A stretch of 64,000 nucleotides of DNA from Podarcis cretensis (taxonomy: Eukaryota): assembly GCA_951804945.1 (NCBI GenBank), contig OX638150.1, forward strand, positions 73,222,001-73,286,000, read 5' to 3'. Under the pieces are notes generated by a model. That model ran no database searches. It worked only from the letters and a program-made list of their open reading frames with translations, and had not been told where the DNA came from. Shown piece by piece: positions 1 through 64,000 of this stretch. The first letter of the stretch is position 1; each line of letters begins with the position of its first letter. The translations under genes were made by a program, and so were the position numbers.

Positions 1-357
1 TGTGCCAATTACTTAGGCAGAGAGCAAGAAAATCATCAATGGGAAGATGTTTGCTAGCTGGATATAAAGGACTAGGCATAAGCTTATATTTAACATTTGG
101 CATGAAATTCACCCTCCTCAGCAGAGATTACCATGTTTTCAGATGTATGTGCCTCTCATGACAACTTATAAATGCATTCACCAGTTTAGCCTGGCCTAGT
201 TATAGTTTGGAAAGGATATTACTGGTATTTAGATCAAACTGACCCCTTCAACCAATGTGGATAAGGGATACAAAGAACGGAAAAAAGAGGAGGGAAGCAC
301 ATAAACCCTAAAGAAAGCAGAATACAGAAGCTGATGCTCAAAAGTGGTCAGCTAATA

Positions 358-383
358 TGGGGCCTCCTTGTGGGGCCTCCTTG
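358..383. repeat. 13-bp perfect tandem duplication (TGGGGCCTCCTTG)x2
   Basis: Direct reading: 358-370 and 371-383 are identical. Confidence 0.9.
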
Positions 384-760
384 ACGGTTTTGTGCAAGCT
401 GCTTCACTTCTGAGAACAAATTTCTCTTTTTTGCATTATTTCTCTTATGGGAGACAACAGACTTGTTCATCAATGCAGGATGGACTTTATGTGGGTGATG
501 TTAGATTCTTTTTGGAGAGAGGGGAGAGGTGAAAATCAGTGACTTGGGAAACATGGAGACTAGAGGGGGGAAGCGGGCCAGCACCAAAATCCAAGAGTAG
601 CAAAGAAAGAGACTTGATGGGGGACTGCAGAATGATGTCTTCATGAAAGGGCAGGGAGCTCCATTCAGTAGAATGAGGAGGAACCCCAAACACTGCAATG
701 CTGGTTCAATACATTTTGAAGCACTGCATCTAAACACTCTTCTGCCTATAAAACCAGAGA

Positions 761-967
761 GCCAAATTCAACTAAATCCTTGTGTGAGCAGAACAACATT
801 GGCTTGTGCAATTAGACTTTCCCTATCTCCTTCCCCCTGCACTGTCCCTAAATTTGCTCTGAAGGATTGGGGGAAACCCCAGAACAAATTTAGGGGCACA
901 TAAGTGGAGGAGAGGGAGGGAAGTCCTTTTGTGCAAGTAGAAGCCACTCTACTCACACAAGGATTTA
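761..967. mobile_element. Palindromic (foldback) non-autonomous DNA element/MITE
   Basis: TAAATCCTTGTGTGAG (773-788) is the exact reverse complement of CTCACACAAGGATTTA (952-967). Inner CCCTAAATTTGCTCTG / CAGAACAAATTTAGGG is also inverted. Confidence 0.75.
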
Positions 968-2897
968 CATAGCACTACACTGAATACAACATGGAGTCTA
1001 AAATTACCCAATTTACAAGGCTGTCAGTGAGGATGATATGAATCAAGTGATAACACTGGCTAAACATAGATGCTTAAAATAAGTTTAGAAGCATACCTAG
1101 TTTCATTTTAATATGAGTTCTGATAATTACAAGTATGTGTTGAGGAGAAATTCAAGATCTCTAAATGAGGTGAGGCAGAGGGGCCAGACTTGCCTGATTT
1201 TGCACCATGCTCTCAATCCCTAATCTCTAAATGAGGGTTTGGTGTAAATGCATAGAAAAAAATTAAGCTGCAAGAGTCAATCTATCCCTACCAATGGAAT
1301 CATGGGTGGGCAGATCAACTTTGGTTTCAAATCCTCAGGGAAGGGCTGGATTAAAGCGAAAATTCAGTTCAGGAACCCAATTCATCATAGCAGCTCCAGT
1401 AATGAGAATCCCCTCCAGTAAACCATGCCTTCAGGGCTCCCTCATATCCCCATTTATACTCCTCATGGCTGTTTCCCATAAACTATTTTACCTCCAGGTT
1501 CAGACTCTCTGGATTTCCCTCCCTCTTGTTCCTCACCAAGAGTACCCTCTATCCCAGCCTTTGCCTCTGCTGTGGAAAAGGTCCTGTGCTACCTTCTGGG
1601 TAGTACCTACCCTTTATTCGTTTATGGTGGTTTACAGTATAAAATATTTACAAAACCGCTGTTGGGTGGGTGTGAGGAGGAGGGAATGCATTGGATAGTA
1701 GATGCTGCCATGCTGCACAGACCTGACCCCTCACACATTAGTAGACCATTGGGCAATGTTCAGTGGACCATTAAGGTTTACTGTTGAATGGGATTCTTCC
1801 AAGAACGTTCACCTAGGTGTGCCGTGATCTGTCCCTTAATGTTCTTAAGCAAGTGTATATACTAAGCACCACTTAACACAGTTAATATGTCTTTACTGTT
1901 AAGGGATCCTGAGTATGAACACTTACTTTGTTGATTTTGAGGACTCATTGATGGACTTGGGGGTATTCCAGAAGGGACGGGGGAGAGTAAACAATATAAA
2001 ACTTAAGCCAGCCAACCACAAATTTAATGTGCAGAAATATGCCTGGGGGCATTTCAGATGGAATTTTTCTATGCTGTGATCAATGGGTGAGTTCAATCTC
2101 ACTCAACAAGTGCACGATAATAAGAGGTAACAGAAGATAATTTTAAAGGAATGTATATGGAACAGCACTCTCAAATTGAGGGAAGGTTGCTTGTGGTGCA
2201 GTTAGAGTGAAGAAAAGGTGTCATTGTCAACATGTTTTATTTTCTTGGTTGGACATTTAAATATTAAGAAGGTTCTCCCATTCAAATCACACAATTTCAA
2301 AATGGCCTTGATTTTGTGACCCAGTTCTGGGCATTATGTTTTCCCTCACAGCACATTAAAAACCTGCAGTTTTTCAATTTGTTTCCATCTGTGAACCTTT
2401 CCATCTGTGGTTCATGGAGAAGGCATGCCAAAGACCCTTTCACATGGTGCAAACACTTCCTCTCTCCTAATCCTCAGCTTGACTTTAATATTTCTTGGTT
2501 GTATGGTACATGATAATCTTTTATTGACTGCCTCTGTGCCTTTGTGATGTGCTAATCCTTCAACAACTGAAAGTTGTGCAATGTTGTCAAGCTGTGAGAT
2601 CAGATCTAAAGGAACCTGGGTGGAAGGTAACTGCATTGTGCAGAAATGTCTGGAGACTTTGCAACTGACTGGGTTCTCATTGCTAAACTCCCCAGCATCT
2701 GTATCAGTATAGAATATATATGTTCATACATGCACATTCTGAAACCAAACCTCAGAAATAGTTAAATAATTTGCAGCAGGAGAAACTAAGACCTTTAATT
2801 ACTGGTATATTGGCTTTTCCTAGAATATTTGACACATAAGATTCTAGGAAACCTTTAGAATTCCTACTGCATCACTTCCTGTAGGCAATTTTTTAAA

Positions 2898-3153
2898 GAG
2901 AGCCAGTGTGGTGTAGTGGTTAAGAGCGGTAGTCTCGTAATCTGGGGAACCGGGTTCGTGTCTCCGCTCCTCCACATGCAGCTGCTGGGTGACCTTGGGC
3001 CAGTCACACTTCTGTGAAGTCTCTCAGCCCCACTCACCTCACAGAGTGTTTGTTGTGGGGGAGAAAGGAAAAGAAGAATGTTAGCCGCTTTGAGACTCCT
3101 GAAGGGGAGTGAAAGGCGGGATATCCAATCCAAACTCCTCTTCTTCTTCTTCT
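2898..3153 (+). mobile_element. Full-length tRNA-derived CORE-type SINE (Squam3, lacertid subtype)
   Basis: Head GAGAGCCAGTGTGGTGTAGTGGTTAAGAGC (A box) and GGTTCG-type B box; MIR/CORE-like GCTGGGTGACCTTGGGCCAGTCAC; (CTT)n tail; near-identical copy at 43472-43771. Confidence 0.9.
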
Positions 3154-3209
3154 AAAGCATTGCCTAGTTTAGGTCAGCTTAATATTTCACCTAGGATGTG
3201 TCTTTAAGC

Positions 3210-3331
3210 CAGGGGAAGGCAATATGGTGCTCTATAGATGTCTCCAGACAACAACACTCATCACCCCTGACCATTGGTTGTGTTGGCTGGGGCTGATGGG
3301 AATTGTAGTCTAAAACCTCTGGAAATCACCA
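3210..3331 (+). mobile_element. Degenerate, 3'-truncated hAT (Charlie-like) MITE related to the 136-bp family
   Basis: CAGGGGAAGGCAA start; core CTCATCACCCCTGACCATTGG...GATGGGAATTGTAGTC resembles the 26309 copy. Confidence 0.65.
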
Positions 3332-4659
3332 GCCTTGGGCCAGTTGGGATGTAACAGCTGATAGTGGCAAAAGCTTATGGAAATGAGAGCAAAATTACAA
3401 GTTGCTACCTACAGCATTTGCACTTGAGTTGGCAATTAACACAACATATTAGATTGTCTGGGAAGTAACATGAGATGAGAATATTTGCTGCAAAATGCAA
3501 AGGCAAAGTTACCCAGAAAGATTTTAAAGTTGTTGTCTTCCTGGTTTGTGAGGATTTAACTAACTGGCAGATAACATCCTTCCGCTAGTCTTTCCTGACT
3601 CCCTTTTGAAATTGACAGTGTTCTATTAAACTGTGGTAGATTGTGTTCTATGCTTTGGTGCTATCACACCATTCAAATTATACAATGCAGAGCAAGACCT
3701 TAATCTATCCCATGCTTGTAGCTTTTGGCACACACAGTATGTAGAACTTATTAAGCTCCTTGATAATAGATCTAGACTGCACTGTGCACAGTGTTCTCCA
3801 AATCACCTCTTTGTCAATCCCAGTTAAGCACAAGCAATGGTAAAATAAAGAGAAGCTGGTTCCCAAAATCTGGTGTGGGATTTATAGCATCAAATTTATA
3901 TATATCTATATATAAATCATGAATGGAAATATAGATGAGGCTTTCTTCATGGGGGTGGGGGAGTGGGCTATGAGGACCATGACACCCAAACATCACTAAG
4001 GTTTTGACATGGAAAGAAAACCAGCAGTGCTGCAATCAATCTCCTGTTTGATGACATAGTAGGATGGAGACTTCCATTCCTGATTAAAACCTCTAAGCAA
4101 ATTTTTGACGGCCTGGGCTTGATGAAGCCTTGCTGTCATGACACAATGCTACCTTAATGGGGAAGTCACACTTTCTGCCATATCAGATCACCCCTTTTCA
4201 CCTCCCATAATTCTGTGTCACGTGGTCTTTTTTTGCCCCTGGGGCCACAGCTCTGGTAACTGAAGCCCAGCTAATAAATGGAAATGAAAGAATATCTTTT
4301 GTACCTATTTAAACTGCAGCAAGTCAGGAGCCTCTGTGCTACTTTTAGCTTCCCTGCAGCACATTACCAACTCGCCTGCGTGGGGGGCTCACCTGTCATC
4401 ATGATGGAGCAGAATGACAAACTGCAACTTTGCTGCTAAGTGGGGGCATCTGCTTCTAATTACACAAGTGAATGCTGGAGCTCCACACTGAGAGGCAAAG
4501 GAACCCAGTGAGGCACAGGGGAGTCATTGCAAGCATCAGTGAGTAATAAAAAAAAGAGGAGCGCCTCTTCAGTAATAAATTATCCACCCCCTCCCCCAAC
4601 ACTGCTCACATAACGCTGCATACAGAAAGGCAGAGAGCCATGCACATAGCACTGTGGGA

Positions 4660-4854
4660 GGAATTCAGTGTAGTGTTGGGAGATTGCCCCACTGCTTCCC
4701 TAATGGGATGATCGCCCCTCTCCTCCCCCTGCATACTGTTCTGGGAAGTTCTCCTGACCCCCACCACCCAATTTGTGGAGGCTCAGGGGGTACATGATAG
4801 GATGAGAGGGCTAATGCAGGCCTTTGCTAGCAAGACTGGTTAGTTGAATCTGGT
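4660..4854. mobile_element. Degenerate MITE, probably the same family as 761-967
   Basis: Ends in TTAGTTGAATCTGG, close to the reverse complement of CCAAATTCAACTAA at 762; shares CTCC(T)TCCCCCTGCA. Confidence 0.45.
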
Positions 4855-5491
4855 TTTTTACTCCTTAACACAGCATCTTCTCTGTGTCCCACCTAATGTG
4901 GAGCCACAGTTGGATGGGAGCACAAGACAGGGCCATCCCACCACTTACCCAGACCTTGCCCTGTGAAGTGTAGTTGGCCACATTTATCACCTTTTTTTTG
5001 CCAGCAAGGTTTTGCCTTTTTATTTCTTCAGCCTTTTGTTTTACGAGGTTGATACTAAACAGCTCAAAACATTTACAAAAATCATAAAAACATTATTTTT
5101 ATGTGTTGTGGACCACACTGAATGGCGCAGTTTACACTAAAAAGCCAGGATATAAATGTTGGGTGGGTGGGTGGGAATCCTGCTTCTCACAAAACCATAT
5201 TACTATATCAGAACTGCCCCTGGTATCCTGGCATGAATTAATATATCAGCCTAGTTCGCATGACATGCTAAGCCACACATTGGCTTTGCAAGTCTGCACA
5301 AACATGTAAGCTCCCTAAGAGCCACGTTTCTCCTCCCTAGTCCTTTTTTGCTCTTGTGCTACAAAACTGAGTGAACGTTGGGTTGCTGTGACATCCAAAC
5401 TGGGACTCGCGGTTAAGCTCTCTCCTCACTTTGAGCTGTAACCCAGAGCATACTCCTATCAGCCCAAGCAAGTATGATGCAAGGTTATCAA

Positions 5492-5545
5492 TGATGGGAG
5501 TTGCAGCCCAACAACATCTTGAGGGAACCAGGTTGGGGAAGAATG
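5492..5545 (+). mobile_element. Right half of an old hAT MITE
   Basis: GATGGGAGTTGCAGCCCAACAACATCTTGAGGGAACCAGGTTGGGGAA resembles the right arm of the 136-bp MITE family; it is followed by CTCTAGAG. Confidence 0.6.
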
Positions 5546-5553
5546 CTCTAGAG

Positions 5554-6047
5554 AAGGGGTGGGGAACCTGTAGCTAGGGGACTTGATTAGTTCCACCAGG
5601 CCTGTCAATTTTTCTCACAAGGCCATCTTGGCCAAGCCACACCCACTTGCCAGTCACCTGACACCATATGTGATGTCAACTGTGGGCAGGTAAAAAGGGG
5701 CATCTGGAGTGCCACCAATTAGCTGACAGTGCTTCAGAGGCCCAGGTGTGATGCTTTTGGAGTCCTGCTGGTCAGAACTTCATCAGTTATGTGCATCTTG
5801 CTTTTGAAGCACCAGTGGTCAGCTGAGTGTTAGAATTTCAAATCCCTTTTGAAAGAGCCCTGCGTGATGTTTTGTAGTCCCATCAATCAGCTGATTTAGT
5901 TGGGGGTTCAAAGTGCTCGTCACCAGACATAATTGTGATGATGGGTCATTTACAAGTGGTTGGCTTCACCCACTAGTCAAATCTGGCCCATGAGGAGCTG
6001 GGAAAATCAAGATCTGGCTCACCACCTGGGTGAGTTCCCCAACCTTG
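5554..6047 (+). mobile_element. Non-autonomous hAT element (~490 bp)
   Basis: Termini AAGGGGTGGGGAACCT / AGTTCCCCAACCTTG; 8-bp TSD-like flanks CTCTAGAG (5546-5553) and CCCTAGAA (6048-6055); related left end at 42322. Confidence 0.7.
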
Positions 6048-7134
6048 CCCTAGAATAACCTGTCACATGGAGAAGGTTCCTATCGCTGAACCAGCCACAA
6101 GGAGTAGTGTAGCAACAGAACGTTTCTCTGAATGGTAATGCCTCACAACTGGCTTGCCAGGTGCTGGCAGCCATCAAAAGAAGTAGCCCTCACATTAGCC
6201 CAGCCATTCACACAAAAGAGACCTTAAAGTGCTGCTGCTGTCACTTTTCCATTATGCTTGGTAGGTCCAAGCCAGGTGGAGACCTGCTTCCTCAAATGGA
6301 ATATTTCCTATTTGAATAAGAATCAGTTGGCTGGGAGTTTTATCTGCTGCTTCAGTACAATAGACAAGCCAATACAAAAATGGGGGCTGGGAAAAGGAAG
6401 CCCTGCAATGGGTCTGGGTTGTTCGGCAGCCAATGAGACTCAAATTAGCATGGTGATTTTTTTTCTTCATTTTGTTTAAAACCTAAAGGGAAGAAGGGTG
6501 TGTGTGGAAATAAACTGATGTGGCACCTTCCAATTTCTGCTACTTAAAAATCCTAGTCATTAAGGCAAGTGTACTTATTAATTATCTGTGATTTGTTGTG
6601 AAATGCTGAGGGGTTTAAAACAACAAGGAAAGTAAAAATAAATTAATTTATATTCTCTCCAATTCCCGAGTCCCTTTCCATGCCTCCCCCAGCCCTGCAC
6701 AAAGCTTTGCCCCCTTTTTCCAAAGCTGAGTTTCCTCAGGTTCTCGGCCATCTGCACTTCATAATTAAAAGAATCCCCAGGGGACCCGTAACACAAACGA
6801 GCTAATTTCATGTTTAATGATCTTTAATCAGAAGTGAGTGTGACTAACAACAGTCATCCAGAAGGTGCTTTGTTGTTCATTTTATCTTCCATCATTCCCT
6901 CCAAAAACCCTAAATTCTGCTTTGACACGTGAGGGCCCAGCTCCTACAGAGGCACAGAATAAAGCCAGTAGCAAGGCAGCCACAAAATGAAGTGAAGATT
7001 AAAGAGATGAGCAATGCCAAGCAGGCTGAGAATATCCAAGAGCAGGCTGTGTAAAATACCACTCTCTTGCTGCTTCCAATGTGATTTCAGTTGACTGAAC
7101 GACTCTACAAAGCAGGGTTGCAAACTGAATTTCT

Positions 7135-7310
7135 GTGAACATGCCCTATTCCATCAAGACCATTGGTCTACACAGCCTAATTATAATATACTCTGATTGG
7201 AAGTTGATCTCCCTAGTCTCAGGTAGAGGTTGGCTCCCAGCTCTGCTACTTGTGGTCCTTTTGACTGGAAATGATTTTTGATCTCTGAATTGTATGCAAC
7301 CTTCAGGGGC
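7135..7310 (-). mobile_element. Highly degenerate squamate tRNA-SINE fragment with CR1-like tail
   Basis: AGACCATTGGTCTA...CTCTGATTGG...GTCTCAGGTAGAGG...CTCCCAGC resembles a common lizard SINE in reverse; recognition only. Confidence 0.4.
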
Positions 7311-8523
7311 TTTGCCATGTTCTTGCTACCTGAAATTGCAAAAGTGGAGGGTTGCTAAACACAAGACACAGCAAATTTGGGGGATGATTCTGGATCCATC
7401 TTTGATCGTGGATGCGTTGGTAGTAGGAAAGCAGTGTGTACTGCAATTTCCCCCCAGTAAAACTGCTGACCACTTTTCTCTGTTATGTTTTCCTGGAAAC
7501 AACCATTCAAATACACTGAATGGAAGAGGCAAAACCAAAACACTCTTAGGGCCACATGACATTAATTATATCATTTGGTGAGTGTGAGATTTTTGTACCA
7601 GGGGCGGCCAGCTTGGGCCCTCCAATCCAGATTAGGACCCTGGTGTAGGGGATATGTTTTTTAAAAATGAATTTGGCTTCGCACTTTTAATTCCCAAGGT
7701 GGACCCAATGCAGATTGGGCCCTCTGAACCTGAAATCTGCATGATTCAAAAGCTGCCGTTGGCTATTTATGCAAGAAAAATCCTACAGTCTAGGACAAAT
7801 GATGTGATTAATGTCACATGTAGTTTAGGCCCTATGTAAAACACAGAAAAAGAACATAATACATAATGAAAGAAATTTTAAAATAGTAACAAGCCAGGAT
7901 GCAATAGATACCAGTACAAAATATCGCTCCTTCCTCCCCCACCCCCAATGCTGCAGATGGGGGAAGTTGCCACAGGACAAGAAGATTTTTGTGCTTCTTC
8001 AGTGTGATATGATTAATAACATTTTAGTCCTGATTTGAAACCAGCACTCTGGGTTCCTGGTTCTGCAAGCACTGAGAATATCAGCAAACTACCACAGTGG
8101 TAGTGCAGCCTGTGAAAACAAGGCAGACTCTCACCCAAAGCCAGGAAATGCACCTTAACTACAAACTAATATCATCTCTATCCCTAGCCGCAGAGTTTCA
8201 TGGAAAAAGAGAATGGCCATCAAACAACTTGAAGGCCTGTAGTGAAGTCTGATTTGAACATACTCTCTCCAGAACAATCCCAGTGTTTAAAATTAGGAAG
8301 TAGAGGACCGTTCAGCCCCAGGAGATATGACAGAAGACTTACGTAGAGCTCTAATATGGCTGCTCTAATATTAGAAGTACATAATGAAAGAGATTTCCAT
8401 AATAAGTTCAGGAATAAGACCCTATTTTTAGTAAGGGGGGGGGAAGTATCCAACTGAGGAAGAAAGAAAGGAGAAAAGGTTTAATAGTAAATTGGTCCCC
8501 TCCATAAGTATCTATCCTGGTTG

Positions 8524-8525
<2 letters not shown>

Positions 8526-8565
<40 letters not shown>
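8526..8565. repeat. (GT)20 microsatellite
   Basis: Direct reading. Confidence 0.97.
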
Positions 8566-8569
<4 letters not shown>

Positions 8570-10220
8570 GCTTGGCAAGAATTGTGAGCATTGCCCTGTT
8601 AATGAAGGTCTCACAGAGGTGACTTGCACAGAGCATCAGCACAGAGGTGAGAAAACAAGAGTCTTTTGTCTTTGCTCCAGTGATGTCATGTTCAGCCAGT
8701 GTGGTGAGCGCTGTGGCCAAGCCCTGTGCATTGGCGTCTGTGCCAGTGACAGCAGGTGACTGCATGCTTGTGCCTATAGCAGAGTAATGAGGTGGGAGAA
8801 GAGCAAGCAGCGGTGCAAAGCCGAGCTCTCCTCTGCTAAATATCACTACCATCCATTTGCAGCTGGTTATCAGAGGACCTGGCAGACAGTGACACTCCCT
8901 GCCTGTTATCTCTCCGGCAGCAGTGGGATGCCCTTTGACACATTTCTCTTTCTATCCCCCCCTCCAGCCCGTCTCTAGATACATATAAACATCAGCACAA
9001 GGGATGGGAGCACAGATTAATAGACAGGACCGAAGGGAAGGAGGAAAGGCAGCTGAGGGAGTTTGTATTCCTTCCTTTCTTCTGCAATCCATTTCAGAGC
9101 TATAATGCTAACCACCAGGGAACATCCATTACCTCCTACTTTCTGGCTAAGTACTTGGTTTCCATAGAAATCCCTCCCTTTTTTCTTTTAAAAGAGCAAC
9201 GAATTAAAAGAAAGCAAGGGTAACATTGGCTATGCCTCCTGCCCGCTGCACCCTTCCAAGAGTAATCACCATCTACTGACATAGCACCACACAGGGTGTC
9301 CAGGAATGGCTATGGTTCCCTTGCTGCACAATCCCAGCTATGCTCAGTTGCCAAGAATCCTTGGAATTTGCTACCTACTGATGCACCATAAAGATGTCTG
9401 GGCGCAGCGCTTTCAAAAATGGATTTTACATTTCATGTGATAATCAGCACTGTAGTCCGCAGACATAGTTAAATGCTTAGAGGGGGTGGGGTGGGGGAGC
9501 TATAGTATCAAAAATTCAGCAGGAGCGAAACAACATTAAACTAAAGAAAAATGCCAGAGCTTAAAATGTTCATTTTTAAAACTTAAAAAATAAAACATTT
9601 TGACACGGCAAACTGAAATGCTTCATTTTGATTTTAGTTTCTGAGTCACAACACGTCTCTTTGACTGAGAGTTTGAAAGAACATGTCGATGTTAAGGAAA
9701 AAATGGCCTTTTCTAATTCAGTTTTAAAAGCATGTGGTTTCCAAAAAAAATTCAAAATGTATAAATTACTGAAGGCTTAATGAACATATGAGGTCCTGAG
9801 ATAAGATTACACATATAATTCAAGTATTGATGAAACCTTGCAGCTTTGTCATTTCCCATGTGAACCTGGCCCTGCATCTTTTGTATTTTACTTAGTTTCT
9901 AGCCATAGTTTGAAGGCAGTCAAAGTAAATAAAGTTAAATCTGTTGTCTTAAAATATCTCCCTGGTGACACATACATCAACCCATGTCTATTTTCCACAC
10001 ATATATACGAGGCACAAAGTATATCAAGGATCCTCTCACAATGCCCCCTACACGCCAGGAAGGATGATTTTCCTGTCTTCTTCCAACTTAGAGCCCCAGG
10101 GGAGGCCAGGTTAGTACAGGTTGCAGGTCACATCTCAAAACCTTGGCCTTTGACCCACCCTTCCATGCTATTCTGTAAATTTCTAAATTTACATAATATT
10201 GTATTTTTGGATTTCTGCAT

Positions 10221-10866
10221 TGTGCCCTGGGATCTTACAGTGAAGGGCAGGTAGGAAATCAAAATGATATCAGCAGCAGCAACAGGGTCAAGGCAAGGAA
10301 AGTACAGTAGTTGGGTTAAAGTCAGTGCTCCAAATTCTAACCTTGCAGAATTTACAATGCCAGGACTGACTAGGAAAACACACATGGAGAACGATTGCCA
10401 GCAGCAGGCTGAAGCCTTCTGAGGCCTTCTGAAGAATGAGGGCTCAGAGGATCACAGAGAGAAGAAATGCCATGATGCACCAGAGAAAACAGGAGAGGGC
10501 CAAGCTGAGAACACGAGGTGAGGGGAGGCTCAGAGAGATTTAACTCCACCTCCTCTTATGACCGAGGGCTGAAAGGGAAGTGAGCCCTGGGGGCAGTTGA
10601 AGAGAGCACAAGTAAACTGGTACACCTGCCAAAGATTTGGCTGAAGATATTTCAAGCAAGTGTTCTAAACCAAACTATACAGGAAAAGAGAAATGACTCC
10701 AGAATCCCTAGTCAATGCGGTTATTTTCAGACATTCAAAGTGAGCACATAAAATGTTTGCAAGCCCTGTCCCAAACACCCTGATTTCCATAGCTGACCTT
10801 TGTGTGTTGAGCACAAAGGGAGCTTCTAACTGTGTTAGAAGCCTCTGTAAGACCAGGAATCTCACA
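10221..10866. mobile_element. Probable old solo LTR (~650 bp)
   Basis: TG...CA ends with imperfect inverted termini TGTGCCCTGGGATCTTACAG / CTGTAAGACCAGGAATCTCACA; purine-rich interior typical of lizard LTRs; no clean TSD. Confidence 0.5.
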
Positions 10867-11059
10867 TTGTTAATAAAAATAACCACAGCCTCATTACTAT
10901 TTTCTTGCTACTTTTCTCCCCTCATCGTCTTCTTCCACTTGGCTTTCCCTTTTTGTTTCCATTTCAGCTGTTCGTAAGCAAACCCATCCAATTAATGTCC
11001 ATCTGTTGGTGTGTGTGTATTGCTCCCACTGTGACAAGAAAGGTGTGAGGACTGTGGTT

Positions 11060-11451
11060 AAATATGCAGTAAAGCAACCATCTGATAGTTGGAATCTCTC
11101 TCGCACACTCTGCCCGAGATGCTTGATAGTATGAGCTGCAGCCAGCCCCGCAGGGCCCACTGACTGCAGCCGGCCAACCAGCCAGCCATCCAAGATATCC
11201 TGGAAGCAGCAGCTGCTGCCATCAGCAGAACTAACGGAAGCAGTTGGACTTTGTGACCCTTGCTGGTTCCAGGGTGTCGGTGGTGAGAAATTGAAAGTGG
11301 ATACATCCTCTTTACAGAGGGAAATGGGGCCAGCAAGATTTTTAAGAATGAGACCTACTATGTTATAGGGGTTGTAGATATGAGAAGAGATGGATTACTC
11401 ACTGCAGTCTAAAAAGATTAATTGGCCTCCTGAGTGAAATGAAAGTCTCAG
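11060..11451 (+). other. Candidate first/5' exon ending ATG AAA GTC TCA G (MKVS, phase 1)
   Basis: Perfect donor CAG|GTAAGT at 11449-11457; ATG at 11439; upstream non-repetitive, CpG-retaining GC-rich tract. The start coordinate is approximate. Confidence 0.3.
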
Positions 11452-11837
11452 GTAAGTCCTTCTCCCTTATTCACATTTACAAGGCCAAAAGAAGTATGAG
11501 AGATGGGGCTAACTCTTAATGAGAAGATACTAAAGTGTGGTGGCTTTATAAGCATTACACAAAACTGTCTTATGCAGCTGTAGAGGGTTCATTGAAAGCT
11601 GGCAGTCAAATAAATGGCGCATGAGCTTTTAATTTCTTTGTCATATAAATTACGTTCTCATGAGCATTCATTGTCATCACAGAAGCTTAACCTATTATCT
11701 GGGGATGAAGGCTTGTAAGAGAAAGAAAGGTAATAGCCACTTTTGGACAAATATATGATACTAGTATTTTCACAGACCACATGTTGTAGTTTCTATCAAC
11801 AGGTAGCTGGTTTGGCCTGATGCACATTACAGTGGAC

Positions 11838-11972
11838 CAGGGCAATGGAGGACTAAGAAGCTACGTCCTTGGAATTGAATTTCTATCATTCCCAGCCTGC
11901 ATGGCAAATGGTCAGGGATGATGGAATTTGTGATCCAACAAACCTGGAGGGCCCCCATGTCTGCTATTCCTA
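11838..11972 (-). mobile_element. Degenerate hAT MITE (136-bp family)
   Basis: ATGGTCAGGGATGATGGAATTTGTGATCCAACAAACCTGGAGGGCC is the reverse orientation of the family core. Confidence 0.55.
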
Positions 11973-12612
11973 CCACAGGGTTCTGAATTACACCTGGTTC
12001 GTGCAAATTCACTGAATGGTTTCAGAGCCTTTTGAGGAAGAGCCATTAGCCACAGCCTGTACCAATGATACTTGCTGTGGGTGGTATGCAATGACGAGGC
12101 CATCTTTCCTCCCTATTTATTTCCTGTGTCTTTGACGTGCACACACACACCTCTCAAGCCACAGTAACTCTGATTCTACATTTCAATTTCTGCCCTGCCC
12201 TTCACGACAGACCCTAAAGTGCCAATAAGTGATTAATTAAAAATAAATTAGAGATCTCCCTGGAAACTGGAGTATGGCCCATCACCCCTTTCTGCTCAGG
12301 TGAGCCTCCTATTTCAGCCTGAACTGTGTGGAAGAGAGGCTGTGACTGAACCTGGCAGGATCTGGTGCTGGGAAGGAGACTTCTCAAGCAATTGGACTGA
12401 CCCATGTGGTGAGCAGATTTCCAATATTCTCTGCCTAGGAAAATGTTCCTGGAAAGAGGATCTGCTGATATGAAGCAGCCCAAAATGAAGGGAAGAGAAA
12501 GACAGTGGTAAAAACAACAACAACCCTCCAAGCAATGATATCCAGAGGAATTAGTGAAGTGTCACTCAGTAGGGGCAAGTTTATTGTTATAATCTGAATA
12601 ATGTCTTTTTAT

Positions 12613-13016
12613 AGCCAGTCTTCACATAATGCTAAGACAAAACATGGCTGAAGGAGCAAACATGCAGGTCCCTGGCTGCTTTTCTCCTCGCCAGTTATTC
12701 TATCGCTACACTGTACTGTTCTAAGCTATGGTTTGGCTTAGCATGTCACCCGGACTTGGGTTTAGCTCTCTTCAAACAAATCACAAGCTATAACTAAAGG
12801 TTTCCCTATGGTTTACTGCTCATGGCTTATCTGGGAGCGCTAAACTATGAACTTGGGTTTGGGCAACACACTAAGGCAAAGCACACCTTAGCTCAGTGCA
12901 ACACAACAGCAAAATTGCCAGGGAATCTGCCATCACTTGTCTGGGAGCTTGTGCATTTGCTTGTTCACACTAAGCCATGGTTTTGGTTAGGTTAGCTTTG
13001 TGTACAAACAGGGGCT
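12613..13016. mobile_element. Foldback/palindromic non-autonomous DNA element (~400 bp)
   Basis: Left AGCCAGTC..ACATAATGCTAAGACAAAACATGGCT..GCAAA mirrors right TTTGC..AGCCATGGTTTTGGTTAG..TTAGCTTTGTGT..GGGGCT. Inner CTAAGCTATGGTTTGGCTTAG / CTAAGGCAAAGCACACCTTAG is also mirrored. Similar motifs occur near 5250 and 47790-48215. Confidence 0.55.
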
Positions 13017-14582
13017 TTGAGTGTGTGTGTGTGCGCGCTGGATATCAGAGCAAAACTAGCAAATTCTATGGGAGTAACATCCACATATTGGACTCCAATT
13101 TCATATTGATCGAAGGCTCAGGTGCGTGTCAAGAATTAATCAATTCTTAATTGTACAAGTTCATGTAAAATGAGGAAGGGATGAAATGCTATCATAAGTT
13201 AATTTTGTGTTGGGATAAATCCATTAAGGTCTGTAAGATGCTCAGATGCTGAGAACCATTCTAAACACCTTGGAGAGGGGGTTTAGAATTAAGATGCTGT
13301 CCCAGATACCTAGTCAGAATTTATTGCAGTGCTGATCTTGTGTACATTTAAGTACCACTGTACCATTCTCTTTGCTGGCAGGGTCTAGAATCCACATATT
13401 TTTCTATTATCTGTTCTTCTGAAAGGCCAATCAAATGAGATAATCCTTTGCTTCGGGTCAATATATCTTCAGGGAAGTTCCCCCCCCTCCCCAAGTCCTG
13501 CAAGGGTCATCCTGCTAATCAGTCATTTTAGCAACTGATCTGGACAGTTCCACCAATTCCTGCTGTGTTGTATTGATTTGGGTCTGTCTCATAATCCCCA
13601 GCTGTGAGTTTCATTCGCCCAAGCAGCATGGCCCCAGTTTGTACAAAGTGTCTCTGGAGGTTTAATTGGCTTACAGAGGGAGTCTTAATTTTGTGTTCTC
13701 TTGTCCTGGATAAAAAGAACAGAGTAAACAAAACTCTGGCTACTACAGCTCAGCTCCGTCTTAGTCTCAAATTGGTAACTCCCATCACTCTCTACACCTT
13801 TACAAAGGATACTAACATCAGTCATAAAGAGACAGCAGAGAGTTTCACAGTCCTTTGAAAACCTACAGCATGATTCCCCCCCCCCCACCACCTGCCCTGC
13901 TTCTCTTGGGTATCAAGGCTACAAATAGAAGAACAATGCTGGGTGATGCAGTTACCTGCCCTCCTTCGAAGTTCCTTCCAAGAAGGCTTAGCTTGCACTC
14001 AGGATCGAGGGGAGGGGGGGGAGGAAATATCAGAACCGGAAAGAACTTTTGACCATGTCAGACTGGTTAGTGGACTTTAGAGAGAATCTTCCTGTCTGGC
14101 ATGTTAACTATAGAGTCACATATTCTTTTTGAAATGGTTAGAAATCAAATATGTTTTGCTTCATACTATTTTATTGTTGTAATTATGCAGTATGAGTCAA
14201 TATATATTATTTTGCTCTTAATTTGTATTGTGTTTTTATTTCTGCGCTAATTAGTGGATCGGGCAGTTGTAATTTAATACTAATTTTATTAATATGTGAT
14301 GTTTTGATGGTCTTATTGAAATGTTATTTCTATTCTTCTATTTTGCTGATATGTTTTCACTTGTTTGTTTATTGTTTTAGAATATTGATGCAATATTTTA
14401 TTATGTCTTATTAGTTTATTGTAAGCTGCTTTGAGTTTACAAAGGAAAAAATGGCATGCAACTAAACATAATGAGGGTAGCATGTAGCTTGGCTGGCTTG
14501 CTTAAGTCACCTAAACCGTTGCTTTAGAATCACTTTCTGGGATGCATGTACACTTTCTTGCAGTTTGGGTTATGGACACAGT

Positions 14583-14841
14583 GGGTGGCGTTCAACTGAG
14601 TTTTACTCAAGAGTTGTTCTTGGCAAATGTCTGTCCCACAGGACAATGGAGTGTGCCTCTGGGAGTGAAGTCAAACCACTGTGTTAGCAGCACCAAAGTG
14701 GGGCAGCACCCTGGGGCACAAGCCTGGGCAGTGTGTTTGGAGGTTTACTCAGAGCAGAAACACTGAAATGAATAAACATGACTAAGTTAGGCCAATTATT
14801 TTAATGGATTTACTCTGAGTAAAACTTGGTTGAAAAATACC
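14583..14841. mobile_element. Palindromic MITE
   Basis: TTCAACTGAGTTTTACTCAAGAGT vs ACTCTGAGTAAAACTTGGTTGAA are imperfect inverted termini. Confidence 0.55.
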
Positions 14842-14846
14842 TATTA

Positions 14847-15080
14847 CAGTGGTACCTCTGGTTACATACTTAATTCGTTCTGGAGGTCTGTTCTTAACCT
14901 GAAAATGTTCTTAACCTGAAGCACCACTTTACCTAATGGGGCCTCCCGCTGCCGCTGCCGTGCAATTTCTGTTCTCATCCTGAAGCAAAGTTCTTAACCC
15001 GATGTACTATTTCTGGGTTAGCGGAGACTGTAACCTGAAGCGTATGTAACCTGAAGCGTATGTAACCCGAGGTACCACTG
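14847..15080 (+). mobile_element. Tc1/mariner (Tigger/pogo-like) MITE
   Basis: TIRs CAGTGGTACCTC.GGTTACATAC / GTATGTAACCCGAGGTACCACTG; TA TSD on both sides; two more copies in the window. Confidence 0.92.
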
Positions 15081-17735
15081 TAATTTACTCTGGATTTTTT
15101 TTTATTTTTTAAAAAATTCCCCCAACTCTCTCTCTCTGTGTAAAACTGTTACATTAATTGTTATAACGATATTAAAGGCATGGAAATGTGAGATTTCAGA
15201 TTATTTGAAAGGCACTTCGCTTTTCCAAACAGGATTTTCTTTTTTGTGGTATTAGTTTATGATTTTAATTGTACATTGTATTTATTTTTATTGTGATATT
15301 TTTGTAACCTATCCTGGGGCTGTTTGGTGGAAGGCTATAGCTGCAAATATTAAGTGGACAAAATAAAATTTGTATAGAATTTTACTTTGTGTGAAACACA
15401 GTAAGGAAAAACTCACCGAGAAACACTGCCAGTCTTAACTTGTTTTGCTTTCCTCAGAATCCCTATCCAAGTAGGCTATCAAGGATTTCCTACAAAAAGC
15501 ATGGTATATAATGCATATGAAAAAGCTGACTATGCGTAACCAGCTCTGAGATGTTGCTTTTTCTCTCTGAGATGATACAGGATGCATCTACTATATCTGA
15601 AATCTGTCACACTTCCACCATAATGTTTCTAGTACTTCCAAGGATATAGTATTTATTTTTGCATGCTGTATGTATCTGTGTTTTGGTCAGTGCAAATTTT
15701 ATATATTTAGACATGCAGCTGAGCTAAAGTTATTTGTGACTAACTTCCACTGAAATGTAAAAGCCACGACTGATGTCCCACTCTTTCCAATGAGATTCCC
15801 CATTTGACAAATTTTATATGAACTGGGGCCATATTATTTCACTTTTTTAAATTATTAATTTTTACATTAATACATTAAATTAAATATAGCACTCTCATAT
15901 CCAAATATGTGCTTCACAATTAACATAAACCTACAGACCTGAATTTGTATCCATTCACCAAAACAGTCTGTTTAACTTTAACCAGCCTATGGAGCTAACT
16001 TTCATGTCTGGATGTCAGGACTGAAATGAAGATGGACATCCAGCACATTGAGGATCTCGCCTGGCCCACTCCTCAGTCAGCAGAGACATCTGATGGGTTC
16101 TGGCATGCCTGCAAGGCATAACCTGGCTTCCTCCCAACCAAGCCTTTTTTTACTTTCACAGGAATTGATTGTGAAAAGGTAAATACGGAGGTGTTTGCCT
16201 CCTAGATAATAGTTATGCCCCCTGGGACTGAATAAGGAGCAGGGCAGAATTTAGCGTATGGCAGCGTATTCGCTATGCAAGACGCTTTGCAAAATTATGT
16301 GTTTGATAGTGATATACTGCGTGGGCAAACAATGCGGCTGCTATTTGCACAGCTGTAACTCTCATGTTGCCTCAGGCATTAAAAGCTTTACAAATAAAAA
16401 AGGGAGGGTGAAACAAAGTGGCAACTGGCCCCCAAATGCTGATAAACGTGACATGACACACAGCATTTCAGTGAGAGAGTCACTGACTCATGGCAGGAGT
16501 GACTGAAAGCAGTTATCACATGGCCTCTGGGAAATCAATGGTTGTTCCAAAGTCTTTGCCCAAGTGCTAGGAAATGACACACACACACACTCTTAATTGT
16601 TTGATAGCTTTGAATTATATGCAAAGGTCAAAACTCCATAAATGGTCCATGGGACTGAAGTCTGGACATAAGAAAGGGTGCAAAGGGCATTACAATAATC
16701 TCTTGAAATGCTCAGTCTTTAGTTTGATCAGTTGATGGGAGAAATTGACATCTGCTGTGCACAATTTCCAGAGGGACAGCTGCACAGAGAGGTGAAGTAC
16801 TCATATATTCTAGGCAGAGTAAGTAAAAAGAATGGTGGCAAGTGGCACCAAGGGATCTGATCCTTGTGTCAAGTGCCCTGTGATATTAACAGAATTAGGC
16901 AGTCATGTAAAGACTGGTTTCAAAGTAGCGGGAAAATGTATAATATGAAGCAGGGAACCTAAAAAAAACCCTGTCCCTAAGGAACTTCACATAGGCAGCA
17001 AATGATGCTGTGGCAACACAGGGAGCAAAGCTGTCCTAAGGGATGCTTCTCAGTCTACATGGCTTTTATTACCTGAATGCCGTGTACATGTACTTCATAT
17101 TGGTTGAAAGAGGATAGAAAAGTAACCCCAATTCCTTTTCTTTCACTGAGGAAAGTGGTAATTTAAAATTGCCTATGATATATCAACAATGAGGCATGTG
17201 TAAGATGTGTAAGTTATAAAGCGAGCTGTCTTTCAACCTTAGTCCCTGGGCCACATGGACCTTCTTTGTTGTTTTGAAGCTTCCAGCTCTTATGAAAGCT
17301 GAAATTTCAGTATATCAAAACCAAACTGAACATTACAGGTTCTGATGTCTTTTACAAGGGTGATTTTGAGAGTGGGGAAACAGCTGGGAAGATTTAACAA
17401 TCCCCTTCTGACTTGTCCTTCTTCTGCTTCTGATTGCAACCTCAATTACTCCCCCCCAAGAGAATTTAGAAAAAAGTTACTTAAAACTCCATATATGGTA
17501 TGGTTGTTTATAGGTTCAGAACATTTCATGCAAATTGAATGCTAAAAAGCAACTGTCTGTCATGACCCTGGAGTCCTGCAGTGACTTGGATGCAGAGTAA
17601 GAGGCTACAGTGCTGCCCAGCTAAGGAGCCAGGCTGGCTTCCTGGCTCTGAAACGGATGCTTGTGATTAGGTACCACTGAACCTGAAGCTTGCAGGCAGG
17701 AGCACAACAAAGCAGGTGTCACAGCACCAGGGCCC

Positions 17736-18048
17736 TGTTGGTTTCTGCTTCCTTCACTGTGCAGCGAAAGTGCTTGTCACGAGACAGGTGTTTACATTCC
17801 ACAGTCTGTGCTGTTGGGTTTTCTCACGGGAAAGGAGACTGGATGTGACGTACACTGGTTTCCTGTTTTTCACTGTTCTCACAGAGTTCTCTCCGTGCTT
17901 TAGAGGAGAGAGGATGCTTTCTCTGCTCCGGCAGAGGCAAGATGTTTTTCTGTAATCTACCAGCTTTGAAGTGTAAATAAAGTAATATAGAGTATGTGGC
18001 ACGTACTCCTCATCATTCCGCTGTGCTCGGAACTCTGCAAAATCAACA
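17736..18048 (+). mobile_element. Solo LTR, 313 bp
   Basis: TG...CA with inverted termini TGTTGGTTT / AAATCAACA; perfect 5-bp TSD GGCCC (17731-17735, 18049-18053); AATAAA at 17976-17981; CpGs retained. Confidence 0.85.
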
Positions 18049-18305
18049 GGCCCAAAGAGCTAGAGGCAGGACCCTCATCAACACCTTCCCCTGGATCTGA
18101 GCAAACAGAATGCCTCCCACAGCACCTTGCCAAACTAGTGGTGTAGGGAGTGCACTGGATTGGAGGACATGGAAGGCAGGAGAAGCACCTGTCTTCAGAC
18201 CAGATGGTCAAGCTTTTAAGAGACTAAGGTAGTTCTAGGTGGAACCTAGATAGACTGATCATTCAAAATGACCAGCTTGCTCCCAACTCTTGTGGGTGCA
18301 AGTTG

Positions 18306-18326
18306 TGAGCTGTCCATGGTGCTAGT
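18306..18326 (-). promoter_or_regulatory. RE1/NRSE (REST-binding)-like site
   Basis: Minus strand ACTAGCACCATGGACAGCTCA: one mismatch to NTYAGMRCCNNRGMSAG with canonical 2-bp spacing. Confidence 0.55.
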
Positions 18327-21300
18327 TTCTTTGGAAACACATTTAACTTTTGTGTCTGGCTTTGCATTACATAGGTCTACTGATCAGCAAGCAAGCAAAG
18401 TTTTTCTACGCTGAATGTAATTTCTTCTGTAATGATTACAAACATTAGGACCTGCACAATTTTTTCAGTCAGCTGAATGTCCCCTTTCTGTGGTTAGAGT
18501 TTTCAGTTCTCGAAGTTCCATTTTAAAATATTAGTTGTTTATCTGCCCTATTTTATCACATTGTGTTAAATTTTGTACATCACAGCTGAGGAATGCAGAC
18601 TTTAGGTCATTGTTTCTGTCAGTTTTGCCAGAGACTTCAGGAGTGTGGTTGAGCTCCACTGACTACTCTTCATAATGCTCTCTTCAAATGTATGTCTTGA
18701 GAGAGTCAATTTATTCTCAATTGTATTTGTTTGCTGCAGAAGTTCCAATTCTGTTTAATAATCTGCTTCATGTGTTGCAGTTCACAAGACGCATTTCATA
18801 GATTTGCTCTCAGTCTTTGAAAACTTATAGAGAACATCTAAGGAATTTGTTTGCCTCTGATGTTTTCACTTTAAACTGTTTACTCAGGCTGCACAATGCC
18901 AAGTTTGAACAGTAATGGCTATCTTTCCTAGAAGTTATACTGGCCACCACTGAAACAAATCCAAATTTGCCATCAGCTAACTATGCAGTAATGTTTAATG
19001 TTTCATAACCCATTTTGGCTCAGATCCAAAGCCTTGCCTCAGAAAATCTGAAGCTTAGTGCAATCCCATTGATTTATAATGGAGGTATCAGGATACTTTT
19101 TGATAGAAATGGAATACATTTTCAGTCCCTTCCAAATTACACTTACCATATTTCAGAGTTATAGGTGCAGGGGTTTTGTGTTAGGTAAATTTTAAAAAAT
19201 ATATTTTTAAAGGGGAGGTGCCTATTGATTTATTGGGGAACTGGATGAATATTGTAGGCCTAGTACCCTCTTGAGAGGGAGTAAAGGCTGACAGATTTTG
19301 GACAGATAGGTAGAGAGGTTTGTGCAAGGGGGAATCTTAAAGCTGAAGATGTAAAAAGGGATTTTTTTTACACCCCATTAGGTTCCAGAATTTTTTTATA
19401 AAACTATCATGCACTGTAGAGGTTCCTAAAGGTACATACCATTTAATATTTCAGATGGTTAGGCACGGGGTAAGAGAGGTATAGTGAATAAAAAATAGTT
19501 TGCTGTTTTGTTTTTCTTTTTGCTCAGTTTGCAAGACCTAAATAAGTTGAGTTACTTCTACAACCTTTTCAATATGCTCTTATTCCCTGGTTGGCAGCTA
19601 GAGCTGTCAGTCAGTAAACGACACCACTTTTTTCTTCCCCTATTCTTCCTTGTACTTATAGGAAGAGCTTGGTGAAATATAATGACTTACAGACAGTCTG
19701 AATCTCTGAAGTATCCCTGAGGTTTCGGGAGCTGCCCAATTTGGTTTGAAACAACTTGGAGACCACCTGCTTTGCTTCAAATTTCTCTGCACTGACCCCA
19801 ATTCAGCCCAGGGTTCTGAATTCATCCAAACTAGTTGAGACAGACAGAATGAAGGGGTGTTCTTTTAGGCTGATAAACCAGAGAGCATAGTAAGGAGGAA
19901 ATGAAAGGCTGAATGGCAAAGCAGCAAGAACAGAGGAGGTAAGACTTGGAGGTTGGGCATTCAGGAAAAGAAGCATCAGCAGGAGTGGAGCAAGACAAGT
20001 GTGGGAAGGTCAAACAGGATGTGAGGCTCCATTAAGAGTCTGCTAAAGCTAGTAGCTGGATGACTTACCCAGAAACATGAACTGAAACCTAATTTGATGA
20101 GCTACTAAGGACCAGCCTAGATGTCATGAGGTATATACTCATGCACATGCCAGCCCCATATAGAAGGAGGATGGGGGAATCTACTCCTTTTCTGAAAAGA
20201 AGTACAATGGGACAGATGAGCAAAAACTCCTCCCTCCCCTGTTTTGCTCTCCCTTCCCCTTTGCACTTAAGAAATGTCTTCCTTGTTCAGCTCATGTGGT
20301 ACTGGAGACATCTCTGGGGGAAAGGGTTTAAAGTGCAGAAAGTTAAGGTGGGGCAGGAGGCAGATTTCATTCCCCTCCCTAGCATCCTGAGGGACCTGCC
20401 CAGGTCCTGATAACACAGACAGCTTGGCTAGGAGCTTGGCTTGCTTCATAGTCAAGTAGGTAACGTGAAGGTTCCCTTTTTTGTAGATCCTTTAGCAAAA
20501 GGATCAGTCAGGGTGTGAGTTGTGATTGCCAGTGAGGTTGAAGCCCCCCTCATCAAGGTGGGTATCTGGTTGAACACTGGAGGACCAAATTTCAGTGTCT
20601 GAGATATGCAGATGCAGCAGATGCACAATACCATGTAATACAAATCTGTTTCTAGCAGAATATGATAACATTCAAAGCTAGGCTGGTCTGTTGCCTGACA
20701 TGTCACAGTACTTTGGCTAATGGAAATTTGAGCACTGCATGAGTGAGGTCTAAAATCATCCTGCCTCTCCCACAAACTCATGCCTAATATTTCCTTTCTG
20801 CTGCATTCAACAACATGAAATGCAAAATGTATTACCGCACACAGGTGGAAACAGCTGGCATAATCCACTTTGGCATCTCTCTCCCCACCCCCCAAAAAGC
20901 AATTTTCTCTTTCTGCCTCTCTGACAGAGCTGGAGAAATATTTAAGTGACCCATCAACAGGCTTTTTCTTCCCTTGGAGAGGACATTTTATCTGATCTTG
21001 CATTCCTGTCTACTTTTTCTTTTGATAGAGCCTTTCTCTACCTGCATCAGCTTAAGACTTGCTAAGATGAAAACTGGGTAATTCCCTTTATGGAGCTCTC
21101 TTCTCCATATTATGCAACACATCTTGTCTTAGCCGTCTGCCAATAAAGCAAAGGGTTCTATTCAAAGTCAGCCCAATTTGTCTGGGTTCACACTGCTATA
21201 GAAGAAAGCCAGCAATCTTCCCTGCAGAAGACTGAGGCCCTATGTTGTGTAGGCAGCAAAGATTGCTACTGCTAACAACTGTTCTGAAAATTCAATAGTG

Positions 21301-22012
21301 CATGCAAATAATTTATGAGAAACAAGATTTTTTTAAAAGGCAGAAGAAAGAAAAGCAGCGTTATACTCCCAAGTGACAAACGTCCTATGTAGCATAGAGA
21401 CAGCAGAAAAAGCTGGATGGGTGGGGAATTGTGGGGTTCATCTCACACCACTTACAGTAGATCTTGTTCACAGATGCAGGTTCATCCCTGAATGACTGTA
21501 AGCACTATCAAGTGACAACATGAACATGTGAATGGAGCATCACAGATAAAACACTACAGACAGAACTTTCAGATTCAACGAAAAGAATAATGTTTTTCAA
21601 AGGATCAAGTTCACACATCCAGCGGTGAGTCATTGAAACAGAGAGAGACAGAGAGACAGAGAGAGAAATGCATATGTAGGTGTGGACGAGTTTTTGAAAA
21701 TAATCATATTTAGAGATTAATCTCCATAAAACAGTAATTTTAAAAGGAACCAGGTCTTTTATAGATAGCAGACAGACAGGCAGATCTCATTTTGCCCTTT
21801 GCATAAAACTGTTCTTATGGCCAGAAATGTGGAGCCTCCCAGACCATATTATTATGCCAATAACATTATAAAGTAGATTTTTCTGTTGTATCAAAAGGAG
21901 AAAGAAAAGCCCCTTCCCTGATGGTATTTCATTTTCTGTTAAAAGTGGTTCCAAAGACGTGTGTGTGTGCTTTTTCATGCTGAATGGTTTTTCTTGTTTT
22001 ACTTTCTTTCAG

Positions 22013-22029
22013 AATGGTTCTACAGCAAG
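22013..22029 (+). other. Candidate 17-nt microexon AATGGTTCTACAGCAAG
   Basis: Long polypyrimidine tract TTTTTCTTGTTTTACTTTCTTTCAG upstream; donor AAG|GTTGGT downstream; open in all frames. Confidence 0.35.
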
Positions 22030-23784
22030 GTTGGTGCTTTAACACAGAAATTTGCAGTGCGCTCTCACAGGATAATGAAAGCTGACATTATATCAAACAC
22101 AATAAAGAGTCTCAGTTGATGAAGATCATTCCTGAACACACAAACCTATTAAACCGAAGAAAAAATATCAATTCTACACACTCGCCAGCCAAAAGAAAAT
22201 GTGATTTGTTATCTAAAAGGGAGTTATAAACACAGCTTCAATACACTTTTTGTGCTGTAATGAAAACTGGGTTTGAAATGGCAAGATGATTGCAAATTAG
22301 AACATTTGGTTTTATTTTCTAGCTTTTTAGGTAAACCTTCCACAAGGGCAAGTAGAAGGTTAAAGAGACGATCTTTCTGTTCTATGCCGATAAGTGGGCT
22401 CCGTAATTAAGGGAGAATAAAAAATGGAATGGGGTGCTGAGCTGCATTTGCCCTTCTTAACATGCTTTGAACACAAAGGACAGACTTCAGTAATGCAGCT
22501 CTGAAAATAACGAGATGATAGGCATCATGTGTATACATAAATTATTGTATATACCACATACGCCCAATATATATGGTGTGCATATCTTCCAGGCATTTTA
22601 TGAAAATGACAACCTTTTGCAGCTGCTGTATATATTGGGACAAGACAACACTGAAAATTAAACCAAAAATGTTATTCCCAACCCCACACCACTTCAGAAC
22701 TAGAACAGACCCTGAACCATCATTTGAAGATCTCTGCTAAACCTGAACTGTACCCATATCCCTAAAGAAAACACCAAAATAATACCATAATTATTAGGTA
22801 ACCTGTTAGCATTAGCCTTTGGCTAATATAGTGATGGGAAGGGATGCACATTGATCACAGCATGAATTAATCATCAGTGTTCTCATATGTGTGGAGTTTA
22901 TCTACACTTCTATTCTTTGTTATCTTGAAGGTCTGGGGTACCAGAGACAGGAAAGAGGGCTGGAATACACTGCCGTGCAGCCTGTAAAAGCAGGAATTGT
23001 TTGTTGCATTTGTGCAAAATGATGATACCATCAAGTAAACATTATTGGCTGTTTTAGGGGCTGACGGGAGTTGGAGCCAAGCAATTTCCAGAGGGCACCA
23101 CATTGGCAGACACATTTAATTGTTGTTAAAAAACAACAACATAATCACTCAGTAGAACCCATGATTTGACCTGATATATAGATGCTGCTGAGGATGAAGA
23201 ACATATAGGACAAATGTTATCTTTTAGTAATTTCATGAAGTTGAACTTCAATATTCATTGCAAGGTGGAATTCAGTTCTAAATGTACTCTACTCTCTGGG
23301 GCCACCAATACAGAGTGGGTTCTAAAGAAACTGGTGGGATGCCCCCAGTCGGTCACTCAGTTAAGGAAAACTGCAATTGTTCAGTCAATGATGGTCAAGC
23401 TGGCAATCCTGCATGCCTCTCCCGTCCAATATCTTTCGCTGAGCCCAAGATGGTGGTGGTACATTGCCCCATGGTTTGAGAAACACCACCACAAAAGGAA
23501 ATTGGAGCACAATTGCTCCTACAAAACTCTCTGACAAACTTCATCCAAATGAATAAAATGAGAGAGATAATAAAAGTAACACTACAATGGGCAGGATTCA
23601 CCTATCAAGTCCTTCCTCCTGCCCCCATGCTCCCCCAAAATGGCTCAGGGCAAGCGTGCTGCCTTGCCCCCATGATTGAGGAGGCCAGGGCTGGGGCAGC
23701 ACCACATCAGCACACCATGTGTGCACACCCTGCTGCGTGCAGACATCACTTGTGCATGCTATGGGGCATGCTGATGTCACTCTA

Positions 23785-23881
23785 CAAAGAACGGTAGGGT
23801 TGGAATGGGCCTCAAGGCAACCCCTCCAATGCAAGAATCACAACTAAATAATCCCTGACGGATGGCCATCCAATCTCTGCT
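23785..23881 (-). mobile_element. CR1 3' UTR fragment
   Basis: GTAGGGTTGGAA...TGCAAGAATCACAACTAAAT..CCCTGACGGATGGCCATCCAATCT is the reverse complement of the tail seen at 25800-25917. Confidence 0.65.
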
Positions 23882-24789
23882 GCTTTATATTTTTATGCCC
23901 TCTGATATAAATTTTTAGTTTTAATGATGCTTAAAAATCAAGGCACCCAAGGTACAGGTGGCAAAATGCATACGCAAACACAAATTCTGAAAAGTTGTGA
24001 TACAAGTATATAGTGAAAATTCCATGGGGAAAGAGAGGGATAGATACCTCACAGAACACCATATCTGCCACAGCTTTTAATGCAGAGTAACTTGACAACA
24101 AGGATCTCTAGCTTTATAAGGACTGACTAAAGATGGCTAGAAATATATCAAGCTCCTCTTGTCAGAGAAGGAACAATTCGCCACTTCCAAATGGAAGCAC
24201 TCATGAAAAACTATGATTGCTTTGAGTTTCCACCAGGCCTCAGGGATGATGAGGTCTGAAAGTCCCAGGGGGTTAGCAGGTAGCTAGGACATCTTCTGCA
24301 TTCAACACTTACAAGGAAATGAAGCTGCTTAAGGGGATCTGCCAATTTTCATGTCAGACTCAAGGAAAAAAACTCCCCTCTGTCTTTGCTTTAGGGATGT
24401 TCAAATATCTTTTTCCTAAATTACCACTGTTATTGAAAGAAAGTAGTCTGACATTTCTGAGACTGTTCAAACTTTTCGATCTGTTAAAGCTTCAACCTTT
24501 TTATCACTTTTCACAAAATCACATTCAGAATGGAGTTCAGGTCTGGGTGTAGCTTTAGTCAAGACCATGCACAATCATTTATGTAAGATTCCCTAGGTAC
24601 TTCTGTTGATAACTGTCCTGGTAAAATTCCAGTTTGTCTAATTATAGTGCCAACCTAATTTCTCCCAGCAGTATCAGATGGATGAGATGCAATTTGTCAC
24701 TTCATCTCCTGGACTGTTGTGTGATGTATTGTTTAACAGTTGCTGTGTTCCATTATAGGGGAAAGGGATTCCTCCTTGCAGAGCGAATG

Positions 24790-25917
24790 TGAGTAGAAAG
24801 AATGTGAATGTGCTGAGGATATAGTATATCTTGATTTCAGAAAGGCTTTTGACAAATTCCTCCATGATATCCTTGCAGACAAGCTGGTAAAATATGGGTT
24901 GGACAGGGCAACTGTTAGGTGGATTTGTAGCTGGTTGGCTGACCCAATCCAAAGAATGCTCACTAATAATTCCTCATCATCCTGGTAAAAAGGGACAAGT
25001 GGGGGTGCCACAAGCTTCTGTCCTGGGTCCTTTGTTGTTCAACATCTTTATAAATACCTTGGAGGAAGTTGTAGAGGGGATGCTCATCAAATTTGCAAAT
25101 GACACCAAACTGGGAGGGGTAGCCAATGCCTCTGAAGACAGATTCAGGATTCAATATGACCTTGACACATTGGAGAAAAACCAGCTGCACAAATATATGA
25201 TGGGGGTTACCTGGATTGTCAGTAGTACATGTGAAAAGGATTGAGGGGGTCTTAGTAGGCCACAAACCTAACATGAGTCAGCAGTGTGGTGCAGCAGCAA
25301 AAAAAAAGGCTAATGCTATTCTAGGCTGCATCAAAAGAAGTATAGTGTTTCTATCAAGAGAAGTAATAATCCCACTCTATTCTGCTTTGGTCAGGCCATG
25401 CCTGGAGTACTGTGTCCACTTATGGGCACCACAATTCAAGAAGGACATTGAAAAGCTAGAATGTGTGCAGAGGAGGGCAACCATGATGATCAAGGGTCTG
25501 GAAGCCAAGCCATATTACGAGGAATGGGTGAGGGAATTGGGTATGTTTATCCTGGAAAAGAGGAGACTGATTATAGAGGAGAAAATAGACATCTTCAAAT
25601 ATCTAAAGGAAGGCCTGTCACATGGAAGATGGAGCACGCTTGTTTTCTCCTGCTCCAGAGGCTAGGATCTGAACCAATGGCTTCAAGTTACAAGAAAGGA
25701 GATTAAACATCAGGAATAACATTCTGACATTAAAAGCTGCTTGATAGTGGAACAGACTCCCATGAGAAGTGGTGAGCACTCTTTCCTTGGAGGTTTTTAT
25801 GGACAGATTGGATGACCATCTGTCATGTATGATCTAGTTGAGATTCCTGCATTGCAGGAAATTGGACTAGATGACCCTTGTGATCCCTTCAAACTCCACA
25901 ATTCTGTGATTCTACGA
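24790..25917 (+). mobile_element. 5'-truncated CR1 LINE: decayed RT C-terminal half plus 3' UTR
   Basis: Peptides YLDFRKAFD, GVPQASVLGPLLFNIFIN, IKFANDTKLGG, ANAILGCIKR, PLYSALVRPCLEYCV, KLECVQRRAT; frameshifts and stops; terminal ATTCTGTGATTCTA CR1 repeat. Confidence 0.95.
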
Positions 25918-26091
25918 AAAACCTCAAGACTGCAGGTTTAATACCCATCTCATTCTCTGCCTCCTCTAAACTACATAGCTATTGCTTGTGGAACTGAAGC
26001 TCTGATCCTATACACCCTTACTTGGGAGTAAATCCCATTGAATGAAATGGAATTTTCTTCTGAATAAGCAGAATAAGTGATTGGTTTCTTC

Positions 26092-26092
<1 letters not shown>

Positions 26093-26131
<39 letters not shown>

Positions 26132-26220
26132 TACCTGCCCTTTATTCTAAGGTTCCAGGGTGGGTTACAACAATAAAAACGCAACGTTAAAAACAGTTTA
26201 AAACAACTTGCAATCACAAA
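26093..26220 (-). mobile_element. (ATT)n microsatellite as tail of an L2-type 3' fragment
   Basis: About 12 ATT units (26093-26130) followed by TTACCTGCCCTTT..CAGGGTGGGTTACAACAATAAAA. Confidence 0.6.
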
Positions 26221-26308
26221 ACAACGGTGTTGTTCTGATTCTCTGAAATCCCTTCCCACATATTATGTCCAACCATTACCTACTGGAACGTTAAGTTGTG
26301 GTCTAGAG

Positions 26309-26444
26309 CAGGCATAGGCAAACTCGGCCCTCCAGATGTTTTGAGACTACAATTCCCATCATCCCTGACCACTGGTCCTGTTAGCTAGGGATGATGGGAG
26401 TTGTAGTCCCAAAACATCTGGAGGGCTGAGTTTGCCTATGCCTG
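26309..26444 (+). mobile_element. Intact 136-bp hAT (Charlie-like) MITE, TIR type A
   Basis: TIR CAGGCATAGGCAAACT at both ends; hairpin core; 8-bp TSD GTCTAGAG/GTCTAGAA. Confidence 0.93.
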
Positions 26445-29400
26445 GTCTAGAAGATACTTAACGGAACAAACTTGTGTATTGTGGGATGTTATGTCTATTT
26501 CTATTGGGGAAATCAGTCTGTTTCTGGTAGGCATCATGACACAATTCAGCAAATGGAGTATTCTAGTTCTGGAGGCAATGCATATATCACAAAATACTGC
26601 TGTGTGTGTGTTACCATGGAGCTCTTACTATGTATAAACTTCCTCTATATGAGCACCTTGCTTAATGAGGGGAACAAACGTGGAGGTGAATGCTGCTCAT
26701 CAGTATATCAGAGAAGTGAGCAACTTGCAAAAATGCATTGTTTCGCTCCAAATAGGACACTCACACAATATATTTCTTCATGGGTATGATCTGGGACAAG
26801 AGAGACTGAAAGGGCAGCAGGACCGAAAAGATGGGAGACTGAAAATGAAGAAGGCAGTGGAAAAAAGGCAGGAGAGAAACAACAGTAATAAACATTTTAT
26901 GAAGCAGAAAATGGGTTATAAAGAAGTCAACTTTTAAAGGCAATTTATGTAATCCTGCCAAGTGCACATAAATTGGGAAATAGCTCTCTCTGCAACCACT
27001 AAGCATTTCTTTAAATGGGACAAATAGCTTCAGCAAAGGTTTTTGGATGACCAAACCAAGCTACTAAAAAGAACGCTGATAATGATAGGCAACCCACTTT
27101 CAGCAGAGAAGTGTGGCATCTGGAGAAATGAAGAATGTATCCACTGAAGGCATATGAAGATTTCTAGCACTCAGCTAAGTGCTCCATCCCCATTTTCTAC
27201 CTTCTTTGTTGGGCTGAGTGATACAGAGAGTGGCTAGCAAAGCCAAAAGAAAAACATGTTAAGCTAATAACCCCAATTGCTATCTTCATGCCGCTCTTTT
27301 GGATTCCTAGGACATCACTTCTTCCTTCTGTCGTGGAGAGCCTGGAGGATGGCCCTTACTATCAAGACTTGCAAGCAGCAGTTGCAAATAATAAAACTAA
27401 TAAAAAGGCCAGATTTCTCTCAATAACTCATAAAGTAATGGTGGCAGCAGTGGACCATGCACTGAGCTCCATGGAGGAAAGGTGCAATAGAAATGTAATA
27501 AATAAATCTTTAAAAACAGAAATAAAACCAGGGCACTTGTAATGTGCCATTTTGCACGGAGGTGCTAGAGAGCTGGATTTGAGGTTTTAAGTAATGTTTT
27601 AGTACTTTGAAAGGCACAGAAACCTTTACAGCTTTTATCTGTTTTTCTTAAACATCTCTGTGAACTTGAACAAGGAAACCCTGAAATGACCAAATGTAAA
27701 AAGAAGCAAGGCATATGTCAGATTATGCTGAAATTGGGCACATTCTGGTGTTACAAAGAGAGTTCTCTGCACTCTGAACAAGCTACAGTTCCAATGATTC
27801 TTTGGAGGATCCTCACGCTTTAAATGCATTTTGAATGTATGAGGTTAATGTTTGGTTGTTGAGTCTACAATGCCTTCCATTACGTCTTGAACTTGAATAT
27901 ACATTGATTATGTGGTTTCAAATTTGCTTTCTGCCTATGAAGACTGTAAATAGGTAAAATGTTGTGGGGTGTTTTTGGTTGTTGTTTTTTTTAAGATAAG
28001 GAAAGATGTGCTAACAATCAAACAGAATTCAGCAAAGGATGAATGCAGAATCTTTTTTTTTTTTTTTTAGAAAGAATAATCCACAGCATAGCAGGACAGA
28101 AACATATGGACCTTAGGGATAAGGTCTTGGATGAAGGGAATGGTAAATATGATAATGTGGATCTTTTGATTCCATAGTATTCCTGTGTTGTCCAACCTAA
28201 TATCCAGAACCACAACATCATTCAAGGGTTGGAAAGAACCTTAGCAATTGGGTTGACCAGCTGCAGTTCCTTGCTCAGGCACTCATAACTCTGCTGCCCC
28301 ACACTGGGCAGCTGAGACAACATTCAAAAAGTACTGATGCACAGCATCAATTGTGTTTGGTTCCTGTGTCTTAGTGCCCTCTGGTGCAAATGCATATTAG
28401 GTTGGACACCCCGTCTCCCACCAAGGTTGATGCTCAGCCCTCTTTTCTGCAGGCTCAAACCCCAAAGGAGTCTCATTCATTAGCTCATTCACATACATGT
28501 GAACCTGTCCCACATGCAAACCTGGAACTGGCAGACTGGGAACCTAGTCACAAATCTACATGCAATTGCACTCATGTGAAGGAAAACTGTATTCTGCCCC
28601 CAAAGTGCAGAAAACATTTGAGGGGATACAGCACAGGCATTTGTCCCCCACTCATTGATTTTAGTAGATTTAGTTGTACTAAGAAGCACAAAGAATAGCC
28701 TTTTGGACAGATACTTTTGATCTGCAGCTGTTGGCTGGAAACTACCAAAAAAAGAGACATGGCTCTTCAGCTCTGCAGTGTTCCCTCATTTGCAAGGGGC
28801 ACATAAAAGAAAATTGCAAACAAAAAAGCCACCTTCTGTAATTTTTATAGGTACATTTTGCACCTGTTTCTCATCTAAAAGAAGTGGTAAATGGATGGCT
28901 GAAATCTGGAGAACAACACTGTAGCACTCATTCCAGATCAAAAACATCTAATTTGCCAGCTGTCCAGGAATATCCAAGAGGAGGGGAGAGTTTTACTGAT
29001 GACCTGGCCTCTCTTAAACCCCCCCACAGCATTTCATACTGTTTTGCTGCTACAGAATTAGTCTGTAGAAACAAAACACATCATCTATGAGCAGCAGTGA
29101 TGCTAATTGTGTATATGAGTAAAAATTATCTAGCTAACAGTGCCAGAACTATATAGGAACAACCCTTTTAAAGGAAGTAACAAAAAAGAATAAGTACCTG
29201 AAATTGATGAAAGCTACAGTTCCCCTATGTGGAGAATTGTTCTGTGCTTAACATCTGAAATATCCAAGGAAATTTACAGGGTTGTGGGGAGGAGATGAAA
29301 TATTTTTAAAACGTGTTGCTTTTTAGTAGCGAAAGACTTGACCCGGTTTTCTGGCCACTGAAGCTGGAATGTGAATTAAAGAGAATGTGGGCTGCTGCCA

Positions 29401-30534
29401 CCGCCACTGACAGCTCCAGGTCATTTTCTCCTCCTTTCCTTGGGAACATCTAATAACACAAAATGCATGATTTGAAGCAATCCTGTTGCCTGTTTACTCA
29501 CTCCTGTAAGCTGCAGATGAAGGACTGGAGCAGGAACAGGGGATATTGTGCCACATAGAGACATTGCCTCCAATGTTGTGTATTTTTACATGTTATGCAG
29601 GAGAGGCAGAGGAGATGCAGGGCTGCTGGTGCAACCTTTGGATTTCCAGCCTAGAGTGCATGCATATCCAAGGTGAAGGGAAAGTCAATTACTCTTGCTT
29701 ACCTTTCCACAATAACGTATACCGTAAAGGCAACTGGCCTTTACAGCACTTTTACTGCGGAAGAGGGTCTTTTAACTACTCAAATATGCTGGCTTTTTAT
29801 TTATTTTTTAGCTTATCCTCTTAACTGCAGAAATTTTGAAGAATAAAATAAAAATAAAACACAGGCCTGTGGGTTAGAATTTAGAACAGAATACAGCCAG
29901 AGTGCAGGGAATGCCTGTCTTCCTTTCCTAAGTAGACAACTGAAGGTCACTTGAAAGGGTGTTGCTGTAATTTGAACCTTTGAAAACAGAATATGCTGGT
30001 GTATGGTTAATACAGGGTAGAAACAAAGGGGGGGGGGTGAGAAAAAGAAAAAGCAAGAAACTTTCCATGTAGGGATCACAGTTCTGACTGATTGCCCAGC
30101 CGATGATTGCTGGAAACAGCCTACCAGTCGCTTACACTCCAGCTCTTGTTTCATTTTCCCCTGAACTTCCATAGCAACCCATCTGCAGTGAGTGACTCTA
30201 ATGTTTAATGGTCCTGCCATTAGCACTAATGCATTCCAAACACTCAGCATCTGCTGTCGCGCATTCAGATGGAAACACAAAAATAACCATGTTCGGCGCA
30301 ATCTGTCATAAATTCCAGCTTGAGGTTATAAAATGACATACTGGGAGATGGAAAGAGAGAAATGGCCAAAATTAACAAGCCACTTGGTTAAAAAACAAAA
30401 GGAAGAATGAAAGAGAGAGGAATGTAAATACACAATCAATAAATAAGGAAGATGCACGATGCAAAGGGACATCTGGAAAAGAACAGGGTTGGATATATCC
30501 ACCCAGAGCTGTCCAGAGAAACAGCAGAGACATG

Positions 30535-30555
30535 GTTGCTCTCCAAGGTGCTGAG
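30535..30555 (-). promoter_or_regulatory. RE1/NRSE (REST-binding) site
   Basis: Minus strand CTCAGCACCTTGGAGAGCAAC fully matches NTYAGMRCCNNRGMSAG; an extra right half-site (GGACAGC on -) lies about 25 bp away; flanks appear non-repetitive. Confidence 0.65.
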
Positions 30556-30921
30556 TTAATATTTGCTGGGCACGTTGGTTAAATGTGAACAGAACCCAGA
30601 ATACAAATAGAGGACACAATTATTCAGAAATAAACTCGTGTGGCATAAATAGGTTCAGATAAGAAGGATTCTGACATAGTCACCTCTTATAAAATTGCTG
30701 AAGATCAAGGAACTAGCATGCAGAATTGTCACTACTGGGCCTGCAAATTGCACTTAGAATTAAGGTGACATGAGGTTGGTTTGAATAGGATATTTATACC
30801 TTAGGAACAGAAAAAATATGTTGTATTCAGCAAACATGTTAAAGAAGACACACATGAGGAAATCTGGTCTCTATTAGTGGGAGTGTTTTGCTGTGGGCAA
30901 AATAAAATAGGGAATGGCCTG

Positions 30922-31080
30922 TTTGTTTATTGCTTTTATATCTCACCTATATCTTCCAAGTTGCTCAAGGTGGTGTGCATGGTTTTCCTCCTTCCTATTT
31001 TATCTTCACACAACCCTGTGAGGTAGGTTAGGCTGAAAAACTGTGACTGGCCCAAGGTTATGCATTGAGCATCACAGCTA
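30922..31080 (-). mobile_element. Old 5'-truncated CORE/Squam3/MIR-like SINE
   Basis: ACAACCCTGTGAGGTAGGTTAGGCTGA..TGTGACTGGCCCAAGGT is similar to the young SINE body in reverse. Confidence 0.7.
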
Positions 31081-31766
31081 TTAACATGTAAGTGCTAAAA
31101 TATGTACTCATTTACTAAATTTATTAATACAGTCAGTATTGCTTTTTAGATGTTGTCCAAAGAGAGAGAAAATATATTAAAAGAAAAACACAACCAAATA
31201 CAAAAACTGCATTTATTTATTGCAAACATTTAAATTATGCTCAGCTTTAATTAGGCATGTGAAGAGAAGCTGCCTGCAAAATGGAAGAACTTCTGCTTCT
31301 CAACTTAGATGAAATGGGTCAAACAAAGCAAGTTGTTCGGAGTCTCTTCCAACAAGGCTTCCTGTTATTGCTTTTAATGCTTTGAACTAGTGCTCAGCTG
31401 AACTATCTGCATTTTGTAAATTTGGGAGTGGGTATGAACTGGGCATGGTGAAAGTGATGCCTTAGCTGCTAGTAGCAGCCTGGTCATGTTGCTGGTGTGG
31501 AATGTGCCTGGGAAGGCAGTGTCATTTCTCACATAAGAATGCCCTTCTTGGAATGATGATATGTGATGTTGCAGCATCCTAAGCAGGGAAATTCTGTGTT
31601 AGGAACACAGGTGGGCTGCCACAGCTGGAAGCTGTGTGTGTGTGTGTGTGTGTAAAAAAGAAAAGAAAAAAGAAAAACCCTCATAAACAACTTAGAGGAT
31701 TCCCCCCCCCCCGCTACAGTTAGGCAGTCTACTAATTTTGTTAGATAAAGGTACAATAATAATTTC

Positions 31767-32089
31767 TTACATTTGCATGCCCCTGAAAGTCACTGAATAT
31801 CCCCCCACCCTATTTTCACAGGGACAAATGCAGTAGTGGTTGGAGGTGTGGCACTGCTTACCTGACTTCCTGTCACTGCATTTGCTGTGGTGTGCCATGG
31901 GGGGAGAGGAGGAAGGTGAGGCCAGCGCAGTACAAACATGCTGGCAGCCCTCAATTTGGCCTCCCATTTCTTGGCACGCCACAGCAATGGAAGCAATGAC
32001 AGGAGGCCAGGTAAGCAGTGCCATCCCAACAACTGCTACTCAACAACTGTTCTGACGAACAGGAGGGGGGATATTTGGCATGCAGGTAA
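31767..32089. mobile_element. Foldback (palindromic) element, ~320 bp
   Basis: GGCACTGCTTACCTGACTTCCTGTCACTGC (31850-31879) vs GCAATGACAGGAGGCCAGGTAAGCAGTGCC (31993-32022) is a 27/30 inverted match. Outer AATATCCCCCC / GGGGGGATATT and TGCATGCC / GGCATGCA are also mirrored. Confidence 0.75.
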
Positions 32090-33089
32090 TGCTGCTATCA
32101 GAGATTCTTGATTTATTTATGTAGGGCTAAGAATTGACTTAGATTGACATCCTAAACATAATTACCAGGGAATAGGTTCCATTGAACACAGTGGGACTGA
32201 GCAAATATGCACATGCTTCAGCTGTAAAATTATGAGATTGATAGCAACTCCATGAGTTGGTAGATGAGATTATGTGAAGCTTAAAATCTCTCCAAAAACA
32301 TATTCAACCTAAATAATACATTTTCCTCCACCCCCGGTAGACTGTGATATAGGAATATGTGATTGCAAACATTGTGATGAATGCTTAGATCATCTATGTA
32401 GTTACGCATAGTTTTCCTCTCTCCTATGTATTTTGCAGTTTCATAATAAAGAAGCTGCCAGTCTTTCCTTTCCTGAGCTAGAAATTATTCTGCTGCACCA
32501 GTTTGGGGGCTGGGTTCAATGAATGGGGTGTTCTGTGAAGAGCGACCCAGGTATGCAAGTGAGCAGCTCTGGGCTATCCTGATAAAGCAGCTCTGCATTT
32601 TGCAGAGAGGTGCCAGAGCATATCCGATTTGGGTGGCTTGTTCCTAATTACCTGCATCCTGATTAACTGGTACGATTGGTACCATTAAAAATATTTTCCA
32701 GAGGATTTCTGAACAGTTTGCAGCTAGTGGCCCACAGGCATGAAAAATCATTTTAAAGAAGGTAATTAACCTCTTTATGCCCCTCATAGACACTGAATCA
32801 GATACGGTTGATGCTGGCAGTGACCAAATACCCCCTTCCATCTGTGTGATGCTTAGTAGTCTGTGTGGAATGAGGCTATGGCTACCAATGGAGCAAGGAA
32901 CAGTTTCTAGCCTGCTGGTCAACATATTACATATTCCTCTTTCTTTGTGCCTGTTCCACACAAAAGGAGAAATGTAATAGAAGTCAGCTATAAAGCCCAG
33001 GGATGCCAACAGGACTTTATGAGACCTGGAACACAGTATGCAGATTAGGCTCTCCAACCCACTCACAAAAGAGGACACATCTTTACATT

Positions 33090-33430
33090 CCTGAAGGAGC
33101 ATCTCCAGTCCCCTTATTCAGCCCGGACACTGAGGTCCAGCTCCGAGGGCCTTCTGGCAGTTCCCTCACTGTGAGAAGTGAAGTTACAGGGAACCAGGAA
33201 GAGGGCTTTCTTGGTAGTCACACCTACCCTGTGGGACATTGTCCCATAAGATGTCAAACTGATAAAAAAGCTACATGACTTTTAGAAGACCTCTAAAGGC
33301 AGCCCTATATGGGGAAGTTTTTAATGTTTGAGGTTTTATCGTTTTTTAAATAGTTTGTTGGGAGCTGCCCAGAGAGGCTGGGGCAACCCAGTCAGATAGG
33401 CAGCATATAAATAATAAAAATATGATTATA
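33090..33430 (+). mobile_element. L2 LINE 3' end fragment
   Basis: CCTGAAGGAGCATCTCC..TCAGCCCGGACACTGAGGTCCAGCTCCGAGGGCCTTCTGG..GCTGCCCAGAGAGGCTGGGGCAACCCAGTCAGAT..AATAATAAA; the same tail appears in reverse at 57005-57162. Confidence 0.8.
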
Positions 33431-34226
33431 ATCACCACCACCACCACCAAGTTTCCATATTATTTGTGCCATGTGCAAATTCATGTCCTCATTTGCTGGT
33501 AGAGGGTAGAAGTAGTCAGGCTGGTTCATCTAACAGAAGTTTCAGATGCAGAAGTGTATCTGTTCATTTTGCTTCATAACATTGTTTTTAAAGGCGGGCT
33601 AGAGACATACTTAAAAGATAAAAACTGGCTGTGAGACATGCACATCAGTACTTCTGTAGCCACTTCTTGGTGGCCCTGATAAAACCTGCACCTCTTCAGC
33701 TTAACCTATAGTAATTCTTGCTCACATGTGAGTCCCATGGATCTTACAATCCATCTACAAAATGAGTTTACTCAGAAATCCTAGTGAGTTCAGTGGAGAC
33801 CTCTCCCAAAGTCAATATGCACAGGACTGTAGTCCTATTGAAACAAATGCTGAGTGCTGGTTGATCTACTTGAAGGAGATCTGAGAGGAAAATCCAGCAC
33901 TGACATCTAAGGTGCCTCTGAAGGGGGGGGGGGGAGGAAAGCACAGAATCTTATGTTGTCAAGGAAGCCCCCTTTATTTGGGAACACAGGAAGCCTCACC
34001 TGTACAATAGAGGATTTGTGCTGCCACTGCACTGAAACAATGAACATTCCAGATACAGATCTGCAATGTCACATATCCAGCCCACGGTCTCTGAGCCAGG
34101 GGCTGGGGCTGGGGCCAGGAGCAGAACTGGCAGAATGTACTGAGCAGGCAAGAACAGAAGACCAGGATCTCAGTATTTATATGTATTACTATTTCTCACA
34201 GCATCAAGCTTCAGGCAAGAGCTGTA

Positions 34227-34444
34227 CAGTGGTATCTCGGGTTACAGATGCTTCAGGTTACAGATTCCACTAATCTGAAAGTAGTACCTTGGGTTAAGGA
34301 CTTTACCTCAGGATGAGAACAGAAATTGTGCAGCAGCGGCAGCGGGAGGCCCCATTAGCTAAAGTGGTGCTTCAGGTTAAGAACAGTTTCAGGTTAAGAA
34401 CGGACCTCCAGAACAAATTAAGTTCTTAACCAGAGGTACCACTT
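34227..34444 (-). mobile_element. Tigger/pogo-like MITE, second copy
   Basis: TA|CAGTGGTATCTCGGGTTA ... TAACCAGAGGTACCACTT|TA; reverse orientation relative to the 14847 copy. Confidence 0.9.
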
Positions 34445-34728
34445 TATCTACAATGTTCTGCCTAGGCACTTTGAATAGCTCCAGAACACAGGCTAGCCTA
34501 TCCGTTAAAGAAACCCCAAGTGCCACAGAAACATAGCATGACGTGGGCAAGCCCCAAGCCTCCTCTCAAGCTTGATGCTGGGATGGAGCCTGGGGGTTGC
34601 CCTCAGACCTTCCGAGGCCATTGGAGTGCCTCAAGTGTGCAGGATTTTAAACACCTTCTCTGTCCATCTGTGGACTTCTACACACCTCTATTTCCTCCTG
34701 AGGAGAGCCGGGCACATAGACTCTAACA

Positions 34729-34864
34729 TAGGCTTCCTCAACCTTGGCCCTCCAGATGTTTTGAGACTACAATTCCCATCATCCCTGACCACTGGTCCTG
34801 CTAGCTAGGGATCATGGGAGTTGTAGGCCAAAAACATCTGGAGGGCCGAGGTTGAGGAAGCCTG
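34729..34864 (+). mobile_element. 136-bp hAT MITE, TIR type B
   Basis: (T/C)AGGCTTCCTCAACCT termini; core nearly identical to 26309; TSD CTCTAACA/TGCTAACA. Confidence 0.92.
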
Positions 34865-35591
34865 TGCTAACACCTTGACTCAAACGCTTCTGCATTTCTA
34901 CATCATCAGGACTCGGTGCAGCTTGGTTTTGAGAGACTGCTGCAAAATGACAAATCTAAAATGCTGCCTAAGCTACCAAGGCCAGAAGCACCAAGGTAAA
35001 ATGTTGATGGAAATGATAACATCAATGGGGCATTAGCAAGGGAAAGGAGAAGAATAATGACCCAACAAGAGAAACAGCAGGAAACGTGTGTTTTTCAGGA
35101 CAGTGTTATGAACTACATTGATTCTGAGCGGAGGCCATCCCTGTTCTTCCTCGTTGAGAAACAGCTTTAAGAACGGAGGCATAAAATCAAACCTTTTCTC
35201 ATACCAGCAAGAGAACAGCTGTCACCAGCCCAAGGGAGAAGGCATGTGTCCAAATGAGAAAATAAGGCCCATGGGGGATGCTCCTTAGGAAGCATCTTGC
35301 CACTTGCTCACTATTAATACAACATGCCCTGCTGGCATGCAGCTATGGCTTATACAGAAAGATGCCCAGCCTTAGAGTTATAAGTTCCAGTTCCAAAAAA
35401 CTCTGACTAGTTCTCTCTTGTCTGCTCTGTATGCAATTCTGGGAAAAGTAAGTCCTTGCAGTTCCAGTCCTACTAACGCTAGTTTGGAAATGTATGAAAT
35501 GAAGATAAGCATAGGAATGTGTTGTGGGTTTGTCAATACCTTGGTTATAGAGCACAGGGTCCTTCTTGAGTGCAGGGCCATTCTTCTGACA

Positions 35592-35778
35592 CAGAGCTTT
35601 CCAAACTGTGTGTCATGGCATTGCAGTGTGTCGTGCGAACGCTCCCCTTGCTCCTTCTGGGGCTGGAAAGGGGTTAGTTTAACCTCTGGCTTACTAATAA
35701 AACTAACAATTGCTGTGTTGCGAAATGATGCATGAGTAAAAAAGTGTGTCACCAACAGGAAAAGTTTAGAAAGCTCAA
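35592..35778. mobile_element. hAT MITE (~187 bp), different family
   Basis: TIR CAGAGCTTTCCAAACT / AGTTTAGAAAGCTCAA; TSD TTCTGACA/TTCTAACA. Confidence 0.8.
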
Positions 35779-37048
35779 TTCTAACATTTTCTCTTTATAG
35801 CTATATACACTAAAATTGGTGAGGTGTTTTGATACTGTAGCAAAGGCAGGTTTTTTTTTATTTAAAAACAATATTATAACAGTCAGTTTTAGCTATTTAT
35901 ACAGTTTCCTTTTTGTAACAAGACTGCTGTCCCTAACGCCATCTCCCTTTTCTCAGGACTTTGAACAAAAACAATTGTAGCCATGCCCCAAAGAAAGGAT
36001 TGAATGTTTTAATTCTCTCCCTCTGTTCAGCAAAGGAACCAATACAGATATGCTTCAAGATAACCTGCATCCCTGTTCTTCAGCTAGGGAATGGAGATTA
36101 GCGGCGCTCTGCATCTTTACAGAAACGTATAGCAATAAAATAGAATAAAAACAAGAAAAAGGCTCTTCACCCCAGTCCTTTGCATTGGGAGCCACTAATA
36201 AAGATGTGAGGGAAACCAGTAAAAGTCAATACAGGATAATAAAAAGGATTTGCACTATACTCCCCAACATTTCACAGATGAAAACAGGGACACTTGTGTA
36301 CATCTCACATCAAGGGCTCCCTGCTTGAGTGCCTGCACTCCACTGTCACACATATCCACTATTGCTGAAGGCTCTTTTCTCCCTGCTGTATGTTGCACTC
36401 ATTTACTCTTTAACAGCCTGTCCCATATTAGCGTCTGAAGCAGCTGTGATAGTAAACAGAGTGCAATAGTTCGCTTTTTAAAAAAAATCTCCAGTAACTT
36501 GATGGAATATTTAATCTTACAATGGATCTCTGGCTGTCCTTGCTATAGAAGGCCCACAGGAACTCAAATGCATTCAGCAATACTTATTGTTTAGATAGGC
36601 AGCTAGGGGTTTTTTTTGGGGGGGGGGGAGAAGGATGGAAAGAAACTGCATACAGTCTGCTGCATATATACTGATTTTTCAAAAATATTTAAAAACACAC
36701 AACTCTAAATGGTGTACAAAAGGCAAAATAGGGACAGAGATTTGGCAGGCAGGTGTAACAGAAAACAGGGGCTGCTGTTGAAAAGTATGCCAAAGGATCA
36801 ATGTCTCAGCAAGTAACAGTCTGGAAAATTGTGGCATTTTCCACCAGTCATAGCTGGCATTTCTCTCCTGGCACACTGCATGGATAAGAGGGGTTGGCAT
36901 GGTCCAGAGCAGAGAGGGAATGGAAGGAAGATCAAAGACAGCTAAAGGGAGAAGAGCTCGGGTTCTGTATGAGAAGGAAATATAGAGGAAAGACTTTTAG
37001 GAGGCCTCTCTTCTCTCCTTCTCCTCAGCCTTTTGAGATCTACTACAT

Positions 37049-37399
37049 GGACACGGGTGGTGCTGTGGTCTAAACCACAGAGCCTAGGGCTTGCTGATCA
37101 GAAGGTCGGCGGTTCGAATCCCTGCAACGGGGTGAGCTCCCATTGCTAGGTCCCTGCTCCTGCCCACCTAGCAGTTCGAAAGCATGTCAAAGTGCAAGTA
37201 GATAAATAGGTACCACTCTGGTGGGAAGGTAAACGGTGTTTCCGTGCGCTGCTCTGGTTTCGCCAGAAGTGGCTTAGTCATGCTGGCCACATGACCCGGA
37301 AGCTGTACACCGGCTCCCTCGGCTAGTAAAGCGAGATGAGCGCCGCTACCCCAGAGTCGTCCGTGATGGGACCTAATGGTCAGGGGTCCCTTTACACTT
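37049..37399 (+). mobile_element. Full-length Sauria SINE (Squam1)
   Basis: GGACACGGGTGGTGCTGTGGTCTAAACC head; GGTTCGAATCC B box; AAGTGCAAGTAGATAAATAGGTACC core; (ACCTTT)-like tail; homologous to 59259. Confidence 0.93.
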
Positions 37400-40300
37400 T
37401 ACATTTAAGGTGATACTGCTTAAGACTCCATCCTCCATCATTATAGCAGGAGGTTCTCAGTGGTGGCCCCAGCAATGCAAAACTCACTACAAAGTCATTC
37501 CTCACTGTTCATTCTGAGTCCAAGTTTTTACATAACATTGTAAATATTTCTTACTATGAACTCAGTGATGTTTAATGACTGACGGTTGTTATTTTCAGTT
37601 TTGCACTCCCTCTTTCCAGATGCTGCTAAATGTTCTGGAGTCGCTGTTTGTTGGTTTTTTATTTATTTTGCAATTTTATTGTTTAATTCTTTATGATTTT
37701 TTGTTGTAAGACAACCTGATTTTTTATTTTTTAATGAGCTGGATATAAATGTTTATAGCAACCACAAAAGCCGTTGATTCTCCAGGTGCAACTGGTGATG
37801 ATAACGATGAAATGCTTGCTTATTGATCTGCATGGCCTGTAGAGAAGAGCAAACCCCTTTTCCCTGGACTGGTGGTGAAATGAGTCTGCCGGACAATGAC
37901 TCAGGGAGCACAGTCAGAGGACGGATTTTGTAGCCATCATCCAAATGTTGCTTTCCGGTACCAGAGGAAATTTTCTTTCACTGCTGCTTATCTGTAATTC
38001 TGCAGAATCAGCACCATCTCCTGCTAATCAGGGTAGGCAGCTCGTAGGACACACTCAGAGGAGCAAAGGGACCACAGGATGTGCTAGCAGCAGAGAGCAG
38101 CTGCAGCGGCAGCAACTGCAGTAAGAGGATTTTAAAATCATTTAGGGTTTTTTCTTTTTAAGTTGGAATGAGGAGTATTTAGAGTGGGCTGGGGAAGAAG
38201 GAAGATTAAGGGAATCAATGGTGCAGTTAGAGAAGAGAAAGAGATCCTCGAGAAGAGAAAGAGATCCACGAGAATCTCTCTTTCCTGTTTATTTTCTCTT
38301 GCTCTTTTATTTTCTGTTTTGCCCATAGGTCTGCTACAATGGAGAGGAGCCACATGCATTGCAGTTAACCCCATATTTACTTTGCCAGTGATAGGCTTGG
38401 GCTCAATGAATCCATTGATGCCAAAAGAACATCACCAGGATTTACTGAAACAGAAGGACAAAAGGAGCACAAAGCCCCTGAAATGGAGAGTAGGCTCAAA
38501 GGCAGAGCGGTCTCTGTTTACCTGCAGCTACTTACCTGCAGCTTCCCCCATTTATAGACAAAAATAAAATAAAATGGGGAAAATGGAGGTTAAGTCTGGG
38601 GAAGATGCTTTCAGCTCGATCACCTTCCAAAATGCACCAGGAGTGGGTACACAAGCTCTCAGGGCAAAGGTGGGAAATCAGGGTTGCAAAGATATTGAAA
38701 TTACCCTCACTCTTCCAAACAAACTTTGGTCAACTGCTTGGGCTCCTGTTTGGCCCCCATTTTCAAAGACAAGTGGATTCCCTTACTTTCTTTTTCCTGT
38801 ATCTTATAGGGGTCAGGTGCTATTTCCTTGTAAATTTCCTAAGCTCCCAATTATTTTGAGGAAGAATAAGGAAGGAAAAGCGAGAGAGAGAGAAAGAGAG
38901 AAAAATAGATTGGAAGTAGTGCAGGAGATGAATTAACCAGGCATAGCAGAGATGATGAAGGAGAGCGGGAGTAGAGTCTTTAAGCTCTTCTTTATACTGG
39001 GGGTTCTGAATGCCTGAGATAACAGAGATGAAATATGATTTGCTAATGTTTGCATGATGGCACAATGCCCCATGGGTCACAAACAACAGGCAAGAAAACA
39101 TCTATGGCTTTTTTGGGGAGGGGGGAAGGAAGTCACATACAGAGGCCTTTGCATTGTTCACTAAGGTCAGCGCTTCTTGCTGTCACCAGCCCAGGAGGAA
39201 GGTTATGTTCCTGCCAATGGCAGATAACAACAGTCAGCATGGTGTCACCCCACAAAGACGGCTTTTGTTCACTCCCACAGCAAGTGTGCCCCCAACCCCG
39301 CAGCAGTAGCCTGTGACACTTTGATTAGACTCTGCTGCACACAGACCGTGGGGTCTCAAAATCTTTCAAATTATTCCTGTGCCAGGTACATAAACTAACT
39401 TCATAGCAGTGAGACTGCTTTGAGCAGAAGATTTGCACATTCATGCGAAAGCTGTATGATAATCTAGCCTGCCTTGTGTATGTCAAGATATTAATTAAGA
39501 CTCTTGAATCAATTATATGACTAATGATTAGATTACAATTTGATAGAAATGTTCATTCCTGATTTATCTATCTATCTTCTTTTCTAGGTAGGCCTGGTGC
39601 AATTGTTAATCAATTTGACTGTTTACAAGTTTATGTCATATTTCTAGTACCAATCTATTAAGATGCAAATCCCATACCTTGAATCTACCCTTCCTGTTTA
39701 AAAAGCCATGCAAAATCCTTAATAGCTCTTGGAGAAATTGAGGAGGAGGAACTTGTGCTGCTACATGCTGAAATATTTGTGGAACTCCCAAGAATATGGA
39801 ATTGTAAATTCTATTTAAACTTTACACAAATCTCAGAATCATTCAGGCTTTTGTTTCTTGTACTGTGCGGTTTTATAATTATTATTTTGACTGGCAGCTT
39901 TTCCCTTCTGGATAAGTGCCGCGTTTGCATTGCCCTGAAGATCCAAAGTCTATATAGCAGTGATTATAATCCACAGAAATGGAAGTTTGTAGCTGACTAA
40001 TATGGAACATCCTTCGGGTCGCTACATCAAAGAAAACACCAGGCAAGGGCAGGCTGGCATCTAAGCCACTCAGCATGGTCGCAAGTGGATAAAGAGAGAA
40101 TACAGATACATTTAAAATCTATTTGCTATGCTGTTCCAAATATTTTACCAGACAGGTGCCCATTACAAGTGCCAAACTGCAAAGCTGAAAATCCTTCTTT
40201 GATGCTGATGTTGTCAAGAGGGGCTAGGCTCCAAGGCACCCAAATCAAGGGACAGGTCAAGGTGGAGCATGCTAACCTCAGTGCTGTGGGGGCTCATCTG

Positions 40301-40844
40301 TCTTTCCTGGAACAATAACTTTAGCTGCTCACTTCATGTCTGCTTGCATGAGTCAGCCATTGCCTGCTAGTCTTGCTGTTTTGAAATGCAGAAAAGCATA
40401 GAGGCTGCCCTCTGGCTCCCTGTGCTTGTGCTCCAGTGATGTTAATAATATCTTGATGGGAGTGGAGATGCTCCTATGGGAATCAGGCTCAGAACTAGCA
40501 ATTTGGAGTTGTCAGTGAGGCGACCTTGAAGCCCAGAGATATTGTCTGCCTTCCAAGGAGAAAACGGGCATCTGAGGGCATTTCTCTTGTAAACCGAAAC
40601 AATAAAACCCACTTGGTTGTGAGCTTTGGTTTAAGGAAATGGAAGCTGTAGTGATGAAAGCATAACCCAAGTGGAAACAATCGTGCTCTATTCTTGCTAC
40701 AGGCAGAAGAGGCTCAAGGCCACCTTTGCTCCTAATATATCCTAGTTAAGTCAGCTATAGTTGCCATGGTATGCACACTGCTACATACAGCGGAGGGGGA
40801 GAGGGAGGAAGAAACTATGGTGTCTGTCGTAACACTGGGTTACT

Positions 40845-41340
40845 TAAGAGCATATGAAAAGCCCCGGTGGATCATACCAAAGGTTTACCTAGTCTACCAC
40901 TCTTTTTCCAAAGTGGCCAACCAGATGCTCATGTGAAGCCCACCAGTAGGATATCAGTACAATAGCATTATTTTGATTATGTTCTCCAGCAACTGGCATT
41001 CAGAAGCCTATTGACTCTGAACCCAAAGCTGCACCCATCATGACTGGCAGCCATCAACAGCCTTATCCTCCATGGGTTTGTCAAATCCTCTTTTAAGGAT
41101 CCAACCTTACCACCTACCATCCAAGTAGGTGGTAATCATTGCATATTATGATATCAAAGCCCACAGTTTAACTATGCACCGTGTTAAGTACTACATTCTT
41201 TTGTCTTTCCTGAATTAATGACCCTTAAGTTTCATAAGTACTACATTCTTTTGTCTTTCCTGAATTAATGACCCTTAGGTTTCATAAGTTGACCCTGGGT
41301 TCTTCCCATGTATGTTCTCCACACAATGCCTAATTTTAGA
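40845..41340 (-). mobile_element. Old CR1-type 3' fragment containing local rearrangements
   Basis: GGATCATACCAAAGG..TAGTC..AGTGGCCAACCAGATGC..CAGCAACTGGCATTCAGA..CTTATCCTCCATG..TTTAACTATGC is typical of a squamate CR1 3' end in reverse. Confidence 0.7.
41185..41289. repeat. 50-bp tandem duplication (2.1 copies, 1 mismatch)
   Basis: TAAGTACTACATTCTTTTGTCTTTCCTGAATTAATGACCCTTA(A/G)GTTTCA at 41185 and 41235. Confidence 0.95.
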
Positions 41341-42321
41341 AACTGGGGAGAATATTCTGGCATGAACCAAAGATTTTACAAAAGATTTTACCAAAGAGTG
41401 GGCTTGGTTGGGTGCATAGGCCAGAGGTTTCTCATTCTCAACATAGCTTTTGGAAATAGTGCCACCAAAGTTAGCGAAAGTTAAATAAATTAAACCTACT
41501 CAGTTTTGAATAGTGACATAGAATCTCTTACATTAGGGTTATAACAAATCTGAAGGATACCTGAATAGAAAAAAGTGAATTTCACACCTACTCTTCATAG
41601 GCATCTTATCCCATGTCTGATTGAATGAGAAGAAGCAGGTATTTTAAGTATTCCTCATTGTGAGGCATGGATCTATTTTTAAAAGCTGCTTCCCTTACAG
41701 ATACCATTAAAGATTGCAGAGGAAGAGGTGATGGGTGGGATGCAATTCCTATAAAGAGCCAGCTAATTTTTCAAAGCCTAGAATCTGGAAGCCAGTTTGC
41801 TTTAGCAGCACTTGTTATGGACATTTTGTATATTTCAATAGTTCATACTAACAGTAAAATTACCCAACACGGGGAAATAACTTGTGAAGCAGAGCAATTT
41901 GTGCCTTTAGCATGCCAGCAAAACACTGAATAAATCCAGGCTTATGAAACAAAATGCAGAGAAGTCAAACACATGGGTAGCAAACCTTGCCTACCACAAA
42001 CTGCTGTTATTGCTAGACATGTTAAAGTTGCAGGATTATGTTGATAAAGTGTGCAGTGGTGTAAGAGTCACCATGCCCATGTCACTGGTGCAACCACCTT
42101 CCACTCAGTGCTTATAAGGGCAATGGAAGAACTATTTTGAGTGCTGGGAAAACACAGGACAGAAGCACATTTTTTTTCAGGAAAGGCCCTTGGATCCTGT
42201 GCATGAATGACCAACCACTTTATATTTCTCATACGAAATGAACCTCTTCCCTTCCCTAAATAGGTTTTAGCTTCTGATTTATTGAGAAGTCAAGGCTTAC
42301 TTATTAAGGCAGCCTCTATAG

Positions 42322-42545
42322 TAGGAATGGGGAATTTCTGGCTTGTGGGCCTAATTAGGTCCACCAGTCCTCTGCTTTTGGACTGCCAGGCCATTTTTAG
42401 TCAAGCCACGCCTTCCTGTCCTCCACCTGACATCACACATGACATCAGGTGAGGGGAAGGTAAAGTCATGGATGGGCCAAAGAGGGGTTTTGCAAGGCTA
42501 TTCAGAATCCTGACTATCTGCTGATTGTTTGGGCTTCAAAGCTCA
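42322..42545 (+). mobile_element. Left part of a hAT element related to 5554-6047
   Basis: CTCTATAG then TAGGAATGGGGAATT; shares TCCACCAG..AGGCCAT..CAAGCCAC..CACCTGACA with the 5554 copy. Confidence 0.55.
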
Positions 42546-43471
42546 GTGCAGGGTTCTACGAATACCCAGAATCATGAGTATGTTCACAAGTTCTTTGGGG
42601 TCCTTCCAGGTTCCATTCCTGCCTGACTTCCCTGTTTTCCACATATGTACACTCCATATTTTCCCATTCACCACAGGCCCTAATGTCCTTGCCTTCTTCT
42701 TTCCTCCTTCCTCCTTCCTTAATAGAAATTTCCATTGTGCCACAAGAGGTCTCAGTGGGTTGCACATTGCCATTCAGTGTGTGTTTCACCCCTTTGTCTT
42801 TTCACAAATGATGCTCTGGTTGACTCTCAGGTCTCGAACTCACTCAGGTGTAAAGTTATAACCACAGACTTTAGCAGTGCTCAGAGTGCTTGCCCTTTGA
42901 TCCTTTAAAGAAGTAAAAGGAATGTCAAGTTACCTCTATAAAAAATAATCTATCTCACTGGTGCAAGCAGAATGGCAAGCTGTGCAACGTGCCCTTTGCT
43001 GTGGGAGAACTATTGTTTTGGCAAGGGGGTGGGACTCAGCATCTCAATGTTGTTGTTGTTTTTAGTGAACTTCACTGCAGGGAGCTTTTTGCTCCCCACA
43101 ACCACCATCTCATTCTTCTAAATAAGTTTATCACAATATGGATTCCTTTTATTAAGAGACAGCAAAAGGAAAAGCATTATATCCTTTCACAGATAGCAGG
43201 TTTGGATGTTGATTCTGGTGACAAAGGTGCTCATTTATATTAGGAGAGGAAGCTGAAAAAGAAAGTGGAAAGGGATCCCAAGCTTTATCAAGCCTAACCT
43301 CCTTAAGGCTCTCTCATCGCCTGTCCCACCAGATTACCCTACATATTCTGCATAACACTGTGCTATAAGCAGAGAAGAATGAAGACGGTGTCTAGTGGGG
43401 ACACTCTGATGCCCCCCGAAGCGGAGAACTGCTCTCCTGTAGCATCTATCAGCTAGAATATGAAATGAGAC

Positions 43472-43771
43472 AGAAGAAGAAGAAGAAGAAGAAGAAGAAG
43501 AAGAAGAAGAAGAAGAAGAGGAGGAGGAGGAGGAGTTTGGATTTGATATCCCACTTTATCACTACCCGAAGGAGTCTCAAAGCGGCTAACATTCTCCTTT
43601 CTCTTCCTCGCCCACAACAAACATTCTGTGAGGTGAGGGGGGCTGAGAGACTTCAAAGAAGTGTGACTGGCCCAAGGTCACCCAGCAGCTGCATGTGGAG
43701 GAGCGGAGACGCAAATCCGGGTCACCAGATTATGAGTCTACCGCTCTTAACCACTACACCACACTGGCTCT
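43472..43771 (-). mobile_element. Full-length Squam3-type SINE with expanded (CTC)n(TTC)n tail
   Basis: Reverse complement of 2898-3153; the tail reads (GAA)n(GAG)n at 43472-43525 and explains the poly-K and poly-L ORFs. Confidence 0.92.
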
Positions 43772-44842
43772 TTAAGAAACTTATTTGCCCCAATGCTGTC
43801 TCTGAAAGGAAGGGAGTTTTCCCTCTCTTTTGTCTTCCTGTAACAATTTAAATGCATTTCCGAGCAGAATGCCACGATTTCTTGCTGAGCTTTAGCGCCG
43901 CCATAATTACAAAGTCAAATGCAATCATTAAAACAGCAACATTTGCTTGTCACCATCTTAGATTGCTCTTCACCTCCTCCTGAACAAACTCCAACTGGAA
44001 TGAGTTGCATCAAATATTATTAAAATGTGAATGCCATTGTATTCTTATATGCGAGAACCCAACCGCCCTGCCCCCCACAACTGGACTGAGCAAACCCTTG
44101 CCTGTAGGGCCACCTCTTAGCACATCATGCCTCTTGCGCTATTAAGATGGCACGTTCATAACAGAGCTCTCCACAGCAACTCAAAAACAAAGCTTTTAAC
44201 TGTTAGTTTTACCTCCATCTCCTGCTGTCTGCCTCGTCTTATTACCTGCACATGCAGATAGAGGCGATACTAAAAGTGAGCTCAAAATGACTGAATTCAC
44301 TTTCATTTTGGCTGGCCAGCACAGGGATACTAACAAGCAAATAGCAGGGCACCTGTAAATACAGAGCTTTCTGGAAAACCAAGGAGCTGGAAAGGAGAAG
44401 GAGTGATGGGGCAGAGGAAGAAAAAGGAAGTGGAAAATAGAGAGAATGAAGACACAATGGCTTTGTGAAGTATTCTGAGAATGAGAAGCAGAGGGGAAAA
44501 GATTTATTTTAAGGACCTCATTGTATTCAAGAATTTATTTTAATTTGGTCACTTCATATTTATATTGACCTACAATGAATTTCAAAAGGAGCAAGCACAT
44601 TGATAGAGCCACACCCACCTCTAAAGTGCCTGAAATGTAATACAAACCCTGCTGTAAACATAGTGAGAGAAGACCTGTGAACTGCAGAGCAGCAGCTGGA
44701 ATGTGAAGGCCTTTCTTTTACCAGACATATGTATTTATAGAAGCGCTTACATCAGTTGTGCTTATTTTGTGTTGGACACACAAACAAACACCCGTTGCAT
44801 CTGTGTTTCAAAAAAGTTCACTTGACAGCACATGTAACACTG

Positions 44843-44844
<2 letters not shown>

Positions 44845-44879
<35 letters not shown>
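44845..44879. repeat. (GT)17 microsatellite
   Basis: Direct reading. Confidence 0.97.
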
Positions 44880-44880
<1 letters not shown>

Positions 44881-44989
44881 CAGACAAAGAGACAGGCAGG
44901 GTGTATGGTGTGGTGTGTGTGTGTGTTCAATCCTTGATATGATTAGAGGCCACAAAAAAGAGGTTTACCTTGATGTTGTCTTGCCAACG

Positions 44990-45050
44990 ATGGGCTTTCT
45001 GAAATTTCTCAGCTGCATCAGCCAGTCTCTGAAAATGGAAAAGAGCGAGG
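44990..45050 (+). other. Candidate alternative first coding exon MGFLKFLSCISQSLKMEKSE (phase 1)
   Basis: Good Kozak context ACGATGG; 20 open codons plus G; donor AGG|GTAAGT at 45051. Confidence 0.25.
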
Positions 45051-46320
45051 GTAAGTCCACAGAGAGGTAATGTGAACTGCAATAATGAAAGAGGAGTTAT
45101 TTTAAAGCTGTTCTAGCACATATGGAACCAGCTACACCATTCCTGGGGCTTACAAGGTAACAAAGCATTTTCAGCACCCTTACTAAAGCCGTTCTTGTTA
45201 TGAAAAGAGATTAATTAAAGGTTTATGGGTTCCCATGACCATCTTCTGTATGCAAATCTGATCTTGTTTAATTAAAGGAGCAAACCTGTGAGAAGCCTTG
45301 TGCTTCAAAGTCTTTTATGAGATGAATTTACTTTCCTTCATAAGGGAGGTTGGCTTCCATTGGCATTTGTGGGCAAAAATGGGCTGCAATCTGTGATGAT
45401 GTTGAAGTTAGGGCAAAATCTATCCTCTGTCCCTAATGCGAGAGCTGCTCATGGGATCTAGGATTTGCCTTCACCTCAGTAATGCCTGCAATGGAAGCAA
45501 CTTCATTTCTCCCACATTTAAGTTAATTTGGTTAGTTAGTTAATTGAATCCATGCATCGCTTCCCACCACCAAGAAGGTCTGAGTGACTCACAAAAGATA
45601 AAATGCAGGGGGTGGGATACAATCTATAGCATAATTCAACCTGCCTGTAGTTTAGGAATGACCCTAATTTGCTCCTATCTCAAATGTGTTCTTGCCTATA
45701 GAAGTCAATGCAAACCATTTCATTCCCTGGGAGAAACAGAGTATTAGTCAAGTCAGGTTTCTGCAAACACTATACTTCAAGTGGTTCAGAACAGATACAT
45801 TAACAATAGTAATCCTATCCAGGCATTTATTCACACACACGGGGCTGGGTTCAAGTAGCCGATTCTGTTATTGGAAGGTAGCACAATGACTCCTATTGGC
45901 ACTGCAAAGCTTTCCTTTCACTCTCCCCCCTGATTTCCCTTCCAGGGGGTTGGGCAGGGGAAGCCCCAGAACTGTGCCTGGGAGCCAGGTTCTGCTTGCA
46001 TGCTTCTCACAGGCATCGGTGAGAATGAGATGCTGGATTAGATAGGTCTGGTCAAGCAAGCTCTTTTTACATTCTCATGAGGTTGCTCCATCAGGGAAGC
46101 AGAAACACCTCTGCCCAGCTGCCAGACACTGACTGCTGGTGAAAGTGAAATCAAAACCACCAGAATGCCTATATTACGCAAATCCACTTGAAAAAACACG
46201 TGAACGTAATAGGCTGTATAATAGCAATTGTAACGTTATTTACTAGAAACTACTTCTCAAAATTAGATACAGCTTCTCATAACTTCAAAATCAACATCGT
46301 AACATAACCTATTAAAATGT

Positions 46321-46830
46321 AGCTTATTCAGTTAACCACCAAATCCAGTATGTACAAAATGCAATTCCTATTTTGTCAGTCCCGTAGTACATTCATTTCT
46401 AATTTCTTCATCTCCTCTTGTATTTTTCTATCTGACCTATTCCTTAGAAGAGTACCATGAAATAGTCTTGTAAGTGTCTAATGAGGATGATAAGGTTGGT
46501 AGACATAAGAAACTGGCACTGGTAGATGCTAGCACAGGTAGACAAAGACAAGGATTCCTGGATATTCCCGTTTTGCCCCAACTGAGAATCTATCATGAAT
46601 AAGATCCATGTAGCTGTTATATACAGTAACGAACCATGCACAGCTGATGAAGCCCATTGGGACGAAACATCCTCATTAGACATTTATCAGACTATTTCAT
46701 GGTACTCTTCTAAGGAATAGGTCAGATAGGAAAATACAAGAGGAGATGAATTAGAAATGAATACTACAGGACTGACAAAACAGGAATCACATTTTGTACA
46801 TACTGGACTTGGTGGTTAACTGAATAAGCT
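46321..46830. repeat. Long inverted repeat: arms 46321-46489 and 46668-46830, spacer 178 bp
   Basis: The arms align as reverse complements with about 9 substitutions and two small indels (2 and 4 nt). Confidence 0.97.
46608..46670 (+). ncRNA. Hammerhead-ribozyme-like motif (type III topology, probably degenerate), Penelope/retrozyme-like
   Basis: AUGUA cleavage context (46608-12); CUGU/ACAG stem I; CUGAUGA (46644-50); extra A; stem II G-CCC-AUU-GGG-A-C; GAAA (46664-67); ACAU pairing with AUGU as stem III. Confidence 0.55.
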
Positions 46831-48033
46831 GGTGAAAGTGGGCATGTGAAGGTATGAGTGGGGCTAGCCAGCAAGGTATCAAACCATACTCACACATTGT
46901 TTTCATGAGTGAAAAAGGAATGCAGAATAGGGCTAATATTATTCCCAGGAATGTACTGCAAATGTGCACCATCTAGAGGAAGAGAAGCTAAACCATACCA
47001 GATGTTCTTTGTTTCCAAGAGGTACATTATTGAGCTGATACCTGTTGGTCTAATTCTGATGTGCACATTTGTCTCCAAAGTGACCTGCTGATGTGACCGT
47101 TTCTTAGCAGCAGCATCAAACAGTATTCCAGCCTAAGTAGGGGGGCAGGAGGTTCTCTGATCTGCCAGGCTGCCAACTTGAGGTTGGTGGCAGCAAAGAC
47201 AAGCGACATGTGGCTCACTCACCAGTTGCAAGCAATGATCAGAGGGAAGGCCTGTACCTCCTTAGTTTATAATGAAGCATGGTGGAATATACCCACACGT
47301 ACCATGGGTGTGTTCACATGTAACACTACAATAGAGCTATATGCTGTATAGGGCTGTTGAAAATCTCTACACTATTTTTGAAGAAAATGAGTGGTGGTGG
47401 TGGTGGTGAAGCATTTAACCAATTTTAACCATGGGGAAGGTGAAATTTTCCAACAAGTTTCTTGGGAGTGGGCTTATCATTAGTATTGGCAGTAGCAGCC
47501 CCCCCCCGCAAGGGTTTTGTGTTTTTTTGGCTGCTTCTGTAAATGGCAGAAGCAGTAACTGTATTGGCCTCTGTTCTGCATTCCCCACTACGCTTTAAGT
47601 CTAATGCTCTTCTAGGACACTGTGCTGCATTTCAGAAAGCAAGGAATGGCAGTAGGTGGCGAAAATTTTGCCAAGTGGAATTCTTCTTCTGGTAGGGTTT
47701 TAAAAAAGAAAGGATTTTGGGGGAGTGGGGAGACGTATCCAGAGAAACTTCACAGCTTAGGTTATCTAAGCATAGGCTACTTGACCAGCGTTTAGTTCTG
47801 CTTTCACACTATCTTGTCTTGTTGTGTTCTATGAACCACGGGTCATGGTTCAGTATTTTAAAAAGCAACAAGCCAACTTCAAACCATGGGCAATGAAGCT
47901 GGCTTGTTTAACTAATCACAATTTGTTTTATACCACTATCTCTAGTTTGTATGACATGACAGTGCTGGTGAAGTCCTTCTCCCAGCTGCCTGGGAGCAAG
48001 AGAGTAAAGTCAGGTTCATTCCAGCTAGTGCAC

Positions 48034-48176
48034 ATCATAGAATCATAGAATCATAGAATCATAGAGTTGGAAGAGACCACAAGGGCCATCGAGTCCAACC
48101 CCCTGCCAAGCAGGAAACACCATCAGAGCACTCCTGACATATGGTTGTCAAGCCTCTGCTTAAAGACCTCCAAAGA
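48034..48176 (-). mobile_element. Young CR1 3' terminal fragment inserted into a foldback element
   Basis: About four (ATCATAGA) units, the reverse of the CR1 (ATTCTATG)n tail, followed by GTTGGAAGAGACCACAAGGGCCATCGAGTCCAACCCCCTGCC. Confidence 0.9.
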
Positions 48177-49659
48177 TGTTAAACCATGGTTTGGTATTAC
48201 TTGCAAACTGAGCTTCTGTCTATTGCAGAGGTGGAATAACATTCTTGCCAGCCTGAAGGCTCACAGTGATTTTTGCAGAATTTACAGTGCTATCAATTGC
48301 TGAGCAGATTTCATTGCTTAGCAGGAAGTTATAGGACACCCATGTAGCTAGGACCAAGCCAACATGCTGAGTTATTGGTGAAAATAAAAGTCTTTGTCTA
48401 CAGAGGATCACTCATTCTAATTTGGTGGTTACAGGATTTACCAGAGTGGTGATTTTTGTCTGAGGCCTATTTACTTTTCCTTCACTTTGACAGATTATTT
48501 TTACACTGCCAATTCAAACTCCGAGGAAAGCCAGTGTATGTATGCATAGCATCCAACCAGTCGCAATGCGCCAGCCATTCCTGTGAAGCTGTGAAGGGGC
48601 TGAGGAATCAGGTAAGATATCTGAACAAGCTCTTCCTTTAATTACAGGCTGCAGCAAGAACCTCCAGGCTGAGATAGCATTTAAAGACAGCCTGACAAGA
48701 TCTAATCAAGCGGGATGTTAAATGCAGATGCAAGAGCCATCTTCTTTGCTTAAAATGTATGAGATTTAAAAAGGGGGCAAAAGGAAGGGAGGGAAGGAAA
48801 GAAAAACCCGAAGTGATTTTGTAGAGTTTGCCGTTGAAGTGATTGCAGAAGCATGCCTCATTACTTAGCAGGAAGCCATGGGGCAGGATTTCAGCACTGT
48901 CAAGAGCAGAGCATCATCTGTCCGCCAAGCCTCATCATCCCAGCCCCTTTGGCCATCAGGAGCTTAAAAGGGCAGGAGGCTCAAAGGTTCTTCAAGGAGG
49001 TTAGGGACAATAAACGGTTCTCCTCCCAGGGATGCAGCACTCTCCTCCTATGGCTTTATTTATTTAATGCCTATTTCCAAAATATACAGGAGTCAGCTGA
49101 AAATTAGTGATGAAAACAGTTCCATCGCAATCAGATAAGAAAACACAAACAAAACCTGGGTTTGCTTCAAAGCAGCTAATGCCATTGGGAAATATGTGTG
49201 TTGTTTTATTTATCTTTCCAACAGAAAATTCAAATATCCAAGGCCTGGGCAAGATGTTTTGTGCCTGACAGCAGCTATTCCAATGAACGCTCATGGGGAA
49301 AAAAATTATCAGTACTTACTCTTTAAAAACTCTTGTTGAAAGGTTTCTGGGGTGTGAGAGATGCCTTCCAAGAAAGATGGGGATCGTTTCCAGGACAGCA
49401 CCCTTCCAGATTTTCCACTCTCCCCAGCCCTTTGCCAAGCTCTTGAGAGTTACATGAGAAGTGCTTTCATCTGCTCAGTTGTTGCCATGATATTCCCTAC
49501 CCCTCCCACAGTTGCAAACATTTGGTTCTCTAGTATGTGTTCCAAAGGAAGAAACACAATATATTATTGGTGGAAGTGCATCTGACCGGAGAGGTACAAA
49601 GCTTGGAGATACTCCTTTATCCAATGCCATCAGTGGAGGCTCAGGTGGCCTTAGTGGTA

Positions 49660-49925
49660 TGAACTGCTTGTTTCCAGGACCAGGATAGTCTGATTTCAGT
49701 AACCCATGGTACCATAACCTAATGATTGAACTATTCCAGTGTACTCTGTATGGGGCTACCCTTAAAGACAGTCTGGAAGCTGCAGTGGGTGCAGAATGAT
49801 GCTGCCCAGCTGTTAAGGGGACAGTGAAATGTGACCATATACCACCCATTCTAAAAGCACATTGCTGTCTGCCTGTGTGCTACTGGGCTCAATTCAAGGT
49901 GTTACTACAAGTGTACAAAGCCCAA
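49660..49925 (+). mobile_element. L2 ORF2 C-terminal remnant
   Basis: Decayed translation GLPLKTVWKLQWVQNDAAQLLRG..DHIPPILKA..LPV..WAQFKVLL..YKA matches the L2 motif GLP..KLQ.VQN.AAR..HI.P.L..LHWLP...FK. Confidence 0.8.
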
Positions 49926-51643
49926 GTCCTAACATTCTGAGCGTTTTGGCACATAGTATAAGATTCACTGCAGTACAAGGGATTTATACCATGGGCCTCT
50001 GCATTATTTTTTTCTCTAGGGCAGCAGGGGAGAGTAACACACTTAAAATGATGCATAGGTTAGCTTTTCATTGAAAGAAGAGAAAGGGTGCCAGTATATT
50101 TTGCCTCATACCACAGATTCTTGCAAATGCAAGCAAGCCAGTCTTTTTTAAAAATGAAAATTTGGGGTTATGCTTTATTGTGCAGAGGTTGGGGTGGGGT
50201 GGGGGGTGGGGATGTGTAATACTAAGGGTTTTGTAGGGTTTGTTTCTTGAGAGTGCAAGATGAGAGCACCAGGCCTGTACGTCAGTTGTGCTGCTCATAA
50301 TTTTAAATCAGCTTATGTTTGAAGGAAGGTGTTGGTATATCTTTGTCCTTGAGCCTGCTTACAAGTACCAGGGGTATACAGCTTTCAACTGCTGCAGCTA
50401 TAACGCAGCTCAAGTGCCTACAGCAAGACACAGTAGGCATGAGTGGGGAGATCCTAAGTGGTGCTAAGTTGCTCTACATCAGAGTATAGCACCTGCAGCT
50501 CCATATAGGAGTTTTCTCCTAGCCATGGCACCACAGCTATTTCTGGAGGGCTATCCTGGAAAACATTTCAAGAAAGGGGATTTAAAACAAAAAATAAAAT
50601 ACATAAGCATTTATAAATCATGGGGCAGGGATGGAATGATTTAAATTGGTGTCATCTAGAAAATGCCTTTTCCTTCTCTGCTGTCCAGCAAAACACACAC
50701 TGCCTCTAGTTTGTTGTGCTAAAGCTTTACAGAGCTGTGTGAAATGCATCAGAATCTTTCTTTGCCACCCAAACACAGACAATTTATTTTAATTCTCTCC
50801 AAGTACTGCCATTTTGTCGTCTGTTGCTCAGCTGAATGCAAATGTATATGGAAGCGCTTCAGAGGCAGACTATGGCAGATAGGAAAGTTTCCCACAATCC
50901 CGTGCCCAACAGCTCAACAAAATAAAAGCTGGGAAGTGGGGGATAAAGAAATTAAAGTGCAGAGAATTGATTTGTATAATGAAATTGCTGAGAAGTAGCA
51001 GTGGTTGGGGTTTGTTTTCTTTCTTATTTTTATTAAGCCAATAGGTGTGAATATACAGAGGCCAGAGATTCCAGGGGGATCAATTTTGCACCAGCAAGTA
51101 AATTAAAAACAGAACGCAAACTAAATGACAGCCCCCTTCTGGCACTAGTCAGTCTTTGCTTCAGTTCAGGAAAGGGAATGCTGCCAGGTAAGGAGAATAA
51201 TTGCAACTGTGCTTATGGAGCCAGTTCAGGTGTAAATCAGAAGGCAAAACCATTTGTCACAAGGATGTAGATTAGGGAAGAAGAACATGAAAGCATTGTT
51301 TACTTTATTGCCCATTTTGTACAGCCTAAGGGTGGAAGGGAATGTGGATGGTAGTAGGGTTAGATCTTTATTTTGTCCAGCACTTATTACAATTCAGTGT
51401 TAAAATTATACATGCGTGCACACACACCATTCATTTCAGTTTCTTCAATGTGCTGAATTCTTCACAGCATAAAGAAGGGTTTAAGAGATGCAGTAGTAGC
51501 TGCTCTTTGCTTTTGGTGTCCCCTCACCCACCCAACAATCCCTTATTTAAGTTCCATAGCAAGCTTCTAATTGCAGGGCCTGGTTTTAGCATCAACACGT
51601 ATTTCTCACCAATACCACACAGGAGCATGGCTTAATTTGATTT

Positions 51644-51885
51644 CAGTGGTACCTGAGGTTACAGACGCTTCAGGTTACAGACGCTTCAGGTTGCAGACTC
51701 CGCTAACCCAGAAATAGTACCTCAGGTTAAGAACTTTGCTTCAGGATGAGAACAGAAATCATGCTCTGGCGGCGCAGCAGCAACAGGAGGCCCCATTAGC
51801 TAAAGTGGTACCTCAGGTTAAGAACAGTTTCAGGTTAAGAACAGACCTCTGGAACGAATTAAGTTCTTAACCAGAGGTACCACTG
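51644..51885 (-). mobile_element. Tigger/pogo-like MITE, third copy
   Basis: CAGTGGTACCTGAGGTTA ... TAACCAGAGGTACCACTG|TA. Confidence 0.92.
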
Positions 51886-54750
51886 TAAGGTTTTCTTAAA
51901 TAGGACTAAAGAATAACAAGGACTGTATTTCTCATGAATATCCTGTTCCCTGCCCTTAGTTCAGGGCAGGAATCTGCACGATGTATAATCACAAGTACGT
52001 TTCACTGCAAACCTTACAAAAACTGGGAACAACTTGCTTACACACACACACTATGGCATGAACATCTTGCACAGTGCTTTATCCATAGCTCTATGGCTAA
52101 TCCAGACAATGAACAGGAAAATAGCTGTGAATCTACTAAGATAAACACCTTTCAAGGAACCTATTTAACACATTACTGCATCAGACCTCCCTGAAATCCA
52201 TCAAGGCAACATTTATTGCAGGCTTTGAACACAGTAGGCACCCTGACTGCTAGCAATGACAAAAAAGCACACACAATTCTAACATAAACAAAATGTATTC
52301 ATTTATTTACTTTAATATCTCACCTATTACACAGACTCCAGACAATTTGTGACCAACAAAACCAAATGTGCCCTACTAACCTTATTGTGATCTGTCAAAT
52401 ACTGTTTTTCCAGTGTCAAGTAGAGGTTTACTGAATATCTGACATAGGTGGGGTTGTTTTTGGCTTGGTGGATTAAACTGTGCAGATATGCTCTGGGCAA
52501 TTCCTCTCTCTGGACAGGACAGCTTGCCCACACACCAATGCTACCTCCTTCTACCCATGCAATCGAGACCACAGTGTACAATACAGCCAGCAAAGTGGTG
52601 CGCCATACTGTAGAAAGGGTCTTGCAAAATAGTAACATAAGACAATCCATTTCCTGATTCCCAACTGATCAGTCAGAGCCTCTGTATGAGCAAAATTATC
52701 CACGGTGCCACCCAAAAGGAATATTTTGGAGATGAATCTTACTGATAAATTTTATTTCATTATAGTTATATTCTGGGTGCCAGCTGAGTTCAGTGCTACT
52801 GAATTCAGGACTCTTTGGGAACTGATCTGTATTGACACCAATTCAAGTTATTAACAATCATGACCAAGAGACAAAAGCCAGGGCAGCATCTGGCTTAATT
52901 CTTAATGGCTCCTCTGGAGTTATATGTACCATAAAGTAAGTGAGCATGTCAAGACATTTAGGAGTGGGGCAAAACCACATTCTCTCTCTCTCTCTAGACA
53001 CTGGCTTAATCATAGGCAAGCAGCCACCTTAGCTCCCACACCAATCTCCATGAACATCATTCTTCCCACATAATTGGTTTCCTGGCATAATTCACCCCAA
53101 GCCATCCTTCCCATGCCTACATCATGCAATTATTCTCCTAGAGAAGCCCACTTCTCACTGTCAGCCTGATTAAAGCTGTGACAAATATGCCCTTCCCACG
53201 TTTGTGGGGCCATTCATCCCAGGTGGAGGGGAAGGGAAATATTCATTGACTACTGGGGGCAGTCACATTTCAAGAATTTCAATACTAGGTAGCCGATGGG
53301 GAACGATGGGTGCCTAAGGCAACCCTGGGAAAACGCTACTCCATGATGTAGTAGCATTTTCGCAGGATTCTTTGTCCAAGCAATGAGACTGGAGCAGCCA
53401 AGATTTTGCAGAAAGTGGCAGCAAGGCTTTTTATTGTTTTTTTAAAAAGCCCAGGGTAAGGTGAAGTGCTAGGGGAAAAAAATATCCTTGATCATGTCAC
53501 ATTTAAAGATAATTCTTCTAAGACCAATCCATTGTTGGAACACTGTTTTTGCCACACCACACTCCAGATTTATTAAATAATACTTCAGCCTAGCACTCTT
53601 GTGTGAGCTGAATAGTCAGGATAGCTCAATGGGCAAAAATAAACTAAGGACGCTGTAACTCTCACATCCCCTGCATATAAAGTGCACTTAATTCTTATCA
53701 GCGATAAAGAAATGCATATTTCATCTTCAAATGTGAGTTACAGAGGGGGTTTTTTTTGTTTAATGGTTTTATTTTGCTATCTTTTTTTTAGTATCCAAAG
53801 TATATTTTTCTTCCAGAGTTACTGTTAAGCTGGGAAAATATTAGTTAATATATTATCAATTGACAGCAAATTTGGGAACAATAAGTACTTAGGCTTTCTG
53901 GGAAAATAATGTTGTCTACAGCAAGCGGTATAATAGGAAAAAAGCATCTAACTATTGATTTGTGGGCCAAATGTGTATGCATTACAGTTGTGCAAAGGCT
54001 TTAGTTGTTGTATTTCTAGTGTCTGCAGGTGTTTGTATTTTCTTATGGATTTTTCAAGACAGAGGAATCGTGCGCTCTGTTCTGCAATTATAGAGGGAGA
54101 AGATCGGGACTTCTGTTACAGTTTCTCACCAACTACTGTTGGTGAAACAGGAGTACTAGTGGAGCCTGCAACAAAAAATGTTGCAGTGTATCATCACAAC
54201 CTAAGAGTGGGCTGCTGTTCAGGGTTTCAGCCAGACATTACTTCTAGGCAGGTCATTCCACTCTCCAACCTGCCTCTTTTCTTTTCCATCTGATGCTCAC
54301 ATTCTACAGCCACTGGATTGTTGTTGTTTCTTGGGGTGGTAGTACTGGGAACTGCTTTGGATTTCTAGTTTTTGTGTGTATGCTTCTGCAGTGACCAAAG
54401 CATTTGGCCTTCACTGTTACATGGTTGTAGACCAGGATTTTAATGCATGCAGGGAACCTCCTCAAGTATACAAGGCTCAATGCTTCAGAAGATTGTCCAC
54501 CAACTTATGGAGGAGACGAAGAAGGCAATGGAGATGAAGCTTAGTATACTCATCCCTGCTCATGTGTTCAGAATCCACACCTTTTGCTGAAACTTGCAAT
54601 CTATTCATTCTGAAATATACATAGCTAATTTGGTTCGCCTTGGGAAATGATCTATAATGAGTTGAAAAATAATGTTTAAGATAACTTTCCCAAAAAGACT
54701 GGAGTCCTTTTTGTTGGGAATAATTCAGACTGATGTCCCTCAGTGACAGC

Positions 54751-55170
54751 AAAATTTATTTATGTATGCAACAATGGTGGCCCGAGTTTTGTTAGCCCCC
54801 AAATGGAAAGTGAGGGAGGTCCCAGGCAAAGAGGACTGGCAACTTAAGATGTTAGACTATGCAGAGCTTCCAGGTTTAACATAATGAGAGCAAGAAGAAC
54901 ATATATTCAAAGAAGAGTGGAAAATGTTTATTGGGCATATGGAAAATAATTGTACACAGCTCAAGACGCTGGCAGCATTAATATAAATTCAACAGTGTAA
55001 TTAATGTTTGAGGGATGTAAAAGTGGAGAACTGACTAAATGGTTATGATAAATATGCAGGAATGAAAGATAAAATGAACCATGGAAAGAGGAGGAGGTAA
55101 GCCATTGGATACCTAACAGTATGTAAAATGTTTATTTTAAGATGTAAAATTTAATAAAAACTATTATAAA
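54751..55170 (+). mobile_element. L1-type LINE 3' end (ORF2 C-terminus, UTR, AATAAA)
   Basis: Reads LFMYATMVARVLLAPKWKVREVPGKEDWQLKMLDYAEL, then EEHIFKEEWKMFI, resembling squamate L1 ORF2 ends; AATAAA near 55153. Confidence 0.7.
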
Positions 55171-55865
55171 CAACAATAATTTGGTTTGCCTTGGTTAGCA
55201 GCCTCTTGTTCTCAATCTTACAGGTACTCATGACAAGAACTAAAGCTACATGATTTCAGAAATTATTTAAGCATTCTTTTGATTAACTAGAGTAAACTAA
55301 AAATAAACAGATGCGCTTTCCCAGTCATTCCCTTGAGATATAGCTGAGAAGACACTTAACATTTCCCATGGTGTGAAACAAATTAATTTGCAATGAAATT
55401 GTACCTGCTGCTTTAAAAGAAGTTATACTTCAGAACTTTATATTTGCAGGGGGCTGGGCTGAACATCTGGCTCACAAGCTGCTTACATTTTGTCTGGCCA
55501 CATTTTGTGACCAGTTGGTCTTTGAAGTGGGTAGGCACCTTTCTAGTGCGACAGAAAACCCCCTCAAATATGGCACATTCAAAAATAGTGGTGCATAAAC
55601 CATGGGATTTCCTCAGCAGACTCAACGAAGCAATGAATTGAGTTGTTATGTTGGGAAACAACCAGCCTGGGGACTTGAAATGGAGGTCACAGGTATTTGA
55701 ACAGGAGCCTTCCACCAGCTTGAGCTTCCATATTCAAATGTTTGCAAGCATGATCAAGGAGGAGAGGGAGCTCTGATTGTCTCATTCCTGCAAGTGCTAC
55801 CACCTGGCTCCTCTTTCCCATAGCAGAGGATGTTCCTCCTTCATCTTGTCCCCAAGGATCTAGCA

Positions 55866-56000
55866 CAGGCTTCCTCAACCTTGGCCCTCCAGATGTTTTG
55901 AGACTTCAATTCCCATCATTCCTGACCACTGGTCCGCTTGCTAGGGATCATGGGAGCTGTAGGCCAAAAATATCTGGAGGGCAGAGTTTGAGGAAGCCTG
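55866..56000 (+). mobile_element. hAT MITE of the 136-bp family (135 bp), TIR type B
   Basis: CAGGCTTCCTCAACCT ... AGTTTGAGGAAGCCTG; TSD ATCTAGCA/ACCTAGCA. Confidence 0.92.
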
Positions 56001-56296
56001 ACCTAGCAGTTCACCTGAGGCAGTTCATGGAAAGGCAGTGGTAGGTGTTCCTCAGACTCCAGTGCAGCACATTTCCCCACAGAGGTGGGACTGCAACTTC
56101 CAGTTGCAGAATCCTCAGCAGAAAGGTGATGCTACTGAGAAGTAATCACTACTGAGAAGGCACATGCACACTGTCTCCCCAGAAACTACCTCTTTTATCC
56201 TATTCTCATCTTCATATCCAGGGTAACTGAACATAAGAATGGACCAGGACAGGATGGAGCAGTAACACAACAGAGCCATGTTCTCTCAGCTTAGCA

Positions 56297-56554
56297 CAAG
56301 GTTGGCTAAACTTTTCCAGGCCAAGGGTAACGTGATTAACCCTCCAGGAGCTCCTTATTAAGTATGAAGTGGTCAATTCAAAAATTGTTTAAGGAAAACC
56401 TTCAGGAGGTTGTTGTTGTTGTTTTTTTTTTGTAACACACACACACACACACACACGTACGTTTAAAAATGACAATTTGGAAGAGAGTGAGGAACCACAA
56501 AAAAACCTTTCGGGGGATGAATGAAACTCACGGGCCATGAGTTAGCTGCTCATG
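56297..56554. mobile_element. Degenerate hAT MITE containing (GTT)n and (CA)n microsatellites
   Basis: CAAGGTTGGCTAAACT / AGTTAGCTGCTCATG ends; TSD GCTTAGCA/GCTTGGCA. Confidence 0.6.
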
Positions 56555-56600
56555 GCTTGGCATATTTTCAGCATATTCACATTCTACTGAATGTCACTGC

Positions 56601-56742
56601 ATCACAGACTTGTAAAGTTTTAAGGGGCTACTAGGGTCATCTAGTTCAATTCCCTGCAATGCAGGAATCTTTCACCAAAAGTGGGCCACAAACTCATGGC
56701 ACTGAGATCTGGAGTCTCATGTTTTAGCAACTGGGCTATCCC
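56601..56742 (-). mobile_element. tRNA(Lys-like)-derived SINE with CR1 3' tail, decayed
   Basis: Minus strand GGGATAGCCCAGTTGCTAAAACATGAGACTC..ATCTCAG..ATGAGTTTG.GGCCCAC.TTTGG, then AGATTCCTGCATTGCAGG..TTG.ACTAGATGACCCT, which matches the CR1 tail at 25841-25878. Confidence 0.65.
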
Positions 56743-57004
56743 TTGGTAATAATCTGTAGCAGTTAAGGACAGGAACTAGGGGCAGATAAATCTATCAACT
56801 TTAATTTTTCTCAGTTATGCATTTTTTCAAACTTAAATTCAGTTTCCCACATTTCTACATCAGCTTGCAATTTACTTTGCATCTTCAAGCACATTCCTTT
56901 TTAAAACATATTTTTGTATGTAATATTTGCAAGCAATTTCCCAAATATAATTCATTTTTTCTACTTTAATTTCACTAATATATGTATTTTTGCAGATACT
57001 TTCC

Positions 57005-57050
<46 letters not shown>

Positions 57051-57162
57051 TTTTATTATTTGTACCCCACCCATCTGGCTGGGTTTCCCCAGCCACTCTG
57101 GACGACTTCCACAGAGACCAAAAATACACTAAAATGTCACACATTAAAAACTTCCCTGAACA
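57005..57162 (-). mobile_element. L2 3' end with (AAT)15 tail
   Basis: (AAT)n, then TACCCCACCCATCTGGCTGGGTTTCCCCAGCCACTCTGG..ACATTAAAAACTTCCC, the reverse of the 33090-33430 tail. Confidence 0.85.
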
Positions 57163-58273
57163 TTTCACACACATGTTTTTGGGTTGAGGAACTTTATCAC
57201 ACAATTCAGAGAAGTGCATATTTCAAAGGATAGCTGTGTTCTGCTTTGTGTATTGGTTAGAAAGTGCAAATTAGGTTGGCTCACATTAAAACGCCAACTG
57301 AAAGACTTTCTCCCACAACCTGAATTTTCTCCCCATCGCTTATCCTTCCCTAGCTTTCAACCTCTCAGTGATTTAGCATGCAGTTGCTGTATTCTTTGTT
57401 ATCTGTCATATTGTCCTGCCATGTACATCTCTTACATTCATGGAAGATGTGTAAATATGCATTATTGCTTTCCTTTCATGAACAGAACAAAGATCATGAA
57501 ATGGAATATATAAATATGGGGGATTTATTGCATGTAAATACATAGGCTTGGATTCTAAGGTATCCTCTATTCACATGGAGCAGGCCTGATTTCTGACACC
57601 TCTTCCTTCCATCTGCAGCTCACCCTACCATTGCGCCACTCCTGGTCAACCTCACTAAGATTCCAAGACCATGTGTACGCCTGGGTTAAAGTTACAATAG
57701 CAGGTGAAGGAAAAAATGTGTGAGGATTATGGGCAGCTATGTAACAAGCACATATTCAACAGGCATGCAATTTCTGGTCAGAGATGCAAGACATACAGAT
57801 TCCAACCCCTTCGCCATTACATTTTTACTTCTCATTAAGCTGTTAAAGTGGGGTGGGGAAATAAGTCTTAAGTATGGATAATAGGGAAGAGCAGCCGGCT
57901 GGTTCTTTACTGTTTAAGTGCTTGAGATCCAATCTCTTCTGTTATGGAATAATAAGGAAGGGGCTGAACAGAAGACTGCAGGAAGGAAGTGATTTGAATA
58001 GAGTTTTGTTTATTTATTCATTCAGTTTTAATCCTGCCCTTCTTTCATTGCATTGATCTTAGCGCCGGCTACATCTTAACATGTTATTAAAGTGAAAGAA
58101 TAGAATAGCTCTCATAATTAAGACATCAAACTCAATATCCACAATAGCTTTGAAAGGGGTTGTTTGGGACTGGATAGTGGTTATTACAAATCTCTGGGTC
58201 CAGGGAGGGCTTCCTGAGTGGCTGGGATATCAAGGTTGAGCATGCCCAGGTCATTTACTGAGGAATTAAGATA

Positions 58274-58410
58274 AAGGTAAAGGGACCTAGGTTGGCAGGA
58301 GCAGGGACCGAGCAACGGGAGCTCATCACATCGCGGGGATTCGAACCGTCAACCTTCTGATCAGCAAGTCCTAGGCTCTGCGGTTTAACCCACAGCGCCA
58401 CCCGTGTCCC
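58274..58410 (-). mobile_element. Internally deleted (~137 bp) Sauria SINE
   Basis: Head and B box intact, joined directly to the GTCCCTTTACCTTT tail; 13-bp TSD AGGAATTAAGATA (58261-73, 58415-27). Confidence 0.9.
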
Positions 58411-59258
58411 ACACAGGAATTAAGATAGTCCATGGTTAAATTCAGAGCAGCTATAAAGCCAGCCCTCACCTCCACTGATCCTTTCCAGTGCTCAGTTACA
58501 CTGCACATTTCATCTACCGTACTCTTCTGCCATACCATTCATTTGCAATATCATAGTCTAGCCTTAACAGCATAATTCTTTAGCAAAGCCTTCCAATGTG
58601 GCTGCAATGGGTGGTGAGCTTTTAATAATCCAATTCCAACAGGACTAGAATGGGATGGCCCAGTTCAGCTTTGCCAGCAATCTGAGCTGCTATGCTTCCT
58701 AGCTGCTACTCTTTCCTCTCCCCTTCACTTGGGAGGCAGCAGTTGGTAAACAAGAACAGGGGAACTGCAGGTGGTGCTTGAAGACAGCCATTCTAATGCC
58801 AAATGAATTCATCATGAATAATCTTATCATGATCAATAGGGCCAAAGGATTACTTTTAAGCTCTAACAATGATTAAACCATTACTTTTTAAAGTGTGGCA
58901 GATCAATCGGTTCATTTCAAGGTGCACCGCGTGCACAGACTGCAAGATGTACTGGAGCCAGGCAGCCAAACTCATGGCAGAGAAGAAAAGCAGCCCTCCT
59001 GCTTCCTTAACTGGAGGTTGACTGCAAGAACAAGGGAAGAAAAACGCTGCTCCAGGGCAGCTGTCCTAAAGAAAGGTGTGGTGCAGGGAACTGACTGCAT
59101 AAGGACAGAACAAAAGAGACTGCAGAATTAAATAGAAACACCTTCGGTAATTTTTGCCAAAGGCAAAAGTGTTATTTGTTAAAGGGTCTTTGAAGCAAAG
59201 ACAGATCACTAATGGGTGAGAAAGGCTGAATTTTATTGAGCAAACTAACTTTAAACAA

Positions 59259-59604
59259 GGGACACGGGTGGCGCTGTGGTCTAAATCACAGAGCCTAGGG
59301 CTTTCCGATCAGAAGGTCCGCGGTTTGAATCCCCGCAATGGGGTGAGCTCCCGTTGCTGGGTCCCTGCTCCTGCCAACCTAGCAGTTCAAAAGCAGGTCA
59401 AAGTGCAAGTAGATAACTAGGTACCACTCCTGAAGGAAGGTAAATAGTGTTTCCGCGCGCTGCTCTGGTATCGCCAGAAGCGGCTTAGTCATGCTGGCCA
59501 CATGACCCGGAAGTTGTACGCCGGCTCCCTCGGCCAGTAAAGCGAGATGAGCACCACAACCCCAGAGTTGTCCACGACAGGACCAGGGGTCCCTTTTCCT
59601 TTAC
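59259..59604 (+). mobile_element. Full-length Sauria SINE
   Basis: Homologous to 37049; 13-bp TSD CTAACTTTAAACA (59245-57, 59605-17). Confidence 0.95.
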
Positions 59605-62600
59605 CTAACTTTAAACACATACACACACACCTCACCCAGGTTCAAATAACAGTTCCTGCTTTGCACAAGGATGCACAAATGATCCACAAACCTTCATGCA
59701 GAATAACTAAACAACCAACAACCCCTCCCTCTTCATAAAGGTACAAAAACAGACAGTGAGTCCACAAAGCATACAATACCAGACGGCCACCTGAATCTCT
59801 CCTTCCAGCTGCAGGGAGCCCCATAGGTACCAGGAAAGTGGATCTCAGTCTGGCCAGTTTTTGCAGCACCTACAGCTACATAGGTGTATCAAAGCTCCCC
59901 CGGCCTTCCTGGCTGAAGCCCTATGGTTTTTAGCTGCTCCAGGGATGAGGCTAAATGGCCCAGCTATTTCCACCTGCCTTGATTGTTACTACCTGCACCT
60001 GGCCTGTGGCTCCCATGAGTCATTTCCAAAAACAGTAGTGCTCCTGCAAGCTCTTCAGTCAGTATTAAATGAAGGGTTAATTGCACAAGCCCACCTACAC
60101 CTTCTCGATTACAATTCTTCCACATTTCCACTACAGGTAATATGGAGAGTTCAATTCTAAAGGAATACAGAAATACCAATTTTGGGGAGTGTACGGGAAT
60201 CTAGTTAATCACTTGACTGTCCTAGTTGGGAGCACCCAAAGCGTATTGCAAGAGGTACATGAATCTACTTCACCTATTCCTCCTAGGTTCTTATCTAGTA
60301 CCAACGATATGATATGCACTGCATGGATCAGCCAAGACCCATACTTTACTGTCATACTTTCAGGAGGAGAGGAAAATCACCTGCAGCCTCTTTGGAGGAG
60401 TGGAAGAATTTACCCTAAACACATGCCTTTTCCTTTCCTGTTGCAATAACATCTCATTCCCAAGGCAGGGGAATCCAGATTTTCTCCTCTTGGGGAAGTT
60501 AACATTATCCTACTTTTGGGCACATCATAAAAATACATCCCTAATAACCATATGGCTCTGAATATAAACAGAGCCAGCATGTGCCAGGAGGAAGCAAACA
60601 CACTGACAAAATATTTGTATGCAGATGCCAACACATTTGCGGGCACATGATATTCATGATAAATACCACCATTTCCTAAGCTTGGTGTGAGAAAAAAAAA
60701 ACACCACCCCCAAACACATTGAATCCACCAAACAATTTACAGGCTGCACAGGCCAATGGAAGAAAAATCCTCTTCTCATCAAGAAGATTGCTTTGGTTAT
60801 TGGAAATGTAGGCAGGCCAGCTGATATCTGAAGCCAGTGCTCTTCTGCCACTTTACATTTGCCCTTTTGCCATTGTTTTAATTCTGTTTTACTATTTTAT
60901 CATGCTCTTAGTTCTCTCCTTTGAAATATATGTATTCAAGGACATGGTCTAAATACATGAAATAAATAAATGCAATCTTTGGCAATAAATGCTGCATTAA
61001 GCGGTGAACTGGTTCAAATTTGCATATATATAGTCAATGTGGTATGCCACTTTGAGTTTGAATTCAGAGGGATAAGTGCTTTATATACTCCATCCTTAGG
61101 TTTACTATCTTTAAAACAAATATTTGTTTCCTCAGGAAAAATAAAAAAGTAATCAGCACATATTTCCCCCAAATAACACGCGAATGCAAGTTGAAACCTT
61201 CTCATTAACCTTCATTTAATGGGCTTAAGCGCAATTTACATGTTATGCTTTCCCCACTTTAACTGTCACAATATCCCCTTTTAACATGGGAGAAGGTACT
61301 GTTTGACTGCCCACGCTGCAGAGGAGCGCATGCTACCTTGTGACCTGATTGGTGACAACCTGGCAGTGAGCAATGCCCCCTTTCTGTATGACCACACTAT
61401 AATTTCCTTCACTGTCACTGCTCTCTAATGAAATTATCATGTCAGTATCCATCTCACCTTCTTTTAAACCACCACCACCTCAAGCTTCTGTTTCCTGGTA
61501 CAGTTGGTGAAGGCTAGAGTAAGGAAACTTGCTGATTTAACCATGCCTTTTTCTATGGAAGGGCATGTATATGCCCACAGTATTAGTGTATGGAGTAATA
61601 CTTTAACTAAAAAATAAGCTCATGCAAGTTTCCCAAACTTGGGTCTCTGCCCCAACTGATCTATCCCACATGGTCAGGTTTCAGTTTCACTGAAGCCAGC
61701 TGCTCTTGGCTATGGTGGTAAAAAACCGCAGCCATATAAAAAATGCCCACAGACATGGAAAAGAAAGAGGATTTCAGTAAAAGAGCTGCATTTCACTTCT
61801 CAATAATGACAAAAGAGCCACATTTTTATTGGGATAAGTTAAAACACTGAAAAAACCATTTCTAAAAGTTTTCTGTTCTATGGAGGAGAAAATAGTGGGT
61901 GGAGGGCTAAAGCTATGTTCCCAGGTCACACAGAAAAATACAGGAAGCTTGAAATGCAATTGTAAATCCACGTTCTAGCATGGCTATCAGATCAGTCAGT
62001 TTATAAACCTGCATATCTATATATCTGTATATATTCTAAAACTGCATACCTGCCCTTCACATCTGCAGACCCACAGAATGAGAGAAGGTCAAAAACACAT
62101 ATGGAATTGGCCTTGGAGAACATGTCACACTAGCACTTAGAGGAAAGGAAGGTGGAGATTGAAATGGGCCACCACTGCTCTTTCCATTCTTACAACAGCT
62201 CTTGAGAAGTCAGCTGTTCCCTTGTAAGTCTGACTCACACATTGCTCCTTCTGCATCTTGGATGGTTTGTGTGTGGTGCTTTAATTATCTCCATGGCAAC
62301 ATACAGGCAAATTGTCATGTCCAGACTTCATGTAGCAAATATCTTGATTGCAATGATCAAAGAAAAACCAAGGGGCTATTAGAGGTTTTAAAGAAGGCAA
62401 AGCAAAAGAATTAAATATCTGCCAAGTCAGAAAGGACTAAATAGTATGCTAATGTGCAACACATTCCATGACCTCCCTCCAGAATTCTACCTGCCCCCTC
62501 ACCAAGAGCATCCCTGAAGGCTAAGTAGGAGAGATTTGGAGACTGAGAACAATGAATTTACATAAGCTAGCAGATCAGAAAAGGCCAATCACAGACCAGA

Positions 62601-63854
62601 GGGTGGCCCGTTCTTCAAAGTCAGCAGCCAGCTTAGACAGGCTTGATTGGGGGTGGGGGCACATGCAGCTGGTTACTATATTTTATTTGTCTGCTTTAAT
62701 ATTCTTCTCACACCTTCTCGATTTCATTCATCACTTGGGCAAATCCAGTTTGAGCTTTCTATTCAGAGTTCCAAGTCCAGGATTAAAGAATCTCAGCGCT
62801 GATTCAGAACTCAGGCTATGACAAATGGAAGAAGCTAAGTTTCTAGAACTTAGACAAACAACAGAGAAGTGAAGGAGAAGTGAATAAAAGGAGAAATGTC
62901 TGTGTGCACCTACATGGCAAGATGGTGGGCCTTCACTGCACAGGGCCTGCTGCAAACCAGAGTTGGACATGAACAATAACATATTACAAAAGTTATCTCC
63001 CCTTGGGCCATATGTTGCATTTATTTATCAGGTGGAGTTATGGTATTCCTGCTATCTTTAGTTCACACATTAACTCATTCAATGTTCCTTAATCCATCGA
63101 AGCATGCAAGTAGTGGCTGGGGAGGTGGGACAGAGGGCAGAATGAGGCTGCCGCCACCACCACCAACTGGCAATCAAGAGGGAGGGGGATCTCATGGTCT
63201 TAGGAATGTGTTGTATAGTGGCAGCTGAGAGGCTAAAGCAGCACTGTGCAGGCATACTCATACCCAATGGCCAGAAGTGCCCAGCATGGGATGATGATAT
63301 CATCACCCATTCCTGACTCCACTGCTGCCAAGTGATGCCAACAGTGTCAAGCCCCCTATTGCAAAATGCTACCCAGTAGCAAAGGCTTTGCACCTGTCTC
63401 CACACCACCTAACCAGATGACACACATAGCCGATTACCTGGTTAGTCTAGTTCATACATCTGGAACAGTATCTTAACTGCCTATCAAAACGCATGCCAAA
63501 TCAAGCCAGTTACAGTTCTCTGCATGCCCCTGCTTCAATTTGCAATACAAACTACCCTTCTCTTGAAGAGGAACTGCCCCTACAGTCTGATGCCCATATG
63601 CGATTACATGACACTGATTTCTTTGCTTCACTGAGGAGTTCAAGCATTGACTGGTAAACATTTCAGCTGGCCTATGAGAAAGTGAGAGGCACATTTCAGT
63701 TTGGTCACCCTTGTGGGAAAACTTGGTAAGGAAAGTAATAAATGTCTTAATGGGATGCTGTTCTGCAACACTGAAAGCCAAGTTGCCTGTTTGTTCTGCC
63801 TCTGCCTCCTCCCTTCTTTTCTTTTAGCAGTGGCTGAAAAGGATAAAGCTGCAA

Positions 63855-63960
63855 TCATATGTTCACTTAAGTAGGAACAAGTTGAAACACTTGCATGGAA
63901 AAAGTCCTATTGAACTCAATGGGGCTTACTTCTGAATATCTTTGTATAGCGTTGGGCTGT
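63855..63960. mobile_element. Short palindromic squamate repeat (AGTCCCATTGAACTCAATGGGGCTTACT type)
   Basis: AGTCCTATTGAACTCAATGGGGCTTACTTCTGA; degenerate relatives near 26005-26080, 32140-32225 and 33745-33830. Confidence 0.55.
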
Positions 63961-64000
63961 ACAAGGATTTTCTAGACAAAAGTGAGAGTTACAAGAAAGC

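What the first reader, a model, noticed from the sequence alone, without database searches (positions are those of the whole stretch)
46608..46670. Hammerhead-ribozyme-like core embedded at the junction of a long foldback
Seen: on + the RNA can fold as a type III hammerhead. Stem III is AUGU(46608-11)/ACAU(46667-70), the cleavage triplet is GUA (cut after 46612), stem I is CUGU/ACAG, then CUGAUGA, stem II G-C plus CCC/GGG around an AUU loop, then GAAA. Deviations: an unpaired G right after the cleavage site (one C short of ACAGC-CUGAUGA), an extra A after A9, and a bulged A in stem II (consistent with loss of a T from GTCCC/GGGAC). The segment starts CATGT and ends GAAACAT, i.e. a 61-nt circular permutation around the palindromic ACAUGU helix III. 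Established: palindromic minimal helix III and insertions after A9 are typical of hammerheads in Penelope-like elements and non-LTR retrozymes. Inference: this is a relic, or variant, of an undescribed lacertid ribozyme-bearing retroelement, possibly producing self-cleaving or circular RNA from a host intron.
Basis: partly seen in the sequence, partly recalled or inferred. Interest (0 to 1): 0.8.

Follow-up and report, generated by a model that had tools for sequence, protein, structure and literature searches.

The report
Chance hammerhead look-alike inside retroposon foldback
The "hammerhead ribozyme" is most likely a chance look-alike at the inner end of an old, ordinary retroposon insertion that carries an inverted partial copy of itself, so nothing here points to a self-cleaving RNA.

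Summary
The ribozyme reading has no support.

- **Model score:** no Rfam hammerhead model scores at E<=10, even on a 141-nt query.
- **Folding:** the proposed fold is worth -1.3 kcal/mol against an MFE of -11.5 (z = +0.25). In context, helices II and III have probability ~0.

What is really there is a ~680-bp insertion (46148-46830) of a high-copy, non-coding repeat. A 13-bp target-site duplication flanks it, and it is present in four related species.

It has two parts. One copy spans 46148-46669. An inverted partial copy (46668-46830, the reverse complement of 46321-46489) is joined head-to-head to it.

Copy number falls away from 46148. Other copies in the genome show inverted joints fixed at 46669 with a variable partner. 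Together these indicate an element on the minus strand whose RNA 5' end is 46669.

So the motif lies antisense at the element's 5' end. The last base of its "helix III" comes from the junction, and other copies continue differently after 46669.

A decayed Penelope-type hammerhead fragment remains a minority possibility.

The parts
46135..46147 (.). Left copy of the 13-bp target-site duplication GCTGGTGAAAGTG
   Evidence: It is the only exact direct repeat of 9 bp or more shared by the two 200-nt flank zones; chance expectation 6e-4. It ends exactly where the repeat family begins in the laid contigs.
46148..46669 (-). Main copy of a high-copy non-coding dispersed repeat. Inferred sense strand is minus, with the 3' end at 46148 and the 5' end at 46669.
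   Evidence: Summed contig depth is 400-1300 against ~20 for single copy, and it falls from 46148 rightwards. Loose ends before 46148 all differ from one another. Inverted joints in other copies are fixed at 46669. No Pfam domain in its ORFs and no tRNA-like head. The orientation is an inference.
46321..46489 (.). Left arm of the foldback, an internal part of the main copy
46668..46830 (+). Inverted partial copy (right arm), the reverse complement of 46321-46489. It is joined to the main copy's 5' end through a 2-nt CA overlap and to the flank through a 3-nt GCT overlap.
   Evidence: 9 substitutions and 6 indel positions against the left arm. It shares the left arm's letter at 8 of 10 sites where most family contigs differ, so both arms come from one source.
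46828..46840 (.). Right copy of the 13-bp target-site duplication
46608..46670 (+).
   Evidence: Letters confirmed. No model score. Fold energy -1.3 against an MFE of -11.5 kcal/mol.
46644..46667 (+). Core half-motif: CUGAUGA, extra A, G...C-closed 4-bp bulged hairpin, GAAA
   Evidence: Chance expectation is about 0.01 per 64-kb window, or about 230 per 1.5 Gb.
46570..46581 (+). Strand that pairs with 46657-46668 and so competes with helix II and GAAA. It may also be the snap-back site behind the 46569/46669 inverted joint seen in other copies.
   Evidence: Pair probability is 0.98 in a 121-nt context and 0.57 in a 361-nt context. Joint and loose end. The snap-back role is an inference.
46613..46627 (+). 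Local hairpin GCUGU / ACAGU that takes up the 5' strand of the proposed helix I
   Evidence: Present in the MFE and centroid structures.

Best explanation
The locus is an old insertion (46148-46830) of a short, non-coding, high-copy retroposon, made by target-primed reverse transcription and flanked by a 13-bp target-site duplication. The main copy lies on the minus strand, with its 3' end at 46148 and its RNA 5' end at 46669. A 163-nt inverted partial copy of the same RNA is joined head-to-head to that 5' end. It formed in the same event, either by priming from both cut ends of the target (twin priming, or the way Penelope-like elements insert) or by the finished cDNA snapping back on itself. 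This produced the 169-nt-arm foldback. The hammerhead-like motif is a fortuitous match on the antisense strand of the element's first ~60 nt. Its helix III is completed by the junction base, and it neither folds nor acts as a ribozyme. Shown: the target-site duplication, the repeat boundary, the high copy number, the common source of the two arms, presence in four species, and the absence of model and thermodynamic support. Inferred: the element's orientation, the way the inversion arose, and the inactivity.
For: - **Insertion boundaries:** a 13-bp direct repeat sits exactly at the insertion edges, with chance expectation 6e-4. Its left edge coincides with the family boundary at 46148, where 16 contigs of one run continue into unrelated sequence.
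- **Copy number:** depth is 1000-1300 near 46148 and falls to 60-260 near 46669, against ~20 in the flanks, in all four runs.
- **Recurrent end at 46669:** opposite-strand joints in other copies are 46569/46669, 46545/46669 and 46406/46669. This window's own is 46489/46669. One side is fixed and the other variable.
- **One source for both arms:** the right arm shares the left arm's letter at 8 of 10 sites where the family majority differs.
- **Age:** single-copy flank contigs of all four species run into the repeat on both sides. A 149-nt single-copy-depth contig of organism C spans 46602-46750 with 3 differences.
- **No ribozyme signal:** no Rfam hammerhead hit at E<=10. Fold -1.3 against -11.5 kcal/mol, z = +0.25. 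Helices II and III have probability ~0 in context, and the foldback has z = -27. No type I minimal hammerhead anywhere in the window. About 500 chance hits per genome are expected for the loose descriptor.
- **Known architecture:** an inverted 5'-truncated copy at the 5' end is a documented feature of Penelope-like insertions, and twin priming is known for L1 (PMC8557442; PMC11167929; PMC2837659).
Against: - In this one window the loose descriptor is expected only 0.01-0.02 times, and the G10.1-C11.1-closed half-motif about 0.01 times. Locally it is a roughly 1-in-100 event.
- All 11 core letters are intact. The extra base after A9 and the G10.1-C11.1 pair are the traits reported for Penelope hammerheads.
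- If this genome holds thousands of true Penelope hammerheads, as reported for some other vertebrates, a relic is not a priori rarer than a chance match.
- The evidence on other copies comes from short de Bruijn contigs, whose opposite-strand joints can be graph artefacts.
- The two outer ends correspond to family positions 173 nt apart. That is more than the 30-40 bp 'tail' of Penelope-like elements.
- The two cDNAs overlap, which classical twin priming on a single RNA does not predict.
- I could not obtain other copies as sequence, so conservation of the core was not tested.
Confidence: 0.75

Rival explanations
1. The core half (ACAG-CUGAUGA-A-hairpin-GAAAC) is a real but dead fragment of a Penelope-type minimal hammerhead. 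It was captured in, or ancestral to, the 5'-terminal ~100 nt of this repeat family. It is now truncated within helix III at 46669 and is inactive.
For: - The core is intact, with an extra base between A9 and G10.1, a G10.1-C11.1 pair, and GAAAC followed by A. These are all traits listed for Penelope hammerheads.
- The insertion has a Penelope-like head-to-head inverted architecture.
- Other notes of this scan report Penelope-type hammerheads in the same genome (unchecked leads).
- The half-motif is expected by chance only about 0.01 times per window.
Against: - No Rfam hammerhead score.
- Helix II is 1+3 bp with a bulge, against 6-8 bp in metazoan Penelope hammerheads.
- The motif is antisense under the inferred orientation and lies at the 5' end. 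Penelope hammerheads are sense and lie in the pseudo-LTR towards the 3' end.
- No sense-strand hammerhead core anywhere in the insertion.
- No RT or GIY-YIG remnant.
Confidence: 0.15
2. It is a working variant hammerhead (type III, or type I acting as a dimer) that cleaves plus-strand transcripts, for example host intron RNA, after 46612.
For: - Core letters intact.
- A base inserted after A9 is tolerated in natural hammerheads.
- The orthologue in organism C keeps the segment with at most 3 differences in 149 nt. That matches the overall divergence, so it is uninformative.
Against: - An unpaired G lies between the cleavage site and helix I, or alternatively C3 is consumed by pairing with it.
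- Helices are 4 bp and helix II has a 3-nt loop and a bulge.
- Fold -1.3 against -11.5 kcal/mol. Helices II and III have probability ~0 in context, and CAU is buried in a 169-nt duplex.
- No model score.
- No second copy nearby for dimer formation.
- No RNA run holds the stretch.
Confidence: 0.03
3. The foldback arose at the DNA level after insertion, by replication template switching or a local inverted duplication, and not during retroposition.
For: - The arms are each other's closest relatives.
- There is 2-3-nt microhomology at both joints.
Against: - The right target-site duplication abuts, and overlaps by 3 nt, the outer end of the inverted arm. The arm was therefore inside the insertion when the duplication was made.
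- Several other copies have independent inverted joints at the same 46669 position.
Confidence: 0.07

Closest known systems
Minimal type I hammerheads of Penelope-like elements (Cervera & de la Pena 2014, PMC4209133)
   Same: CUGAUGA and GAAA cores, one extra base between A9 and G10.1, a G10.1-C11.1 pair, GAAAC, and a potential palindromic ACAUGU if the two ends of the segment were joined.
   Different: - Those are type I: GAAA is followed by a tiny palindromic helix III, UH, then the 3' strand of helix I. Here GAAACA runs into a junction.
- Helix II is 6-8 bp there and 1+3 bp with a bulge here.
- They lie in sense within pseudo-LTRs. This motif is inferred to be antisense at a 5' end.
- They form families with covariation, which was not shown here.
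Type III hammerheads (Rfam Hammerhead_3: viroids, plant satellite RNAs, plant retrozymes)
   Different: No score against the model at E<=10. There is an unpaired base at position 1.1. No loop-loop contacts can be named. This is a plant and viroid family with no known vertebrate retroelement members (my own knowledge).
5'-inverted non-LTR insertions made by twin priming (L1; PMC2837659)
   Same: Target-site duplication, 3' end at the flank, and an inverted segment at the 5' side joined by microhomology.
   Different: In classical twin priming the inverted part lies upstream of the direct part in the RNA. Here it duplicates 169 nt already present in the direct part. There is no poly(A) tail.
Penelope-like insertion architecture (PMC8557442, PMC11167929)
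   Same: An inverted 5'-truncated copy directly at the 5' end, forming inverted repeats. Both DNA ends prime reverse transcription, and initiation can be internal to the RNA 3' end.
   Different: No pseudo-LTR tandem, no RT or GIY-YIG remnant, and no sense-strand hammerhead. The two outer ends differ by 173 nt, not a 30-40-bp tail.

Membership tests
Hammerhead ribozyme (any type) | Conserved core CUGANGA ... GAAA | tested here: met
   46644-50 and 46664-67.
Hammerhead ribozyme (any type) | Cleavage-site UH followed directly by the N1.1-N2.1 pair of helix I | tested here: not met
   G46613 faces G46643. The fold needs an unpaired G, or G46613 pairs with core C3.
Hammerhead ribozyme (any type) | Score against a curated covariance model (Rfam hammerhead families) | tested here: not met
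   No hit at E<=10 on 3.5 kb or on 141 nt, and none at gathering.
Hammerhead ribozyme (any type) | Three-helix junction is a favoured fold of the RNA | tested here: not met
   -1.3 against an MFE of -11.5 kcal/mol; z = +0.25. Helices II and III have probability ~0 in 121-nt and 361-nt contexts.
Hammerhead ribozyme (any type) | Helices kept by compensatory changes across copies | not testable with these tools
   Other copies were seen only as contig tables. Listed differences in the motif (46631, 46637, a 7-nt skip) lie in loop 1, and 44 further differences were not shown. No other copy could be fetched as sequence.
Hammerhead ribozyme (any type) | Self-cleavage | not testable with these tools
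   Needs a bench assay. No RNA run holds the stretch.
Penelope-type minimal hammerhead | Type I layout with short palindromic helix III after GAAA, then UH and the 3' strand of helix I | tested here: not met
   GAAACA is followed by UCCUC here and by GGGGAAU in another copy. A type I scan of the window found none.
Penelope-type minimal hammerhead | Extra base between 9 and 10.1, and a G10.1-C11.1 pair | tested here: met
   A46651; G46652-C46663.
Penelope-type minimal hammerhead | Long helix II (6-8 bp) | tested here: not met
   1 + 3 bp split by A46662, with a 3-nt loop.
Penelope-type minimal hammerhead | Sense orientation within the pseudo-LTR of the element | tested here: inconclusive
   The copy-number gradient and the fixed 46669 joints indicate that the motif is antisense at the 5' end. 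The orientation is inferred, not shown.
Retroposon insertion by target-primed reverse transcription with 5' inversion | Target-site duplication at both edges of the whole inverted structure | tested here: met
   13-bp repeat at 46135-47 and 46828-40.
Retroposon insertion by target-primed reverse transcription with 5' inversion | Dispersed multi-copy family with more copies towards the 3' end | tested here: met
   Depth gradient and the family boundary at 46148 in four runs.
Retroposon insertion by target-primed reverse transcription with 5' inversion | Both inverted parts derive from one template or event | tested here: met
   8 of 10 diagnostic sites are shared by the arms against the family majority.
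Penelope-like element insertion | RT and GIY-YIG coding remnant, or pseudo-LTR tandem, or a 30-40-bp tail | tested here: not met
   No Pfam hit in the insertion ORFs. No direct repeat inside the insertion. The outer ends differ by 173 nt.

The most novel reading that the evidence does not exclude
The first ~100 nt of this lizard retroposon family (46570-46669) descend from a Penelope-type hammerhead region. The recurrent element end at 46669, four bases before the predicted cleavage site of a type I form (GAAACA|UGUA), would then reflect ribozyme-linked processing or priming. The family would be a non-coding hammerhead-derived retroposon that habitually inserts as foldbacks.
Probability: 0.05. 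Interest if true: 0.45.

Novelty: not a real feature. Interest (0 to 1): 0.1.

Why it matters
Mainly as a caution. A complete CUGAUGA...GAAA core with plausible-looking 4-bp stems can arise by chance hundreds of times in a vertebrate genome, and it should not be annotated as a ribozyme without model, covariation or cleavage evidence.

The real content of the locus is a target-site-duplication-flanked retroposon insertion with an inverted partial copy joined at a recurrent 5' end. This is an ordinary product of reverse-transcriptase template use. It is of modest interest to people who study how lizard retroposons integrate and create long hairpins in introns.

Tried and rejected
- **Rfam:** searched at three scales. 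No hammerhead, HDV-like or small-RNA family on either strand. This also removes the ideas that the fixed 5' end at 46669 marks a known 5' ribozyme, or that the 100-nt head is a known small RNA picked up by template switching.
- **tRNA-like SINE head:** ARAGORN found none. A GGTTCG B-box-like string on the minus strand was noted but has no convincing A box.
- **Type I minimal hammerhead:** a scan of the whole window found none.
- **Other copies in the window:** none.
- **Other copies elsewhere:**
  - A metagenome scan with the core pattern gave 9 microbial contigs and no lizard sequence.
  - An exact look-up of eight ORFs of the insertion found none in the collection.
  - A word search with the 79-aa ORF that spans the motif found no candidate.
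  - The scan's notes searched by sequence were blank.
- **Coding capacity:** Pfam on the insertion ORFs found nothing.
- **Helix I partner in fully palindromic copies:** the strand CUGUGC that would follow the core there was rejected as a helix I partner, because position 16.1 would be A.
- **Plus-sense family with its 3' end at 46669:** rejected, because a retroposon's 3' end must abut the flank and 46669 is central.

Full report
**1. The observation**

- AUGU / ACAU, proposed helix III.
- GUA ending at 46612, proposed cleavage triplet.
- CUGU 46614-17 / ACAG 46640-43, proposed helix I.
- CUGAUGA 46644-50, then an extra A46651.
- G46652-C46663 and CCC / GGG around AUU, with A46662 bulged (proposed helix II).
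- GAAA 46664-67.

The long foldback is also real. Its arms are 46321-46489 and 46668-46830, 91% complementary over 169 nt, with a 178-nt spacer. The 551-nt region folds at -292 kcal/mol, z = -27.

**2. Is it a hammerhead?**

*Model score.* cmscan against all 4227 Rfam families at E<=10 gave no hammerhead hit on 45000-48500. It gave no hit of any kind on the 141 nt 46570-46710, where the filters are most permissive. Nothing in the whole window reaches a gathering score.

*Chance.* My own descriptor scan gave the following.
- A strict type III hammerhead occurs 0 times in the window.
- Under a first-order Markov model of the window, the loose descriptor is met by 0.16% of CUGAUGA sites. That is 0.01-0.02 per 64-kb window, or about 500 per 1.5-Gb genome (the genome size is my assumption).
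- The descriptor was fitted after seeing the site.
- The half-motif alone (core, optional extra base, G...C-closed hairpin of 4 bp or more, GAAA) is expected about 0.01 times per window and about 230 times per genome.

The site is therefore uncommon locally and commonplace genome-wide.

*Folding.*
- The proposed fold is worth -1.3 kcal/mol, against an MFE of -11.5 for the same 63 nt.
- Pair probabilities of its helices are 0.03-0.12.
- The 79-nt segment folds no better than shuffles (z = +0.25).

*Competing pairings.* Four were found.
- G46613 can pair with C46644, which is core C3.
- GCUGU pairs with the nearer ACAGU (46623-27), and this hairpin is in the MFE.
- 46657-68, which holds the 3' strand of helix II plus GAAA, pairs with 46570-81. 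The probability is 0.98 in a 121-nt context and 0.57 in a 361-nt context.
- CAU 46668-70 belongs to the foldback arm.

In these contexts helices II and III have probability 0-0.09.

**3. What the locus is**

I laid contigs of four runs, from four organism labels, on 45900-47250. By share of 31-mers they are roughly 0.7-3.6% diverged from the window (my estimate).

*A high-copy dispersed repeat.*
- Summed contig depth over 46148 to about 46669 is 400-1300, against about 20 in the flanks, with dozens of contigs.
- The sequence before 46148 differs from contig to contig.
- Depth is highest next to 46148 and declines rightwards.

*A target-site duplication.* A 13-bp exact direct repeat, GCTGGTGAAAGTG, lies at 46135-46147 and 46828-46840. 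It is the only shared word of 9 bp or more between the two flank zones, with chance expectation 6e-4. Its left copy ends exactly at the independently seen family boundary. The whole of 46148-46830 is therefore one insertion.

*Two inverted copies from one source.* The right arm is the reverse complement of 46321-46489, with 9 substitutions and 6 indel positions. At 8 of 10 sites where most family contigs differ from the left arm, the right arm agrees with the left arm. The two arms therefore come from one source.

*Old and non-coding.*
- Flank contigs of all four species run into the repeat on both sides.
- A 149-nt contig of organism C at single-copy depth spans 46602-46750 with 3 differences. 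The insertion and its junction thus predate these species.
- No ORF of the insertion matches Pfam, and there is no tRNA-like head.

**4. Orientation and the breakpoint**

Other copies in these genomes show opposite-strand joints at 46569/46669, 46545/46669 and 46406/46669, and one at 46545/46661. This window's own joint is 46489/46669.

In one run, three contigs continue after 46669 with a G followed by the reverse complement of 46554-46569. One side of the joint is therefore fixed and the other is variable.

With the copy-number gradient, the simplest reading has three parts (inference):
- The family is minus-sense here.
- Its 3' end at 46148 abuts the flank, as target-primed reverse transcription requires.
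- 46669 is the 5' end of the template RNA.

The inverted copy is then the familiar 5'-truncated inverted copy placed at the 5' end. It could arise by priming from both target ends, or by the completed cDNA snapping back.
- The 12-nt complementarity 46570-81 / 46657-68 would give exactly the 46569/46669 joint.
- A 2-nt CA overlap fits the joint in this window.
- A 3-nt GCT overlap joins the arm to the flank.

Such architectures are described for Penelope-like elements and for L1 twin priming (PMC8557442; PMC11167929; PMC2837659).

Two caveats apply. The contigs are short de Bruijn contigs, so individual joints could be artefacts. And the 173-nt difference between the two outer ends fits neither the Penelope 'tail' nor classical twin priming well.

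**5. Consequences for the finding**

- Under this reading the motif lies on the antisense strand of the element's first ~60 nt.
- U46670, which completes helix III, comes from the inverted copy. It is replaced by G in at least one other copy.

**6. Comparison with known hammerheads**

Metazoan Penelope and retrozyme hammerheads have these traits (PMC4209133):
- Type I layout.
- Helix II of 6-8 bp.
- A base between A9 and G10.1, and a G10.1-C11.1 pair.
- A tiny palindromic helix III directly after GAAA.

The present motif shares the extra base and the G-C pair. It fails on layout, on helix II, on the 1.1-2.1 pair and on the model score. No type I solution exists in the window.

**7. What remains open**

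I could not obtain other copies as sequence, so conservation and covariation of the core are untested.

Genuine Penelope hammerheads are said to be common in vertebrate genomes, and other notes of this scan report them in this genome (unchecked). I therefore keep about 15% for a dead fragment of a true hammerhead and about 3% for an active variant.

**8. Verdict**

- The ribozyme interpretation is not supported.
- Interest is low.

Noticed in passing
window 24894-25665 (+): Two adjacent ORFs look like a decayed LINE reverse transcriptase. There is a weak RVT_1 match (E = 0.008, below the cut-off) and a FANDTKLGG-type motif.
   Followed up: partly
window 45985-46037: A short stretch with about tenfold raised contig depth and loose ends at 45985 and 46017 in several runs. 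It is probably a fragment of another dispersed repeat just upstream of the insertion.
   Followed up: no
window 46155-46162 and 46334-46341: The 8-mer AACCACCA lies 7 nt from the family end at 46148 and 13 nt from 46321, the point matching the outer end of the inverted copy. This internal look-alike of the 3' end could explain why the second priming started there (inference).
   Followed up: partly
window 47866-47909 (-): A hairpin scores 25 bits against Rfam mir-259 (gathering score 50, E = 0.036). Probably chance.
   Followed up: no
window 43465-43560, 8481-8560, 56990-57060 (approximate): Long ORFs here owe their length to simple repeats (poly-K/R, HT repeats, poly-L), that is, to microsatellites.
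   Followed up: no
L002:550-574, L003:326-350, L005:289-313, L009:1150-1174: Four related metagenome contigs hit by the core pattern show a complete type I layout: core, GC-rich helix II, a long helix III, UC, then a strand pairing with the bases before CUGAUGA. They did not reach any Rfam gathering score. They are unrelated to the lizard locus.
   Followed up: partly
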